From Bdellovibrionota bacterium (lineage in GTDB: Bacteria > Bdellovibrionota_C > UBA2361 > JBGSMV01): DNA of 64,000 nucleotides. The position numbers and the translations under genes are program-made. The notes under the pieces are model-generated. The model searched no databases and had not been told where the DNA came from. It saw only the letters and a list, made by a program, of their open reading frames with translations. The stretch spans positions 192,001-256,000 of the forward strand of contig JBGSMV010000047.1 of assembly GCA_041739995.1 (NCBI GenBank), given 5' to 3'. Below, one piece after another: positions 1 to 64,000 of the stretch (the stretch's first letter is position 1; every line of letters begins with the position of its first letter).

Positions 1-1071
1 TTGCCAGAAAAGTGGCATGGACTTTCTGATGTAGAGACACGCTACCGTCATCGCTACGTTGACCTTATCTCTAACTTAGAAGTGAGAGACCTGTTTAGGA
101 AAAGAACACGAATTATTAAGTTCATCCGCGACTTTCTAGATAGCCGCCAGTTTCTTGAAGTCGAGACTCCAGTGCTGGAGTACACTCAAGGTGGCACCAC
201 GGCAAAACCGTTTCGCACATTCTTTAATGCGCTTAGTACCGACATGGTACTTCGCATCGCGCTGGAACTTCCGCTGAAGAAACTCATCGTCGGCGGCCTT
301 GAGCGCGTGTATGCGCTCGGGACCGTTTTCCGTAATGAAGGGCTCTCTAAGAAGCATAATCCAGAATTCACCTTGCTTGAGTTCTATCAGGCTTACGCCA
401 CTTACGAAGACCTGATGAATTTCACCGAAGAGCTCTTAGTGCAGCTTGCACAGGACACTTTAGGGACCCTGCAAATTCCTTACGGTGAGCACCAGGTAGA
501 CTTTACGCCGCCGTATCGTCGCATCTCCATGACTGAGTCCTTGCATGAGATTGGCGGCATTCCGCAGGACGTTGACGTTACTTCGCTTGAAGTATTGCTC
601 GGCATTTGTGCGCGGCACCACATCGAGCCGAGGGACAAGACAGATTGGGGACACACACTCGAAGACGTTTGGGGTGAGCTGGTTGAACCAAAACTCATTA
701 ATCCTACATTCGTGATGCATCATCCGTTCTCTACTTCGCCGCTCGCACGCAAGAACGACAAGAACCCCAAAGTGGTCGATCGCTTTGAGCTAATTATTGC
801 GGGCATGGAAATGGCGAATGCGTTTTCAGAGTTGAACGATCCAGTTGACCAGCGCGAACGTATGGAGGCTCAAGCAGCTCGAAAGGAGAAGGGCGACGAA
901 GAAGCCTGCGACGTAGACGAAGATTTCTTAAAGGCGATTGAGTACGGCATGCCGCCGACCGCAGGGCAGGGGATTGGTATTGACCGATTGGTCATGTTGC
1001 TCACGAATTCAAAGACGCTTCGAGAAGTGATTCTGTTTCCGCACCTTAAGGTAGAGGTTGCGGGGGAGTAG
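1..1071 (+). CDS. lysS: Lysyl-tRNA synthetase class II (5' truncated by window)
   Basis: EKWHGLSDVETRYRHRYVDL, FRNEG, HNPEFTLLEFY, YGMPPTAGQGIGIDRLVM motifs. Confidence 0.97.
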   Translation: MPEKWHGLSDVETRYRHRYVDLISNLEVRDLFRKRTRIIKFIRDFLDSRQFLEVETPVLEYTQGGTTAKPFRTFFNALSTDMVLRIALELPLKKLIVGGLERVYALGTVFRNEGLSKKHNPEFTLLEFYQAYATYEDLMNFTEELLVQLAQDTLGTLQIPYGEHQVDFTPPYRRISMTESLHEIGGIPQDVDVTSLEVLLGICARHHIEPRDKTDWGHTLEDVWGELVEPKLINPTFVMHHPFSTSPLARKNDKNPKVVDRFELIIAGMEMANAFSELNDPVDQRERMEAQAARKEKGDEEACDVDEDFLKAIEYGMPPTAGQGIGIDRLVMLLTNSKTLREVILFPHLKVEVAGE

Positions 1072-1078
1072 TCCCCCG
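1061..1078 (+). terminator. GC-rich hairpin overlapping lysS stop codon
   Basis: CGGGGGA-GTAG-TCCCCCG; no U-tract, so terminator function is uncertain. Confidence 0.35.
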
Positions 1079-1183
1079 ATCGTCAACCGACATCACTTTG
1101 ATACCGGCCAGAATTACCCTGATTCATGCGGTATATGATGAAGGTGTAAGGTATGTAGTGTTCAGTACTGCCGGTTCTGATCT

Positions 1184-1858
1184 CTATTTACAGTGACTAG
1201 TGATTGCGTCGAATAGCGCTTGGGCCTCTGAACCCTCAAGACGCATTACCTTACTGTAGTCTCCACGACTAACCGCGAGTTCTACTGTTGGCTCTTCGCC
1301 GGCTAGTTTCTGAGCAAAGACAGATACGCCATCAAGACGCCCGACGAAACCAGCTTCGCAATTGATCATGTTGTTGCCGCCCGCGCGCGCGCAGAACGAT
1401 CGACGTACTCCCCCAAAGTTAAACTCTCCGCCCATATATTCAGAGCGCGGGCCTTTCTCCCATTGCTCGGGAACACTTCCAGAGACCAGCGCGTGAATTT
1501 CTTTGTTCCTCGCGGTGAGAGTCGCGCCCGTATCAGAAACGATTGCTGAGGCTATTTTATCAAATAGCGGATGTTTGGAGTTCCAGTGATGCTGTCCCAT
1601 CGCTGAACTAAGCTCGTCAGGCCGCTGGCCATCTCTATAGGAATAATCGGTTGCGACGAGCCGGGCTTCTTTTCCATCCACTCGAGCAGCAAGTGTGGTA
1701 GCTCGGTAGTCTACATCACCACTTGATGGACTGGATCTTAGGACTGTCCAATCACGTGCGGGGATGGCGAGAATCTGTGCGTCCGAAAGGGTGCTCGCTG
1801 CTGGATCTCGTGGAGTCGCCGTTGCTGCTGCAGTTGAGGTTGGCATAGAGGTATCCAC
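1184..1858 (-). CDS. Hypothetical protein
   Basis: 224-aa ORF filling the gap; no recognisable motif; start uncertain. Confidence 0.55.
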   Translation of the reverse strand: MDTSMPTSTAAATATPRDPAASTLSDAQILAIPARDWTVLRSSPSSGDVDYRATTLAARVDGKEARLVATDYSYRDGQRPDELSSAMGQHHWNSKHPLFDKIASAIVSDTGATLTARNKEIHALVSGSVPEQWEKGPRSEYMGGEFNFGGVRRSFCARAGGNNMINCEAGFVGRLDGVSVFAQKLAGEEPTVELAVSRGDYSKVMRLEGSEAQALFDAITSHCK

Positions 1859-2109
1859 GATGGGAACGGGTTTGGCCCGATTGGCATAGTCTTGAATGGT
1901 TATCGCGAGCCGGACTTAGAAAGTAACTTAGGAACCAGCTCGGACAGTGAGGCGACTTACGCGACTTAATCAGCTGTTAATTCAATAGGTTGAGAGCCCG
2001 ACAGGCGCACTCGCGCTCGATCCAAACGAACGAGACACGCGCTGACAGGCGGCCTGAACATCCCAAAGAGCATTCTTAGGGATCGACATGGTGGTAACTT
2101 CGTTCGGCG

Positions 2110-4149
2110 ATGAATCCTCACATAGACGCCACACAATCAAACCGCTCGACCGAGACACTACCGGGCCTTCCTGCCGCTGTGAAAAATGAAGCAGGCAGAA
2201 ATCCCCTCGTAAAACTCTCTTTGTCACAGGCGGCTGAGATGCTGTTGAACGATTCAAGTCGCAAGGCCATTCAAGCCTCGCCTGAAGCGCTAAGTCAGTT
2301 TGTATCTGCGATCACTGATCCGGTATGCACGGTAGTCGAGGTGACTTCAAAAATCCGTGCATTTAGCAAGGCAGGTAAGGCGCGCGTCCTGTGTGAGGCT
2401 CGGCTACCCACACTGGTTCAGGCTTATTCTCCTCGAAACGGGGACCCGATCGCCCATTTTGTGCTTGCACTCACGGATGAGAGCGTCTCCGAGTTGCGCA
2501 TGTCGGAACAAGATATAATGAAGAGGATCTCCTCTTTGGTGCGTTCGGGATCCAAGGAAATTGACGAACTGGAAAAGCTTGAGTGCCCGGCGTTCGAAAC
2601 GCTCGAAGAGTCATCGATCGAGGAGGCGGAATTACTTAAAGATTTAGATCTCACAGTTGGTGCAGCTTTAGAAGGATCTTCTGGCGCGAGTATCAGCGAA
2701 GTACCGATCTCTGAGCGAAGCTTGGAGGTCCGCGAATTAGAAAGGCAACTCCGGCTTGAGGAATACAATGCGGAGACCCTAAGAGTGCTCTTTGGCGACA
2801 TGGAGCCCCAAGATCAATTAATGACGGAGCTCTATTTTCTACATGGATTTAACAGTGAAGACATTGCTGTGGTGATTGATAAATCAACGACAGAAACGGA
2901 AAAGATGCTAAAAAATGCACGAGAGTGGTTTATTCCGCGGCACCAGGATGAGCAGCTCTCGAGTCCAGGCAATCAAGTGCGGCGCACCATTGATCGGGAG
3001 GACTTGAACATCACTGAATCGCAGGGAGTAGCGCTTCTGCGTAGCCTTCTGAACGAATACCCAAATCTTCGATACACCGTGGAGCTGTTGGATTTGGTGG
3101 TAGACTCGTTTCAGTTCTTCGGCGATCTTCGGAATACAAAGGATCCGCAGCTCAGCGACTTTCTGAAAGGCATACTCACTGACACAGGCTTGCCTATTCG
3201 CAGCGGGTCATCTGCACTATGCGGAGTGATTGAGAGAGAGTTGCATCGACGCTACCCAACTGCAGAGAGCGTTTGTTACGATCCAGAATTTTCCTGGATT
3301 CTGGGAGCTAACCGCCACAAAACGGAGAGTGGACAACCGGCTGATAGTGATGGGCATTTTCTAAAATGTTGCATCGAGCAAAAATTTTACTCACCCAAGG
3401 CATCACACGACGCCCCGCTAACCGTTCCTCGAAATGGAGCGGAGGGAACGCGATTCGTCCGCAATCCACTCACACGCTCTGACGTAGTGCCAGAGATCTG
3501 GGCCATGCGTAACGCCCGCTTCATGTTGCAAAGAGACACTCCTCATCTCGATGCGATTAAGGGACATGTCGCAGTATTTCGACTTGCAAAGCCTATGCTT
3601 GGACTTCCGCACGACGCGACGGTTCGGGAAGTACAAGCGGCCTTTGTTGCGCATGATATTTGTAGTGGCCTTCTCCCCGATGACTATGAGCCGAAGTCAT
3701 CGGCGAGCGCTTACTTCGTGGAGCAGGTAGTAAAGGAGAAGCTTCAAGAAAACCGAGAGCGTATGATTAATCGACGATGGGCGAACATTGACGACCCAGA
3801 CGGCGGCGACGCATTCATGGCCCGTGTGCTTGGAGTGCCAGCGACGGTCGATTCTCTTGCATCTGAGGCTGCAAAGGTCTTTGGGTTAGAGATTCCGACC
3901 GGACACTCATTCAAGTATCACCTACGAACCGACTCGCGCTATTTTGATGCGGCTTTGACAGGGGAGGAATTAGCGGAAGCTAATCTTCAGAAAGCATTGC
4001 AGGATACTTTCACTGACCTTTCAAAATTTACTTTTAAGGCAGTGAAGCGGGATGTTGGATTGCTTCGCATGGCGCGTCTTCTTGGAGCCAAAAGCGTGTC
4101 GTTCGGAGAGATGCGACAGAAGGTGATAGAGGAGGGCTACCTTGACTAG
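2110..4149 (+). CDS. Hypothetical protein with internal sigma-70 region-4-like HTH segment
   Basis: 679-aa ORF; segment LFGDMEPQDQLMTELYFLHGFNSEDIAVVIDKSTTETEKMLKNAREW resembles sigma region 4. Confidence 0.65.
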   Translation: MNPHIDATQSNRSTETLPGLPAAVKNEAGRNPLVKLSLSQAAEMLLNDSSRKAIQASPEALSQFVSAITDPVCTVVEVTSKIRAFSKAGKARVLCEARLPTLVQAYSPRNGDPIAHFVLALTDESVSELRMSEQDIMKRISSLVRSGSKEIDELEKLECPAFETLEESSIEEAELLKDLDLTVGAALEGSSGASISEVPISERSLEVRELERQLRLEEYNAETLRVLFGDMEPQDQLMTELYFLHGFNSEDIAVVIDKSTTETEKMLKNAREWFIPRHQDEQLSSPGNQVRRTIDREDLNITESQGVALLRSLLNEYPNLRYTVELLDLVVDSFQFFGDLRNTKDPQLSDFLKGILTDTGLPIRSGSSALCGVIERELHRRYPTAESVCYDPEFSWILGANRHKTESGQPADSDGHFLKCCIEQKFYSPKASHDAPLTVPRNGAEGTRFVRNPLTRSDVVPEIWAMRNARFMLQRDTPHLDAIKGHVAVFRLAKPMLGLPHDATVREVQAAFVAHDICSGLLPDDYEPKSSASAYFVEQVVKEKLQENRERMINRRWANIDDPDGGDAFMARVLGVPATVDSLASEAAKVFGLEIPTGHSFKYHLRTDSRYFDAALTGEELAEANLQKALQDTFTDLSKFTFKAVKRDVGLLRMARLLGAKSVSFGEMRQKVIEEGYLD

Positions 4150-4258
4150 AGCGAGGGTGAACCAGGAGTTTAAAAATTTGATTAGTGAGGACCTTGCCTT
4201 TTTTGAGCTGGATAGGCTTCACTCAGCAGAAATCTAGCTTTCTTTGTTCCTGGTCTTA

Positions 4259-6292
4259 ATGAATACCGGTTTCTCAAATAATGCCCGCTTAGGATTTACA
4301 CTTGAAGCCACAGACGCATGGTCTAAGGCGCGCGCCGCCACGTTTTCAACCTCACATGGTAGAGTTGCGACTCCAATCTTCATGCCCGTGGCAACACGCG
4401 CTGCTCTACGAGGCATTGATACGGCGCTGGTAGAAGACATGGGATACCAAGTCCTTCTGTCGAACACCTTTCATTTGCTGCTCCGTCCCGGGCCAGACCT
4501 CTTTAGGCAAGTAGGTGGAATTCATAGTTTCATGCGTTGGCCACGAGCTATTCTGACTGACTCAGGAGGATTTCAAATCTTTTCGCTCTCCAAGCAGCTC
4601 ACCTTAAGTGAAGAAGGAGCGCGCTTTCGTAGTTATGTTGATGGCGTGCAGATTTTACTTACTCCCGAAGTGAGTATTGCGACTCAACAGGCCATTGGAA
4701 GCGACATCATGATGGTGCTCGACCATTGCATCGACGCAACTTCGGACGAAGCGACTTCAAGAAAGGCCCTTGAGTTGACGACGCGCTGGGCTAAGCGAAG
4801 TCTCGCTGCGCGTGGCTCAAGTGCTCAAGCGCTATTTGGCATTGTGCAAGGCGCTTGTTTTCCTCACCTTCGGCGTGAAAGTGCTCAGCAGATTTGCGAT
4901 ATTCCATTTGACGGCTATGCCATTGGAGGACTCGCAGTCGGGGAGACGAGAGCCGAGCGGGAAGACATGGTGGAGCATACCGCGCCGTTGTTGCCGACTG
5001 ATAAACCGCGCTACTTGATGGGAGTCGGTACCCCCATTGATTTGCTGGAGGCAGTGAAGCGCGGAGTCGACATGTTTGACTGCATCATACCGACTGCCTT
5101 TGCTCAGCAAGGAGTGTGTTTCACTTCAATGGGGAAAGTGGACTTAAGGCGCGGCATTTTCAAGAGCAGTGAGCGAAAATTAGATGAGGCTTGTCAGTGC
5201 TCAACCTGTGAACGCTTTAGCAGAGCATACCTCCATCACTTAATACGCTCAGGGGAGTTCTTGGTACACCAACTCTGCGCGGTTCATAACTTAAGCTTCT
5301 ACAAGAGCTTCATGGCCAATATGCGCCAGAGCATTCTCGCCGGGGCGTTTCGGGAATTCTATTTCGCGCACAAAGACCGAATTGTTGTAGGAGAAGAGGA
5401 ATTTCCGGCGGCGCGTCCAAAGATTCGTAAACGGGCAGCTTCGAACCTACTCGGCGACTACGAGATCGTATCGCATCCATCTGGCTATGGAAGTATTAAG
5501 CAGATCTCATCTGGGGAAGTGATGCATTCGGTGGTGAACCCTGGAGAGGAAGCTCGAGCTCTCTATATTGCGCAGTCGCAATTGCTTGAAAGCGCGCAAG
5601 CTCCCGGGGAAGAACTCGTCATCTGGGATGTGGGCCTTGGCGCTGCCACTAATGCGATGACACTAATTCTTGAACTTGAGCGAGTCGCTGAGGTTAAACG
5701 AAAAATAGTACTAGTCAGCTTCGAGCGAGATACCGATCCTTTGAGCTTGGCGCTCAAGCAGCCGGCACTGTTTGAACATGTTCGACACGCCGCCCCGCAC
5801 GCAATACTAAATCATGGCGCATGGCAGCACCCAACCAAACCGATATTTTGGACTCTTTTGAAGGGAGATTTTCGAGGGACAATGTCGCAAGCCCTTGCCC
5901 CCGAGGTGGTGTGGTACGATCCCTTTTCTTATAAGGTCGATTCTGAGTTGTGGGCCATTGAAGTGTTCAAGCAAGTGCTGCGGGCATCCGACAGGAAGAC
6001 CACCCGCATGTTCACTTACTCGGCTTCAACTGCGGCACGCGCGACGATGCTTGCAGCCGGATGGTATGTAGGTGCAGGAATCGCTACAGGTCCAAAACAA
6101 GAGACCACCATCGCTTATAATGAGAACGCTCGCGAGCAGTGGCAGCCTGCGAGTTTACTCGGGGCGAAGTGGTTAGAGCGCTGGGAGAGAAGCGACGCCA
6201 AGCAGCCCTTCGGGAATGCTGACGTATCCCTGCTTGAAGCGATTCGAACGCATCCTCAGTTTGCTGGCGCCGAGGGCGACTTTGGTTTTTGA
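4259..6292 (+). CDS. tgt: tRNA-guanine transglycosylase fused to C-terminal MnmC-type (MnmD) SAM methyltransferase domain
   Basis: TPIFMPVAT, DSGGFQ, GIVQG, GGLAVGE, YLMGVG, DMFDC, Zn CQCSTC; C-terminal GEVMHS, IWDVGLGAATN, VSFERD, WYDPFS; ATG at 4259 in frame. Confidence 0.92.
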   Translation: MNTGFSNNARLGFTLEATDAWSKARAATFSTSHGRVATPIFMPVATRAALRGIDTALVEDMGYQVLLSNTFHLLLRPGPDLFRQVGGIHSFMRWPRAILTDSGGFQIFSLSKQLTLSEEGARFRSYVDGVQILLTPEVSIATQQAIGSDIMMVLDHCIDATSDEATSRKALELTTRWAKRSLAARGSSAQALFGIVQGACFPHLRRESAQQICDIPFDGYAIGGLAVGETRAEREDMVEHTAPLLPTDKPRYLMGVGTPIDLLEAVKRGVDMFDCIIPTAFAQQGVCFTSMGKVDLRRGIFKSSERKLDEACQCSTCERFSRAYLHHLIRSGEFLVHQLCAVHNLSFYKSFMANMRQSILAGAFREFYFAHKDRIVVGEEEFPAARPKIRKRAASNLLGDYEIVSHPSGYGSIKQISSGEVMHSVVNPGEEARALYIAQSQLLESAQAPGEELVIWDVGLGAATNAMTLILELERVAEVKRKIVLVSFERDTDPLSLALKQPALFEHVRHAAPHAILNHGAWQHPTKPIFWTLLKGDFRGTMSQALAPEVVWYDPFSYKVDSELWAIEVFKQVLRASDRKTTRMFTYSASTAARATMLAAGWYVGAGIATGPKQETTIAYNENAREQWQPASLLGAKWLERWERSDAKQPFGNADVSLLEAIRTHPQFAGAEGDFGF

Positions 6293-6389
6293 TTTACTCA
6301 CTGATTAACTCGAGAGTAGTCTTAAATGAACTGAAGAAGAATTCTGATTTCTGTTTGTAGCTGAAATCTGCGCTTGTGGAGGCTCCTCG

Positions 6390-7478
6390 ATGGTGATGCG
6401 TAAAATTGTTGCTGGAATAATTGCGTTCTTCTTGGTGCCAGTTGGCGCATTTGCCGAAGACGTTTCTGGAGTTTCGGTCGGAGTGGCCACTGTCCTGACG
6501 GGGGACGCTGCAATCATTGGGGACAATATTCAAAAGACTATCGAAACCTATGAGAAACGCTATCTCCGCCACCCGATTAAATTCAAATACGAGGATGCAA
6601 AGAAAAGCAGCGTTGATGGGTTAGCAGCGTATCGCCGATTGATAGAGGGCGATCGTGTCAGTCTTTTAATTGGCGGAACCACTTCAAATGGAACTCTAGC
6701 TGCAGCCCCGCTAATCAATAAGAGCAAGACGGTCCTCATTACACCGCTCACCGGTGGGTCGAATATCGATTCTGCGGGACCCTACATTTTCCGCATCGGG
6801 AACAGTGACATTCTAAACGGGTATCAGCAGGCCGACCTGTTATTAGCGCGTGGTTTTAAGCGTGTTGCCTTGGTGACCGAACAGACGGAGTACACCACTG
6901 ATATTTCCAAGTTCTTTAAAGAGCGTTTCCTTGCCGGAGGAGGTCAGCTGGTGGTGGAAGAGGAGTTCCTTCCCGACACGACAGACTTTCGTTCGTTGAT
7001 TGTGCGAATCAAGCATGCAGAGCCACAGGCGTTGTTTATGTCAACTCAGACGGGGGTGGCATTTGGAATTTTTGTCAAACAATTGCAGCAGCTCAGAGGG
7101 GAGAAAGCCCTCGAAGTTCATACCAATTTCCTTTCTGCGGACAATCCTGACGCCCAGTCGGTGGCTGAAGGCGCGCTCAAAGGCGTTCATTATATGGCTC
7201 CAGCCTATGATCAGAGTAGTGATCGGTTGAAGAAGTTTCTAGAAGAATTCAAATCCGATCATGGAGCCTTACCTGCCATCACGTTCCATACCGCGGGAAC
7301 CGTTGATGCGCTCGATATGCTTCAGCTGTATCTCGATACAGGCTCACCTTTCGATAGCGATGGGTTTCGCCAGTACTTACTCACCAACATACGAGGCTAT
7401 GCAGGCCTAATGGGTACATATTCCTTTGATAGCGAAGGAAACGCTGACATTGGGTTCTTGCCAGCAGTTATACCTTGA
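6390..7478 (+). CDS. Periplasmic binding protein, branched-chain amino acid (LivJ-like) family
   Basis: Signal peptide; LTGDAAIIG, PYIFRIG, TTDFRSLIVRIK, GLMGTYSFDSEG. Confidence 0.85.
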   Translation: MVMRKIVAGIIAFFLVPVGAFAEDVSGVSVGVATVLTGDAAIIGDNIQKTIETYEKRYLRHPIKFKYEDAKKSSVDGLAAYRRLIEGDRVSLLIGGTTSNGTLAAAPLINKSKTVLITPLTGGSNIDSAGPYIFRIGNSDILNGYQQADLLLARGFKRVALVTEQTEYTTDISKFFKERFLAGGGQLVVEEEFLPDTTDFRSLIVRIKHAEPQALFMSTQTGVAFGIFVKQLQQLRGEKALEVHTNFLSADNPDAQSVAEGALKGVHYMAPAYDQSSDRLKKFLEEFKSDHGALPAITFHTAGTVDALDMLQLYLDTGSPFDSDGFRQYLLTNIRGYAGLMGTYSFDSEGNADIGFLPAVIP

Positions 7479-7505
7479 CCAAATCCAGGGGAGCGAGACT
7501 AGGAA

Positions 7506-7961
7506 ATGAGTGAGCTTGATGTGCGCTTTCAATGTGCCCGCATATCAGAACTAAGCGCATCTGATATGCACTCGATTCTGTCCGCTCGATCAGAGGTATT
7601 TGTTGTTGAACAGAACTGTGTCTATCAGGACCCAGACCAATATGACCGAATTTCGTGGCACCTATTAGCCTGGGTAGGAGATGAGTTGGGAGCCTATTTA
7701 CGTATCGTAGATCCCGGGTGCAAGTATGCTGAGCCATCCATTGGCAGAGTTATAACGAGAGCCGCCCTTCGTGGAACTGGTCTTGGGCGAACTCTCATGG
7801 CCGAAGGCTTACGCCAGGCTGATCGGCTATTCGCAGGAAAAGGCCTTCGAATAAGTGCCCAGGAATACTTAGTGCGATTCTATGAAAGTTTTGGATTTGT
7901 GCCCGAATCTGAGGTGTATTTAGAGGATGATATCCCGCACGTGGAGATGTTTCGGGCGTGA
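7506..7961 (+). CDS. elaA: GNAT acetyltransferase, ElaA family
   Basis: RSEVFVVEQNCVYQDPD, SIGRVIT, RGTGLG, ISAQEYL, YLEDDIPHVEM. Confidence 0.9.
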   Translation: MSELDVRFQCARISELSASDMHSILSARSEVFVVEQNCVYQDPDQYDRISWHLLAWVGDELGAYLRIVDPGCKYAEPSIGRVITRAALRGTGLGRTLMAEGLRQADRLFAGKGLRISAQEYLVRFYESFGFVPESEVYLEDDIPHVEMFRA

Positions 7962-8014
7962 GAGGCAGCGACATCCGGGGGCTAGTAAGTTTTGACATCG
8001 AGAGAGCGCTTAAT

Positions 8015-8284
8015 ATGGATGAAGATCTTCTTACCATGTCTAAGGAAGAGTTAGTTGCCGAGCTGCAGAAGCTTAGGGCCGCCATTCGCGAGCATCGCGA
8101 TAGCACTGGACACAATCTGTGTTGGTATCATCCTGAGCTCTATGCGCTCCTTCCAGAGCCCCCAGCCCAGAAGCCAACCGTTCCTGAGTGGCCCGAGTTC
8201 ATGAAAGGGTGTGTCCTCTACCGGCAATCGCTCGATGAGGAAGCGCCACATCTTTGTAGGACTCGAGAGCAACCTCCCGAGTAG
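8015..8284 (+). CDS. Small hypothetical protein
   Basis: In-frame ATG at 8015 (MDEDLLTMSKEEL...HRDSTGHNLCWYHPEL...); co-directional with neighbours. Confidence 0.7.
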   Translation: MDEDLLTMSKEELVAELQKLRAAIREHRDSTGHNLCWYHPELYALLPEPPAQKPTVPEWPEFMKGCVLYRQSLDEEAPHLCRTREQPPE

Positions 8285-8292
8285 GGTGATGT

Positions 8293-8712
8293 GTGTATAA
8301 AAAATACCGTGAAATCACGTTAGCGCAGACGTTTCTCGAGTTAGACAGAAATGGCGTGCCTGCACCAAGGCGTCTTAAGGTTTGCGTCGCACTGCTTCTT
8401 TTTCAGATGGCTCGTGCAGATGGCGCGATGAGTCGTGCCGAGTTTCAAGAAATCATTAGAGGACTGAACAGCGAGTTTCATGAAGTGGGTCAGGCCTCTG
8501 TGAAGTATCTAGATGCCGCGGCGTTGTTGGCAACGGAGGAGGCCCACTTTGATCAGTTTATTGGCGACCTAAATCGCGCCTTTGATAGCGAGCAACGTGA
8601 GCACCTATTCGACATGCTCATTAAAGTGGCACAAGCGGATGGCACAATTCGTGAGAGCGAAAAGTTCCTGGCGTTGCGTTTGCGCGAGAAGCTCAATTTG
8701 CCGTTGCGCTGA
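8293..8712 (+). CDS. TerB-family protein
   Basis: Twin motifs MARADGAMSRAE and VAQADGTIRESE. Confidence 0.85.
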   Translation: MYKKYREITLAQTFLELDRNGVPAPRRLKVCVALLLFQMARADGAMSRAEFQEIIRGLNSEFHEVGQASVKYLDAAALLATEEAHFDQFIGDLNRAFDSEQREHLFDMLIKVAQADGTIRESEKFLALRLREKLNLPLR

Positions 8713-9082
8713 GCTGATTGTCTTTTCAGTTTCCATTTCACCACTGATGGCTCAGAGGATCAAAGCGGGAGGAAATTTCTTCTACCTTCTGAGTCCACCG
8801 TGACCCCTGTGTTTAAAATATCTTCAGGTACCACCACGGCAGCTAAGAAATTACGCTAGGATCTTCTGAGAGTTGTGCTCCATTTCAACTTCACCCCCAC
8901 AGCAGCAATCGCAGTAAATTTGGCTCGTTTTGCCGTTCCATAAGCCTCGTACCTTTGGTGCTCTTGTTTCAATTATTAGACTAATGTTAGCTTTCGCTCT
9001 CTCATAAGTGCCTGATTGGGCATCAATATTTGGTAGATTGTGATTCTGCGCACCTTGCCGAGAGTGAGAAACTGTCGGCGAG

Positions 9083-9913
9083 GTGCGGATGATGGAACAA
9101 GGTTTTAAGAAGCCATGTGGCTTCTCCTTTTTGTTCAGTTCGTCGCCCGCTTCAAAATCCAGATCGGAGTGCAACATGGACGCAGCAAAGAGTGTTGGGG
9201 TTCTTCCAAAGGGGACGCGAAGGACTGACAAGGCGAGTGTCGCCGTTCAGGTCTCGGTGAGACCAGGGTTCGCCCACCCGATGATCGGGGCAGGTGGATT
9301 TGAGGATCATTGTGTGCTTCTCAGTCCGAACAGAAGCCTGTCATCTCGGAGCAAGGTCAACGGTGAGATCCGTCCCCACGGTGTTTCGCGAATAATGAGG
9401 GCTAAGCCGAAGCCGGAACTGTTCGTGCGACGAGCTCCCAGCGGAGTGGAGCTCAGCCTTCTCAATGCAATCGTGATGGTGAGCAGAGGGGACGTGAGAA
9501 TCTCCTCAAGCAGCAGCGATACAGCGAAGGACATCTCTGCCGAGGTGGTGCGAGAGTGGTATCGCGTGGCCTTTCAGATTGCCACTACCGGAGAGAAAGA
9601 TTCTGCTCTGCGGCGAATGGAGCAGTTGGCGGGACCGCACGGATGTGGATGGAGGCTCTTTAGGCCCGAGAAGCCGAGAAGTCTCTTTCGGGGAGCTCGG
9701 ACAGAGCTTCAGTGGTTTTCGCTCGACCCCAGAGTTAGCATCCGACTGCTGCGAGCCGTGATCGCTCTCGCAGGGCATGTGCCGACGCCGCTTACGATTC
9801 GAACCAGGTTAGGCAAAGACCGACGCCTGGCCCTCCCTCGGATTACGGGAGCGCAGGCCGACCAAGTCGAAGAACTGATCGGTGCTCGTCTGTGTGGTGT
9901 CGAAGGATTCTGA
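9083..9913 (+). CDS. Hypothetical protein (start uncertain)
   Basis: Longest ORF in an otherwise empty 1.5 kb interval; no motif. Confidence 0.4.
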   Translation: MRMMEQGFKKPCGFSFLFSSSPASKSRSECNMDAAKSVGVLPKGTRRTDKASVAVQVSVRPGFAHPMIGAGGFEDHCVLLSPNRSLSSRSKVNGEIRPHGVSRIMRAKPKPELFVRRAPSGVELSLLNAIVMVSRGDVRISSSSSDTAKDISAEVVREWYRVAFQIATTGEKDSALRRMEQLAGPHGCGWRLFRPEKPRSLFRGARTELQWFSLDPRVSIRLLRAVIALAGHVPTPLTIRTRLGKDRRLALPRITGAQADQVEELIGARLCGVEGF

Positions 9914-10234
9914 TCGAAGTGCATGCCAGCGAACGCGCAACGGGGGTTTCGTCTCAAAAGGTGCATATGAATTCCATCATGCCGCCCCCGCGTGTATCGC
10001 ACTGCGCAGCATTCATCGGCTGAGGTCGTCGCTTTGCTTCACCGGCACTTCTCTCACGACGTGCTCAAGGAAGGAGAATCTCGATGCTCCATATTCAACG
10101 ACGAGACGATCCCCTTAAAGCGCTCTCTCGGTTTGAGGAGCTGGCGCCACGTCTTACTCTACAAAGGCCTTTGACCTCAGTGTTTTTGCAGAAACAATTC
10201 TAGAATTCGGTGCACGTCGGCGCGACAGCCTTGA

Positions 10235-11899
10235 CTACATCCCAAGGCGTTTGAGGTTCTCAGGTTTTCGTGCCGATGGAGCCTCTGGCTTCTGTGCTTC
10301 GCCATTTGTGGCTGGGGCCTGCTCCTCTTTTACCTTCTCGGCAGGCTCATGGTAGGCGATGCGTTGGTGATATATTCCCGTGAGCACGCGGGTGAAACTG
10401 CGCGCAATTTTATTAAGGTCTTTTAGTGTAAGGTCACATTCATTCAGCTCGCCGCTCGAAAAAACCTTATTGATCATCTTCTGCACTAACCCTTGAATGC
10501 GGTCGTGAGTTGGATCGGAAAGGGTTCTTGTCGCCGCTTCGATGCCGTCTGCGAGCATAAGAATTCCCGCCTCGCGCGTCTGTGGCCGAGGTCCGGGATA
10601 GCGGTAGAGACTCTCGTCAACTGAATCAAGCGGGAGTCCCGCTTCTTCGGCCTCTTTAATGGCTTTGTCATAAAAGAACTCAATGCGTGAAGTGCCATGG
10701 TGCTGGGGGATCATGTCTTCAAGCGCCTTGGGCAGTCCTTGCTTGCGCGCGAGCTCAATGCCGTCTTTTACATGACTGCGAATGATCAGTGCGGACATAG
10801 AAGTGCTCAAGCGCTCATGGCGGTTTTCCCCTGGAGGAGCATTCTCTATAAAATAAAGCGGCTTCTTAATTTTTCCGATGTCGTGAAAATAAGCACCTAC
10901 GCGTGAGAGCACCGGATTTCCGCCAATCTCTGAAGCAGCGGCTTCAGCCATCATGCCCATCACGGTAGAGTGATTCCATGTTCCAGGTGCTTGTACACTG
11001 AGCTCTTTAAGCAGTGGATGATCCAATGTCGCCATCTCAATCAGGCGCATATCAGTAACGTATCCGCCTAAGTGTTCAATGAGAGGCGCACAGCCAGAGA
11101 CCACAAATACGCATAAAACACCGCCAAGAAAGGTGGCGATAAGAGCGGTGATGCCGACAGACGGCGCGGGGTGCTCGGCTCCAAGAAAGAAAGCGAGCGC
11201 AAAAGGAAGAGCAACTAAAATAATCTGCATGCCGGCTTTGACGTTTGCCGAGCGGGAGCGAAACTGAGAAAGGCTTAAGCAACCCACAAGGCAGGTCACC
11301 AGCACAAAGGGTGCAGTTACTCCGGCTGCAGGCGAATATACTGCCACAGTGAAGGCGAGCGTGAGGGTAAAGAGCAGTCCGTAGTGAAAGCCCAAGACCG
11401 ATTGCAGCAGCATTGCACCAGCTGCGTATGGAATCGCAAATGCCAGCGCTTCGGCAGGTACCGAATTCACGGATTTCCCGGCCCCGAAACGAAAGAAGGC
11501 AGAAACGCTTTCAGCCACTAAAGTGCCGAACCAAATCATCGCAATCGAAAGCAATACGACGATGGTAAGCGAAGAAAGGTCCCTCACGGTTGGGTGGTAG
11601 GTGGGAGTGCTGATGGCGATAAAACGCTGCAAAAAGAAAAAGGCGACGAATAACGTCACGACTCTGCCCACCGCAGCGAGTGACCCAGTCGCCCCCACTA
11701 CTTCTTGCATAGAAAACTGATGCAGCATTGCTTCTCCGGCGAATGCCGCTACGAACGCAAACAACAATCCGTGGAGAGTGACCGAATAGAGAAAGCTTTT
11801 TGAAGAAGCGGAAGAGCTCCCAGAGCTTGGCGCAGACACACTCGAAGTCGACGTCGATGCCGCTGGTGCCGCGGGAGCATTGGGGGTTGAATTACTCAT
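10235..11899 (-). CDS. Multi-TM HD-domain phosphohydrolase (PgpH/YqfF-like)
   Basis: Multiple TM helices then APGTWNHS, YFHDIGK, QHHGT, YRYPGPRPQTRE, MLADGIEA; directly downstream of phoH. Confidence 0.9.
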   Translation of the reverse strand: MSNSTPNAPAAPAASTSTSSVSAPSSGSSSASSKSFLYSVTLHGLLFAFVAAFAGEAMLHQFSMQEVVGATGSLAAVGRVVTLFVAFFFLQRFIAISTPTYHPTVRDLSSLTIVVLLSIAMIWFGTLVAESVSAFFRFGAGKSVNSVPAEALAFAIPYAAGAMLLQSVLGFHYGLLFTLTLAFTVAVYSPAAGVTAPFVLVTCLVGCLSLSQFRSRSANVKAGMQIILVALPFALAFFLGAEHPAPSVGITALIATFLGGVLCVFVVSGCAPLIEHLGGYVTDMRLIEMATLDHPLLKELSVQAPGTWNHSTVMGMMAEAAASEIGGNPVLSRVGAYFHDIGKIKKPLYFIENAPPGENRHERLSTSMSALIIRSHVKDGIELARKQGLPKALEDMIPQHHGTSRIEFFYDKAIKEAEEAGLPLDSVDESLYRYPGPRPQTREAGILMLADGIEAATRTLSDPTHDRIQGLVQKMINKVFSSGELNECDLTLKDLNKIARSFTRVLTGIYHQRIAYHEPAEKVKEEQAPATNGEAQKPEAPSARKPENLKRLGM

Positions 11900-11907
11900 C
11901 TTTGAAG

Positions 11908-12933
11908 CTATGACTCGAGGCGCTCTTTGTTCTCGTATGCAGCGACAATCCTTGCTACCACCGGATGGCGAATTACATCCGTGTCGGAGAAGTATACGAA
12001 AGATATATCGGCAACGCCGCGCAAAGTATTGACCGCTTCGGACAGCCCAGAGCCCTGGCCGCGCGGTAGGTCAATTTGAGTAATGTCTCCTGTTACCACG
12101 CACTTAGAGCCGAATCCGAGTCGAGTAAGGAACATTTTCATTTGAACCGGAGTGGTATTTTGCGCCTCATCTAAAATTACAAAAGCGTTTGAAAGTGTTC
12201 TACCGCGCATAAAGGCCAGTGGCGCAACTTCAATTACCCCCTTCTCAACTAGCTCTTTGGCCCTTTCAAAGTCCACCATGTCGTGAAGCGCGTCATACAG
12301 AGGGCGAAGGTAAGGGTTAACTTTCTCGGCCAAGTCCCCTGGAAGGAACCCTAGCTTCTCGCCGGCTTCAACCGCAGGGCGGCAGAGAATAATGCGTTTC
12401 ACTTCCTTTTGGGCGAGTGCGGCTACAGCCATTGCCATGGCGAGATAGGTCTTTCCCGTACCCGCGGGGCCAATACCAAAAACGATGTCGTGAGCCTTAA
12501 TTGCCTCGACGTAATTCTTCTGCTGAAAAGTTTTTGGGGTAATACTGTGCTTTCGACCAGCGACTTTTACCTGGTCTCTAAAAAGCTCTTCGAGACGAAG
12601 CTTCCTATCGCCCGAAAGCATTTTAATTGCTCTTTCAAGATCACCTTTGAAAAGCACTTCGCCTTTGTCGATGAGATCTCTTAGCTGTGCAAGTAGATCC
12701 TGAGCGAGATCGACTTCATAGTCTTGCCCGGAAAGAATGAGACCCTCACCGTCGCGGCCGATCTTGACGCCTAGTTCGTTCTCTATAATTCGAAAATTAG
12801 AATCCTGCTCTCCGCCCAATGTCTGAAGGGTTGAGGGGTTTGGAAAAGCGACGTGGACTCCTCGCTCATCACCGCACAGCTGTCCTGAACGCGGTTTACT
12901 TGATTTCGATCCTGATGAGCTAGTTCCTGCCAC
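11908..12933 (-). CDS. phoH: PhoH-family ATPase
   Basis: GPAGTGKT, RPAVEAGEKLGFLPGDL, AFMRGRTL, ILDEAQN. Confidence 0.96.
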   Translation of the reverse strand: MAGTSSSGSKSSKPRSGQLCGDERGVHVAFPNPSTLQTLGGEQDSNFRIIENELGVKIGRDGEGLILSGQDYEVDLAQDLLAQLRDLIDKGEVLFKGDLERAIKMLSGDRKLRLEELFRDQVKVAGRKHSITPKTFQQKNYVEAIKAHDIVFGIGPAGTGKTYLAMAMAVAALAQKEVKRIILCRPAVEAGEKLGFLPGDLAEKVNPYLRPLYDALHDMVDFERAKELVEKGVIEVAPLAFMRGRTLSNAFVILDEAQNTTPVQMKMFLTRLGFGSKCVVTGDITQIDLPRGQGSGLSEAVNTLRGVADISFVYFSDTDVIRHPVVARIVAAYENKERLES

Positions 12934-12956
12934 TACGCAATCCTTACCCTTTTAGT

Positions 12957-15602
12957 CTAAGAAAGCATCTCTAATATTTTTGCCAAAGATGCGGATAGTT
13001 GCGCGGGGTTCACGCCGCCCGCTTGAGCGAAATCTGGGCGTCCGCCACCTTTACCACCACCCACTTCTGCGGCTGCTTTAATTAGCTTTCCAGCGTGTAC
13101 AGAGCCCGTCAAGTCCGACGTGACCCCAGCCACAATTACACAAGCATCCCCTTGAGGGGCACCAAGCACAACCACTCCCGACCCAATGCTCACTCTTAAC
13201 TTGTCTACCATACTCCGCAGAGTGTCATTATCGGCGGCTTCAACTTTGCGGCTGATGATTTTAATGCCCTTAGGCGTGGTGTGAACTTCCTTGGCGAGGT
13301 CATCAACAGCACTGGCCGCCAGCTTGCCCCGAGTTTGCTCAAGCTCAGTTTCGAGCGAGCGCACACGTGACTGCAGCTTTTCTACTTTATCCAGAATCTG
13401 CTCTCGACTTCCTTTGAGTAAAGAGGCGAGTGCCTCTTGCCCTTGTTGATCGTGTACCAACGCTTCGTATGCAGCGCGGCCTGCCAAGCACTCGATGCGC
13501 CTGACGCCTGCAGCAATACCCGCCTCGTGCGCAATCGTAACAAACCCGATATCACCGCTACGGGTTACGTGAGTACCTCCGCACAATTCAAGTGAGCGCG
13601 GTCCGATGTGAACCACACGCACATGAGAGCCATACTTCTCGCCAAACAACGCCATGGCTCCTGACTTCATGGCTTCTTCAACCGGCATTTCCTTGGTGAC
13701 TACGGCATGATTCTCTCGAATCTCAGCGTTAACTATCGATTGAATTTCAGAAAGTTGAACCGAAGTCACCGGCTCAAAATGGCTATAATCGAAACGGAGA
13801 CTCGAGTCATCAACCTTAGATCCTGCTTGCTTCACATGAGTGCCGAGCACCTTGCGTAACGCCGCGTGTACTAAATGTGTTGCAGAGTGGTGAGCGCGAA
13901 TCTCGTTGCGGCGCGCCGTATCTATAACTAAGTGAGCCTTCTTGTTCAGAAGGGAATCTACCGCGGTGCTTATCGCTGCCTTGCAGTAATGTACAAAGAA
14001 CTTATCTTGAACTTTTTGAACGTCAATGACCTCTAAAGTAACGGCAGCCTTCCCCGAGCCGAAGGCAATAGAGCCAGTATCTGCGACCTGTCCGCCGGAC
14101 TCGGCATAAAACGGAGTAGAGTCAAAAACAAGGGCACACTCGTCAGCAGTCGCGCCCGGGAAGTGCTGCAACAGTGTGCACTCAGCTTCAGTCGAGTCGT
14201 AGCCAAGAAATTTGGTCGGCGCGACTGTAATTTGAAGAGTTGAAAAGCTTAAATTCTGACTCTTGCGATCATCTCTTGAACGAGATTTTTGAGCCTGCAT
14301 CTGCTCTTCAAAACCTGCGACATCTATCGTGCGCCCAAAGCTTTTCAGTGCATCTTGGGTTAAGTCCAAGGGGAATCCGTAAGTGTCATGCAGCAAGAAT
14401 GCCGTCGCACCAGGAAACTGTTCTGAAGAACTAAGTTTCTCAACTTCGCGCTTTAAGATTCCGAGGCCTGAGTCGAGAGTTTCATGGAATTTCCGCTCCT
14501 CGGCTTCTACTACACGCTCAATCACATCTCTTCGTTGTAAGAGCTCAGGGTAGGTATCCCCAAGAATTGAAATAACTGTTCCTGTGGTGGCACGAAGAAA
14601 GGGCTCTCTCAACCCAAGACTTTGTCCATGACGAATAGCGCGGCGCATAATGCGCCTTAGGATATATGCGCGACCGTCACTGCCTGGCAGCACACCGTCA
14701 GCGATAATAGCTGCCATTGCGCGGGAATGGTCGGCGATTACGCGCATGGCTACGTCGTGCACATATTGCGTATCTGCGCCGTGATGAGGAGCGTCAAAAC
14801 GCGAACCTTCGTAGCGATGCCCGCTCAATGATTCACAGGTCGAAATGATCGGTCGCAGAAGGTCTGAATCGTAATTGGACCGCGCGTTTTGCAAGACGGC
14901 TGCAACCCGCTCGAGCCCCATGCCGGTGTCTACTGACGGTTTCGGGAGGGGGGTTAGTTTTCCTGATGCGTTGCGATCGAACTGCATGAACACCAGATTC
15001 CAAATCTCAAGAAAGCTCGAATCGCCCGCTTTAAGCATAGCTTCGGTGTTTTTAGATTCATCGCTACCGCAGAAATAATGAATTTCGGTGCACGGACCAC
15101 AGGGGCCAGTGTCGCCCATGGTCCAAAAATTCTCGGCTTCGCCAAGACGGATAATGCGTTGTTTGTCGACCGAAGTTAAATCGGCCCAAAGTTTTCCCGC
15201 TTCGTCGTCCTTTTCGAATATCGTTACCCACAACTTTGAAGCGGGGATGCCTAATACCTTAGTCACAAACTCCCAGCCGTACTTTATTGCGTCTGCTTTA
15301 AAATAGTCGCCGAAGGAGAAGTTGCCGAGCATTTCAAAGAAAGTGTGATGGCGCGCTGTGACGCCGACGTTCTCAAAGTCGTTGTGCTTGCCCGCGATAC
15401 GCATCACTTTTTGGCAGGTCACGGCGCGGCGATAGGGGCGAGTTTCGGCGCCGAGAAAGCAGTCCTTAAACTGATTCATCCCGGCGTTGGTGTACATGAG
15501 CGTAGGGTCGTCGTGAGGGACAAGGGACGAGCTGGGCACTTCGGTGTGTCCGTTATCACTGAAGTACTTAATGAAGGCTTGGCGAATCTCTGAACTTTTC
15601 AT
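12957..15602 (-). CDS. alaS: Alanyl-tRNA synthetase
   Basis: NAGMNQFK, HHTFFEMLGNFSFGDYFK, DTGMGLER, HSATH, ELCGGTH, GGGKGGG. Confidence 0.98.
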   Translation of the reverse strand: MKSSEIRQAFIKYFSDNGHTEVPSSSLVPHDDPTLMYTNAGMNQFKDCFLGAETRPYRRAVTCQKVMRIAGKHNDFENVGVTARHHTFFEMLGNFSFGDYFKADAIKYGWEFVTKVLGIPASKLWVTIFEKDDEAGKLWADLTSVDKQRIIRLGEAENFWTMGDTGPCGPCTEIHYFCGSDESKNTEAMLKAGDSSFLEIWNLVFMQFDRNASGKLTPLPKPSVDTGMGLERVAAVLQNARSNYDSDLLRPIISTCESLSGHRYEGSRFDAPHHGADTQYVHDVAMRVIADHSRAMAAIIADGVLPGSDGRAYILRRIMRRAIRHGQSLGLREPFLRATTGTVISILGDTYPELLQRRDVIERVVEAEERKFHETLDSGLGILKREVEKLSSSEQFPGATAFLLHDTYGFPLDLTQDALKSFGRTIDVAGFEEQMQAQKSRSRDDRKSQNLSFSTLQITVAPTKFLGYDSTEAECTLLQHFPGATADECALVFDSTPFYAESGGQVADTGSIAFGSGKAAVTLEVIDVQKVQDKFFVHYCKAAISTAVDSLLNKKAHLVIDTARRNEIRAHHSATHLVHAALRKVLGTHVKQAGSKVDDSSLRFDYSHFEPVTSVQLSEIQSIVNAEIRENHAVVTKEMPVEEAMKSGAMALFGEKYGSHVRVVHIGPRSLELCGGTHVTRSGDIGFVTIAHEAGIAAGVRRIECLAGRAAYEALVHDQQGQEALASLLKGSREQILDKVEKLQSRVRSLETELEQTRGKLAASAVDDLAKEVHTTPKGIKIISRKVEAADNDTLRSMVDKLRVSIGSGVVVLGAPQGDACVIVAGVTSDLTGSVHAGKLIKAAAEVGGGKGGGRPDFAQAGGVNPAQLSASLAKILEMLS

Positions 15603-15736
15603 TTGGAATCAATTCTAATCATTACTTACTAGGCTATAGCTTAGACACTATTTTGAGACAGAAATTGCAGTTTTGCATAGGAAAAACCGCTGATAACACT
15701 AAAAGTAGCTCTTAAGCCCCATACCGATGGCAAGCC

Positions 15737-17392
15737 TCATGTATTCACAAAATCGATCAGTTGAATATCCGGGTTTCGTTCCAGCATGAAGTTCTTCTCC
15801 CACTCGCCTGTGAACAATATGACCACGCGCCCCTTGGCATCGAGAGCCATAAAGGAGCTTTGCGGGCGGCGTAGATCGCGAGGATTTCCCCCTACCAGAT
15901 ATGAGCTAAAGCGATAGGGGAGAAGGTCGAGCTGGGTTTTAACCCCGTACTCCTCCTCTAATCGAAACTTCAGTACATCGAACTGCAATTGGCCAACGGC
16001 AGCGACATAAGGCGTGCCCTCAGGTTGCTCGAACGAGCGCAGTATTTGGACGGCGCCTTCAAGGCTGAGCTGCTCCATGCCTTTGATGAATGATTTATGT
16101 CGAAGTGCATCCAGCGGCCGAATCTGGGCGATTACTTCCGGGGGAAAACTTGGCATTGGCTTAAAATTGAAACCGCCTTCGAGGGAAATAGTATCGCCTA
16201 TAGCAAACGCTCCTGGGTTGATGACTCCAACCACATCACCTGGATAAGCGATGTCAGTGGTGTTGCGGTCTTGAGCCACCAAGCTGTAGGCCCGAGAGAG
16301 GCGAACTTCCTTGCCGAGGCGATGATGCTTCACCGACATGTCGCGTTCAAAGCGTCCGCTGCATATGCGAATGAACGCCATGCTGTCGCGATGCTTAGAA
16401 TTCATGTTGGCTTGTATCTTAAATACAAATCCGCTGAAGGCGTGTGTCGCAGGGTCAATCACCACTTCAGGCTGATCAGTGGCAACTTCGCCCAAGCCCC
16501 TTCCGCGATTCTCTGGGGCAAGGTTTGCTACATAAGAGCGAGGGCTAGGAGCGAGCGCAGTAAAACTGTCAAAGAATGGCTCTACACCGAAGTTAGTGAG
16601 CGCTGATCCAAAGAAAACAGGAGTAAGTTTTCCCGCAAGGAACGCTTCGTTATCAAAGGTATTTCCCGCAGCTTCTTGAAGTTCAAGATCTTCTTTAGCT
16701 TTGGCGAGCACGTCCGAATCGATTCGTTCCACTTTAGCGAGCTGGTCGAGTGCTATCTGTTCAACGATTGCCTTTTGAGCACCACCTTGTTGAGAGCGAC
16801 TAAAGAGCTGAACAGTCTTTGTCGCGAGCTCTACGACACCGACGAATGAGCGTCCTGATCCGATTGGCCAGTTCATTGGAGTTGCTTGAATGCCAAGCGC
16901 TTCCTCGACCTCGGTCATGAGGTCCAGAGGATCTCGACCAGGCAAATCCATTTTGTTCACAAAGGTAAGAATTGGAATGCCACGCATGCGACACACGGCG
17001 AACAGTTTTCGCGTTTGGTTTTCGACACCCTTGGCAGCATCAATCACCATGATGGCGCTGTCTGCGGCGGTCAGAGTTCTGTAGGTGTCTTCACTGAAAT
17101 CTTGGTGACCAGGAGTGTCGAGTACATTAATGACATGGCCCTTGTACTGAAACTGCATTGCCGAGGCGGTGATGCTGATACCGCGCTCTTGCTCCATCGC
17201 CATCCAGTCCGAGCTGGCTGCCTTTCCGCCCTTGCGCGCTCTGACCATGCCTGCGGTGCGCAGCATGCCTGAGTAAAGCAGCAGCTTCTCTGTCAGAGTG
17301 GTTTTACCGGCGTCGGGGTGACTGATGATGGCGAACGTACGTCTTAGAGAAGCTTCTGACTGTACTTCAGCGGGAGAGGCGAATTCTTGCAT
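15737..17392 (-). CDS. prfC: Peptide chain release factor 3
   Basis: RRTFAIISHPDAGKTTLTEKLLL, SDWMAME, DTPGHQDFSEDTYR, FKIQANM. Confidence 0.97.
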   Translation of the reverse strand: MQEFASPAEVQSEASLRRTFAIISHPDAGKTTLTEKLLLYSGMLRTAGMVRARKGGKAASSDWMAMEQERGISITASAMQFQYKGHVINVLDTPGHQDFSEDTYRTLTAADSAIMVIDAAKGVENQTRKLFAVCRMRGIPILTFVNKMDLPGRDPLDLMTEVEEALGIQATPMNWPIGSGRSFVGVVELATKTVQLFSRSQQGGAQKAIVEQIALDQLAKVERIDSDVLAKAKEDLELQEAAGNTFDNEAFLAGKLTPVFFGSALTNFGVEPFFDSFTALAPSPRSYVANLAPENRGRGLGEVATDQPEVVIDPATHAFSGFVFKIQANMNSKHRDSMAFIRICSGRFERDMSVKHHRLGKEVRLSRAYSLVAQDRNTTDIAYPGDVVGVINPGAFAIGDTISLEGGFNFKPMPSFPPEVIAQIRPLDALRHKSFIKGMEQLSLEGAVQILRSFEQPEGTPYVAAVGQLQFDVLKFRLEEEYGVKTQLDLLPYRFSSYLVGGNPRDLRRPQSSFMALDAKGRVVILFTGEWEKNFMLERNPDIQLIDFVNT

Positions 17393-17706
17393 GGAACCAA
17401 AAATTTAGACCAAAAGTTTAAAATTCTACTGGAAAACACTGCCGAAAGCCCCGAAGGACTCTGTGCGGTCGATTGCCCCCTACGGAGACGCCTAAAACTA
17501 TCTGGATTGAGGGATATTTGCTATCGCCTGAGGGCGTTCTGGGCGGGTTCTAAGGCAATACCAAGGGTGGGCGGGGGAGAGGACAAAAACGGCAAACTGA
17601 GGAAGAAAAGCCAGCCTTTCGCGTTTTGAGCGCTTCGGCTTGGTTATCTCCTAGATTTTCTGGGCTATATCTTCGGCTAGGCGCCTAAGAGAGTTCATAG
17701 CTCATC

Positions 17707-18162
17707 ATGACATCACCTCCTGTTGGATCTACCGTAAAACTTCGACGTACTCGTACGACCGGTATTGTCGAGAAAGTGAGCGGAGATTGGGTCGAGCTGT
17801 TGGTGGGCTCGGTACGGATGCGTGCCAGAATGTCGGAGGTTGAACTTAGTGCGCCAACTTCAAAGAAGGAAGAGACCACCACGCGATCCAAGCCATACAC
17901 TCTAGTAGCCGATTCAAGACATACGCCAGAATCGATAGATCTCCACGGACTCCGTGTTCATGAAGCGCTCTTGAAGACTGAAGAAGCCATAGACCGAGCA
18001 CTGCTTGCGGGGCTTTCTAGACTCTCGATAATTCACGGCGTAGGAATGGGAAAGATAATGGATGCGCTAGACGGGCTTCTGCCTCAGCTACCTTCTGTGG
18101 CGCATTTTGCAAGAGACACCAAGAATCCAGGCGTTACGCATGTGTATTTCCATGCGGCGTGA
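17707..18162 (+). CDS. Stand-alone Smr protein with N-terminal MutS2-KOW-like domain
   Basis: VGSTVKL..TGIVEK..VELLVGSVRM; IDLHGLRVHEA, IIHGVGMG, GVTHVYF. Confidence 0.85.
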   Translation: MTSPPVGSTVKLRRTRTTGIVEKVSGDWVELLVGSVRMRARMSEVELSAPTSKKEETTTRSKPYTLVADSRHTPESIDLHGLRVHEALLKTEEAIDRALLAGLSRLSIIHGVGMGKIMDALDGLLPQLPSVAHFARDTKNPGVTHVYFHAA

Positions 18163-18197
18163 GCGATGTGTGATCACCCGGTAGAGTGGTCTTTACA

Positions 18198-19382
18198 TTA
18201 CTCTGGATTGGCGACTTCTTGGAAGTTTTCTGCGAGAACCTCTCCAGTCAACTTGGCCACTTCCGTGAGCTCCTCTGCGCTGATGGTAAGCGGCGGCAGG
18301 AAGCGAATCACGGTAGGTCCGGCCGGAATCGCAAGCACGCCTCGTTCCATAAGCTTTGCGATATAGGGGGTGCTCTTTTCCTTTAGTTGCAAGCCAATCA
18401 TCAGTCCTAGATTTCGAATCTCTCTCACCTTAGGAGAGCTCAAGGCACGTAGTTGCTCTACGAAGGCCTTTCCCTTCTTAGAGGCAGTAGCTGCAAGATC
18501 ATGCTTTTGCATATAGCGGATAGTGGCGAGAGCGGCGGCGCAGGCAAGCGGATTTCCTCCAAAGGTCGTGCCGTGCTGCCCAATGTCCAAACATACTTTT
18601 GAGTTAGAAAGCACCGCGCCCATTGGAACGCCACCTGCAATGGATTTTGCGAGGCACAGAATGTCAGGCTCTACCCCATACTGTTCAAAAGCAAACATAG
18701 AACCCGTGCGACAAAACCCAGTCTGAATCTCGTCTAGAATCAACAGAGCTCCCCGCTCAGAGCAAATTTTACGTACTTGCTGCAAGTACTCTTGGTCTGC
18801 GACATAAACCCCGCCTTCACCTTGAACCACCTCAAGAATAACACCTGCCACCTTGTCATCGCAGGCATTACTGAAAGCTTCTAAGTTGTTAAAGGGCACG
18901 TGCTTAAACCCAGGAACCAATGGCTCAAAGCCTTCGCGGTACTTTGGATTATGCGTGGCGCTTAGCGCGCCCATGCTGCGGCCATGAAAACCACGCACTG
19001 CGGCAATGAAATCTGTGCGCCGCGTACTTGCCCGCGCAAACTTAATAGCGGCCTCGATTGCTTCTGTCCCTGAGTTGCAGAGAAAAACGCGATTCAGTGA
19101 CTTAGGGCCGAGCGAGGCCAGCAGCTCAAACAGCTCGGAGCGTGCCTGGTGGTGGAATATCCCGGTGCAGCTCAGTAGTTGACGCGACTGTGCGCAAATA
19201 GCTTCCACTACCTCAGGATTGCAGTGCCCGACATTTATGGAGCCGGAACCGGAAGAGCAGTCAATGTATGAGCGACCCGCGCTATCCCACAGACGCGATC
19301 CTTCACCACGGACAAGCGTGATTCCACGCTTAGGGTAAATCGCAAGCTCATACTGATCGGAGAGTTCGGCAGCGTTAACCAT
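18198..19382 (-). CDS. lysJ: [LysW]-aminoadipate semialdehyde transaminase (class III PLP aminotransferase)
   Basis: [53 protein letters not shown]; position in lysW cluster. Confidence 0.88.
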
Positions 19383-19418
19383 GGGAGAGCCTGTTAAAGT
19401 TGAAAATCGTTGAAAATT

Positions 19419-19510
19419 TAAATCTTAGTGGTCTTGGTGGTGCAAACAGAGCCTAGAAATCGCCCTAAATTTGATTAAACCACGAAGCCCAATAAGCGCA
19501 CGAAGTTAGA
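19419..19510 (+). repeat. Repeat family 3, copy 1
   Basis: taaatcttagtggt...gtggtgcaaa...ctagaaat...cctaaatttgattaaaccacgaagc...gcacgaa aligns to the reverse complement of 21061-21138. Confidence 0.8.
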
Positions 19511-19576
19511 AACATTGGTTGTTCAGAAGCTCCATAGGTCTACTAAGTTCCTGCTCATCGCCCTTTGAATACCTAC

Positions 19577-20368
19577 CTATTGAATAACAGTGCCTTGGCC
19601 CTCAAGCGCGCGCTGAAGCGGATTTGTCACGCGACCATCCGCAATCACCACTTTAGACTCGGACGTAGTCAGCAGACGCGAAATTGCCATTAGCTTACGA
19701 CGAAAGCGACCCTGTGCGGTGCTTTCACGCGCAGCAAGTTCAGAGCGAGTGAGTTTTGCAATGACTGAACCAGAATCTTCTGCATTATTCAGAAAACCTG
19801 GAGCTTCAATAAACTGCACTACGGTATCCGCCTTGCACGCGACCTGAAGCAACGCGACGATGTCGTCATTTTCCGAATTAATAGCATAACCATCCGCATC
19901 GAGAATGGGAACGGTGATAACAGGCACGTACCCATTGTCTAAAAGCATTTGAAGCAGCTGTTGGTTGACTGATCGTGGTTTGCCCGAAAAATCTCGCACC
20001 ATAATGGTCTTGCCATTCTGCCGCACGCGTATTCCCGCATTTCGCTCGCCGCGAATAAGCTGGCCATCAATACCTGAGAGACCAATCGCATTTACCCCGT
20101 GACGCTGAAAGAGCTCCACTAAGCGCTTGTTGCGTAGCCCGGCGTATGACATGCACATCAAGTCGATTAGTTCTTCGTCACTTTGAACACTCGAAATTCC
20201 TGAGGCGGATTCGAGCGTGGTTATGGTGGTACAAAGCTTCTTGGCAAGGCTGTCCCTTAAGGCATTGGCGCCGTGCACTACCAAAAAAGGCTGTTTGTAT
20301 TGGGCGAGGTCTTTAACAATCTCTTCGAGGTTAATCGAGGCACCTCCGCCGATTTTCACAATCATCAT
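19577..20368 (-). CDS. lysZ: [LysW]-aminoadipate kinase
   Basis: MIVKIGGG, VVHGAN, GLSGIDG, INSEND, GRFRRKL; ATG at 20368 with GGAGG RBS overlaps upstream TGA (ATGA). Confidence 0.9.
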   Translation of the reverse strand: MMIVKIGGGASINLEEIVKDLAQYKQPFLVVHGANALRDSLAKKLCTTITTLESASGISSVQSDEELIDLMCMSYAGLRNKRLVELFQRHGVNAIGLSGIDGQLIRGERNAGIRVRQNGKTIMVRDFSGKPRSVNQQLLQMLLDNGYVPVITVPILDADGYAINSENDDIVALLQVACKADTVVQFIEAPGFLNNAEDSGSVIAKLTRSELAARESTAQGRFRRKLMAISRLLTTSESKVVIADGRVTNPLQRALEGQGTVIQ

Positions 20369-21003
20369 CGGGTAAATACCTCCACAGTCCTTCTTGGTAG
20401 CTGTTCCCATCCACTGAGCGAAGGCAAAACCTCAGAGCAGACGGCAAGCTCTCTACCTTTATGGACGTGCAAAGTGAAATATTCTGGAGCTTCAGAAAAG
20501 TCAGAGTACAGATAGGCGCGAGTCTCGTCGGCAAGCAGGACGTTCATGGCGCGCACATAACGTGTGCGACTGGTGATGAGCTTCATGGCGTCACGTAGTG
20601 CCGCCCCCCAATCGCCTTGGTAGCAGCTGCGAATCACATTAAAGATCTTCTCTGCGCCGATTCTGCCCTGTTCTCTTATCCTGACCCCTTGTAGCTCGCC
20701 GTTGAACGCAAAAGTAATGCCGTCTGCGAAAAAAGGCATATTGTTTTCAACCACAATACCTTCATCCCTAAAAGCGCTGCGAGCATGAGCGACTACTTGT
20801 TGCGCACCGACCAACGAAGGCAGAGAGTTCTCCCAGATGGGACAAATGCGGTGATGCGAGTGTGAATCTGCTTTAGTCTTCCACGATATGCCGTATCCGT
20901 GCCCCTGGAACTCTCGGCTATTCTTGCAGGCAGTCGCAAACTCGTTGAGCGTGCGAGCGCAATCCGGAAGAGAATCTCCTGCGAGATAAAGAAGTCGACA
21001 CAT
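20365..21003 (-). CDS. Class II glutamine amidotransferase / Ntn hydrolase (EgtC/YafJ/Dug3-like)
   Basis: N-terminal MCRL (Cys2 nucleophile), GHGYGISW, VAHARSA, NNMPF, FAFNGEL, AVCSE. Confidence 0.9.
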   Translation of the reverse strand: MCRLLYLAGDSLPDCARTLNEFATACKNSREFQGHGYGISWKTKADSHSHHRICPIWENSLPSLVGAQQVVAHARSAFRDEGIVVENNMPFFADGITFAFNGELQGVRIREQGRIGAEKIFNVIRSCYQGDWGAALRDAMKLITSRTRYVRAMNVLLADETRAYLYSDFSEAPEYFTLHVHKGRELAVCSEVLPSLSGWEQLPRRTVEVFTR

Positions 21004-21060
21004 TGCGTTAGTGGTCCTTCCTAAATAGTAACTGATAGAAGAAAAGCTAGGAAACCTCTG

Positions 21061-21138
21061 TATAATTCGTGCTTCTAGCTTCGTGGTTTAAGCAAATCTA
21101 GGCCCATTCCTAGAGTTTCTTTGCACCACTAAGATTTA
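21061..21138 (-). repeat. Repeat family 3, copy 2 (inverted relative to copy 1)
   Basis: Reverse complement taaatcttagtggtgcaaagaaactctaggaatgggcctagatttgcttaaaccacgaagctagaagcacgaa. Confidence 0.8.
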
Positions 21139-21155
21139 GTCTTTAAGAATCTTTC

Positions 21156-21296
21156 GAGTGTCCTGAGTTAAGAGTTCGATGAATAGCTCTGGCCGAGCTC
21201 GCTGCTCTCTTTGTGAATGTATTTATTGAATTACACAATGAGTTCAGCGAGAACAGCGAGAAAAATACTAAAATGAACTTCTGATTCAGCACACTA
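21156..21296 (-). repeat. Repeat family 1 (MITE/REPIN-like, ~140 bp), copy A
   Basis: Reverse complement matches 42564-42710 and 49651-49790; starts at lysY TAG stop; imperfect terminal inverted repeats. Confidence 0.88.
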
Positions 21297-22343
21297 AATT
21301 GGGTGTAATCCGCCGAACTCAAGCCCAAGAGTTTCTTCTAGGCCGTGCATAATGTTAAACGCTTGGAGTGCCTGTCCCGCAGCGCCCTTCATCAAGTTAT
21401 CCATTGCAGAGATTACGACCAGGCGATTTGAGAACGGGTCAATCTCAAACCCCACATCGCAATAGTTGGTACCCCACAGCAGTTTTGGATCGGGGTAGCG
21501 GTACAGGCCTTGAGATTCTTTGACGATTCTTACGAAAGGCTCGCTTTTATAAGCTTCGCGATAGATTTGCCAAATCGCTCGTTCATCGAGCGTTTGGTTT
21601 AAAAATACATGCGAGGTCGCCAGCACACCGCGCACCATATCAATGGCAGTGGCAGAAAAGTGTACTTTAAGGTCCTGCCCAAAGGATATTTCTTGCAGAA
21701 TCTCTGCCGTATGCCGGTGTCCAGTAGGCTGAAAGGAACGCAGAGAGTGAGAACGCACGGGATGATGCGATCCGTCGTTTGATTCTGCTCCGGCTTCGCT
21801 AGAGCCGACTTTGACTTCAACCACTACTGATTGAGGTTCTACGACTTGCTGCTTCAGCAATGGATAAAGCCCCAAAATGGTGGCGGTAGCGTTGCACCCA
21901 GCGCTAGAAATATAGTGAGCGCTACGCATCTCTTCGCGATGAAGCTCAGGAATTCCGTAGACAAATTTTGAGAGATACTGTGGTGCTTGATGCGGAGCAT
22001 GATACCAGCGGGCGTATGCTTCTGGATCTTTCAGCCTAAAATCAGCACTGAGATCGATAATTCGTGGTGCCTTTTCCATGAGCGAAGGCATGTGTTGCAT
22101 GCTCTGTGAATGCGGGAGGCAGGCGAATATCACGTCGCACTCTTGAAGCTCGGTCAGAGGCGAAAACTTGAGCTCGCTGCGTTTGCGAAGTGGTGGGTGA
22201 GTGCGGTGGGCGTATTTGCCACTCAGCCGCTCAGAGGTCACTTGGCGAATAGTGACGCTGGGGTGTGCGAGGAGAAGCCGCAGCAACTCGCCTCCCGTAT
22301 ACCCGGAACCTCCGACAATACTGACCGCAATCTTTTCAGACAT
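21294..22343 (-). CDS. lysY: [LysW]-aminoadipyl-phosphate reductase (ArgC family)
   Basis: [48 protein letters not shown] at 22343 overlaps lysX stop. Confidence 0.9.
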
Positions 22344-23190
22344 CGCGATGTTCCGCAGCTCGTAGCGTGTAATCAACGATGTGTTGAGGAATATTTACCC
22401 CAGTAGTCTGGATAGAGTTCTTATACTCCATGGTGTAGTTGACCTCGTTCGCGAGCAGCCCGTCTGGTGTTTCAAAGATATCGATCGCTACTATGCCACC
22501 TCCGACGGCCTTCGCTGCTTTAATAGAAAAGTCACGCAGTTCATTAGTCAGTGGACAATTGGAGGCAACTCCGCCTTGGGCGGTATTGGTTATCCAGTGA
22601 TCGGAAGTGCGGTATATTGCGGCGATACACTCATCCCCAACGACAAAGCTTCGAATGTCGCGACCACGCTTTTCTACATACTTCTGGATATAAAATATAG
22701 AGTGATGGTAGCTGCCCAGCACGGTCTTATGCTCAAGGATGGCTTCGGCTGCGTCTCGATCGTTCACCTTGGAAAGCAAGCGTCCCCAAGAACCTACTGC
22801 GGGTTTGAGCACGACCGGGTAACCCATCTCTTCGATGGCGCGTAGCGCTGACTGTTCAGTAAATGCAACGCGCAGCTCGGGCTGTGGCACACCGGCAACA
22901 CCAAGTGCGACGGAGGTAAGTAGTTTGTCTCCACACACCGTAGCAACTGCTTGGCTGTTGACGCAGCGCACTCCAGAAGCCTCGAACAGGGTCAGCGCAT
23001 GTAAGGCGCGTGAGTGATTGATGCAGCGCTCGACTACTACATCGACTCCGAAGCCGCGCGAACCTACCTTAAAAGAAATCTCTCTATCATCAATCATGAC
23101 GAGCTTCACGTCGGGACGAGATTGAAACTCATTAATGAGAAACTTCTCATCTGGCCGAATGAGGGAATGAAGGAACCCAACTCTCGTCAT
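22336..23190 (-). CDS. lysX: Alpha-aminoadipate-LysW ligase (RimK-type ATP-grasp)
   Basis: [39 protein letters not shown]; adjacent to lysW. Confidence 0.93.
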
Positions 23191-23192
23191 GG

Positions 23193-23357
23193 CTATTCCC
23201 CCCAGTCCTCTTCTTCCTTTGGAGCTTCGGCAAGCTTAAAGGGATTGATCGCGGTAACTTCAAGCTCAGCACCACACTCGCCGCATTCAAGCAGTTCGTT
23301 TTTTAGGGTGTCTGCGCCAAGCTGCACTTGGGCGCTACATAAAGGACATTCAGTCAT
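23193..23357 (-). CDS. lysW: Amino-group carrier protein LysW (54 aa, absent from ORF track)
   Basis: Manual translation [54 protein letters not shown]: two CxxC motifs, C-terminal EDWGE; GAGG RBS upstream. Confidence 0.97.
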
Positions 23358-23457
23358 ACTTTGCCTCAATGGATGGTGTATTGCGGACGCACTGTGGCAG
23401 GGGATGCGGTACTATTAAAGAGCCAAAGCGGAGAAAACTTTAAAACCCACTAATATT

Positions 23458-23471
23458 GTTACATTTGTAAC
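23458..23471. promoter_or_regulatory. Palindrome, candidate operator in lysW/flagellin divergent region
   Basis: GTTACA-TT-TGTAAC in AT-rich segment ~100 bp upstream of lysW. Confidence 0.35.
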
Positions 23472-23857
23472 GGGAGTCAGAAGTACCCGTCTCTTCACTA
23501 CAGATCTGCTTCGGTTCAAGCAATCGGGACCTTTCGGATCACCTGAACGGTGAACCAAGAAGGCGAGTCGCAGCTCCTTCGCTCGTATTGGTCGCACGGT
23601 TTCACCGTCAGTAACCACCGCTAAGAATTTTGCCTAGACGATCCCTCATAATGCTTGTGGGCATGTGAAGGACTGCAGTTTCGAGCAGTGGAATGTCAAT
23701 GCATTGGTCCGCTCAAACGACCTTAACAAGGCAATCTTTTGGACCCACTCACGGGTGACAAGGACGTACTCTGTGGCACCAATCAGTTTTAACAACGCTG
23801 CACAATTGTTGCCTTTACAGGGCAATCATTGGTCGAGTCACTGACCAAGTAGCGCGA

Positions 23858-25564
23858 GTGTACGAACGTCTTTCCAGTGGTCAACGTATCAACCGTGCTT
23901 CAGACGACTCCGCTGGACTATTGGTCAGCTTCGGGTTGCGCATAAAGAACGCGGTCTACCAGCAAGCGATAAGAAACGTAAACGACGTGACGAGCCTGCT
24001 TAACGTGGCCTCTGGAGCTACGGAACAGTTGTCGGGCCTACTTGAGCGAATGAACGAATTGGCTGAGCAGGCTGCTAACGGCACTTTCTCGATTGCCCAA
24101 AGGCATACGCTGAATGTTGAATCAAAGGCTTTGATTAACGAGTACAATCGGATCGTGGAATCCACCACATTTAATCGGCGCTCGGTTTTCAACGTAACGG
24201 GAGGAGGTGTATCCGCCCAGCTTGGATTCGGTTCAAACGTGCTTCACACCGAGGTGGGAAGTCAACTTGCTCGGTTGGTGGGTGACGGAACTTTTACTGA
24301 CTACGGGGCGTCCGGTGGGAGCCCCTCGGCGGTGGGTTATTTCAATAATGACGGATTTGATGACTTCGTCTCGGTGGGAAGCACTGTCGACGTGTATCTA
24401 TCGGACGGAGATGGGACCTTCTCGCAGGTTGCTGGGCCAGCAATTGACACTGGGATAGCCGTTACCGTTGGAGATTACAATGGGGACGGGGACCTAGACG
24501 CGGCGGTATACGATTCATTCCTCGGAACATTTTCATTCTACTTGGGTAACGGGACGGGGAGCCTTTCAGCTTCTAGCCAGATCGCCGCTGGATTCAGCAC
24601 AGGGGCACTATATTCAGGTGACTTTGACAACGATGGTGACGTCGATATTGCTACTCGAGTCGGTACGTCTGTCCGTATCGCGCAGAATGATGGAACCGGA
24701 TCCTTCACGCTTCTCGCTGCGATCTCTGGTGCCACGGATCTCACCGGTCTCGGAGACTTCAACGGGGATGGCAATATCGATATCGTTGGATCGGGACGAA
24801 TATTGTTGGGGAATGGCGACAACACCTTCACTGAAGCCGACGCGGTCGGCGGGGCCTATTCAGCAGGAGATTTGAACGGAGATGGCTATGACGACCTTGT
24901 AGGTGTTTCCGGTGGAAATCTGTTTGCCGCTTTATCTAATGGTGATGGAACGTTTTCTCAGCTCTCGCTCGGAACTATTGCGTCAAGCTCGAATGGAACC
25001 CGATTGCCGCTTATTGGAGATCTAAACGGGGATGGTTTGCTAGACATCTACCATGCAACGGGAGCGGCTAGTTTTCAGGTAGTACTACAAGACTCTAACG
25101 GCAACTTCAGCGCTCAGACCAGCGTCAGTCTCGCTTCGGGCACCGCCGTCACCCAATTTGGCGACTTTAATGGTGATGGGGTGGTTGATCTTCGAACATC
25201 CGCTCGAACTTTGCTCGGCGATACGGAGCAGTCGGCAGGGATCGCTCACTTCAGCATTTCAACGCAGGAGTATGCACAGGAGGCCCTTGATTTGATTGAG
25301 GCGCAGCGCGAGCTGGTTGGACGTGAACTCGGAGCTCAAGGGGCAAGCCTAAGTCGCCTGCAGAGCGCCGCTAGTGTGCTCATCAACATTACGTCGGAGT
25401 TTGCCGCGGCAGATTCCCGAATTCGAGATGTTGATGTCGCCCAGGAGACCGCTGAACTGGTGCGACTTCAAATATTGCAACAGGCGGGAGCGGCCGTACT
25501 TGGACAGGCGAACCTGTCCTTTCGGCTTGTCACAGAGCTGCTTGCTCCTCCTGCGACGAATTAG
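23858..25564 (+). CDS. Flagellin-family protein with seven FG-GAP/VCBS repeats in the variable region; 5' end possibly frameshifted
   Basis: ERLSSGQRINRASDDSAGL, RMNELAEQAANGT; C-terminal SRIRDVDVAQETAELVRLQILQQAGAAVLGQAN; seven GD(F/L/Y)NGDGxxD-type motifs. Confidence 0.9.
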   Translation: MYERLSSGQRINRASDDSAGLLVSFGLRIKNAVYQQAIRNVNDVTSLLNVASGATEQLSGLLERMNELAEQAANGTFSIAQRHTLNVESKALINEYNRIVESTTFNRRSVFNVTGGGVSAQLGFGSNVLHTEVGSQLARLVGDGTFTDYGASGGSPSAVGYFNNDGFDDFVSVGSTVDVYLSDGDGTFSQVAGPAIDTGIAVTVGDYNGDGDLDAAVYDSFLGTFSFYLGNGTGSLSASSQIAAGFSTGALYSGDFDNDGDVDIATRVGTSVRIAQNDGTGSFTLLAAISGATDLTGLGDFNGDGNIDIVGSGRILLGNGDNTFTEADAVGGAYSAGDLNGDGYDDLVGVSGGNLFAALSNGDGTFSQLSLGTIASSSNGTRLPLIGDLNGDGLLDIYHATGAASFQVVLQDSNGNFSAQTSVSLASGTAVTQFGDFNGDGVVDLRTSARTLLGDTEQSAGIAHFSISTQEYAQEALDLIEAQRELVGRELGAQGASLSRLQSAASVLINITSEFAAADSRIRDVDVAQETAELVRLQILQQAGAAVLGQANLSFRLVTELLAPPATN

Positions 25565-25639
25565 TGGTGATAGCTAATATAGTCGACCTTGAAGGCATGC
25601 CTTTATCTCGAGCTCTCCCTTAAAGAGCCGCCTGACCTG

Positions 25640-25699
25640 CTGCCGCAGCGCTGAGGCAAAGCGCCTCCGCATAGTGCCCAACTTGGCTCGCTGCGGCAG
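25640..25699. terminator. 11-bp perfect inverted repeat between convergent genes
   Basis: CTGCCGCAGCG (25640-25650) / CGCTGCGGCAG (25689-25699). Confidence 0.4.
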
Positions 25700-25780
25700 G
25701 ATTCTTAGCTCGCAGGTCTGAGAACGCTCGAAGGCGAAGCTCAAACATTTGCGAAAGATCGCTGAAGAGAGTTCGCTGCT

Positions 25781-27085
25781 CTAACTGGCCTGAAACACCG
25801 AAATAGTTTCCACGTGGTGAGTTTGAGCGAACATATCAACTACCCAAGTCTGCTGTAACTTATATCCGCGTGCTTGTAGTGTTTTAACGTCACGGCAGAG
25901 AGTTGGAAGAGAGCAACTGACGTAGATCACCTGTGGCGAGATTGAGGGTGTGAGCTGGCGCACCACGGCATCCGCGCCGGAGCGCGGAGGGTCGAGCACC
26001 ACACACGGGCGCGGGGTTGCTACTTCAAGATAGTTCTCGCAGGAGCTCTCAACAAAACTAAGTTGGGCGTCGGAGAGTCCTGCTTCAAACGAAGCAATTT
26101 TCCCTAAATGTACGAGCTCAGCGTCCAGTTCCACCGCTTCAACGAGTCTACCAGATTTTGCAATTTCAATCGCAAAGTTGCCTGCGCCGGCGAAGAGATC
26201 GGTTACCTGTTTGTGCTGAATGAGGCTGACCACTTGGGATTGAAGGAGTGCATTTCCCTCGGCATTCACCTGAGAAAAACGACCGACAGGAAATCGACGC
26301 TGAGTTGGAGGTTCTTCGAGCGAGTCATACTGAGAGAATATGGGGCGCTGGTTAGCCAAGACGCAGCAGTGCTTGAATGACTGCGCCAGCATCGCAATCG
26401 CAGGAGAATCGGCGTGATCCACATGTTCAAGTGCGTCCTCGCGTAGTTTTGCAGCGATGAAGACGTCGCCTTGATGCTCTTCAATTACCATTCCACCAAA
26501 AGACGACTCGAATTCAGAGAGCAGCGAGCGGAGTTTTGATAGAGTTTCATTGATCAGTGGCGAAGCGATTAAACAAGAATCAAGGTCTATCACTTCTCCC
26601 GTGCCCTCGCGATAAAAGCCAATTTCCGCGGGCTTGGGGCCAGCGCTGGGACTAAGGTGTAAGGAAATTCGTCGGCGATACTGATAGGCAGGCAAGTCCT
26701 GGCCCAACAGCGTCACCCCATTGACCGGTACCGCTTTTGCTTGCCGTTGTAGTGTGGTTTCCACCATCGAACGCTTTAAGGTGCGCTGAAGTTCAATCGG
26801 AACATACTGGTAGTTGCATCCACCGCAGCGTGCGAAATATGGGCAAGGTGGAGAGATGCGATCTGGTGAGGCTTCTTTAACCTCAAGGAGATTTCCTCGC
26901 CGAAAGTTCTTATGCTCTTCGGTTATGCTGACTAAGCCCTTTTCTTTCGGAATGAGGCCGCGCACAAAGATCTTTCGCATGTCGCCTTGAGCGGCTGGAC
27001 CGGACGTGTCGTCGGCGATTGGAGACGCGATAACCTCTCCGCCGTGGACGAATGCGATAGCCTGTACTTGAACTGATGAACCCAT
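25781..27085 (-). CDS. RNA (uracil-5)-methyltransferase, RlmD/TrmA family
   Basis: TRAM-like N-terminus, CPYFARCGGC, FSQVN, DLFAGAGNF, LDPPRSG, YVSC, DMFAQTHHVE; ATG at 27085 (the ORF-track extension runs through a repeat). Confidence 0.92.
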   Translation of the reverse strand: MGSSVQVQAIAFVHGGEVIASPIADDTSGPAAQGDMRKIFVRGLIPKEKGLVSITEEHKNFRRGNLLEVKEASPDRISPPCPYFARCGGCNYQYVPIELQRTLKRSMVETTLQRQAKAVPVNGVTLLGQDLPAYQYRRRISLHLSPSAGPKPAEIGFYREGTGEVIDLDSCLIASPLINETLSKLRSLLSEFESSFGGMVIEEHQGDVFIAAKLREDALEHVDHADSPAIAMLAQSFKHCCVLANQRPIFSQYDSLEEPPTQRRFPVGRFSQVNAEGNALLQSQVVSLIQHKQVTDLFAGAGNFAIEIAKSGRLVEAVELDAELVHLGKIASFEAGLSDAQLSFVESSCENYLEVATPRPCVVLDPPRSGADAVVRQLTPSISPQVIYVSCSLPTLCRDVKTLQARGYKLQQTWVVDMFAQTHHVETISVFQAS

Positions 27086-27118
27086 ATCTTCAACGTGTAT
27101 CGAGTAGAGGCATTCCTG

Positions 27119-27238
27119 GGAGTCTGTGACAGAGGCACAGACGACGACGTCCCGCCGAAGCCCCCTCGAATTTAAGGGCAGGGCAGGCACATGCGAGCGA
27201 AGGCGGACCCGAGTAAACAGGGCCGTGTCACAGACTCC
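27119..27238. mobile_element. Repeat family 2 MITE-like element, copy 1 (120 bp)
   Basis: Perfect 13-bp TIR GGAGTCTGTGACA / TGTCACAGACTCC; homologous to 40354-40500. Confidence 0.8.
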
Positions 27239-27310
27239 TAGCGTGTAACGCGCGCTAGGTCTATCCGTGGAACGGCTTAGAGGGGTGTCTCGAAGCGTGA
27301 GAACGAGACT

Positions 27311-27874
27311 TTAGTCTGGGTTGGAGTTCTTGTTATGGTTAGTGGCGCGTCGAAACGAGCGCCAGCGCGCTCTTCGACGCTGCAAATCTGCAGAAACTTC
27401 CTGTACTGCCAGCGGGATGTCCATCGAAGGTAGAGTAATAATCCGGGGGGCGTCAGAAACCTTCCAATCATCAAGTCCAAGCCGCGAGAGAACCGTGTTC
27501 ATGACTTCTCGGTCATCTGCCAGGCCGCGGCTGCCATTTCTGTCTGGTACCGCATCGACTCGAAATGTCAGGTACCTGACTGCTCCTACGGCTAACGCTT
27601 TTTGTTCGGCGCTAAATTGAGAATAACGCTCTAAGAGCATTACGGCGCGAGCACACAGGTCGCTTGCTAAGTCCAAATCGGGGCCAGCTTTCTCTGCTTT
27701 AAATCCACAGAACCACTCAGCGGCATCCACGATCTTTTCTTTCAGTCGGGAAACGTCGTCGGCACTGTAGTGAACACAAAAGCCTCTAAAGACAACCTGT
27801 GCGCCAGGCATGTGTGCGAGTTCGGCGCACGCAAGCTCTAAGAGAGAGCCAGAGACTTTAGTGTCGGAATCCAT
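27311..27874 (-). CDS. Hypothetical protein, DUF1232/YkvA-like motif
   Basis: GAVRYLTFRVDAVPD...GLADDREV resembles the YkvA Y..D.IPD..G..DD pattern. Confidence 0.65.
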   Translation of the reverse strand: MDSDTKVSGSLLELACAELAHMPGAQVVFRGFCVHYSADDVSRLKEKIVDAAEWFCGFKAEKAGPDLDLASDLCARAVMLLERYSQFSAEQKALAVGAVRYLTFRVDAVPDRNGSRGLADDREVMNTVLSRLGLDDWKVSDAPRIITLPSMDIPLAVQEVSADLQRRRARWRSFRRATNHNKNSNPD

Positions 27875-27907
27875 TGAGGGTCAGGTCGGCAGGAAGTGGC
27901 CAGGGGT

Positions 27908-29239
27908 TTATTGTTCGGCGCTTTCGAGTTCTTGGGGCCAAGAACTTTGAAGGCTAAGTAGCTGTCTTCTCAGGATATCAAGGGCGGTGAAGGTAGCGAA
28001 ACGACGGATTCGGGAGCGTGAATTCGGGAAAATGCACTTAAAAGCGGAGCTCTGCGTGCCATTGCTGTACCCGACGAAAAAGGTGCCCACAGGTTTTTCT
28101 GGGGTGCCGCCTTCAGGTCCGGCGATGCCAGTAATTGATAGTGCAAGGTCAGATTGAAATTGTAGGCGCGCGCCATTTGCCATCGCGGCAGCTACCGGAG
28201 CACTCACCGCTCCATACTTGTCGAGGAGCTCATGTTTTACGCCCAGCACCTGCTGCTTGGCGGCATTGCTATAGGTGACCGCCGATCCAAAGAAGGCCCG
28301 AGAACTTCCAGACATTCTGGTCATGAACTCGCCCAACATTCCTCCGGTACAAGATTCGGCGACCGCAAGGCTCTGACATTTAGAGCCAAGTAGCTCATGC
28401 ACTACCATGTCGAGACTAACATCGAGCGACCTTGAAATCAGGAACTCAGGCCCAATTGCTTTGGCTAACTGTTCTGCGAACGCGTGCATCTGAGTAGTGT
28501 TGTATTTTCTTAAGCGGTCCTTAAGAAGTACATGAACTTCGGGAAAGGAAGCACGAAATGAAACAGTGAGCTCGGCGGGAAGGGGCACTTGACCAACCCG
28601 AGCGCCGACTTCTGCCTCAGGGAGACCGAACAGCCGCAACGCGGGTGGAGGCACAACTTCAAGAGGATGAGTTAAATTCAGAATCTTCTCTGAGATTAGC
28701 GGAAGCACCGAATCGTGCAGCATGGCAGCGAGTTCTCCAGGGACGCCAGGCAGCGCAAAAATCCAACAGCTGCTCTTGCCAATGGTTTTCTCGACAAGAA
28801 AACCTGGCGCAGACCCTCTTGGGTTTTTGATGATAAGCGCACCTTCGGGAAACAGCACCTGCTTGTGGTTGGACTGATCGAAGGTGCGCCCACGCTTGGC
28901 ATAGAACTCATGGAGCTGTTCCCTAGCTTCTGATCTTTCAGTCAGCGCTAGCCCGAGCCAGTCGCTCGCCGCTTCTCGGGTAAGATCATCGCTCGTGGGG
29001 CCCATTCCCCCAGAAATAATAATTATCTCTGAGTGGGCACTAAGAAAATCTAGACAGCTCTTGAGTGTCGGCAGGTCATCGGTGCAAGAGAGTGTGTGAG
29101 AGATTGAGAGCCCTGAGCTCGAGATCGTTTCAATTATCAAATGCGAATTAGTATCGAGGACTCGGCCATCGAGAATCTCTGAGCCTGATACGAGTACAGA
29201 GACACTGGGGAGGACGCTGGGGAGATGCTTATTTTTCAC
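27908..29239 (-). CDS. cinA: CinA (MocF + PncC NMN deamidase domains)
   Basis: GSEILDGRVLDTN, GGMGPTSDDLT, LPGVPGE, AVAESCTGG, SITGIAGPEGG. Confidence 0.95.
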   Translation of the reverse strand: MKNKHLPSVLPSVSVLVSGSEILDGRVLDTNSHLIIETISSSGLSISHTLSCTDDLPTLKSCLDFLSAHSEIIIISGGMGPTSDDLTREAASDWLGLALTERSEAREQLHEFYAKRGRTFDQSNHKQVLFPEGALIIKNPRGSAPGFLVEKTIGKSSCWIFALPGVPGELAAMLHDSVLPLISEKILNLTHPLEVVPPPALRLFGLPEAEVGARVGQVPLPAELTVSFRASFPEVHVLLKDRLRKYNTTQMHAFAEQLAKAIGPEFLISRSLDVSLDMVVHELLGSKCQSLAVAESCTGGMLGEFMTRMSGSSRAFFGSAVTYSNAAKQQVLGVKHELLDKYGAVSAPVAAAMANGARLQFQSDLALSITGIAGPEGGTPEKPVGTFFVGYSNGTQSSAFKCIFPNSRSRIRRFATFTALDILRRQLLSLQSSWPQELESAEQ

Positions 29240-29311
29240 ATGGCGACGTTAACCCGCTCTACTTACATTTTCCATGAGGGAGTGGCTTGAAGGTTTTACT
29301 TGCCAGAGACC

Positions 29312-30181
29312 TTAAAGCTGGCGTTCCTCGACAACCACCGCCGTTCCACCGATAACTGGAGCGCCGGTCTTAGAGTCAAGCTTTACTGAAATAAGACTCG
29401 GGGAAGGAGCCTCCATGAGTTGCCCTTGTTCGATAACAAGTGAAGCAGGAAATTGGGTTGCTTCTGACTGGCACAACAGCGCCCCTAGAGCGCCTGCTGC
29501 CATGCCCGTTGCGGATTCCTCAGCGATGCCATACGCCGGAGCGAACATGCGCGCGATGGCAGCGTGCTCAGGGCTGTTGGCCTCCCGCGAGTACACGTAG
29601 TAGCCCACAAGGTCGAGTGCCTTAGATATTTCGAGGATACGTTCCTGGTCAGGTGAAATCGCAGCGAGAGCTGACTTTGTTGAAACTTCCACCATGAGAA
29701 AGCGACCACCAGTGGAAGCAATTACTGGAGCATTCACAAAGATTTCACTTGAGAGTTGCAGGGACTGCGCTACGGCCGTTCTGTTTTCCGGGGCGAGGAC
29801 TTCGGTTATCAACGGGCGCTGCGTCATGTAGGCCACTGAGCTGCGAACTTCGAGTTCGAGTGGTTCGACCATTGTCTCAAACGTGAACTTTTTAGGCGGG
29901 AGCAGTCCGCGCGATGCCATGAGTACACAGGTTGCGATGGTTGCGTGGCCACAAAGCGGAATCTGTCTATTCGGCGTAAAGAACTCAATGCGAAAGGCAT
30001 TTGGCCCCTGGGCACTTGAAACGAAGGCAGTCTCGGAGAGCTCAAGTGAGGCTGCGATTTCTTGTCGTGAAGAAGGCGAAAGGTGGTCTGCGTTAAGCAC
30101 TACCCCGGCAGGATTTCCGCCAGTCGGGGTGTCGGAAAACGCTCTGAGAATGGTTGCTGAGGTGTTGACGGAGTGCGGCAT
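29312..30181 (-). CDS. PhzF-family isomerase
   Basis: AFSDTPTGGNPAGV, LSETAF, FTPNRQIPLCGHATIA, RMFAP..GIAEESATG. Confidence 0.92.
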   Translation of the reverse strand: MPHSVNTSATILRAFSDTPTGGNPAGVVLNADHLSPSSRQEIAASLELSETAFVSSAQGPNAFRIEFFTPNRQIPLCGHATIATCVLMASRGLLPPKKFTFETMVEPLELEVRSSVAYMTQRPLITEVLAPENRTAVAQSLQLSSEIFVNAPVIASTGGRFLMVEVSTKSALAAISPDQERILEISKALDLVGYYVYSREANSPEHAAIARMFAPAYGIAEESATGMAAGALGALLCQSEATQFPASLVIEQGQLMEAPSPSLISVKLDSKTGAPVIGGTAVVVEERQL

Positions 30182-30260
30182 ATGAACTCAGGTAAGAGAT
30201 TAGACAAAGGCCTTCGAAGCTTATCATAGCTAACACACTCAAACGAATGGAGGCGGAGGA

Positions 30261-31709
30261 TTACCCCGTATGAGAGTGGCTCATGGTTGAAGCGACGCGT
30301 TGATGCTCGACACGAACGGCCTCAAGCGCGGCTAGCAGGTACTCGCGTGAGAGCGGGGCGACTTTCTCGTTCATTGCAGGAAGAGAGGTTTTCATAGGGT
30401 CAACATAACGCTCACGGTCGTAGAGGCTGAAATGCAGGTGAGGCCCAGTAGAGAGCCCTGTAGTGCCTACTGAGCCAATGACTTGGCCTCTGGTCACTCG
30501 CATTCCTGGACGAACGTCGCGTGAAATAGTGTGCAGATGAAGATAGGCTGTGGACCATCGATCGCCGTGGGAGATCTTAACCATGTTTCCCGCACCGCCG
30601 TTGTAACTAGCGATTCGAACGATGCCGTCTCCGACTGCGCGAACGGGTGTGCCGATAGGCGCCGCGAAGTCTACGCCGTTATGAGGGCGAGTGCGCTTTA
30701 ATACTGGATGGAAGCGCGCGTATGAAAAGGTTGAGGAAATTCGGCTGAACTTCAAGGGGTAACGCAAAAAGTAGTTGCCAAGCGGATTGCCCTGTTCGTC
30801 GAAATAGTGAATTTCGCCCTTCTCATTGGTATGGCGAACGGCGACTAAAAGTTTTCCGCCTGTATTAAGTGAGGCGGATGTAATTGAGCCCGGTCGAAGT
30901 AGTTCCCCAGTGCGCTGGTTGGTGCGTTCAAGGAAAGTAACCGAGAAAGTGTCACCGGATTGTAGGTCTCTGCGAAACTCAATTCGATTGGAAAACAGAT
31001 CGACGAATTCATCGACGACGATTGCCGACAAACCAACTTCCTTTGCCGCACTAGAAAGTGAAGATGAGATCACACCAGAAAGAGTTTTGGGTTGTTCTTC
31101 GACGAGGACTTCAAGAATATCGACCGTATATCCAGATTCGGCGGCGCCCGTAAGTGTCATGACGCGTCCGTCAGGGAGGGCGCGCCTAAGGAAAACCACT
31201 TCGCTTGTAGCACTGAGCTCAATCTCAAGTGACTCTCCAATGCGAAGGGCGCTTGCACTTCCTAATGATTTTCTCATGGCCTCGTGAGCGCGGAGTGCGG
31301 ATAGATGAGAGCCTCCAAGCTGAGAGAAGAGTTGTGCGAGGGTGTCGCCCGAGCGAACCAGTAACGCTTGTCGAGCAGGGTTCAGAGCTTCCACTGAGCT
31401 TTCAATGGAAGTTTCTAGGCTGGTGCCCTGAGGGCCGCTCGTGATGGCAGAAGTTTCGTCAGGAAGAATCGCGAGTTCGTCTGAGTCATCCAGAGAAAGA
31501 TCTGCCCCCTGAGAGACCGACACGTCCCCTGAGCGCCCAAGGAAGAATGGAGTTGCAATGGAGGACTTAGCGACTATCAAGCTCTTGGTTGATAGAGAGA
31601 GTGTGGCCGCCACCACAATGACTTGAAAGACCAGCAGTGCCCCAAAGAGCAGTGTAAGGCGTTTCGCCGATAGAACAGAATTCATAAGTCGCAAAGGTAA
31701 CTTAGACAT
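30261..31709 (-). CDS. M23 murein DD-endopeptidase (MepM-like)
   Basis: N-terminal TM; RFHPVL..RPHNGVDFAAPIGTPV, YLHL, TGLSTGPHLHF. Confidence 0.93.
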   Translation of the reverse strand: MSKLPLRLMNSVLSAKRLTLLFGALLVFQVIVVAATLSLSTKSLIVAKSSIATPFFLGRSGDVSVSQGADLSLDDSDELAILPDETSAITSGPQGTSLETSIESSVEALNPARQALLVRSGDTLAQLFSQLGGSHLSALRAHEAMRKSLGSASALRIGESLEIELSATSEVVFLRRALPDGRVMTLTGAAESGYTVDILEVLVEEQPKTLSGVISSSLSSAAKEVGLSAIVVDEFVDLFSNRIEFRRDLQSGDTFSVTFLERTNQRTGELLRPGSITSASLNTGGKLLVAVRHTNEKGEIHYFDEQGNPLGNYFLRYPLKFSRISSTFSYARFHPVLKRTRPHNGVDFAAPIGTPVRAVGDGIVRIASYNGGAGNMVKISHGDRWSTAYLHLHTISRDVRPGMRVTRGQVIGSVGTTGLSTGPHLHFSLYDRERYVDPMKTSLPAMNEKVAPLSREYLLAALEAVRVEHQRVASTMSHSHTG

Positions 31710-32030
31710 AGAGTAGTGAACAATACAGTAATGTTAGTAGGTTACCTTTTAACTTCAATATGCTCGCATCTTAGAAACGCTAAAATCACATGGCGGCGAA
31801 AGGGCGAAGGCTCCTTTACGCTGGTCTATAGGCAGAGTGCAACTAGACTGGAGCTGGATTTAGCAAGAGTTGCGCCATCTAGCTCGAGACAGCCAGTAGC
31901 TCTGGTTGCCTGCCATATAGGGACTTGTCGGTCTATGTACTGTTATAGTTCTGAAATATTTGCGAACTTTGACTGAGGAAAGCCGTAAGGCCGTTTAGAC
32001 AACGCAGATAATAAAACATTGTTTATTTAT

Positions 32031-32471
32031 ATGTATTTGGGTTTGGACATAGGGGGTGTTCGAGTAGGAGTGGCATCGCTCAACGGTCTTGAGGGTGTAC
32101 CTGCGCCACTTGGGACGTTTCTCCGTTCCAATGGACAGGCGGAGGCTGAGATTCTGCGGCTTATCGTAGATAGAGAGGTGAAAACTCTGGTGGTGGGCTG
32201 GCCTCTTAATGATGCTTCGGAAAAAACCCCGCAGTGTGATTCTGTAGAGCGATTTTGTAAGCGAATTTCCCGCCGTGCCCCTGGTGTAGAGATTACATAT
32301 GTTGATGAGTATGCCAGTACGGTGGAGGCTGAGGAGCGCTTCTTCGAAGCTCGGGCGGGACAGTCACGTAAACGACGTGATCGAGCGCGCGAACGAGGGG
32401 TGCTAGATGCCCTCGCCGCGGTTACAATTCTCGAGATTTTTAAAAATTCCCTACAGGGCGGAAATTCGTGA
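32031..32471 (+). CDS. ruvX: YqgF/RuvX nuclease
   Basis: YLGLDIGGVRVGVA, VVGWPL, VDEYAST, DALAAVTILE; upstream of mltG. Confidence 0.92.
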   Translation: MYLGLDIGGVRVGVASLNGLEGVPAPLGTFLRSNGQAEAEILRLIVDREVKTLVVGWPLNDASEKTPQCDSVERFCKRISRRAPGVEITYVDEYASTVEAEERFFEARAGQSRKRRDRARERGVLDALAAVTILEIFKNSLQGGNS

Positions 32472-33490
32472 GTCCATTTAATCTCTTCATGCGCATTCTT
32501 CTCGTACTCTCAGTGCCTGCATTGATCGCGCTTGGAACGTTCCTTTTCCTTCGACAGGCTTTTCTTTCACCGCGAGACCCAAGCGCAACACAGGTCGAAG
32601 TAATTGAGGTAGCACCCGGAAAGCCCTTTTCTGAAGTGGCGCGAGTGCTCTCCGAAAAGGGAGTGCTTCGGTATGGATGGAGTATCGAACTGCTAGCTCA
32701 GATAATGAAAGCCGATCGAGTCATCAAGGCTGGTGAGTACGAAGTCACCGCGGCGATGTCTCCTCGACAAATTCTTCAGAAAATGATGTCAGGTGAGGTT
32801 GTTCGTAGAGTGGTAACGCTTGTTCCAGGCATGACGATCAAAGAACTTCCGGCAGTAATTGAGAGTCAAGGATTAATGTCAGCTGAGAGCTTCGCTAAAG
32901 CCCTGCACGACACTCAGTTGTTGGTGCAGGCGGGGATTTCAGCGCAGAGTTTTGAAGGATATCTTTGGCCGGAAACCTATCAGTTCTCTCGACCGATCCT
33001 CCCATGGGACATCATTTTTAAAATGATGGAAGAGGGTGAGAAGCATTGGCTTCCAGAGTTCTCGGCGCAAGCAGAGGAGTTGAGATTAACTCGCCATGAA
33101 ATTCTTATTCTGGCGTCGATTATCCAGAAAGAGGCAGGGAATCAGGAGGAAATGCCAGTCATTTCTTCCGTATTTCATAATCGCTTGAAGAAGGGAATGC
33201 GGCTCCAGGCCGATCCGACTATCATTTATGGCTTAGAGAACTTTGATGGAAACATTCGAGATGCAGATAAGGAAAATCCTCACCCCTATAATACGTATGT
33301 ACATCTTGGACTACCGATAGGTCCGATTTGCAATCCCGGCGAGGCTGCGATGCGCGCCGCCCTTTATCCTGCGGAGTCGACTTACTTGTTTTTTGTTGCC
33401 GACGGCACAGGGGGACATGCATTTTCGACTACTTATGGTGAGCACCAGGAAGCGGTGCGCCGGTACCTCAAGATCAGAGCTGAGCAATAG
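32468..33490 (+). CDS. mltG: Endolytic transglycosylase MltG
   Basis: FEGYLWPETY, LASIIQKE, SVFHNRL, LQADPT, PYNTY, GLPIGPICNPG. Confidence 0.96.
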   Translation: MSPFNLFMRILLVLSVPALIALGTFLFLRQAFLSPRDPSATQVEVIEVAPGKPFSEVARVLSEKGVLRYGWSIELLAQIMKADRVIKAGEYEVTAAMSPRQILQKMMSGEVVRRVVTLVPGMTIKELPAVIESQGLMSAESFAKALHDTQLLVQAGISAQSFEGYLWPETYQFSRPILPWDIIFKMMEEGEKHWLPEFSAQAEELRLTRHEILILASIIQKEAGNQEEMPVISSVFHNRLKKGMRLQADPTIIYGLENFDGNIRDADKENPHPYNTYVHLGLPIGPICNPGEAAMRAALYPAESTYLFFVADGTGGHAFSTTYGEHQEAVRRYLKIRAEQ

Positions 33491-33661
33491 AAGTAGACGT
33501 TTGCTCCTGGTTTTATCGCGGCGAGTCGATCGAGGCTGGAACCTTATGGTAAGCGCTCCTGACGACCATTTTGTTCTTCGGTGGCGCACCAGTCCCTCTT
33601 CCGTTTCCCGTATGCGCTTAGCTACCTCTCGCTGTCCTAAAATGTATGTCAGCGCTGAAAT

Positions 33662-36022
33662 ATGCAGACGGATGGGAGCGAGTCTTTAGTGGATAGTCTC
33701 CTCGCAGAAAGTCTTGTCGCCGAGGTGCGACGCAGAATTTTCTTCCTAAAGTGTCTCCGGATACTTAGTGTAGTTGTGCCGGCCATGGCGGTGCTCGCTT
33801 TGGCCCTTTGGTTTCATGCGTCCTTGCATGTCGCAGCACTGAGCGGGATTTTTCTCCTTGTCGCGATCTTAGTCGGATTTATTGTTTTTCGCGTGCGACT
33901 GTTTTCGCCAACTTTAGACCTTGATGCGGCACTCCTGATTGATAACGCGCTCGGTACCAAAGAGCGAGTGGTGACCTTGCTCGGGGTTGCGAACGTGGAG
34001 GCTCGTGCCCAGGCCGAAGAAATTCTGCGTGAGCAGTTACAAGAAACTCTGGTTTCAGCAAAAGCCTCTGACATACAGAAGCTCTCTCTATCTCGCCCTT
34101 TTGCTCTGGCATTTCTTCTCGGAGCTCTTTTATGGGTGCTACTGCTGGGCATGTTGGTTTCGCAGTGGATTGCGGACAGACAAAACATCGAATTGATGTC
34201 TGCGAGTGCTGCGGTGCAGCTCGAAGGTCTTGTCGATGAATTCAGCGATGAACTTCCACCTGAGGTCAGTGAGGCGCTCGAAGCTCTCACTGAATCACTA
34301 CGCGAAAATGGTCTTACATCCCCCGCCACACAAGAAGCTCTAGAAAGCGCCAAGAGCGCTGTTCAGAAAGCAAGTAGTGCAACGTCTGAAGATTCGAGCG
34401 CCGCGCAAGAGACGCAAGGTGACTCAGAAGCGGGAAGTGAGACGCTTAATGCCGAGGGCAGTAGGGAAACTCCTCCCGTCTCCTCAACGAGGACAAATGC
34501 ATCTGGGGAGCAGCAAACAGTCCCCCATAGGCCAACTGCAACTCCAACGACACTACCCACTCCAACCCCGACAGTGCCTGCAAAGCAGAGCGGCGATCGA
34601 TCAAGCTCGAAAAAATCAAGCAAAGAACAATCGAGCCAAGATGTGGATGTGCAGAACGCCACTGCAGCACAGGACCGGAGCCAAGCAAGTGCCGAAAATG
34701 GCTCGTTCTCTTCGGGTGGCGAGAGCACTCAACCGCAGTCTGGAGATAAGGGCGCTTCGCAAAGTCAGCAAAGCGCTGGCCAGCAAGGGCAGGTCCAGCA
34801 GAGTGGGCAAGAAAGCAGCGCAACGTCAGCCGCCGGTGATGGCTCTGAAAAACCGGAAGGCAAAGAAAATGAAGGCACACAGAAGGAGGGCACGCAGAAA
34901 GCCAGCACGAATAATGAAGGTGCAGAGAAGGAGCCTCAACCTGGGGCGCAGAGCTCTGCCAGTGCGGGCGAATCCCAAGATCAGAGGGGAAACGAGAAGG
35001 GCGAGGAGAGTGCCAAAGATGCACTCTCTAAGGTCAGCGAGCAGCTGCAGAAATTAGAGCAAGCAGCGAGTGAAGCGCAGGCGGCGAGTTCGCAGGAACA
35101 GAGTTCTGGTGGTTCAGCATCCACTGAGGAGCAATCGCAGGACAAGGGTAGCGAATCGTCATCTCAGACAGGATCCGAAAAACAGGAATCAAGCTCGGGG
35201 CAGGAAAGCTCTCAAGGATCTGAGTCTTCAGATGGAGAGCAAGCCGGTGAACAGGCTGGTGAGCAATCCGGTGAACAAGCGGGGCAGCAGCCCGGCGCTC
35301 AAGACGGTCAAGGAGAAACGGGCCAGAGTGGAGAGAAGTCGGGCGAAGAGCAGCAGAGCGCCGCGAACAGCCAGGGCAACAGTCAAGCGGGAGGAAGTTC
35401 TGCGGAAGATGCCAAGGCGCAACCGGGCGCCAGTGGATCTCAATCCCAGCAAAACGCCTCTCAGGGGCAAGGTGGCAGTGCAGGATCAACTGGTAAAAAA
35501 GGAGAGGGAGGAGGTTCAGGTGGATCCTCGTTAGCAAACCAAAGCCAGGGTGTACGGTCTGGATCGAGCAAATCTCAAACTAGTTCTGGGCAAAAGCCTG
35601 GGGAGGCCGCAGATAGTGGCAACGAGCCCACCAGCAACATGGATCAACGTAGTGCGAGCTCCGCAACTTCTTCGCGCGAACAGACGCAAAGTGCTGGGCA
35701 GCAGAACTCAGGATCACTTCGAAGTGGCGAGTCTCGTAGTCAGGACATGCCTGACACCAAAGAGCTTCCAGATGGCGATGGCCAAAGTCCAGGCTTTGGG
35801 TTGAAGGGTAAAAAAGGCTTTGAAGACGCAGAAATTTCAGACGGAAACGAACAGCTTGATCCGCGATTTACCGGTCAGGTGACTGGCGAAACCAGTAACG
35901 ATGGGCGATCTAGAGCGCGTACTCAGTTATCTGACGTCAACCTCGCCCGTCCCGATCCCATCGAAGATGAGGCCAAACAGCCGATTCCGCTCGAATATCG
36001 AGATATTCTCGAAGGCCAATAG
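33662..36022 (+). CDS. Membrane-anchored protein with long Q/S/G/E low-complexity region
   Basis: Three N-terminal hydrophobic helices, PTATPT linker, GEQA repeats, C-terminal IPLEYRDI motif. Confidence 0.8.
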   Translation: MQTDGSESLVDSLLAESLVAEVRRRIFFLKCLRILSVVVPAMAVLALALWFHASLHVAALSGIFLLVAILVGFIVFRVRLFSPTLDLDAALLIDNALGTKERVVTLLGVANVEARAQAEEILREQLQETLVSAKASDIQKLSLSRPFALAFLLGALLWVLLLGMLVSQWIADRQNIELMSASAAVQLEGLVDEFSDELPPEVSEALEALTESLRENGLTSPATQEALESAKSAVQKASSATSEDSSAAQETQGDSEAGSETLNAEGSRETPPVSSTRTNASGEQQTVPHRPTATPTTLPTPTPTVPAKQSGDRSSSKKSSKEQSSQDVDVQNATAAQDRSQASAENGSFSSGGESTQPQSGDKGASQSQQSAGQQGQVQQSGQESSATSAAGDGSEKPEGKENEGTQKEGTQKASTNNEGAEKEPQPGAQSSASAGESQDQRGNEKGEESAKDALSKVSEQLQKLEQAASEAQAASSQEQSSGGSASTEEQSQDKGSESSSQTGSEKQESSSGQESSQGSESSDGEQAGEQAGEQSGEQAGQQPGAQDGQGETGQSGEKSGEEQQSAANSQGNSQAGGSSAEDAKAQPGASGSQSQQNASQGQGGSAGSTGKKGEGGGSGGSSLANQSQGVRSGSSKSQTSSGQKPGEAADSGNEPTSNMDQRSASSATSSREQTQSAGQQNSGSLRSGESRSQDMPDTKELPDGDGQSPGFGLKGKKGFEDAEISDGNEQLDPRFTGQVTGETSNDGRSRARTQLSDVNLARPDPIEDEAKQPIPLEYRDILEGQ

Positions 36023-36075
36023 CATTCGTAACTAAATTTGTGGTGACCATCTAGTAAAAACTCTTAAGTTCTAGA

Positions 36076-36091
36076 TGGCACACTCCTTGCA
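36076..36091 (+). promoter_or_regulatory. Sigma-54 (-24/-12) promoter
   Basis: TGGCAC-ACTCC-TTGCA with correct GG/GC spacing, ~140 bp upstream of 36230. Confidence 0.7.
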
Positions 36092-36229
36092 CTTCACTCT
36101 CTCACTAACGTGAAGATACTGCGCGTGGATACGCTCGTGTGGATCTTAACGCTTGGTTTTGTGGTTGGGATCGGTCGCGTGGGTTGTCGAGCGACGGGTC
36201 GCGTATCAGCGGTGGGAGTTTGTAATTAA

Positions 36230-39001
36230 GTGCGGGTTTTTTTTGGGCTGCTCTTGGGCAGCATTATTCTGCTAACTAGTTATTCAGCATCTGCCGCGGA
36301 TGGAAAATGGCCCCCGCGCCGTAGTCTCATGCTTACTCGAAATGTTGCTTGTTTTAGCAACGCCTCTGGCAGCTATGTAAAGGTGCGCACTAAGATTGCA
36401 CCCGGCGAGTTCACTATCGTTAAGCGCAAGGCAACCGGTCTTAAGCGCTTGATCGGCTCCATCAGGCGAAACAAAAGAAAATTGAAAAACAAGGCCTTTG
36501 CCGACAGTCGACCGGTGCTCCGAAAGACGATCAAGCAGCTCAAACGCCAGGCCTCTCAACTTACGGATTGCGCGCAGCGCCTCGGTCAAGCGATTGGATG
36601 CTCGGTTGAGATCAGTGCGCCACAATCTTTGGCGGTGCTTCCAGGGAATATCAATACACAGGCGATCACAATCTCTTCTTCGTGCTCAGGCTCACTTAAC
36701 ATGTCGGTCATTGAACCCTCTGAGAAGGGAGTATTTTCGGCCGCATTGGATTCAATCTCCTATCAAGCGACACTGTCCGACGGACTGGGTCTGGACGGCG
36801 TTGTGGTGCGAGCTTGCTCAATGTCCAGCCTCGGCGTTGTAGAAGGCTGCTCTCAGAACTTTCCAATAGGGATTAATCGATGTTCGCTTAGCGCAGCTCC
36901 AGTAGCGGCTACCGTATTGGAAAACCGATCCAACATGGTGGGCCTGTCTGGTGAGAGTACTTGTGGCTCGGATATTCGCTTTGAAATAGTGAGCGGGGCC
37001 CAGCATGGTGAAGTGATCATCAATGAACAGGGCTTTGCCACATACACCCCAGGGTACTTTGCAGGCGAAGACCAGTTCTTCTTTCGAGCCTGTGATTCGC
37101 AAGGAGCGGGCTGCGGTGAGCCGGTGCGAGCAGTGTTACAGGTCGAAGCTGGAGCCAGCTTTCAAGGAAATGAAAGCTCGCTTAGTTCGTATCGCGAACA
37201 TATCTCGATGGAAGAGCGGCGGCACCTAGTAAGAAAGATTGCCAGTAACCGTTTCGACCTTTTGGATGGCGCAGGAGCGACAATGCCGCTCTCCGAGCTC
37301 CTTACACGGCGATTTCTTGACGAGGATTTTATTGCGCCCGATTTGCAGACAGCGCTAGAAACGATCCGGGACCGGGGTCTTAACTATGGTCGCCCCATTC
37401 ACACTGAAGAATTCATACCAAACTGGAGGGATGATTTTACAGGCCCAAACTCTAACTGCGCAGACTCGGGCGTGCTTGACGATCCAGAATGCTGGCAGCC
37501 GATCATTCCAGTGAGTTTTGATCTCGGAAGCAATGAGAACGTCCACTATGGAATGGAACGACTAATGATGAGTTCCGACAGAAGTTGGCACACCACGAAC
37601 TTTCGATATCATTGGGGCACCAGTCGTATGAGCGCCCAGTACCTCAAGCGTGCCCGCTATCTCTCGCCAGTCCACACCCGGCTGACACACTTTTGGATGG
37701 GCCATTTTGGTACCGCCACAGAAATTCTCAATGGATTCGAAGAGAATCTGGTGGGCTACTACGTGAAAACTCTTGAAAGGGAAGCGCTCGGAAACTTCAG
37801 AGATATGATGCTCGGCGAGCCTGGAGTCGCAAACTCCAATGGATGTGCCCCGCTTACACCATGGCAGAAAGATCATGGCAGCATCATCTGCGACGCTGCG
37901 TCTAACATTTGGCTCAGCAACGACTTGAATCTTGGCAACAATCAGAATTTTGCACGGGAGTTGATGGAGCTATACATGACCAGCCCTCGTGACGAAGTTA
38001 TGAATATCGACAATTACACCGACCCGTTTGATATAGTCTCCGCGGCGCGCTTCGTGTCCGGCTTACGAGTGCAGCAGTCGAAGAGTGTCGGAGGATCTTC
38101 GGTGTTTGCCCCCCGCTTTGACCCAAGTAGACACAGCTATTTTCCTTCCTCGATGTTTCTCAATCTTGAAGAGGTAGATCCGGAGCTGCCCGTCTATGAT
38201 CAAAGTTTCGAGCCGGGAGATCTTGTGAGGCATCTCCTCGACTACCATCCAGGAGTTCCTCGTTTCATCGCTGCGAAACTTTTTGGAACCTTTGTCTATC
38301 CAGATCCCTCAGAGGCCTTAGTTGCGGAGCTGGGAGAGGCGCTCAAGGCGCTAGACTATGATTTGTATAGATTTATGAAATTAATTCTTAACTCCGAGGC
38401 AATGTTTAGTCAGAGAGCAGCGGGTAAGAATTGTCTTTCCAGTCCGCTCGAGACATACAGCCGTATTCTGAATAGCGTAGAAATGCCAATGATTGTCTTC
38501 AGAGATTCACACGGTGCGAGCAATGTGTATGCCAACATTCACACAAGATTACAGAACGCCGGAGAGACCCCGCTTGGGTATTCATCTGTCTTTACTCATG
38601 ATTACTGCGGGAGATCTCCGGGAATCGATGGATCGACCTCGTGGCTACAATCACATCTTATGATCTTTAGGGTGATTAGCTTTACGCGAATGCTAAACGA
38701 ATTTACCTGGGCGATTCGCAATGATTATGATCTAAGTAGTGGCGTTGAAGTGATTCGTCGCCGACTAGGCGTGGATGTGCTTGCGCCTCAGGATATGCTT
38801 CGTTTCTTTGAGGACGCGTTTTCGCTTTCGCTGAGTCAAGAAGAAAGGGATATTTTCATGGAGTATTTGACCCACCGGCAGAACGGCTCGGGGCAGATTA
38901 GCTCAGTAGTATGGAACGATGGGGACGCCGCATTGATGCGAGAGAAAATCGTAGGATTGATGGTAATCCTATCTGGATTTCAAGGAGGAACCACTCACTA
39001 G
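36230..39001 (+). CDS. Secreted DUF1800-family protein with N-terminal Ig-like (Big_9-type) domains
   Basis: Signal peptide; QHGEV..ATYTPGYFAGEDQFFF; LTHFWMGHFGT, ALGNFRDM, NQNFARELMELY, FIAAKL. Confidence 0.85.
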   Translation: MRVFFGLLLGSIILLTSYSASAADGKWPPRRSLMLTRNVACFSNASGSYVKVRTKIAPGEFTIVKRKATGLKRLIGSIRRNKRKLKNKAFADSRPVLRKTIKQLKRQASQLTDCAQRLGQAIGCSVEISAPQSLAVLPGNINTQAITISSSCSGSLNMSVIEPSEKGVFSAALDSISYQATLSDGLGLDGVVVRACSMSSLGVVEGCSQNFPIGINRCSLSAAPVAATVLENRSNMVGLSGESTCGSDIRFEIVSGAQHGEVIINEQGFATYTPGYFAGEDQFFFRACDSQGAGCGEPVRAVLQVEAGASFQGNESSLSSYREHISMEERRHLVRKIASNRFDLLDGAGATMPLSELLTRRFLDEDFIAPDLQTALETIRDRGLNYGRPIHTEEFIPNWRDDFTGPNSNCADSGVLDDPECWQPIIPVSFDLGSNENVHYGMERLMMSSDRSWHTTNFRYHWGTSRMSAQYLKRARYLSPVHTRLTHFWMGHFGTATEILNGFEENLVGYYVKTLEREALGNFRDMMLGEPGVANSNGCAPLTPWQKDHGSIICDAASNIWLSNDLNLGNNQNFARELMELYMTSPRDEVMNIDNYTDPFDIVSAARFVSGLRVQQSKSVGGSSVFAPRFDPSRHSYFPSSMFLNLEEVDPELPVYDQSFEPGDLVRHLLDYHPGVPRFIAAKLFGTFVYPDPSEALVAELGEALKALDYDLYRFMKLILNSEAMFSQRAAGKNCLSSPLETYSRILNSVEMPMIVFRDSHGASNVYANIHTRLQNAGETPLGYSSVFTHDYCGRSPGIDGSTSWLQSHLMIFRVISFTRMLNEFTWAIRNDYDLSSGVEVIRRRLGVDVLAPQDMLRFFEDAFSLSLSQEERDIFMEYLTHRQNGSGQISSVVWNDGDAALMREKIVGLMVILSGFQGGTTH

Positions 39002-39028
39002 TGGCGTCTTGGTAAGGAGGTTTGTGTA

Positions 39029-40354
39029 ATGGTTCAGAGAGTCAGTCGCAGAGACTTTATGAGAACCCTGCTTTCAACAGGGGCTGGAATGTATGGGCTC
39101 TCGTTGTCTCCGAACGTAGCCAGTGCGCAAGCTGCGCATGGGTTCCGCGTACTCGTACGATTAGAGATGCTTGGAGGCTGTGATTCTCATTCGATGTGGC
39201 TTCCGCTCGATGGTGCGCGCTTCTCTGCGCTTGCCGCTCGTCGACCCGAGGGGATGTTTGCCTCGACCCCGTCAGGCGCACTTGATATTGGCTTTGGGCA
39301 GGGTATTGGGTTCCACCCTGCGCTTTCACCTCTCATTCCTCATGTCCCGCAGATGCGGCTATTCATGAACACCTCAAATGACCTTGCGAGAGGTCAAACC
39401 GGCTCACACGAGAATGCCCAGAATATCATGACGATTGGTACGCGTGAGACTGCCGGCAAGCTTAGAGGCTGGACTGGGGCGATTTTTGACAACGAACCAT
39501 CGTGTAAACTTATCACGTTTCTCGGTGCTCGCGGCGCAAATGGCAACTGCGACTCAACGACTTCTCGTTGCGCGGAGAGCCCACCGCCGACCATAGACAC
39601 GTTTGAGACTTTTAGATTCGACGGCTATTCATTTGATAGTCGTTTTGGCGGCGCCAATAATTCTCGGTACATTGCGAATGTTGTTCAGCGTCTTGCGGAG
39701 GCACGGAGCGGGCAAGAACCCCCATCTGTGGTCGAAGGCAAGTTTGGAGCTGCGATGCGTGCGGTATTTCCGGCAGTCGAGCAGGTGCAAGAGACTCTTT
39801 CTTACCAGTCTCCATTGTATGCCAGTTATGGAGCCTCAAAGCTTTCCCAGCAGTTAAGAAATATTGCGATGAAGATTCAGCAAATGGTGGCTCAGGGATC
39901 TTCCGAGCGGATAATTTTTGTGCTTGGAATTGGGAGTTTTGACTTTCATGATCGCTGGGCTATCCGTACTGAAGGCTTGATGTCAGATCTTGGATCGAGT
40001 CTGGGCGTGTTCATGAGCGATATTAACGCCATGAGTGCCGCGGACAATGTGGTGGTAGTGAGTGGTACCGAGTTTGGGCGTACCATCGCGACTAACGGAG
40101 CTGGCACGGATCACGGGCAAGCCTCTACCACGATGGTACTTGGCGGCAGGGTTCGAGGCGGATCGAACGCGGTGTTCGGAGATCTTCTGACCCCGACGGA
40201 GTTTTCATCGCTTACCGTTTCCCCCGCCCGAATGGACAATCGTGGGGTGATCTCGTCAGTGTTGAATGACTTTATGGGTATCTCCCATGAAAGCGCTTTC
40301 CCGGGCCCAGTAAGCTCGGAATTCACCATCGGAAACTATAACCTCTTTTCCTAG
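39029..40354 (+). CDS. DUF1501-family protein with Tat signal
   Basis: SRRDFM twin-arginine, LGGCDS, GFHPAL, FDFH, TEFGRT..NGAGTDHG. Confidence 0.9.
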   Translation: MVQRVSRRDFMRTLLSTGAGMYGLSLSPNVASAQAAHGFRVLVRLEMLGGCDSHSMWLPLDGARFSALAARRPEGMFASTPSGALDIGFGQGIGFHPALSPLIPHVPQMRLFMNTSNDLARGQTGSHENAQNIMTIGTRETAGKLRGWTGAIFDNEPSCKLITFLGARGANGNCDSTTSRCAESPPPTIDTFETFRFDGYSFDSRFGGANNSRYIANVVQRLAEARSGQEPPSVVEGKFGAAMRAVFPAVEQVQETLSYQSPLYASYGASKLSQQLRNIAMKIQQMVAQGSSERIIFVLGIGSFDFHDRWAIRTEGLMSDLGSSLGVFMSDINAMSAADNVVVVSGTEFGRTIATNGAGTDHGQASTTMVLGGRVRGGSNAVFGDLLTPTEFSSLTVSPARMDNRGVISSVLNDFMGISHESAFPGPVSSEFTIGNYNLFS

Positions 40355-40500
40355 GAGTCTGTGACACAGGCACAGACGACGTCCCGCCGACTTGTCCTCG
40401 GTAGCCTTGGCGGAAGAGGAAGCCTGCTCGAATTAAATGGCAGGACAGGAACATAGGAGCGAAGGCGGACTCTCATAAACATGGCTGCGCCACAGACTCT
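40354..40500. mobile_element. Repeat family 2 MITE-like element, copy 2, with nested insert
   Basis: Begins at the TAG stop: GGAGTCTGTGACA...GCCACAGACTC; shares gcacagacgacg, cccgccga, ctcgaatt, gagcgaaggcggac with 27119-27238. Confidence 0.8.
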
Positions 40501-40652
40501 AAGACCCCGGCCGTCTTTCGACTATGGGCATTGAACATTCTCGCTCCCGGAGAGAATAGTTGGGAATTGTCGCATTGGCCTACAAAATAGCTCACAGGCT
40601 ACTCGAGAACGCCGCTTGAGGATCGCTTCAGGCTTCAGTAGGCTCTCCAATT

Positions 40653-41651
40653 GTGGGAGATCAAGACGACCTAAAGAACGCTATCCAAGATTTTAATCGC
40701 GTATTCTCCGCGATCGAAGCCGAGTTGGGCCGAGTCATCGTTGGAAATAAGGATATCGTTCGACGAACTCTCTCGGCAATTTTCGCCGGTGGGCATGTGT
40801 TGCTTGAAGGTGTGCCGGGTCTTGGTAAGACCTTGCTCGTTAAGTCCGTGGCTCGTACGTTGGGGCTTAGTTTCAAGCGAATCCAATTCACACCTGATTT
40901 AATGCCTTCGGATGTGACCGGTACGCAGGTGCTCACCGAGGACGATAGCGGAAAGAGACGCTTTGTGTTCAAGGCCGGTCCAGTTTTCGCCAATATTGTG
41001 CTTGCGGATGAAATCAATCGTGCCACTCCGAAAACGCAAGCTGCGTTGCTCGAAGCAATGGAGGAGCGACAGGTAACCGTTTTGAACGAGACGCATCAAT
41101 TGCCTCTCCCGTTCTTTGTGCTTGCGACTCAGAATCCTGTCGAGCTTGAAGGGACGTATCCGCTTCCTGAGGCCCAGCTTGATCGTTTCATGATGAAGCT
41201 ACTGTTGGTTTCTCCCTCGCCCACGGAGTTGCAGGAGGTGTTGCTGCGCACCACAGGAGTAAAGGTGCCGGAAGCTGAGCCGGTCTTAAGCCCAGAGGAA
41301 GCAGGTAATCAGATAGAAGTTATGAAGCGGCTGGTTCGGCACGTGGTGATGGCAGATCCAATGTATCACGTGCTGGTACGAATGATTTCTGCACTTACCC
41401 CTACGAGCGAGTTTGCTACTGCGCTGACGAAGCAATATGTGCGCTTCGGTCCAGGACCAAGAGGAGCTCAGGCGATTGTTCTTAGCGCGAAAGTTTCAGC
41501 GCTTTTGGACGGGCGCATTAATGTTTCTTTTGACGACATTCGATCCGTCATTCTTCCGACGCTCCGACATCGAATGATTTTGAACTTTCAAGCAGAGGCT
41601 GATTCAGTCAGTGCTGATCAAATCATTGAACAAGTGCGAAGCGCGAAGTAG
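40653..41651 (+). CDS. moxR: MoxR-family AAA+ ATPase
   Basis: HVLLEGVPGLGKT, RIQFTPDLMPSD, LADEINRATPKTQAALLEAM, ATQNPVELEGTYPLPEAQLDRF. Confidence 0.96.
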   Translation: MGDQDDLKNAIQDFNRVFSAIEAELGRVIVGNKDIVRRTLSAIFAGGHVLLEGVPGLGKTLLVKSVARTLGLSFKRIQFTPDLMPSDVTGTQVLTEDDSGKRRFVFKAGPVFANIVLADEINRATPKTQAALLEAMEERQVTVLNETHQLPLPFFVLATQNPVELEGTYPLPEAQLDRFMMKLLLVSPSPTELQEVLLRTTGVKVPEAEPVLSPEEAGNQIEVMKRLVRHVVMADPMYHVLVRMISALTPTSEFATALTKQYVRFGPGPRGAQAIVLSAKVSALLDGRINVSFDDIRSVILPTLRHRMILNFQAEADSVSADQIIEQVRSAK

Positions 41652-41671
41652 CAAGGAGGGGGTGTAGGCTT

Positions 41672-42562
41672 ATGCCGAGTGAGATGATGGACGTCTTCAC
41701 TCCCAAATATCTTCGCATGCTTAATCTATTTCGGCTTCATGCCCGAAAAGCTTTTCTTGGTACAAGACAGGGTGGGCACCTTTCGCCCAAGCGTGGACAC
41801 GGCATCGAGTTTTCAGACTATCGACAATATGAGCTTGGCGATAACCCAAGGCACATCGATTGGGGGCTCTATGGGCGCACGGAACGTTTGTATGTGAAAA
41901 GGTTCCAAGAGGAACAAGATCTACAAGTCTTAATCGCAGTTGACGCAAGTGCCTCGATGGCGGCCGCCCCGCAGGATCTTAAGTGGGATCGCGCTCGCGA
42001 GATCGCGTTGTCCTTAGGCTACATCGCGCTCATGTCTCAAGATGCAGTTTCTATGGTTGCGCTGGGCTCTCAGTGCACCCCCTCACTTTCTGGTCCTAAG
42101 GCATTTCAGCATCTGCTGCGCTACATGCGGCAAGTGACACCGGGCGGCAGGGGAGACTTTTTTCGTGACCTTCAAAGTGCGGCGGCACGCGTGCGGTTCC
42201 CTGGCGTTGCGGTGGTTGTTTCCGACTGTTTGATTGAATTTGACCAGATCGAGGCCGGACTGAACGTGTTGCGTTCAAAAAATCTCGACATAACGCTCAT
42301 TCAAGTGCTTGGGACGAGCGATCGTAGTCTGTCTTTTGCGAGCGGAGGAGCGGTGCTGCATGATAGTGAATCCGCGGAGGAGGTTAGCCTCGTTGCTACC
42401 TTGGAGACGGAGCAGGAGTATCGCAAAGCGCTCCAGCAGCACTGTGAGCAGATTGAGGCCTTTTGTGGAGGTGCGCGAATTGGCTACGCGCTGGCATTGC
42501 CCGAGGAAGAGCTTGGGACATGGATGCAAGAGGCGCTACCTGCCATTGGCGTTCTTGGGTAG
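41672..42562 (+). CDS. DUF58 protein
   Basis: GHGIEFSDYRQYELGDNPRHIDW, VDASASM; downstream of moxR. Confidence 0.93.
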   Translation: MPSEMMDVFTPKYLRMLNLFRLHARKAFLGTRQGGHLSPKRGHGIEFSDYRQYELGDNPRHIDWGLYGRTERLYVKRFQEEQDLQVLIAVDASASMAAAPQDLKWDRAREIALSLGYIALMSQDAVSMVALGSQCTPSLSGPKAFQHLLRYMRQVTPGGRGDFFRDLQSAAARVRFPGVAVVVSDCLIEFDQIEAGLNVLRSKNLDITLIQVLGTSDRSLSFASGGAVLHDSESAEEVSLVATLETEQEYRKALQQHCEQIEAFCGGARIGYALALPEEELGTWMQEALPAIGVLG

Positions 42563-42563
42563 G

Positions 42564-42710
42564 CTGGTGCCACGAGTTAGAAGTTCATACCAGTATTTTT
42601 CTCGTTGTTCTCGCTGAACTCCTTGTGTAATTCATTAAATATATTCACAAAGAGCTCGGCGAGCGCAGCGAGAATAATTCATCTAGGGAACTCGTAACTC
42701 AGGATACTAG
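42564..42710 (+). repeat. Repeat family 1, copy B
   Basis: ctggtgccacgagttagaagttc...ttgtgtaattcattaaatatattcacaaagag...gaactcgtaactcaggatactag. Confidence 0.88.
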
Positions 42711-42753
42711 TACGGACTGAGTCACTCGAAGCAGTCTTTGGCAATTTGAGACC

Positions 42754-44706
42754 GTGGTGTTGGGATTAGGATTTCTTACCCCCGCTATTCTACTTCTTAG
42801 CCCATTGGCGCTGGGGGTGCTCTTGTATGCCTACCGCAGAGGAGGTCGCGCTCAACCCATTGTGGTTTCCTCGATCTTTCTTTTGCGAAAGCTTGCCCGA
42901 CAAGTGCCGGCACCCCGAAAAATTCGACCACCGCTACGTATGCTATTTGACCTGTTAGTGGTGCTGCTGATCATTGCGGCGGCAGCAGGAGCGTTTCTAC
43001 CAAACCAAGATTCCGAGGTTGTAATCCTTCTTGATAACTCGCTGAGCATGTCTGCACGAGTGTCTCCAGCGGTGAGCCTGCAAGGTCAAACCACAAGCAC
43101 AGTCTTTGAGCGAGCAAAGGAAGAAGCACGCAAGGCCTTGGATGACCTGCCCTTTGGAGCCGAGGTTGCTCTTTGGGTTACCTCTCCCTCACTTCGACTG
43201 GTCACCTCAGGATTTGTTTCTCTTTCGCTAGTGAGCGAGCAGATTTCTAAAGCTGAGTGGGTCTTTGGAAAAGATCATCTAGAGAGCGCGGTCGAACAAG
43301 TGATCTCTCAAGCTCAGCCTTCGCGCCTCATCGTAGTCAGTGATAAGCGGGTGCGAATCAAAGATTCAAGCGAGCCGGCGATCAACGTAGAGAGCCGACA
43401 AGTCGTTGCCGAAAGTGAACGGAACTTATCTATCGCCAATATTCGAGTAGTGTCGTCGAGCGGGGCGGTCTCCCGGCAAGCGGCGGCTTCTGAAGTGGAA
43501 GTGGAGATAGAGAACTTTGGCGGTAGCGGTGACCCTTCCACTGCAAAGGCCACCCTTTCACTCGAGCGATTTGATATTAAGAAAAGGACATTTTCTCCCC
43601 TTAGTAGCGAAGAAATAGTAATCCCCAAACAGGAAGCAAAACGCGTTCGGGTAAAGATTCCGGCAGAGATTGAGGCATTTCGTGCGACTGTTCGCACTGG
43701 TGCAGGGAGCGCCTCTGGAACGAGCGATGTTATCGCGCAAGATAATGTCGCTTTTGTAGTCGTTACGAATTCAGGTTCCAAGCTGGCGGTAGTGAGTGAC
43801 TTGTCCATTAAGGACCTGGGTATTGTACGTCTGCCGAGTTTTGCCTTTGAAAGTATGAGCCCTGAACAATATGAGGCAAGGGGGCTCTCGCCAGACGTTC
43901 AGGCAGTATTGTTCCACCGGTACGTGCCGCGTGTATTGCCAGACGTAGCAGCCTTGGTGATTGCGCCGCCGAGTGATAACGCGCTTTTGCCCGTTGCGCG
44001 CGTGGCGCAGGACGTTCGAGTTGCCGACTGGCGGGTGGGGCATCCACTTACCCGCTACATCACGTTCTCGGCGCTCTCTCTCCCACAGCAGCAGGTCTTG
44101 CGAGTCCCTGGTTGGGGTACGGAAGTGTTTCGTACCACAGCGGGCACCGCACTTTACTCCGGGGAGTTTCAAGGACGACGAGTAGCGGTATGCGGATTTG
44201 AGCTGTTTCCCTATCAAGCGAGTAGGTCGCCTCTATTGAGCGTGATGTTTCTGAACCTCCTGCAGTGGCTGATGGAAAATGGAATCGGCGTGGGATTCGG
44301 CGCGCCTTACACCTCAATACTCGTGGAGCCCTCGACCTCTGCGACTGAGATTTTCGGTGTGACCGGCAACCCTGAATCTCTCGCGGTAAATAGCGCCAAA
44401 GAAGGGCGCTTTGTGGTGTCGCCACAGCCTGGTGTGGTGCTCAGTTCAGACGACAAGGGAGTAAGAGTGTCCAGCGCGGTGAATTTCTTCGATCGTGATG
44501 AGTCGGCCCTCAGACAAGGAGAAGTGATAGAGATAAGTCTCATGAATGCGTTCGCTGAACCTAGAAAGCGAGGCCTGTCATTGGTCGAATGGGCTTCACG
44601 AATTGCCTTGTTTCTTCTTTTTTGTGAATTTCTCATTCAACTATTGCGACGAGTATTTCGTAGTAGACGAGACCAGGGATTGAGGAAGCAGTCGTATGCA
44701 AGTTGA
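42754..44706 (+). CDS. BatA-N / vWA domain membrane protein
   Basis: N-terminal double TM with VVSSIFLL, MIDAS LDNSLSM, VVSD, C-terminal TM. Confidence 0.85.
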   Translation: MVLGLGFLTPAILLLSPLALGVLLYAYRRGGRAQPIVVSSIFLLRKLARQVPAPRKIRPPLRMLFDLLVVLLIIAAAAGAFLPNQDSEVVILLDNSLSMSARVSPAVSLQGQTTSTVFERAKEEARKALDDLPFGAEVALWVTSPSLRLVTSGFVSLSLVSEQISKAEWVFGKDHLESAVEQVISQAQPSRLIVVSDKRVRIKDSSEPAINVESRQVVAESERNLSIANIRVVSSSGAVSRQAAASEVEVEIENFGGSGDPSTAKATLSLERFDIKKRTFSPLSSEEIVIPKQEAKRVRVKIPAEIEAFRATVRTGAGSASGTSDVIAQDNVAFVVVTNSGSKLAVVSDLSIKDLGIVRLPSFAFESMSPEQYEARGLSPDVQAVLFHRYVPRVLPDVAALVIAPPSDNALLPVARVAQDVRVADWRVGHPLTRYITFSALSLPQQQVLRVPGWGTEVFRTTAGTALYSGEFQGRRVAVCGFELFPYQASRSPLLSVMFLNLLQWLMENGIGVGFGAPYTSILVEPSTSATEIFGVTGNPESLAVNSAKEGRFVVSPQPGVVLSSDDKGVRVSSAVNFFDRDESALRQGEVIEISLMNAFAEPRKRGLSLVEWASRIALFLLFCEFLIQLLRRVFRSRRDQGLRKQSYAS

Positions 44707-47350
44707 ATTTTCTGCACTCGACCCATGGTTTGTCTCAATCGTGCTGTTTGCGTTGGTAGCAGTCGGCTTGCTGTTACTGTTTCTGGCCCAACGCGGTAAG
44801 GGTTTCTCGCTACGTTCGTTGTGGCCATTGGTGCTGCGCACCATCTCAATCACATTACTATTGTTGGCACTTGCCGGCCCAGTGCTTGTAGACGAGCGAC
44901 GGGAGTCTCGGATTGTTGCAGCTATCGATTTATCCGAGAGCATGGATGACACCACCGCCTCAAAACTTTTAGAGCGCGCTGCGGGTCTTCTTGCTTCGGC
45001 AAAGGTTGATCGAGTTGAATTTGCTGGGATGGCTACTCATCAAGCAGGCTTGAATGCCGAAAGATGGGATTTCCGTTCTATGCGAAAAGAGGCGGGAGCC
45101 CTAAATGTAGGGGAGACCGACATTGAGAGCGCATTCAAGAATATTCTTGGCGTGGATATTGGTGCTGCGTGGCAAGTAGGAAGTGACGAAAGAGTTGAAG
45201 GGTTAGAGAACTTCGTACCCGTACTGCTTATTTCTGATGGACACGAGACGAAGGGAGATGCGCGTGGATTGCTTCCGTCTTTACGGCAAGGGCAATACCG
45301 ATTATTTCCGATTACTCCTCAAGAAATGGAGTCGGCGGGCGAAGCGTTTTCTCTCTCTAGTTTGCACGCTCCCTTAGTGGCTCCCGCTCAGAAGAGCGTG
45401 GAAGTTTCTGTGGCGGTGCGAAACACAACAGGGGCTGAGCAAGGTGGAATATTGCGGGTCCAGCATGACAAAAACACGATTCTCGAACGACGGGTAAAGG
45501 TAAAAGCACAAAGCGAAGTGTTGCTTTCAACTCAGAGCGACCCCTCTCAGGATGGCATCAAGCAGATAGTCGCGACGTTCATCCCGGATGATGAGAACGT
45601 GGCGAAGAGCGAAAGGCGAGTTTTTCTCTCTGGTGAGCCGCGCGAGCGAGTATTGGTGATGAATGGAGAAAGTGTCGATTCCCGATTCCTGGACGAGGCC
45701 TTGAAGGGAAATGCCTACCAGGTCGAATCGGTGGTCGCTAAGAAAAGTACGACGCTATTTGGTGAGCTAGAGAAATTCTCGACGGTGATTTTGAATAATG
45801 TTGCGTTGCGCCAATTGCCTGATGCTGCGCAAGCGCAGCTGCGCCGTTTTGTGGAGTCGGGCGGCGGTCTGGTGGTGAGCGGCGGAGCCCAGAGTTTTGG
45901 ACTCGGAGGGTATCAAAACTCAGCGCTCGATGACTTGTTGCCCGTCAGGAGTATTCCTCCTCGCGCAGAGGAGAAGCGGCTAAACGTGGCAGTGCAGCTG
46001 GTTATTGATAAGTCTCAAAGCATGAGCAAGGAGCAGCGCCTAGAATTTGCTAAAGAAGCAGCGCGTGGTGTTGTGCAGAGCTTAAAGGATGAAGATTACA
46101 TCGGTGTCATTGGATTCGATTTAACTCCCTTTGAGGTGCTTAAAACCACGATTGTGGGCGGGAATCGAGAGTACGCAATCGAGCGCATCGGGCGTATGTA
46201 CCCAAAAGATCAAACCTGGCTTCTTCCGGCTCTCAGAGAGGCGCGTCGGCGCCTGGAAGCGACTCCGGCCGGACGCAAGCACATGATAATTGTGACCGAC
46301 GGACAGCTTCGAGATGCGGGGCCAGTGTACCTTGAAGATGTGCGTCAGGCGCGACTTCTTGGAATTACTGTCTCTACCGTTTTGATCGGAGGAGAGTTTG
46401 ATTTTGGGTTTCTTAGATCTTTAAGTGAGGCGGGTGGCGGAAGATTTTATGCCGTGAATGACCCCAGCCAGCTTCCGCGTATTTTTATTCAGGATGTTAC
46501 AGTGCGTTCTGGAGAAAAAACTCTTCGGGAAAATGAAAAGTTCCCCGTGCGCTTTGGCTCTGGAGACGTGCGTAGTACCACCATTCGTAGCTTTCCCTTT
46601 TTAAAAGGCTTCGTTGAAACGCGCATCAAGCCGGAAGCAAACTATGAGCTCGCGGTGGCGAGCGGTGTTGACCTGCAACCGCTACTCGCCTCGTGGATGC
46701 GCGGCAAGGGCAAAGTGATCGCCTATACCTCTGACAACAACGGTCGCTGGTCTAGCGAATGGGTGGGGTGGCGTCAGTATCGGCAGTTCTGGTCGAATGT
46801 GGTTGATGCGACCAGGAGCGATGCAGCAGATGAGTCAAAGAACATCCGATTTGATCTCCGTCACTTTGTCTCCGGCAACTCCCTTGAGATGGAAGTAGCG
46901 GTCTTCGATGACATTGGGGCCTTGCCATTGCAGGCCGAGGTCGTGCTGCCTTCGGGCGACAAGGCCGAGGTTAAATTTCAACGGGTTTCCAAAGGACGGT
47001 ACTCCGCCTCGATTCCACGAGCGACTGCCGGTACCTTTCGTGTTGCTTTGGCAGCGGAGAGCTCAAAGTTTCGATTCACTCCCGTTGCATTTGATGTTTC
47101 CGGTGAATCCTTTGGAGAACAGAAGGGGTTAGGCTTTAACATTCCATTTCTTGAAGAACTTTCGCGCGCGACTGGAGGAGTAACGAACCCCAAAGTGGAA
47201 CAGCTTCTTAATGCAGTGCAGCGGTATAAAGTACGCTCAGACCTTCGACACTACTTTCTGTTGGCGGCGCTCTTGGTGCTATTGCTTGAGGTTCTCCATA
47301 GAGAACTAGGCTTAAGAGTCTGGCGCAGGGGCATGCGGGCGCGCGCGTAG
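44696..47350 (+). CDS. Double vWA domain membrane protein with amidotransferase-like insert
   Basis: IDLSESM and IDKSQSM MIDAS motifs, LISDG, IVTDG, FVESGGGLVVSGG..SFGLGGY, C-terminal TM. Confidence 0.87.
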   Translation: MQVEFSALDPWFVSIVLFALVAVGLLLLFLAQRGKGFSLRSLWPLVLRTISITLLLLALAGPVLVDERRESRIVAAIDLSESMDDTTASKLLERAAGLLASAKVDRVEFAGMATHQAGLNAERWDFRSMRKEAGALNVGETDIESAFKNILGVDIGAAWQVGSDERVEGLENFVPVLLISDGHETKGDARGLLPSLRQGQYRLFPITPQEMESAGEAFSLSSLHAPLVAPAQKSVEVSVAVRNTTGAEQGGILRVQHDKNTILERRVKVKAQSEVLLSTQSDPSQDGIKQIVATFIPDDENVAKSERRVFLSGEPRERVLVMNGESVDSRFLDEALKGNAYQVESVVAKKSTTLFGELEKFSTVILNNVALRQLPDAAQAQLRRFVESGGGLVVSGGAQSFGLGGYQNSALDDLLPVRSIPPRAEEKRLNVAVQLVIDKSQSMSKEQRLEFAKEAARGVVQSLKDEDYIGVIGFDLTPFEVLKTTIVGGNREYAIERIGRMYPKDQTWLLPALREARRRLEATPAGRKHMIIVTDGQLRDAGPVYLEDVRQARLLGITVSTVLIGGEFDFGFLRSLSEAGGGRFYAVNDPSQLPRIFIQDVTVRSGEKTLRENEKFPVRFGSGDVRSTTIRSFPFLKGFVETRIKPEANYELAVASGVDLQPLLASWMRGKGKVIAYTSDNNGRWSSEWVGWRQYRQFWSNVVDATRSDAADESKNIRFDLRHFVSGNSLEMEVAVFDDIGALPLQAEVVLPSGDKAEVKFQRVSKGRYSASIPRATAGTFRVALAAESSKFRFTPVAFDVSGESFGEQKGLGFNIPFLEELSRATGGVTNPKVEQLLNAVQRYKVRSDLRHYFLLAALLVLLLEVLHRELGLRVWRRGMRARA

Positions 47351-47493
47351 GTCCTTTCGCTTTTCTCGATTCATATCCACACGAGCAGAAAGTCGGTGAG
47401 AATCTGTTAATTTTAACTAATATTTACCTAATATCAGTAAATCATTCATTTTGGTCATGGGCGTCAAAGTCACCCCATTGACCAAAAGATTGC

Positions 47494-48210
47494 ATGCAGA
47501 TCTCATCACACAAACTAGAGCCAGAGCCGCCGCACATAGAAGGTCGGGAAACCTTTGGTCCATTGTTGAACTCCCTGCAGGGCCTCTCAGGCGTAGTGAT
47601 TCTATTCGGTGGGACCTTTGATCCGCCACATTGCGGGCATATAGAACTGGCTCGTGCGGCACTCAACTCCTTTTCCGATGCATTGCTCGTCTTTGTCCCC
47701 ACTGCTCAAAATCCATTGAAGTTGAACCATCCTGGGGCGAACGCTGACGAACGTCTTGAAATGCTGTGTGCAGCGGTGGCGGGCGAAGAGCGAATGAAGG
47801 TTTGCCCCGCGCAATTGCGAAGAGAAGTTGGAAATTACACTATCGATTTAGTGCGAGCCCTGAAAAGCTCCTCTCCTGAGGCCGAAGCGGTGCTGCTTAT
47901 AGGGTCCGATTGTCTTGAGACATTGCCGGGTTGGCGCGCCGCCGAGGAGTTACTCGAATTGGCGACCCCGTTAGTTTTTCAAAGACCAGGTAAAGTGGAA
48001 GCAGCCACAATTCTTGAATCCCAAGTCCTGTCTGCGAAGGCACAAGAAAAGTTGAGGGGTGCGCTACACACGGGGCAACTATGGGAGATTAGCAGCACTG
48101 AAATTAGAGCTCGACGAGCGCGCGGTGAGGATTGTGTTAAACTCGTTCCGCCTGAGGTGAATCGCTTGATGATAGAGTTGGGTCTCTATAGAGGAGAGCA
48201 GGCGAATTGA
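47494..48210 (+). CDS. nadD: Nicotinate-nucleotide adenylyltransferase
   Basis: FGGTFDPPHCGH, YTID, LIGSD, ISSTEIR; start uncertain. Confidence 0.93.
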   Translation: MQISSHKLEPEPPHIEGRETFGPLLNSLQGLSGVVILFGGTFDPPHCGHIELARAALNSFSDALLVFVPTAQNPLKLNHPGANADERLEMLCAAVAGEERMKVCPAQLRREVGNYTIDLVRALKSSSPEAEAVLLIGSDCLETLPGWRAAEELLELATPLVFQRPGKVEAATILESQVLSAKAQEKLRGALHTGQLWEISSTEIRARRARGEDCVKLVPPEVNRLMIELGLYRGEQAN

Positions 48211-48283
48211 TTTCCCGTCGTGGGGTGATATTACCGCAGGGGCAAATTTAATAGCTAGAACAAAACTTAAGGGGCACTGCAGT

Positions 48284-49660
48284 ATGGGTGTGAATCATCA
48301 AGGTAAGAATGGAAGTTTAACAACAGACCTTGTCGAGCCACTGCAGGTTCGCCCATTCGATCTTTCGCTGGAAGTGCTTACCCCTGGATTGACGGAGTTC
48401 ATCAACTCGCGCCCTGACGGACATCGCTTGGCGGCGAGCGCTATTGCAGATCAGGTAATGGCGCTTGCTGAGCGTCTTCGAACGGGGGAGGAGCGGCTTT
48501 CGGTTGCAAGCTGGCGCCGAGTTGTTTCCGGAGATGCGCCTTTGGTCGACTCCTTCGAATTTCAGCGCGAAAGCCTCGTTGCGGCTTTGGTTCAAGAGGA
48601 GGCGCGCGTAGCTTCCCAGCCCCCCGATCCGAAACTCAGTAACATGCTGGTACTGCCGGGACCGGGTGCAGCGATATTGGCAAGACAAGTGGCCACATGC
48701 CTCGGGGTTCCCCTGTCGGCCGCTGCCGTGCATGATTTTCCTGATGCGGAGTTCAAAGCAGAAGCATTTGAGAATGTTCGAAAGAAGGACGTCTATGTGG
48801 TTATGCCGACCTGTGCCCCTGGTGCCAGTAATGTTTTAGCGCTGTGCCAGCTTACGTCGTTGCTTCAACGTGCCAGTGCCGGTTCAATCACTGCGGTGGT
48901 TCCTTACTTCGGATTTGCGCGACAGGATCGCCGAGACAAGGGACGTCGAGAGCCGATTTCTGCGCGTATGGTCGCTGATTTCCTGGAGAAATCAGGGGTC
49001 AACAAGGTCATCACTATCGACATTCATGCCGCGCAGGAAGAAGGATTCTTCAATCGATTGGACGGCCTGTATGGTTCAGCAGTGCTGGTTCCTTGGGTGG
49101 CGCAGTACCTTGATCCAAAAAAATCGATTCTTCTTGCACCGGATGCAGGGAGTGTGAAAGGAGCCGAAATTTACTCTCAGATGCTTGGGATTGAACGCGA
49201 TCCTGTGTTGATCCATAAGCGCCGCAAGGGAGACAGTGAGATAAAGATGTCTCGACTGGGCGGGTCGGTCAAGGGGCTCACGGTGGTGATTCGAGATGAC
49301 ATGATCGCCACAGGGACTACGATTGCGGAAGCAGCGAAACTCGCAATGAAAGCGGGGGCAGCGGAAGTGTTAGTGGTAGCCACTCACGCGGTAATGGCAG
49401 GCAATGCGCTCGAGCGACTGCTTGACGCGCCAATCAAGAAGATCATCGTAACAGACTCGATACCATCCCCAGGTATTCCTTCCGGCGATCGCTTCGACAT
49501 CGTTCCAGTGGCACCACTGTTGGCTGAAGCAATTCGTCGCGATGAGTTAGGAGAATCGGTGAGCGGGCTTTTGAAGCACACATACCCACTAGAAGAACTT
49601 CAGGCGCCGCATCTGGCCTTTGATGTCATGCATGCGTTTACCTACCGCGGAGTGTCCTGA
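48284..49660 (+). CDS. prs: Ribose-phosphate pyrophosphokinase with long N-terminal extension
   Basis: FPDAE, VPYFGFARQDRR, IDIHAAQ, APDAGSV, RDDMIATGTT, ATHAV. Confidence 0.92.
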   Translation: MGVNHQGKNGSLTTDLVEPLQVRPFDLSLEVLTPGLTEFINSRPDGHRLAASAIADQVMALAERLRTGEERLSVASWRRVVSGDAPLVDSFEFQRESLVAALVQEEARVASQPPDPKLSNMLVLPGPGAAILARQVATCLGVPLSAAAVHDFPDAEFKAEAFENVRKKDVYVVMPTCAPGASNVLALCQLTSLLQRASAGSITAVVPYFGFARQDRRDKGRREPISARMVADFLEKSGVNKVITIDIHAAQEEGFFNRLDGLYGSAVLVPWVAQYLDPKKSILLAPDAGSVKGAEIYSQMLGIERDPVLIHKRRKGDSEIKMSRLGGSVKGLTVVIRDDMIATGTTIAEAAKLAMKAGAAEVLVVATHAVMAGNALERLLDAPIKKIIVTDSIPSPGIPSGDRFDIVPVAPLLAEAIRRDELGESVSGLLKHTYPLEELQAPHLAFDVMHAFTYRGVS

Positions 49661-49790
49661 GTCGGAAGTTCGTCTAAGGTTTGTCCTCACTGTTCTCGCG
49701 AACTCTTTGTGTAATTCATTAGACATATTCACAAAGAGAGCAGCGAGCGCGGCGAGAATTATTCATCGAACTCTTAACTCAGGACGCTAG
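49651..49790 (+). repeat. Repeat family 1, copy C (supplies prs stop codon)
   Basis: agtgtccTGAgtcggaagttc...ctctttgtg/cacaaagag...gaactcttaactcaggacgctag. Confidence 0.88.
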
Positions 49791-49887
49791 AGATCTCTGG
49801 TGAGATTAGCGTCGGACTGCTTTTTTCGGAGCACTGTGAGATGGAACTGCCGAGAAACAGTGCGGTGGAACGCAGCAATTGGCTGCC

Positions 49888-50406
49888 TTAGTATTGGCGC
49901 TCTAACAACTTAAAGTCGGTTTTGGCTGGCGGGATATCGAGCCAGTAGGTTTTCACATCTGCGCGATAGCTCATGTCCATCACGCGGATGCCGGCAATTT
50001 TTAGAATTATGCCAATGGGGATCATCATGCCGCCCCACATTAGCCCGAGAATGACGGTAGTAGAGACTCGCTCAAGTACCTTGGCAAATGCCATCCAACC
50101 GCGCCACACAGGCAACATGGCGCGAGGAGCAAATGAGCAAAGTGAGATAAGGAGCAGGCTGGTTACTGTTGCGGCTCCCGCATTGGCAATAGAACCTTTC
50201 TGGAAGGCCAGGTACAAACCAATTAAAAGCCCAATTAACCCAAGCAGGTGGCCGAACTCTCGAATATGTTGGCGAATGGGCTTACGCGCAAAGAGTTCTT
50301 CGAGCGGGTCGCTGCTTCCCGGGACGAGAGAAAGAGAGGGTTTTTGAATCACAGGTTCAACCACAGCTGATTCGATTTTATGAGCTAGATTACTTCCGCG
50401 CGACAC
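49888..50406 (-). CDS. SxtJ-family membrane protein
   Basis: IREFG, TM helices, PVWRGWMAFAKVLERVSTTVILG, IPIG, TYW, ERQY. Confidence 0.75.
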   Translation of the reverse strand: MSRGSNLAHKIESAVVEPVIQKPSLSLVPGSSDPLEELFARKPIRQHIREFGHLLGLIGLLIGLYLAFQKGSIANAGAATVTSLLLISLCSFAPRAMLPVWRGWMAFAKVLERVSTTVILGLMWGGMMIPIGIILKIAGIRVMDMSYRADVKTYWLDIPPAKTDFKLLERQY

Positions 50407-50563
50407 AACAGTATCCTTAAATTTTCAAAAGGTTTGGGGAGTTTAAAGGCAAAGCGTGTCCTTGTACAACCCGGGAGCGTTAGTCAGCTTGGCCGGTCAT
50501 AAGGTCAAGATAGGACACGAAATTTCCTTGAACTTGGACTCTTCAGTTGACTGAAATTAACCT

Positions 50564-51604
50564 CTAAACTTGCGGCAGCTGGCCCGTTAAGGAGCGGAGG
50601 AAAGCTAGAATTAGCTCAACCTGCCGATCGGTGAGCTCTCTGCCGAGTTGGTGAGAGCCCATCAGCCGAATAGCCTGATCCAGGGTTTTGACCTTGCCGT
50701 CATGAAAGTAAGGGCCGGTTTTCTCAATGTTGCGCAGTGAGGGAACTTTAAAGAAGTACTTATCGGCTTCGTTTTTGGTCACCTCATGTCGGCCCAAGTC
50801 CTCCGTGGGATAAGGCTTTACGAGGCCAAGTTTTTGATACATCTGCCCACCGACCGTAACGCCGCTATGGCAAGCAACGCAGCCAACATCTCTGAAAGTT
50901 TTAAGACCCTCGAGTTCTTCCGCGTTCAACGCAGTAGCGTCCCCTTCGAGAAAACTGTCAAATCGCGATTTGGTTAAAAGAGTCCTCTCAAAGGCGCCGA
51001 TGGCCTTGCCCATATTCTGAAAAGTAAGAGCATCCTTTTCTCCTGGAAAGGCTTGGGCGAAAAGCTTCGGATACTCTGGGTCAGTACGGAGGCGCTCCAT
51101 TACTACGGCCTCAGACGGCATGGCCATCTCAACCGGATTCATGACTGGACCGAGTGCCTGTTCCTCGACATCCTTTGCGCGACCATCCCAGAATTGTGTG
51201 AAGTGCAACGCTGCATTGAATACTGTGGGAGAGTTTCGGCCACCGAGCTGCCCTTTATGCCCGGGAGAGGTCGGCTGGTTATCCACCCCAAGAGTTTGGA
51301 GGTTGTGGCAAGAATTGCATGAGATGTCTTCAGCAGTCGAAAGCTTCGTTTCAGAGTAAAGCTTCTTTCCAAGCGCGACTTTTGCCGGTGTTACTGGGTT
51401 GGATGCCGATTCGGCGACACTTGGAAGTGGTTGGAACAGCCCAGTCCATGTCGCGGGCAATAGGTCTGGATGTATCGCGGCGCTGTCCTTTGGTTCCGCA
51501 AAAGCGTTCGATGAGATTGTGGTACTGACCAGAAGGGCACCCAAAAAGAGGCTAGAAAATCGAGCGCGCTGCAGTGAACAGAGAGAGGAAAAAGATTGAG
51601 ACAT
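50564..51604 (-). CDS. Di-haem cytochrome c peroxidase (CcpA/MauG family)
   Basis: Signal peptide; CNSCH and CVACH; RNSPTVFN, QFWDGR, FKVPSLRN, PYFHDG; ATG at 51604 preferred. Confidence 0.94.
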   Translation of the reverse strand: MSQSFSSLCSLQRARFSSLFLGALLVSTTISSNAFAEPKDSAAIHPDLLPATWTGLFQPLPSVAESASNPVTPAKVALGKKLYSETKLSTAEDISCNSCHNLQTLGVDNQPTSPGHKGQLGGRNSPTVFNAALHFTQFWDGRAKDVEEQALGPVMNPVEMAMPSEAVVMERLRTDPEYPKLFAQAFPGEKDALTFQNMGKAIGAFERTLLTKSRFDSFLEGDATALNAEELEGLKTFRDVGCVACHSGVTVGGQMYQKLGLVKPYPTEDLGRHEVTKNEADKYFFKVPSLRNIEKTGPYFHDGKVKTLDQAIRLMGSHQLGRELTDRQVELILAFLRSLTGQLPQV

Positions 51605-51933
51605 AAAGGCAAAATCCTGTAAAAACTTCCTGTAAAAACTTAGAGAAAAGAACTTAGTGAAATGGGTAAACCCATAAAATCGTGCTCCGCGAGAGAGTGT
51701 GTCACGCCCTAGCTTGCGGTCGAGCGTAGCGCCTGCCGAAATACTTCGCAAAATGAGCGAAGCTTCACCACTGACCAGATAACTACGGAAAGTCCTCATT
51801 TCAAGTAGTTATATAGCGGGTTTGCGCATTGAGATGAAAGTTGGATGTCAGTCTTGGCGCGAGGCTTGTGGAACTATCCAAGGCAGCTTCGGTGCCCACA
51901 GGTGAAGGTTGGAAATAAAATTCGAGTTCAATT

Positions 51934-53514
51934 CTAGGAATCTGAAGAAGTCTCAAGAAGCGAATCGTTTTCAGAGTCAATGCTCTGAGCAGCAGACTCC
52001 TCTGCCTTTCGAACAATTACGATAGGTGAGTTGATGGGCCTTAGAGCGGAGAGTTGCCAGATTCTCCAAATGAGGTCTTGGTCAAGGGTGAGGTTCTCTT
52101 CGAGTAATTGACGTCCGTCAAATGCAAAGAGCGGTTGGGAGAGGCGCATTCCTGGAACAAGCTGATCGAGTGAAACCTTGGTCTCATGAATTGCTACAAT
52201 TTGGTCTTTGTTATGTTGCGCTCGGCTGAGAAGCTCAGCGTCATTGCGCATGCTTCGCGATATAAGGTGTGCTGGCGCAGTAGAGGAGAGCGCTTCCGAA
52301 ATAATTTTCGCTAAAGCGCACAGTGCGCCCGGATGCAGATCTCGGAACTTGCCGGTTGCGATTCGGCGTAAGAGCGCGTGAGCAGCTCGAGGGTTCCAAT
52401 GTCCGGACTGGAAACACGTTCGATCTAGAATTTCTGCGGCAAGTATCGCGGAGGCTGCAATGATGGTGGGATCGTCCCGAAGATGTTCTTCTCTGCCAAT
52501 CATTCTTGCTACCGTAGCGACCACTGCTGAGATTCCGGGCTGTCGGTGCAGGGTGGCTAATTGCAGCGCGCTGTCTTTTAACCAGCTACACAGCTCCTTT
52601 TTTACTAACAGAGAGCCACGGCCCACGAACTCCTTTCTGAGGTAATTCTGATTTCGTTCGACAACCGCAAGGTTGAGAAGGCGTGCGGCACTTCGTGCGT
52701 CATCTAATATGCTGGATGGGATTGAGAGGGCTTCGAGAATGTTGTCAGCGACAAATCCGACACGCAGCACGTGTCCCTTGCCCCACTTCCCACTTCGGGC
52801 AAGTAAATCGGAAATGAGACTTGCGATATCCTTATCTTCGCTGACCCACGGTTGAGCACTCTTCAGTCCAGTTACTCCCAGTTTGGCGTACTGACCTCCG
52901 CCAAGATTCATGCTCAGCAGCGCTGACTCTTTTGCTTGGTCGAAGTACAGAGTGGCGACTGAATCAAACTCCCCGTATGCGTCAAATGCTATAGATGGCT
53001 CATCGTCATCGGTTGAAGTAACGCGCCTGTGGGCGGTTTCTGGTGATTGCTTTTCTGCAGCCTTTGCGGATGGCGCACTAGGTGGAGCTACTGAGTCCCC
53101 CCCGGTATTTCTATAGCGCTCGGAAATATAGTTTATGCATTCTAGTAGATCGTTCGGTGAGCACGGGGTGCGAAGTGTCGAGATCAGAGGAAACTTGCCA
53201 TACAGTTCGTCTGCGAGGCCTTCCACCTCAGTTCCTAAAATGATGGCTGGAAATCTACAGAGATCTTGTTGCTCAAGAAAAAGGCTCAAATACTCGCGAG
53301 TACCAGAGCGCGAACCACAGTCAAACAAGAGTATGGGGCGAATCAGCTCCCCAGCGAGCGCGGTAGCGTCTTCAGGAGTGGCTGCAGATTTCATTACGAA
53401 TGATTTTCGCTGCAGGGCGTCACGCAGTTTCAATGCGAGGGACTCTGCTCGCTCAATCAGCAGCAGATCGTGGGAGGCGCTCGCGGGGCGCATGGTCATG
53501 TTGATTGTCGACAT
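51934..53514 (-). CDS. Degenerate receiver + degenerate HD-GYP-like signalling protein
   Basis: REC-like N-terminus; GHVLRVG..AARLLNL where AALLHDIG is expected; C-terminal LDQLVPGMRLSQPL..DGRQLL. Confidence 0.65.
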   Translation of the reverse strand: MSTINMTMRPASASHDLLLIERAESLALKLRDALQRKSFVMKSAATPEDATALAGELIRPILLFDCGSRSGTREYLSLFLEQQDLCRFPAIILGTEVEGLADELYGKFPLISTLRTPCSPNDLLECINYISERYRNTGGDSVAPPSAPSAKAAEKQSPETAHRRVTSTDDDEPSIAFDAYGEFDSVATLYFDQAKESALLSMNLGGGQYAKLGVTGLKSAQPWVSEDKDIASLISDLLARSGKWGKGHVLRVGFVADNILEALSIPSSILDDARSAARLLNLAVVERNQNYLRKEFVGRGSLLVKKELCSWLKDSALQLATLHRQPGISAVVATVARMIGREEHLRDDPTIIAASAILAAEILDRTCFQSGHWNPRAAHALLRRIATGKFRDLHPGALCALAKIISEALSSTAPAHLISRSMRNDAELLSRAQHNKDQIVAIHETKVSLDQLVPGMRLSQPLFAFDGRQLLEENLTLDQDLIWRIWQLSALRPINSPIVIVRKAEESAAQSIDSENDSLLETSSDS

Positions 53515-53590
53515 AGCCTCTTTCCAGTGATTCAGCGCTGTGCGGTGTATCGCTCGACTACCCGCGGGGCTCTTGCCCTCTACCTTTCGT

Positions 53591-53617
53591 TCATCGGATC
53601 TTTACGAAATTTTCTGA
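53591..53617 (-). promoter_or_regulatory. Possible sigma-28 (FliA)-like promoter
   Basis: Minus strand TCAG-N15-TCCGATGA versus consensus TAAA-N15-GCCGATAA. Confidence 0.35.
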
Positions 53618-53784
53618 AGTCTGGGCCTCTTATGAAAGTCCAGTTAAATTAAGTAGTTACTATTCGGATGGCCGGTTCAAGGGCCCGGGGACCTGCCGAG
53701 CGAGTGGGCGATGTCTCAGAGACCTTGGGGTTGGTTATTTCGAAGACCTTTTCCCAATTTTTTGAGCTGTTGCTCAAGACGGTT

Positions 53785-53822
53785 TAGCAGGCTGGTGAAA
53801 AACTCTTTTCACCAGCCTGCTA
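53785..53822. repeat. Perfect 17-bp inverted repeat with 4-bp spacer (collapsed IS-end pair or hairpin)
   Basis: TAGCAGGCTGGTGAAAA-ACTC-TTTTCACCAGCCTGCTA. Confidence 0.85.
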
Positions 53823-53983
53823 GAGCTGGCGCACGATTCCTGGTCCTCAGTAACCGACGTATAGGAGGGGAATCTGATTACGGGCGATTTGAGTGGTGCC
53901 ACAACTGGGCTGACCGGCTGCTCGTCGCCCACACTGTTTCGATCTGTCTGTTCTGTCGGCCTGGTTTCTATTACGTTGGTGCA

Positions 53984-55525
53984 ATGGATATAAAAATTGA
54001 GTCTCGACGAGCGCTGGCAAAACCCACTCAGTTACTTGCGGTGTTAATAGATTCTGAGCGGGCGAGACAGGAGCTCCGCTCATCACAATCGAAGCGTGGA
54101 TCATTTTGGGCTGGGTTGCTCGACGCCGCTGCGGTTCAACTGATTTTACGGACGGCAGCTAAGCGGAAATTTGAAGGCAAGAGCAAACAGACATTGCATG
54201 TCTCTGTGCTTCATCAGCGAAGCATTCTTGAAGTGCTCTTCGTTGGAGTCGGAAAAATTGAAAAGGACGAAGCTTCTAAGCTCAGTGTCTCCAGGCAAGC
54301 GGGGGCTGTGGTGTCTGAGCAGGCACACAGACTCGACGCTACTGATGTGGCTGTGGTGGTTTCTTCAGATCAGGTGAAAGTGACTACTGGAGACGATCGC
54401 TTTCTTCGAGGACTTAGCGACGGGTTGCGACTCGCTTCATATAGATTTGATAAGTTTAAATCCAAGGAAGAGGGCGATTCTTCAAAGCCTAAAAGCAAGA
54501 TGAAAGTACGCTTGCTCGTCGCCTCCTCCTATCGTGGCAAGTCTGCACGTTTAGACGAATCGGCTCGCTTTTGTGAGGGCACTTCACTGGCGCGCGACCT
54601 AGTAAACTTGCCCGCGAAAGACTGCACACCAAAGGTGTTAGTGAGCGCCGCAAGGCGGTTGGCAAAGCAATATAAGCTCTCGCTTGAAGTGTTCGATACC
54701 AAGAAGCTCGAACGTATGAACGCCCGAGCTCTGCTAGCCGTAGCTCAAGGCAGCGATGAGCCACCTTATTTAATTCGACTCGCTTACAAGCCGAGACGAA
54801 GCTCGAAGAAGTGTGTGAGCTTAGTTGGTAAGGGCGTCACGTTTGATAGTGGCGGATACTCGATTAAATCTGCTTCGGGCATGGAGAGCATGAAGATCGA
54901 TATGTCGGGAGCGGCGGCTGTGCTCGGTGCTATGTCTATCATTGCCTCTTTGGGCTGCCCTCACGAAGTCCGTGCTTACATACCCACTGTAGAGAACATG
55001 GTGAGCGGGGGAGCCATTCGACCAGGCGACATTGTCAAAGGAATTTCTGGTAAGAGCATAGAAATACTGAACACAGATGCTGAAGGCCGCTTAATTTTGA
55101 GTGACGCGCTCACTCTTGCAGAGCGAGAGGGGTGCTCTCAGATTATTGACGTGGCAACTTTAACTGGTGCTTGCATGGTGGCACTTGGTGCTGAGTATGG
55201 AGGACTTTTTAGCGATAACGATGCACTCGCCACTAAGCTTATGCATGCGGCTCGACTCGAAGGCGAACTGTTGTGGAGAATGCCGTTGGCGCCAGAGTAT
55301 CGCGATCTTATTAAGAGTCCGATTGCTGATATCAAAAATACTGGCGGACCCTATGGCGGCGCCATCACTGCGGCTTTGTTTCTCAAGGAATTTGTACACA
55401 AGACACCGTGGGCTCATCTTGACATTGCAGGGCCTGCATCTTCTGACAAAGACAGAGGTTTTATCCGACGAGGCGGGACGGGTTTTGCTACCAGAACTTT
55501 AGCGCGCTACGTGTTGGATCTTTGA
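53984..55525 (+). CDS. pepA: Leucyl aminopeptidase (M17)
   Basis: VGKGVTFDSGG, MKIDMSGAA, NTDAEGRL, ATLTGA, WAHLDIAG; ATG at 53984 preferred. Confidence 0.96.
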   Translation: MDIKIESRRALAKPTQLLAVLIDSERARQELRSSQSKRGSFWAGLLDAAAVQLILRTAAKRKFEGKSKQTLHVSVLHQRSILEVLFVGVGKIEKDEASKLSVSRQAGAVVSEQAHRLDATDVAVVVSSDQVKVTTGDDRFLRGLSDGLRLASYRFDKFKSKEEGDSSKPKSKMKVRLLVASSYRGKSARLDESARFCEGTSLARDLVNLPAKDCTPKVLVSAARRLAKQYKLSLEVFDTKKLERMNARALLAVAQGSDEPPYLIRLAYKPRRSSKKCVSLVGKGVTFDSGGYSIKSASGMESMKIDMSGAAAVLGAMSIIASLGCPHEVRAYIPTVENMVSGGAIRPGDIVKGISGKSIEILNTDAEGRLILSDALTLAEREGCSQIIDVATLTGACMVALGAEYGGLFSDNDALATKLMHAARLEGELLWRMPLAPEYRDLIKSPIADIKNTGGPYGGAITAALFLKEFVHKTPWAHLDIAGPASSDKDRGFIRRGGTGFATRTLARYVLDL

Positions 55526-55639
55526 GAGCTAAGGTGTGAGCGACCGCTTTCAACCTATTGAATTTGTTAGCAAAAGAGAGCGTTGATGAGTTTCCTTAAT
55601 CTTGTTTCATACACACTCACACGTTAGAGTGCAGCTCGT

Positions 55640-58159
55640 ATGACAACCGATGCAGTTCAACAAGTTACCCCAATAAATATCGAAGACGAGATGCGCCAGT
55701 CCTATATGGACTACGCCATGAGCGTCATCGTAGGCCGCGCGCTTCCTGACATTCGCGATGGATTGAAGCCCGTACAGCGACGAATTCTTTACGCCATGCA
55801 TGGCGAAGGACTTGTCTCTAACCGCAAGCACTCAAAGTGCGCAGGTGTGGTTGGCGAAGTTTTGAAAAAATTTCACCCGCATGGCGACTCGTCAGTGTAT
55901 GAGGCTCTCGTGCGTCTCGCGCAGCCTTGGAACATGCGCTACCAGTTGGTCGATGGCCAAGGAAATTTCGGCTCTGTAGATGGGGATCCAGCGGCCGCGT
56001 ATCGTTACACCGAATGTCGCATGACGTCCTTGTCGGAGCAGTTGCTCGAAGACATTGCGCGCGACACCGTGGATTTCACCCCGAATTTTGATGACTCAAC
56101 AGAAGAACCGCTCGTTCTCCCCGCGGCTATCCCGAATCTATTGGTGAATGGTGCTGACGGAATCGCTGTTGGAATGGCGACGCATATTCCTCCCCATAAT
56201 CTAGGGGAAGTAATCGATGCAGTAATTGCCGTCATCGAGAACCCGAAGGTCGCACTCTCGGATCTTATGAAGATTATTCCTGGCCCTGACTTTCCCACTG
56301 GAGGAACGATTCATGGGCGCCAAGCGATTTTAAGTGCGTATAGCACTGGCAAGGGCGTGCTGCGGGTCCGTGCGAAGACCAGCATGGAGACAATAAAGAC
56401 CGGAACGCGAGAGACAGAGGCTATCGTCGTTACCGAGATTCCCTTCCAAGTAAACAAAGCGCGACTGATCGAAAAGATCGCCGACTTAGTGAATAAGAAA
56501 GATATCGACGGAATTTCTCGATTGAGAGATGAGTCCGACCGATCGGGGATGCGCATTGTTATTGAAATTAAGCGCGACGCAACGCCGGAAGTGGTGCTCA
56601 ATCAGCTCTACAAGATGACTCCGATGCAGGAGAGTTTCGGCATAATAAATCTCGCCATCGTAGATGGTCAGCCGTTGGTGTGTACGTTGCACCAGATGCT
56701 GGGCTTCTTCATTAATCACCGTCGTGACGTGGTTACTCGCCGCACGCAGTTTGACCTTCGAAAAGCGCTCGAGCGCATGCATGTTTTGGAAGGTTTCCGA
56801 ATTGCGCTGTTGAACTTAGACGAAATTATCCAGCTGATTAAGTCGTCAGAGACAGTTGACCGAGCGCGAAGCGGGTTGATGCAGCGCTTTGAGCTGAGTG
56901 AGATCCAAGCCAATGCAATTCTTGATTTGCGCTTACAAAAACTCACCGGCATGGAGCGTCTTGCCATTGAGAAAGAGCACGAAGAGCTAGCCAAGGAAAT
57001 TGCGCGACTCAAAACGATTTTGGCTGACGCTCGACAAGTTGACCGCATTATCACCGAGGAGCTTAAGAGCATCCGCGAGAAATATGCTGATGAACGTCGC
57101 ACAGAGATCTTAGACGCAGTCGAAAGTCTGCAAGTCGAGGACCTGATTGAAGACGAAGAGATGGTGATCTCTGTCAGTCGCAAGGGCTATCTCAAGCGCA
57201 CGTCGCTTTCGAATTATCGCTCGCAGCGTCGAGGTGGTAAGGGCATCACGGGAGCCTCTTCCAAGGACGAGGATTTTGTTGAACATCTCTTTGTCGCATC
57301 GACTCTATCCGACGTGCTCGTCTTTACGAATCTGGGCCGGTTGTATTGGCTAAAGGTTTACGAAGTCCCCGAAGCTGGGCGTACCGCGCGCGGCAGGGCG
57401 TTAGTGAATCTCGTGCGACTCAAGCCCGACGAGGCACCGACTACTATCCTTCCAGTAAGGTCTTTTGATGATTCGCGCTTCGTGTTGATGGCAACCAAGC
57501 AGGGAGTCGTAAAGAAGGTCGACTTGATGGAGTTTTCAAGGTCACGGCCGAGCGGAATCATCGCCTGCAATCTTGACGAAGGCGACTCGCTTATCTCGGT
57601 AGGGGTTTGTTTCGCTGGTGACGAGATTATTCTTGCCACCAAGAGTGGCATGGCAATTCGCTTCGCCGAGGGCGATGTGCGCGCCATGGGGAGATCTGCG
57701 CGGGGCGTCCGAGGTATCTCAGTCGATGCCGACGATAGTGTGGTGGGCATGACGGTTGTTGGCGGAGATTCTGCAGCTACAGCTTCGAGCGCTGGCAAGC
57801 CTGAAGAGTCGCTACTTACCGAAGAGGCCCGTATTTCTCGCGACGGCATGCTGCTTTCTGTTTGCGAGAATGGCTATGGCAAGCGCAGCGCACTTGAGGA
57901 CTATCGTGTCCAAGGCCGAGGCGGAAAGGGAGTAATCGACATTAAGACAGACGCGCGCAACGGCTCTGTGGTCAGCGTGTGTGCGGTTACGTCGGACTCT
58001 GACCTGATGATCATCACGTCGTCTGGGAAGATAATCCGCATAAAAGCGGAGGGCGTTTCGGTTATTGGACGTAACACCAAAGGCGTGAAGCTCATTGATC
58101 TTGATGAGGAAGAGAAGGTGGTTGCGGTTACGCATTTGATGGAAAACGAATCGGAGTGA
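55640..58159 (+). CDS. gyrA: DNA gyrase subunit A
   Basis: [26 protein letters not shown], GyrA-box QRRGGKG. Confidence 0.98.
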
Positions 58160-58162
58160 CCT

Positions 58163-59203
58163 CTGAGCAACTCTGCCCCCGCAACTAAGTCTATCGAGAA
58201 TCTTTCTCCTCAATCTGTTTCGGTCGGAGTGGTCGGACTTGGGAATTGGGGCACCGCGCTTGCCAATCATCTGGCGAATAAAGGGCTGGATGTGTTGGGT
58301 TGGAGTATCGAGCAGCCGGTGGTTGCCTCGATTAATGCCCACTCGAGACACCCCAAGTTTCATACTCAAATAGCTTTTAATAAATCCTTCCGAGCGACCG
58401 GTGAGATTTCAGAGATTCTAAGCCGCGACATGCTCTTGCTGGCGATTCCATCGTCCGCAATTCAGGCGGTATATCCACTGCTTTGTGGGGGTGAAATCCC
58501 ATTGATAGTAAGCGCAATTAAGGGCGTGGAGGGAAAGACATTACTCACCCCGCTCCAGAGTCTTGGCGAGCATGGCATCAAGGCAGCAGCTTCGGCGGTG
58601 CTGTCCGGGCCGAGCTTTGCACGTGATGTGGTCAGAGGGCTTCCTTGTGGAGTGGTGGCGGCCTCAGAATCTGAGTCGGTAGCGCGCTTTGTTGCCGATA
58701 TGTTCTCCAACGATTCAATGAAGGTCTATCTCTCGACCGACACGCTCGGAGTGGAGCTGGGAGGGATTGTGAAGAACGTCATCGCGCTTGCGGTGGGCGT
58801 GTGTGATGGCTTGGAGCTTGGAGATTCTGCCCGTGCTGGCTTGGTCACCAGAGGGTTGGCGGAGATGATTCGCCTTGCGCTGGCCATGGGTGCTGAGTTG
58901 CAAACGCTTGCCGGCCTTTCTGGTTTAGGCGATCTGGTGATGACGGCGACTTGCGACACCAGTCGCAATCGCACTGTGGGTCTTGAGCTTGGTAGAGGTA
59001 AGAAGTTGCCTGACATTCTTCGAGCGCTTGGGTCTGTAGCCGAAGGTGTTGAAACAACTCCGCATGTTCTCGAGTTGGCTCGTAGGCATAACGTTGAAAT
59101 GCCAATTGCTTTGCAGGTCTCCCGCTTACTTGCCGGTGAGGTAAACCCGAACGAGCTGATTCGCGGCCTTATGACTCGACCGCTCCGACGCGAGTTCGAA
59201 TAG
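58163..59203 (+). CDS. gpsA: NAD(P)H-dependent glycerol-3-phosphate dehydrogenase
   Basis: GLGNWGTALA, LSGPSFA, KNVIALA, GLSGLGDL, SRNRTVG; start CTG 58163 (proposed) or GTG 58229. Confidence 0.93.
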   Translation: MSNSAPATKSIENLSPQSVSVGVVGLGNWGTALANHLANKGLDVLGWSIEQPVVASINAHSRHPKFHTQIAFNKSFRATGEISEILSRDMLLLAIPSSAIQAVYPLLCGGEIPLIVSAIKGVEGKTLLTPLQSLGEHGIKAAASAVLSGPSFARDVVRGLPCGVVAASESESVARFVADMFSNDSMKVYLSTDTLGVELGGIVKNVIALAVGVCDGLELGDSARAGLVTRGLAEMIRLALAMGAELQTLAGLSGLGDLVMTATCDTSRNRTVGLELGRGKKLPDILRALGSVAEGVETTPHVLELARRHNVEMPIALQVSRLLAGEVNPNELIRGLMTRPLRREFE

Positions 59204-59226
59204 CGTCTTCCTCTGACGGATGGAAG

Positions 59227-60201
59227 TTACTCGGCGCCGAATAGCATCCATCGAACGAATCCTGATTCTCCTGCGTACGACCGGCTGCCCGGAGCGGATT
59301 TCTCAGGATATAGGTGGCGATTAAAAAATCCTTCGACGCTTTTAGAAAGGCCGCGTTGAATGCTTTCCCCCTGACCCGCTTCCTCGCAGTAATCTGTATC
59401 ATGAACCAGTATCGCGGGCTGTTGCTTTAGAGGAGCAGTGCCGCCCTCTAAGAAGTTATCTTCAATAAGCGCGCGTTGTCCTCCAACCGAGCAGTGCGCT
59501 ATCAAAGCAAATGGAGAGCGCACAATTTTGGTTACGCAGTCTCCAAGGCCTTCTGCTTCGCGGTTAAGAGCATCTTGGACTTTCTCTACTTCGGTGAGGC
59601 TTGGCAGTTCATAGGCTCGTCTTATCAGGCCTTCGGTCAGGGTTATCAAGCCTTGCAGCGCGTGCATATTGCTACTATTTACTGCGCCTTCCACCCCGTA
59701 TTCACCAAATAGTACTAAGTCGAGTCCTAAGCCATCTGCTATCAACCCAGTGCACCTTTCAAATGTTTCGAGGCCGCCTTCGATTGCCCTCGCTTGTTCT
59801 AAGAAGCGCGATTCTCGAAGCGCAACATACTGGCCAGAAACAATGCGAGGAGCATGGGTGGGATCTTTTTCGGCGAAGGCAAGTAAAATTCCGCCCAGAT
59901 GAGCACGCAGTGTTTCTTCAATCTGGGTCGGCGTGGAGGTCTGATCTAACTTCTTGAATGCCGATTGCATCGATAGACAGCCCGCTTCGGTAAGTTCACC
60001 GATCGAATGCTGTGCCACCGGCTTCGAACCTTCGAGCCACGGGGAGAGGGAACGATGAGAGGGAAATAGTGTAGGGTCTAGTGCGAAGCTCGACTTGCCA
60101 AAATCAGGACCACACAATTCTATAGTCGTAGTTGGCAACGGGCGCCACTCAAGTTGAGTGTGGCATCGTTTATCAGGTTGTGGTCTTTGGTCCATAATCA
60201 A
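59227..60201 (-). CDS. Hypothetical protein
   Basis: 324-aa ORF with GAGAG-like RBS; no motif recognised. Confidence 0.6.
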   Translation of the reverse strand: MIMDQRPQPDKRCHTQLEWRPLPTTTIELCGPDFGKSSFALDPTLFPSHRSLSPWLEGSKPVAQHSIGELTEAGCLSMQSAFKKLDQTSTPTQIEETLRAHLGGILLAFAEKDPTHAPRIVSGQYVALRESRFLEQARAIEGGLETFERCTGLIADGLGLDLVLFGEYGVEGAVNSSNMHALQGLITLTEGLIRRAYELPSLTEVEKVQDALNREAEGLGDCVTKIVRSPFALIAHCSVGGQRALIEDNFLEGGTAPLKQQPAILVHDTDYCEEAGQGESIQRGLSKSVEGFFNRHLYPEKSAPGSRSYAGESGFVRWMLFGAE

Positions 60202-60268
60202 ACTCTCATTTTCTCAGTACGCGCTATCAAGTGCGATTCGCGTTCTTCTTTGTTTCCACCCGAAAGCG

Positions 60269-61024
60269 TTAGCTGCAAAACGCTAATTGCACCTCATCAA
60301 GTACGCTACTGTAGTTGATTGTTCGCACTTCAGCGTGCTGATGTAGATTTTTGGCTTCGCCGCGTCGAACCTTAAGAATCGGATCCACTGCGCGTTGGAC
60401 AAGAGAATCTTGCATCTGGTCCGAGTATCCACTCTTTGAGAGTTCTGCAAGGAACTTTCCAAGCACAGAGAAGTCTTGATCGGTGAGGAGTCCGGAAAGT
60501 CCAGCATGTCGCTGCCTGATTTTTTGCTCTTCGATTCTCTGCGCTTGAAGGGCTTTCGTATCGAAATGTGTTCCGAAGGCACCGACCACAGGAGGAACTA
60601 GTCCTCTAGAAGAGGCTTGGCTGAATGCACCGTATCCAGGGGGTAGCGAGGATCCTCCGGAACCAATGCCACCAACCCCCATGCTTGGTGTCAGCCGAAG
60701 TGGAGTGGATGTCGGGTCTCCGACTCGATCGGTTGATGGGGGAGCTACTAAATGTTCGAGTCCTGCCACAGCCCGGGTCATCTGAGGTATTTGCCACTCG
60801 CTCTGTTGGTTCTGAGCATTTTTGAATGAGTAAGGAGTCTCGCGGTGAGGAGGGGGGTTGGGTAAGTGGCCAGGAGTTTTACTCGCGATGTCGGTGTCGT
60901 CGCGGGAGGCCGATCCCCGTAATCTGAAAGCGGTGAGATCAAAGTTGCCGCTTGAAGTGCGCGGAACCGCTGCTGATTGGGCTCCCACTATGCGCTCTCG
61001 GTTCTCGTTCATGAGACATGCCAA
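60269..61024 (-). CDS. Hypothetical protein (P/S/G-rich N-terminal half)
   Basis: 251-aa ORF co-directional with neighbours. Confidence 0.5.
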   Translation of the reverse strand: MACLMNENRERIVGAQSAAVPRTSSGNFDLTAFRLRGSASRDDTDIASKTPGHLPNPPPHRETPYSFKNAQNQQSEWQIPQMTRAVAGLEHLVAPPSTDRVGDPTSTPLRLTPSMGVGGIGSGGSSLPPGYGAFSQASSRGLVPPVVGAFGTHFDTKALQAQRIEEQKIRQRHAGLSGLLTDQDFSVLGKFLAELSKSGYSDQMQDSLVQRAVDPILKVRRGEAKNLHQHAEVRTINYSSVLDEVQLAFCS

Positions 61025-61137
61025 ACGGGTAAGTTTCTCTAAAAGCCCAAGGTAACGCTTAGGTTATGGGCTGTGTCGTCAGGTGCGATGCATTTAGATA
61101 ACGTGCTGAAACAACTAGCCTTAATAGCAGTCGGGCT

Positions 61138-61932
61138 CTATTCGAGATGGTCAAAACCGACCTGACGAGCTCTTTCGAACGCCAAATGTATGGAGAGCAG
61201 CCCTAACATTAAGAATCCGAGAGAACAAAGAGCTCCGTTCAGCAGCATGTTCCAATCAGCCTCACCTACGAAGACCACAGCACGCATCGCCTCAAAGGCA
61301 TGTGTGGCGGGGAAGCACCAAGCGAAACCTTGTAACCAACCGGGCAACATGGCAACCGGCGCGTAGGCTGCACACAACGGAAGGAACACAAACGCGAGCG
61401 TCCAGGAGAGAGCTTGAGCCCGAATACCAAACATCAAAATAGCGGCTGAGGCGATCAGGCCAATTGCCCACCCGAAAGAAATTAAAATGCACGAAATGGG
61501 AATCCAGATCCAACCAAGATTGAGGATGTTGAGCGAGTAGGTGACCCAGACGGTGAGCCCGGTAAAAATGACGACCGCTAAAAGTTTGATAAGACCAACC
61601 AGAACATTACCAAGTAGCCACTCGATTTTGGTAAGCGGAGTAGCGAGCATATTGGTAAAATTTCTGTTCCAGCCCTCTTCGACAAGGTTAATGCTAATCT
61701 CATAGTTCGAGAACCACACCATGCGCCACATCACGAATGAAAGCATGATGGCCAGCACCATGCTGGCAGAAGTGCTACTATCTTGAGATAGCCATTCGGC
61801 GGTAAGGCCCCACACTACCACATCAATGACTGGCCAAAAGAAACAGTCAGTGAGACGGTCGAAACTTCTTGGCAAGAGGTACCAATGTCGCCAAAGTATC
61901 GCCGATACTCGATGCCAGCGAATATCGATCAT
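61138..61932 (-). CDS. ABC-2 type transporter permease
   Basis: About six TM helices, LATPL, YAPVAMLPGWLQ..P.THAFEAMR. Confidence 0.92.
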   Translation of the reverse strand: MIDIRWHRVSAILWRHWYLLPRSFDRLTDCFFWPVIDVVVWGLTAEWLSQDSSTSASMVLAIMLSFVMWRMVWFSNYEISINLVEEGWNRNFTNMLATPLTKIEWLLGNVLVGLIKLLAVVIFTGLTVWVTYSLNILNLGWIWIPISCILISFGWAIGLIASAAILMFGIRAQALSWTLAFVFLPLCAAYAPVAMLPGWLQGFAWCFPATHAFEAMRAVVFVGEADWNMLLNGALCSLGFLMLGLLSIHLAFERARQVGFDHLE

Positions 61933-62876
61933 AGCTGCCCCGAGGGTTTGGCATGCATTAAAAAGTAATCTTCAAGGCTTGGTCTGTGAATCGTCACGCG
62001 TGAATATGAAATGTTGCTGCGCGAGAGTTGAATAAAGAGTTCCGCTTCTTTCCCCTCGTGGACTTCAATGGACACCGATTTCTCAGTGTTAACGAACGTA
62101 TATTGGAAATCCTTTAGTAACTGAAGCATTGACTCAGTGGCGGCAGGTTCTAGTTCTACAATGGAACCGCCTGCTTCTGCGGCTAAATTGCGCGGGGTGT
62201 CTACCGCTAGAATCTTGCCGGCTCTCAAGAACACGACACGATCACAGAGCTCAGTAACTTCTTCCATGTTGTGGGAAGAGAACAGAATGGAAGTCCCATC
62301 TTCTTCTCTTTGGGTCGCCACGAACTCTTGAACTTCCTGGGCGATATCCGGATCGAGAGAAGCAGTCGGCTCATCAAGCAGGGCAATCGTGGGCCGAGGA
62401 AGAAATGCGCGCGCGAGCATCACGCGCGTTCGCTCTCCTGCAGAGAGTTGTCCTACTCGCTTATGACGGTGATCGTGGGCACGAAAGCGTGTAAGCATCT
62501 CTTCGATGCGTTCACGACGCGCGGGAGCGGGAAGGCCGTAAATGCGCCCGTGTATATCAAGATTCTCTTCGACCGTAAGAAATAGCGGCAGGTTAGTGTA
62601 GGTGCTTGCGAAAGCTACGTGTTGGAGTGCCGCGCTGCGCTCATTTGCAAGTGAGTGCCCCATAACTCGAATAGTTCCAGAGTCGGGACGTAAGACCGAA
62701 ATTATCATGCGAATGGTGGTCGTCTTTCCCGCGCCGTTGGGGCCAAGTAGTCCTACAATCTCGCCGCGTGCTACCGAGAAACTAAGATCGTGAACTGCGA
62801 AGCGATCTTTAGATTGCGCAAATTTCTTTGAAACGCCTTCGACTTGAAGCGCCGGCTCTGAAGCTAATGGGCTCAT
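61929..62876 (-). CDS. ABC-2 type transporter ATP-binding protein
   Basis: GPNGAGKTT, LSAGE, LLDEPT, SSHNM, PSLEDYF. Confidence 0.95.
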   Translation of the reverse strand: MSPLASEPALQVEGVSKKFAQSKDRFAVHDLSFSVARGEIVGLLGPNGAGKTTTIRMIISVLRPDSGTIRVMGHSLANERSAALQHVAFASTYTNLPLFLTVEENLDIHGRIYGLPAPARRERIEEMLTRFRAHDHRHKRVGQLSAGERTRVMLARAFLPRPTIALLDEPTASLDPDIAQEVQEFVATQREEDGTSILFSSHNMEEVTELCDRVVFLRAGKILAVDTPRNLAAEAGGSIVELEPAATESMLQLLKDFQYTFVNTEKSVSIEVHEGKEAELFIQLSRSNISYSRVTIHRPSLEDYFLMHAKPSGQL

Positions 62877-62918
62877 GTGGGCACAAGGTGAATTTAGAAT
62901 AACTTAATCGAAAGCAGC

Positions 62919-64000
62919 TTAGCTGATTACTACGTCAGCAAAGTTATCCATCAAGCGTTCTTTTACCAGGCGTTTCATGCGATCGACAAAGACTTCGCGC
63001 GAAAGGCTTAGTTGTTCGGTCACGCAATAGCGGCGCAAGGTGACCGTTCCCGCAGCTTCTTCTTTTTCGCCAAGAATCACTATGTTCGGGATCTTTTTGG
63101 TCACTGCAGCACGAATCTTCTTATTGAAGGAGTTATCTGAGAGATCCATCTCTACGCGCATCAGCTCGGCATGCAGAAGATCTCGCAGCTCCTTGGCGTA
63201 CCCTTCGAGAGTCGGCTTCACGGGAATGATCATCGCTTGAGTTGGCGCCAACCAAGTAGGGAAGGCTCCGCCAAAGTGCTCAATCAAGAAGGCTACAAAG
63301 CGTTCATGCGACCCGAGTGGAGCGCGATGAACAATAAAGGGACGATGCTCTTTGCCGTCTTCACCCACATAGGACAGGTTGAATCGAATTGGCTGAGCAA
63401 AGTCGACCTGAGTGGTGCTGATGCTCTCTTCACGGCCGACTACAGTGGTGGCCTGAAAATCAATCTTTGGTCCGTAGAATGCGGCTTCACCAGGTCCAAG
63501 AACGTAGTTAATTCCTGATTCTTCAAGGACCTCATGTACGACCTTCTCTGAGCTCAACCAGAGCTCTGGATTGTCCACGAACTTCTCTGGTTTAGATGCG
63601 TCGTGAGTAGAGTAGCGTGCGGTGACGTTCTGGAAGCGAAAGAGCTTGTAGTAGTCGAGACACATTTGGAAAGTGGCTCGAAGTTCATCCTTCAACTGCT
63701 CAGGTGTGCAATAAATATGAGCGTCGTTTTGCGCGATTGACCGCACTCTTAAGAGCCCGGAAAGTGTCCCAGACGACTCATAGCGATAAACGGTCCCATA
63801 TTCGGCGAAACGAAGTGGAAGCTCTCTGTAACTACGTGGTCGATGACTATAAATCTGATGATGATGCGGGCAATTCATGGGCTTAAGGTAGTAGCGTGAC
63901 TCACCTTCGAGTTCCATGGCGGGATACATGGAGTCTTTGTACATCTCCAAGTGTCCCGACTGCAGATAGAGATCTTCTTTTGCCAGATGCGGTGTTGCTA
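62919..64000 (-). CDS. thrS: Threonyl-tRNA synthetase (5' truncated by window)
   Basis: LKPMNCPHH, YRYESSG.LSGLLRVR, QNDAH, AFYGPKID, HRAPLGSHERF; frame open to window edge. Confidence 0.97.
   Translation of the reverse strand, partial: ATPHLAKEDLYLQSGHLEMYKDSMYPAMELEGESRYYLKPMNCPHHHQIYSHRPRSYRELPLRFAEYGTVYRYESSGTLSGLLRVRSIAQNDAHIYCTPEQLKDELRATFQMCLDYYKLFRFQNVTARYSTHDASKPEKFVDNPELWLSSEKVVHEVLEESGINYVLGPGEAAFYGPKIDFQATTVVGREESISTTQVDFAQPIRFNLSYVGEDGKEHRPFIVHRAPLGSHERFVAFLIEHFGGAFPTWLAPTQAMIIPVKPTLEGYAKELRDLLHAELMRVEMDLSDNSFNKKIRAAVTKKIPNIVILGEKEEAAGTVTLRRYCVTEQLSLSREVFVDRMKRLVKERLMDNFADVVIS

Follow-up and report, generated by a model that had tools for sequence, protein, structure and literature searches.

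A candidate cysteine Ntn hydrolase in place of LysK in operons for the LysW amino-group carrier pathway

To our knowledge, the M20 metallopeptidase LysK is the only enzyme described so far for the final step of the LysW carrier pathway to lysine and ornithine. The operon studied here lies within a stretch of 64,000 nucleotides from a Bdellovibrionota bacterium (hereafter, the window), and had been described in a preliminary description as containing every LysW-dependent step except lysK. The question is, then, which protein of this organism releases the finished amino acid from the carrier. Using family models, we found lysW, lysX, lysY, lysZ and lysJ, as described; they lie on the minus strand in the order lysW-lysX-lysY-X-lysZ-lysJ, where X is the candidate for the missing step. 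The features of the locus are the following:

17707-18162, plus strand: smr, Smr-domain gene, convergent, beyond lysJ
18198..19382, minus strand: lysJ, class III aminotransferase, last gene of the operon (PF00202, E 1.3e-114)
19577..20368, minus strand: lysZ, [LysW]-aminoadipate kinase (NF010659, 239 bits, cut-off 223; PF00696)
20365..21003, minus strand: X, candidate [LysW]-lysine hydrolase and LysW-Gln deamidase with a predicted class II amidotransferase fold, 212 aa
21294..22376, minus strand: lysY, argC-type semialdehyde dehydrogenase (TIGR01850, 400 bits; PF01118, PF22698)
22336..23190, minus strand: lysX, ATP-grasp ligase loading the amino acid onto the C-terminal Glu of LysW (TIGR02144, PF22626, PF08443)
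23193..23357, minus strand: lysW, amino-group carrier protein of 54 aa, zinc ribbon, C-terminal EEDWGE (PF21344, TIGR01206)

LysW matched PF21344 (E 6.7e-18) and TIGR01206 (63.1 bits, cut-off 53.2), and LysX scored 345.6 bits on TIGR02144 (cut-off 275.6). The best NCBIfam model for LysJ was LysJ_Th_th, at 465 bits and thus under the equivalog cut-off of 700; the protein also scored 440 bits on the argD subfamily model TIGR00707 (cut-off 410). The listed open reading frame of lysW opens at TTG 23369, and the conserved start is ATG 23357; the true start of lysY is likely to be ATG 22343, because the family matches begin at residue 17. The Smr-domain gene confirms the convergent neighbor reported beyond lysJ. 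A scan of positions 17000-24500 against Rfam returned nothing credible (two matches, E 0.29 and 0.59) and no lysine riboswitch, and predicted promoter and terminator sites in the locus were no commoner than in shuffled sequence. A search for sequencing runs gave four DNA runs, all of one study, and none of RNA.

The gene for X starts with ATG, its translation opens with MCRLLYLAGD, and a Shine-Dalgarno-like GGAAGG lies approximately 13 nt upstream of the start. Placed between lysY and lysZ, the frame contains Cys2 in the MCRL start and the motifs AHARSAF (71-77), ENNMPFF (86-92) and FNGEL (100-104), so that the residues named earlier (HARSA, NNMPF and FNGEL) can all be read in the sequence. 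The stop codon TGA (20367-20365) overlaps the lysZ ATG (20368-20366) as ATGA at 20365-20368, again as described, and from this overlap lysZ is predicted to be translationally coupled to X. A lysZ start at the overlapping ATG (MMIVKIGGG) fits the NCBIfam matches, which begin at residue 15-16 of a longer, 277-aa open reading frame.

Sequence matches for the Ntn hydrolase label given to X are weak. In the Pfam scan, GATase_4 (PF13230) reached 15.5 bits (E 0.008), which is below the gathering cut-off of 23, and some homologues carry a precomputed match to the same family. The EgtC equivalog model TIGR03442 gave 30.3 bits, far below its cut-off of 218.65, and membership of X in the EgtC family was rejected on this score. 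No M20 domain was matched in X in the Pfam and NCBIfam scans; it should be noted that X is proposed to be a functional analogue of LysK and not a member of that family. A single-sequence phmmer search of PDB sequences with X returned nothing relevant, and a profile search recovered 3mdn and EgtC. The AlphaFold model (mean pLDDT 89.1, pTM 0.88) bears the label out: the top Foldseek match is EgtC (4zfj/4zfl, TM 0.76-0.77, E ~2e-9), followed by PurF and the glutaminase domain of GlmS (TM 0.62-0.73, probability 1.00). X is thus predicted to have the class II amidotransferase (Ntn) fold, the four-layer alpha-beta-beta-alpha arrangement of PurF, GlmS and EgtC. Sixteen positions are invariant in all 24 aligned homologues of X, namely M1, C2, R3, H73, R75, S76, N87, N88, N101, G102, G113, R114, G116, A117, E118 and K119. 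AHARSAF and FNGEL align with HTRWAT and HNGIVE of the GlmS encoded in the same genome, in an hhalign comparison that is weak (probability 0.28); in the segment of the alpha-amino-binding Asp of GlmS/PurF, a residue that a substrate with a peptide-linked Glu would be predicted to make dispensable, both hhalign and MAFFT align X to this GlmS unreliably.

To find out whether the release enzyme is encoded elsewhere, the rest of the genome had been proposed as a place to look for lysK or argE. The assembly is 91% complete; its four M20/M42 matches, on contigs C23, C27, C61 and C64 (290687-291184 on C64), are all outside the window, in which no M20 peptidase was found, in line with the reported lack of an M20 gene in the cluster. 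Among these matches the best score on the LysK model TIGR01902 is 23 bits versus a cut-off of 163, and the search found neither lysK nor a clear argE stand-in. Homocitrate synthase, homoaconitase and homoisocitrate dehydrogenase were likewise not found in this 91% complete genome: its sole HMGL-like protein is HMG-CoA lyase, and the related enzymes that it encodes are limited to AcnA and an NADP isocitrate dehydrogenase. A protein query for homocitrate synthase also found none in a genome of the same genus (G117) or in another genome (G163). Since the aminoadipate-forming enzymes were not found, the leaving group in this organism could be lysine or ornithine. No lysA over the cut-off was found in the genome, therefore some source of lysine is needed.

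The family of X is large, with 2830 database matches and 570 relatives in species genomes, and we surveyed the loci of the best 80 of these 570. Linkage to LysW clusters, whose recurrence had been named as bearing on the original suggestion, spans two domains of life and at least 13 phyla: the arrangement lysY-X-lysZ is present in 66 of these best 80 loci, a sharing that puts the placement far beyond chance, and at least one lys gene adjoins X in 78. The two remaining loci have X apart from any lys gene, in genomes with LysW elsewhere. Carriers of X include Ignavibacteriota, Calditrichota, Bacteroidota, Acidobacteriota, Thermodesulfobacteriota, Binatota, Gemmatimonadota, some Pseudomonadota and some archaea, with Melioribacter roseus and Caldithrix abyssi among the cultured ones; within the phylum of the window, the linkage to lys genes is also seen in a further locus (L107). 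Homocitrate synthase is present in 37 of the best 80 loci. For example, one of the loci (L059) has the order homocitrate synthase, large and small subunits of homoaconitase, homoisocitrate dehydrogenase, lysX, lysY, X, lysZ, lysJ. Among three longer matches there is one clean natural fusion of X with LysZ (P0121, 481 aa), in which the X domain is N-terminal, consistent with the requirement of Ntn enzymes for an N-terminal nucleophile. The other two matches were rejected as fusions, since P0122 looks frameshifted and P0123 chimeric.

The anti-correlation between X and lysK that had been proposed as a check was found. No LysK over the TIGR01902 cut-off of 163 bits was detected in the 80 genomes carrying X (0/50 and 0/30; best score 116 bits), with a model that passes this cut-off in Thermus, Deinococcus, Haloferax and Sulfolobus. 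None of the best 80 X loci has a LysK-like gene near X or any M20 gene within 8 kb of it. Conversely, X is absent from all 80 metagenome loci centered on LysK, although each of the two locus sets was selected by the very gene being compared. Among the 124 genomes from the phylum of the window, 3 encode X and 9 a LysW that exceeds the cut-off; the five LysW clusters without X all have a bona fide LysK right after lysJ or lysZ, scoring 272-313 bits on TIGR01902 and 355-382 bits on NF003367 (cut-off 363, reached by four of the five; the fifth, L105, has 355). All 80 genomes with X encode other M20 proteins, which are ArgE/DapE-like and score at most 116 bits against the LysK model. The best of these many sub-threshold matches were considered as hidden LysK, an idea rejected for the three examined, which are located beside argB and argH, or are YgeY. 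All 73 LysZ sequences from X-type clusters form one clade (SH-aLRT 100, quick tree), and the complementarity of LysK and X therefore represents one ancestral swap rather than many independent ones.

The carriers themselves differ between the two types of clusters. LysW ends with EDWGQ in 13 of the 60 readable X-type clusters versus none of 26 LysK-type clusters (25 with LysK in the locus and one in which the contig ends first), a difference with Fisher p = 0.008 when relatedness is ignored. Within the X-type clade the terminal state switched between Glu and Gln at least 11 times. Both the Gln-ended carriers and the fusion of X with LysZ are support from beyond the checks that the preliminary description had listed.

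A predicted complex of X (residues 2-212) with LysW, another of those checks, is weakly in favor: ipSAE was 0.46 in all three runs and 0.00 for the best of three controls, the runs share at least 83% of contacts, and the partner pLDDT is at least 77. Of 157 solved complexes, 116 attain the mark used, as do 2 of 215 mismatched pairs; passing scores of 0.60 or less, where the present value lies, comprise only 18 of the 157 solved complexes and both passing mismatches. The model thus lends weak support to the binding of LysW by X.

Taken with the complementarity of the two genes, the genomes lacking LysK and the linkage to LysW clusters, these data support the original idea of a metal-independent LysW-gamma-lysine or ornithine hydrolase unrelated to LysK; each of the computational checks suggested with it favored it. 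We consider it probable that X is a cysteine Ntn amidohydrolase, non-homologous to LysK, that takes over from it the final reaction of the LysW pathway; most likely, it both hydrolyzes LysW-gamma-lysine and deamidates Gln-ended LysW. The substrate and reaction that we infer would be as follows. As a rule in proteins of this fold, methionine aminopeptidase cleaves off Met1, and this would make Cys the first residue of X. The Cys thiol would attack the gamma-amide by which the finished lysine is bound, through its alpha-amino group, to the C-terminal Glu of LysW; where a cluster has a second LysX, an ornithine conjugate may be a substrate, too. The free amino acid would depart, leaving a LysW-gamma-glutamyl thioester on the enzyme, and hydrolysis of the thioester by water would regenerate LysW-Glu for the next round. 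As assigned by motif position, Asn101-Gly102 would form the oxyanion hole, and Arg75 would bind the C-terminal Glu of LysW by its free alpha-carboxylate. Such chemistry would parallel the hydrolysis of glutamine in class II amidotransferases and the cleavage of a gamma-glutamyl substrate by EgtC. Gln-ended LysW is likewise a gamma-amide, from which NH3 would leave; the same reaction would convert it to the active Glu form, and only X clusters would tolerate Gln-ended carriers because X would deamidate Gln to Glu. Because a covalent LysW-gamma-glutamyl thioester would be formed, X might even be a transamidase that passes the carrier from the finished lysine straight to the next aminoadipate, at its alpha-amino group, so that after priming by LysX with ATP, or after deamidation of a Gln precursor, loading would run without ATP. 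Such a transfer is beyond a metal hydrolase like LysK; we regard this variant as highly improbable.

Several other roles of X would fit parts of these data. One of them, which we consider unlikely, is that the role of X is limited to maturation or editing of the carrier, such as deamidation of Gln-ended LysW or removal of a misloaded amino acid, and that lysine is freed by an ArgE/DapE-like M20 enzyme encoded elsewhere. Gln-ended LysW does exist and requires deamidation, the other M20 proteins of all 80 genomes with X match the LysK model below its threshold, over part or all of their length, and contig C27 of the source genome encodes an unassigned ArgE/DapE-like protein of 443 aa; any of these could release lysine in trans. 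However, X is present in all 60 readable clusters, including the Glu-ended case of the window, and not just in the 13 with Gln; those of the best M20 candidates that were examined are either YgeY or part of a distinct arginine operon; and LysK is adjacent in LysK-type clusters, whereas X loci have no M20 gene nearby. Even less credible is that X travels with the operon without acting on LysW, as a common EgtC- or YafJ-like enzyme, a glutaminase or gamma-glutamyl amidase with small-molecule substrates. The appeal of this role is that the nearest structures are EgtC, whose substrate is a small molecule, and stand-alone class II domains yet to be characterized (3mdn, 1te5), and that X is found away from lys genes in two loci. 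This role is opposed by the conserved lysY-X-lysZ order across phyla and domains, by the predicted coupling and the natural fusion to LysZ, and by the low EgtC score; moreover, no other step of the pathway needs a glutaminase, and the missing release step would be left unexplained.

The remaining possibility, with a small though somewhat greater chance, is that X acts as proposed, but the carrier pathway of the source genome yields ornithine, or another diamino acid, from glutamate. The missing homocitrate synthase (here and in the two other genomes), homoaconitase and homoisocitrate dehydrogenase are in agreement with this, as is the separate arginine operon with an N-acetylornithine carbamoyltransferase; the arginine route through this enzyme yields no free ornithine. 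On the other hand, LysX of the window is 69-79% identical (median 75%) to LysX of clusters containing homocitrate synthase, LysZ is over the equivalog cut-off for [LysW]-aminoadipate kinase, separate argB and argC genes are present in the genome while no lysA passes its cut-off, and an assembly that is just 91% complete may account for missing genes.

Compared to LysK (NF003367, TIGR01902), the proposed hydrolase X would have the same reaction and place in the pathway, i.e., cleavage of the gamma-glutamyl amide through which LysW-Glu carries lysine or ornithine by its alpha-amino group. LysK, an M20 enzyme, depends on metal and has approximately 360 aa, whereas X has 212 aa, a predicted metal-independent Cys-Ntn fold and no homology to it. 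The gene for LysK follows lysJ (or lysZ in the phylum of the window), whereas that for X lies between lysY and lysZ; the two are mutually exclusive in the surveyed clusters and genomes, and Gln-ended LysW is seen only with X. Two class II amidotransferase-fold proteins, EgtC and Dug3 (glutathione degradation), are involved in cleaving gamma-glutamyl amides. EgtC is the gamma-glutamyl-hercynylcysteine sulfoxide hydrolase of the ergothioneine pathway, and its leaving group is the alpha-amine of an amino acid. It is also the nearest solved structure to X (4zfj, 4zfk, 4zfl) and the best sequence model, and is a stand-alone class II domain with Cys2; however, the two are only 17-19% identical, the neighbors of X in the window and in 78 of the best 80 loci are lys genes, and the acyl donor proposed for X is a protein, through its C-terminal residue, with the alpha-amino group in a peptide bond. 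The glutaminase domains of GlmS/PurF and the YafJ-like proteins (PF13230) share with X the predicted fold, the N-terminal Cys and, in a weak alignment, the R-x-x and N-G motifs. X differs from GlmS/PurF in having no synthase domain and a shorter segment beyond the N-G motif, predicted as a conserved basic loop (residues 105-119), GV(R/K)I(R/K)..GRIGAEK, which is modelled at low confidence.

A parallel for the dual deamidase and release logic is Dop, the actinobacterial Pup deamidase and depupylase, which removes a C-terminal gamma-glutamyl-linked tag and deamidates the encoded terminal Gln of the tag to Glu. Since Dop deamidates Pup, species vary between Gln- and Glu-ended tags, as do the LysW proteins of X clusters. 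Dop differs in its unrelated, glutamine-synthetase-like fold, and Pup marks proteins for degradation.

The displacement of LysK by an Ntn hydrolase had been put forward as new, and no earlier account was found: in the open-access literature (subscription journals and supplements were outside the scope) we found no published description of an X-type LysW hydrolase and no text naming both LysW and glutamine amidotransferase. The available text of Galperin and Koonin 2012, the GapMind 2026 preprint and the Caldithrix genome paper holds no description of such an enzyme. In the available part of the latter, the lysine pathway of Caldithrix abyssi is left open owing to an apparent missing step.

Automatic annotation now scores genomes of the X type as incomplete for lysine biosynthesis. 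If our interpretation is correct, X closes this apparent gap in hundreds of species, provides a clean example of non-homologous enzyme displacement, and assigns a concrete function to the many proteins annotated as a stand-alone “class II glutamine amidotransferase”. It would also explain how the terminal Glu of LysW, thought to be essential, can be encoded as Gln.

The genes around the 212-aa candidate Ntn hydrolase, here called X, are arranged in the window as follows:
23193-23357, minus strand, lysW, a zinc ribbon with the C-terminal EEDWGE
22336-23190, minus strand, lysX
21294-22376, minus strand, lysY/argC
20365-21003, minus strand, X, a 212-aa ORF starting with MCRL
19577-20368, minus strand, lysZ
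18198-19382, minus strand, lysJ
17707-18162, plus strand, Smr-domain gene, convergent, after lysJ

Translation returned the MCRL start and all the motifs named in the preliminary description, and the TGA of X overlaps the lysZ ATG (ATGA at 20365-20368), as claimed there; it was also correct that the window holds no M20 gene and that a convergent Smr-domain gene is present. The lysY-X spacing is 290 bp in the window (21004-21293) and a few bases in most related loci; this gap contains a perfect palindrome with a 6-bp stem (21097-21114), and it gave no RNA family match and no promoter excess. Divergent from lysW lies a gene for a 568-aa flagellin (23858-25564, plus strand), with N- and C-terminal helical domains around five FG-GAP-like repeats, which, judging from the sequence, are a putative unusual surface-exposed insert. 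A 187-aa ORF between cinA and rlmD (27311-27874, minus strand) has no Pfam or NCBIfam match.

As modelled, X is a stand-alone Ntn hydrolase of the class II amidotransferase fold, to which EgtC is nearest; we draw this, and its exclusion from the EgtC family itself, from the model fold, the Foldseek ranking and sequence scores below cut-off. The AlphaFold model (24 homologues as input) has a mean pLDDT of 89.1 and a pTM of 0.88, and Foldseek placed EgtC at the top (TM 0.76-0.77), ahead of PurF and the glutaminase domain of GlmS; a profile search against PDB sequences returned 3mdn and EgtC. X scores 15.5 bits against Pfam GATase_4 (cut-off 23) and 30.3 bits against the EgtC equivalog (cut-off 218.65). 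The residues M1, C2, R3, H73, R75, S76, N87, N88, N101, G102, G113, R114, G116, A117, E118 and K119 are invariant in all 24 homologues. The stretch G113-K119 is part of a conserved basic loop, within which residues 110-114 are the only part of the model predicted poorly. R75 and N101-G102 align weakly with the Arg motif and the Asn-Gly motif in GlmS of the window's own genome, and the segment that includes the alpha-amino-binding Asp of GlmS aligns unreliably.

Of 2937 candidates in the protein database, 2830 are relatives of X at E <= 0.001; the top 120 listed range from 201 to 235 aa in length and from 45 to 52% in identity. At least 570 stretches in a one-genome-per-species collection encode a relative. 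We surveyed the best 80 of these loci, calling neighbours by tblastn with the window's proteins. They span at least 13 phyla (among others Ignavibacteriota, 26; Bacteroidota, 8; Pseudomonadota, 7; Calditrichota, 6; Acidobacteriota, 5; Thermodesulfobacteriota, 5; Binatota, 4; and two Methanosarcinales MAGs), and the order lysY-X-lysZ occurs in 66 of the 80, which bears out the recurring linkage to LysW clusters. Homocitrate synthase is also present in 37 of the 80, usually between lysW and lysX, and carries Pfam HMGL-like and HCS_D2 in the three loci L014, L023 and L059; the last has the order homocitrate synthase, homoaconitase large and small subunits, homoisocitrate dehydrogenase, lysX, lysY, X, lysZ, lysJ. 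Such clusters therefore belong to the aminoadipate pathway of lysine synthesis. X, at the N-terminus, is naturally fused in frame to LysZ in the 481-aa database protein P0121 (AA_kinase domain 216-454), encoded on a 3.2-Mb contig; two further candidate fusions, P0122 and P0123, were rejected because they appear frameshifted or chimeric. L040 and L059 are Methanosarcinales MAG contigs with the X-type cluster, and an archaeal NAC-domain gene lies near X in L059; the variant therefore crosses the boundary between bacteria and archaea. Some X clusters have two adjacent LysX paralogues (L107:8775-10486; also L032, L040 and L052). Sulfolobus has a LysX/ArgX pair, and by analogy the paralogues hint at a possible combined synthesis of lysine and ornithine.

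The usual last enzyme of the pathway, LysK, shows the reciprocal distribution. No LysK-like gene lies within 8 kb of X in any of the best 80 loci, and the LysK model TIGR01902 was over cut-off in none of 50 (best 106 bits) and none of a further 30 (best 116 bits) X-bearing genomes; Thermus, Deinococcus, Haloferax and Sulfolobus, used as positive controls, all passed. A hidden LysK was rejected for three top sub-threshold M20 matches examined, which lie beside argB and argH (L087, L088) or are YgeY (L090). Conversely, X is absent from all 80 metagenome loci retrieved with a LysK alignment. The cleanest test is the window's own phylum, of which we sampled 124 genomes: X is found in three, including one of the same genus, and LysW exceeds its cut-off in nine. 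Five LysW clusters without X (L102-L106) have a bona fide LysK as the next gene downstream of lysJ or lysZ, with 272-313 bits on TIGR01902 (cut-off 163) and 355-382 bits on NF003367 (cut-off 363), which four of the five reach (L105, 355); in the ninth genome the contig stops right after lysW. The anti-correlation of X and lysK foreseen in the preliminary description was thus observed.

LysW carries its cargo via the gamma-carboxyl of its C-terminal Glu. Among 60 X-type clusters with a readable LysW, 13 encode Gln at this position (EDWGQ), compared to none of 26 LysK-type clusters (LysK seen in the locus for 25; the contig ended first for one); the difference has a Fisher p = 0.008 with relatedness ignored. 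At least 11 changes between Glu and Gln occurred among 57 X-type rows of a LysZ tree. To our knowledge, a Gln-ended LysW is not activatable by the ATP-grasp ligase LysX. A C-terminal Gln is the type of substrate used by a class II glutaminase, and a change from Glu to Gln would be harmless in the presence of an enzyme cleaving gamma-glutamyl amides at the end of LysW; such action of X would parallel Dop and Pup of actinobacteria. When X (residues 2-212) was modelled with LysW, the predicted complex scored 0.46 in three runs (best of three controls, 0.00). In the calibration, passes at or below 0.60 came from only 18 of the 157 solved complexes, and the 2 mismatches that passed, out of 215, both lay in this range. 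The three runs have at least 83% of contacts in common and a partner pLDDT of at least 77, and the prediction lends weak support to binding.

We consider it quite probable that X is a metal-independent [LysW]-lysine (or ornithine) hydrolase, non-homologous to LysK, that also deamidates Gln-ended LysW. That X would be an unrelated small-molecule amidase seems very improbable. X stands without lys neighbours in L008 and L011, both of which have LysW elsewhere in the genome, and at least one lys gene lies beside X in 78 of the best 80 loci, incomplete cases being mostly short contigs. It is also unlikely that X only matures the carrier and an M20 enzyme frees lysine in trans. Four M20/M42 matches occur in the window's own genome (3.8 Mb, 81 contigs, 91% complete), every one beyond the window (two dipeptidase-like, one unassigned 443-aa ArgE/DapE-like and one M42 aminopeptidase-like), and the proposed search for lysK in the rest of this genome found none (TIGR01902 at most 23 bits, cut-off 163).

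A somewhat less remote reading, compatible with hydrolysis by X, is that the product in this genome is ornithine instead of lysine. Homocitrate synthase, homoaconitase and homoisocitrate dehydrogenase are all missing from the assembly, where only HMG-CoA lyase (the sole HMGL-like protein), AcnA and an NADP isocitrate dehydrogenase were found, the regions concerned being C47:11073-11876, C81:4054-5088 and C27:56912-59629. With a protein query, homocitrate synthase was not found in the other two X-bearing genomes of the phylum (G117, same genus, and G163) either, and three closed genomes with compact clusters gave only LeuA-like proteins of about 30% identity. Against the ornithine reading, LysX of the window shares 69-79% identity with that of clusters including homocitrate synthase, and the genome has no lysA over cut-off. 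A separate arginine operon (L100, C22:52000-68000) contains argG, argC, N-acetylornithine carbamoyltransferase and argB, with argJ, argA, argD and argE not observed there; it also holds ORFs of 239 aa (weak DUF7523 match) and 354 aa (no family). The missing aminoadipate-forming genes leave the proposed role of X unchanged.

In open-access full texts, with subscription journals and supplements outside the search, we found no published description of this role and no co-mention of 'LysW' and 'glutamine amidotransferase'. The accessible portion of the Caldithrix abyssi genome paper places LysWXZYJ and Hcs in one locus and states that non-orthologous displacements may figure in the lysine pathway; in that of the GapMind 2026 preprint, LysW comes up solely in connection with Thermococcus LysZ.

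The LysZ tree (quick IQ-TREE, LG+G4) comprised 111 rows, i.e., 73 X-type, 35 LysK-type and three ArgB outgroups, taken from tblastn matches covering at least 85% of the query without a stop. All X-type LysZ fall in one clade (SH-aLRT 100); therefore, the swap between LysK and X happened once, followed by wide spread of the cluster, and the complementarity is weaker as statistics because it reflects one event. The window's LysZ is closest to those of L007 (a Bdellovibrionota MAG) and L107, and far from LysK-type clusters of its own phylum (about 30-35% identity). The X-type cluster probably spread partly by transfer, and its distribution shows that X has retained its position over very deep divergence.
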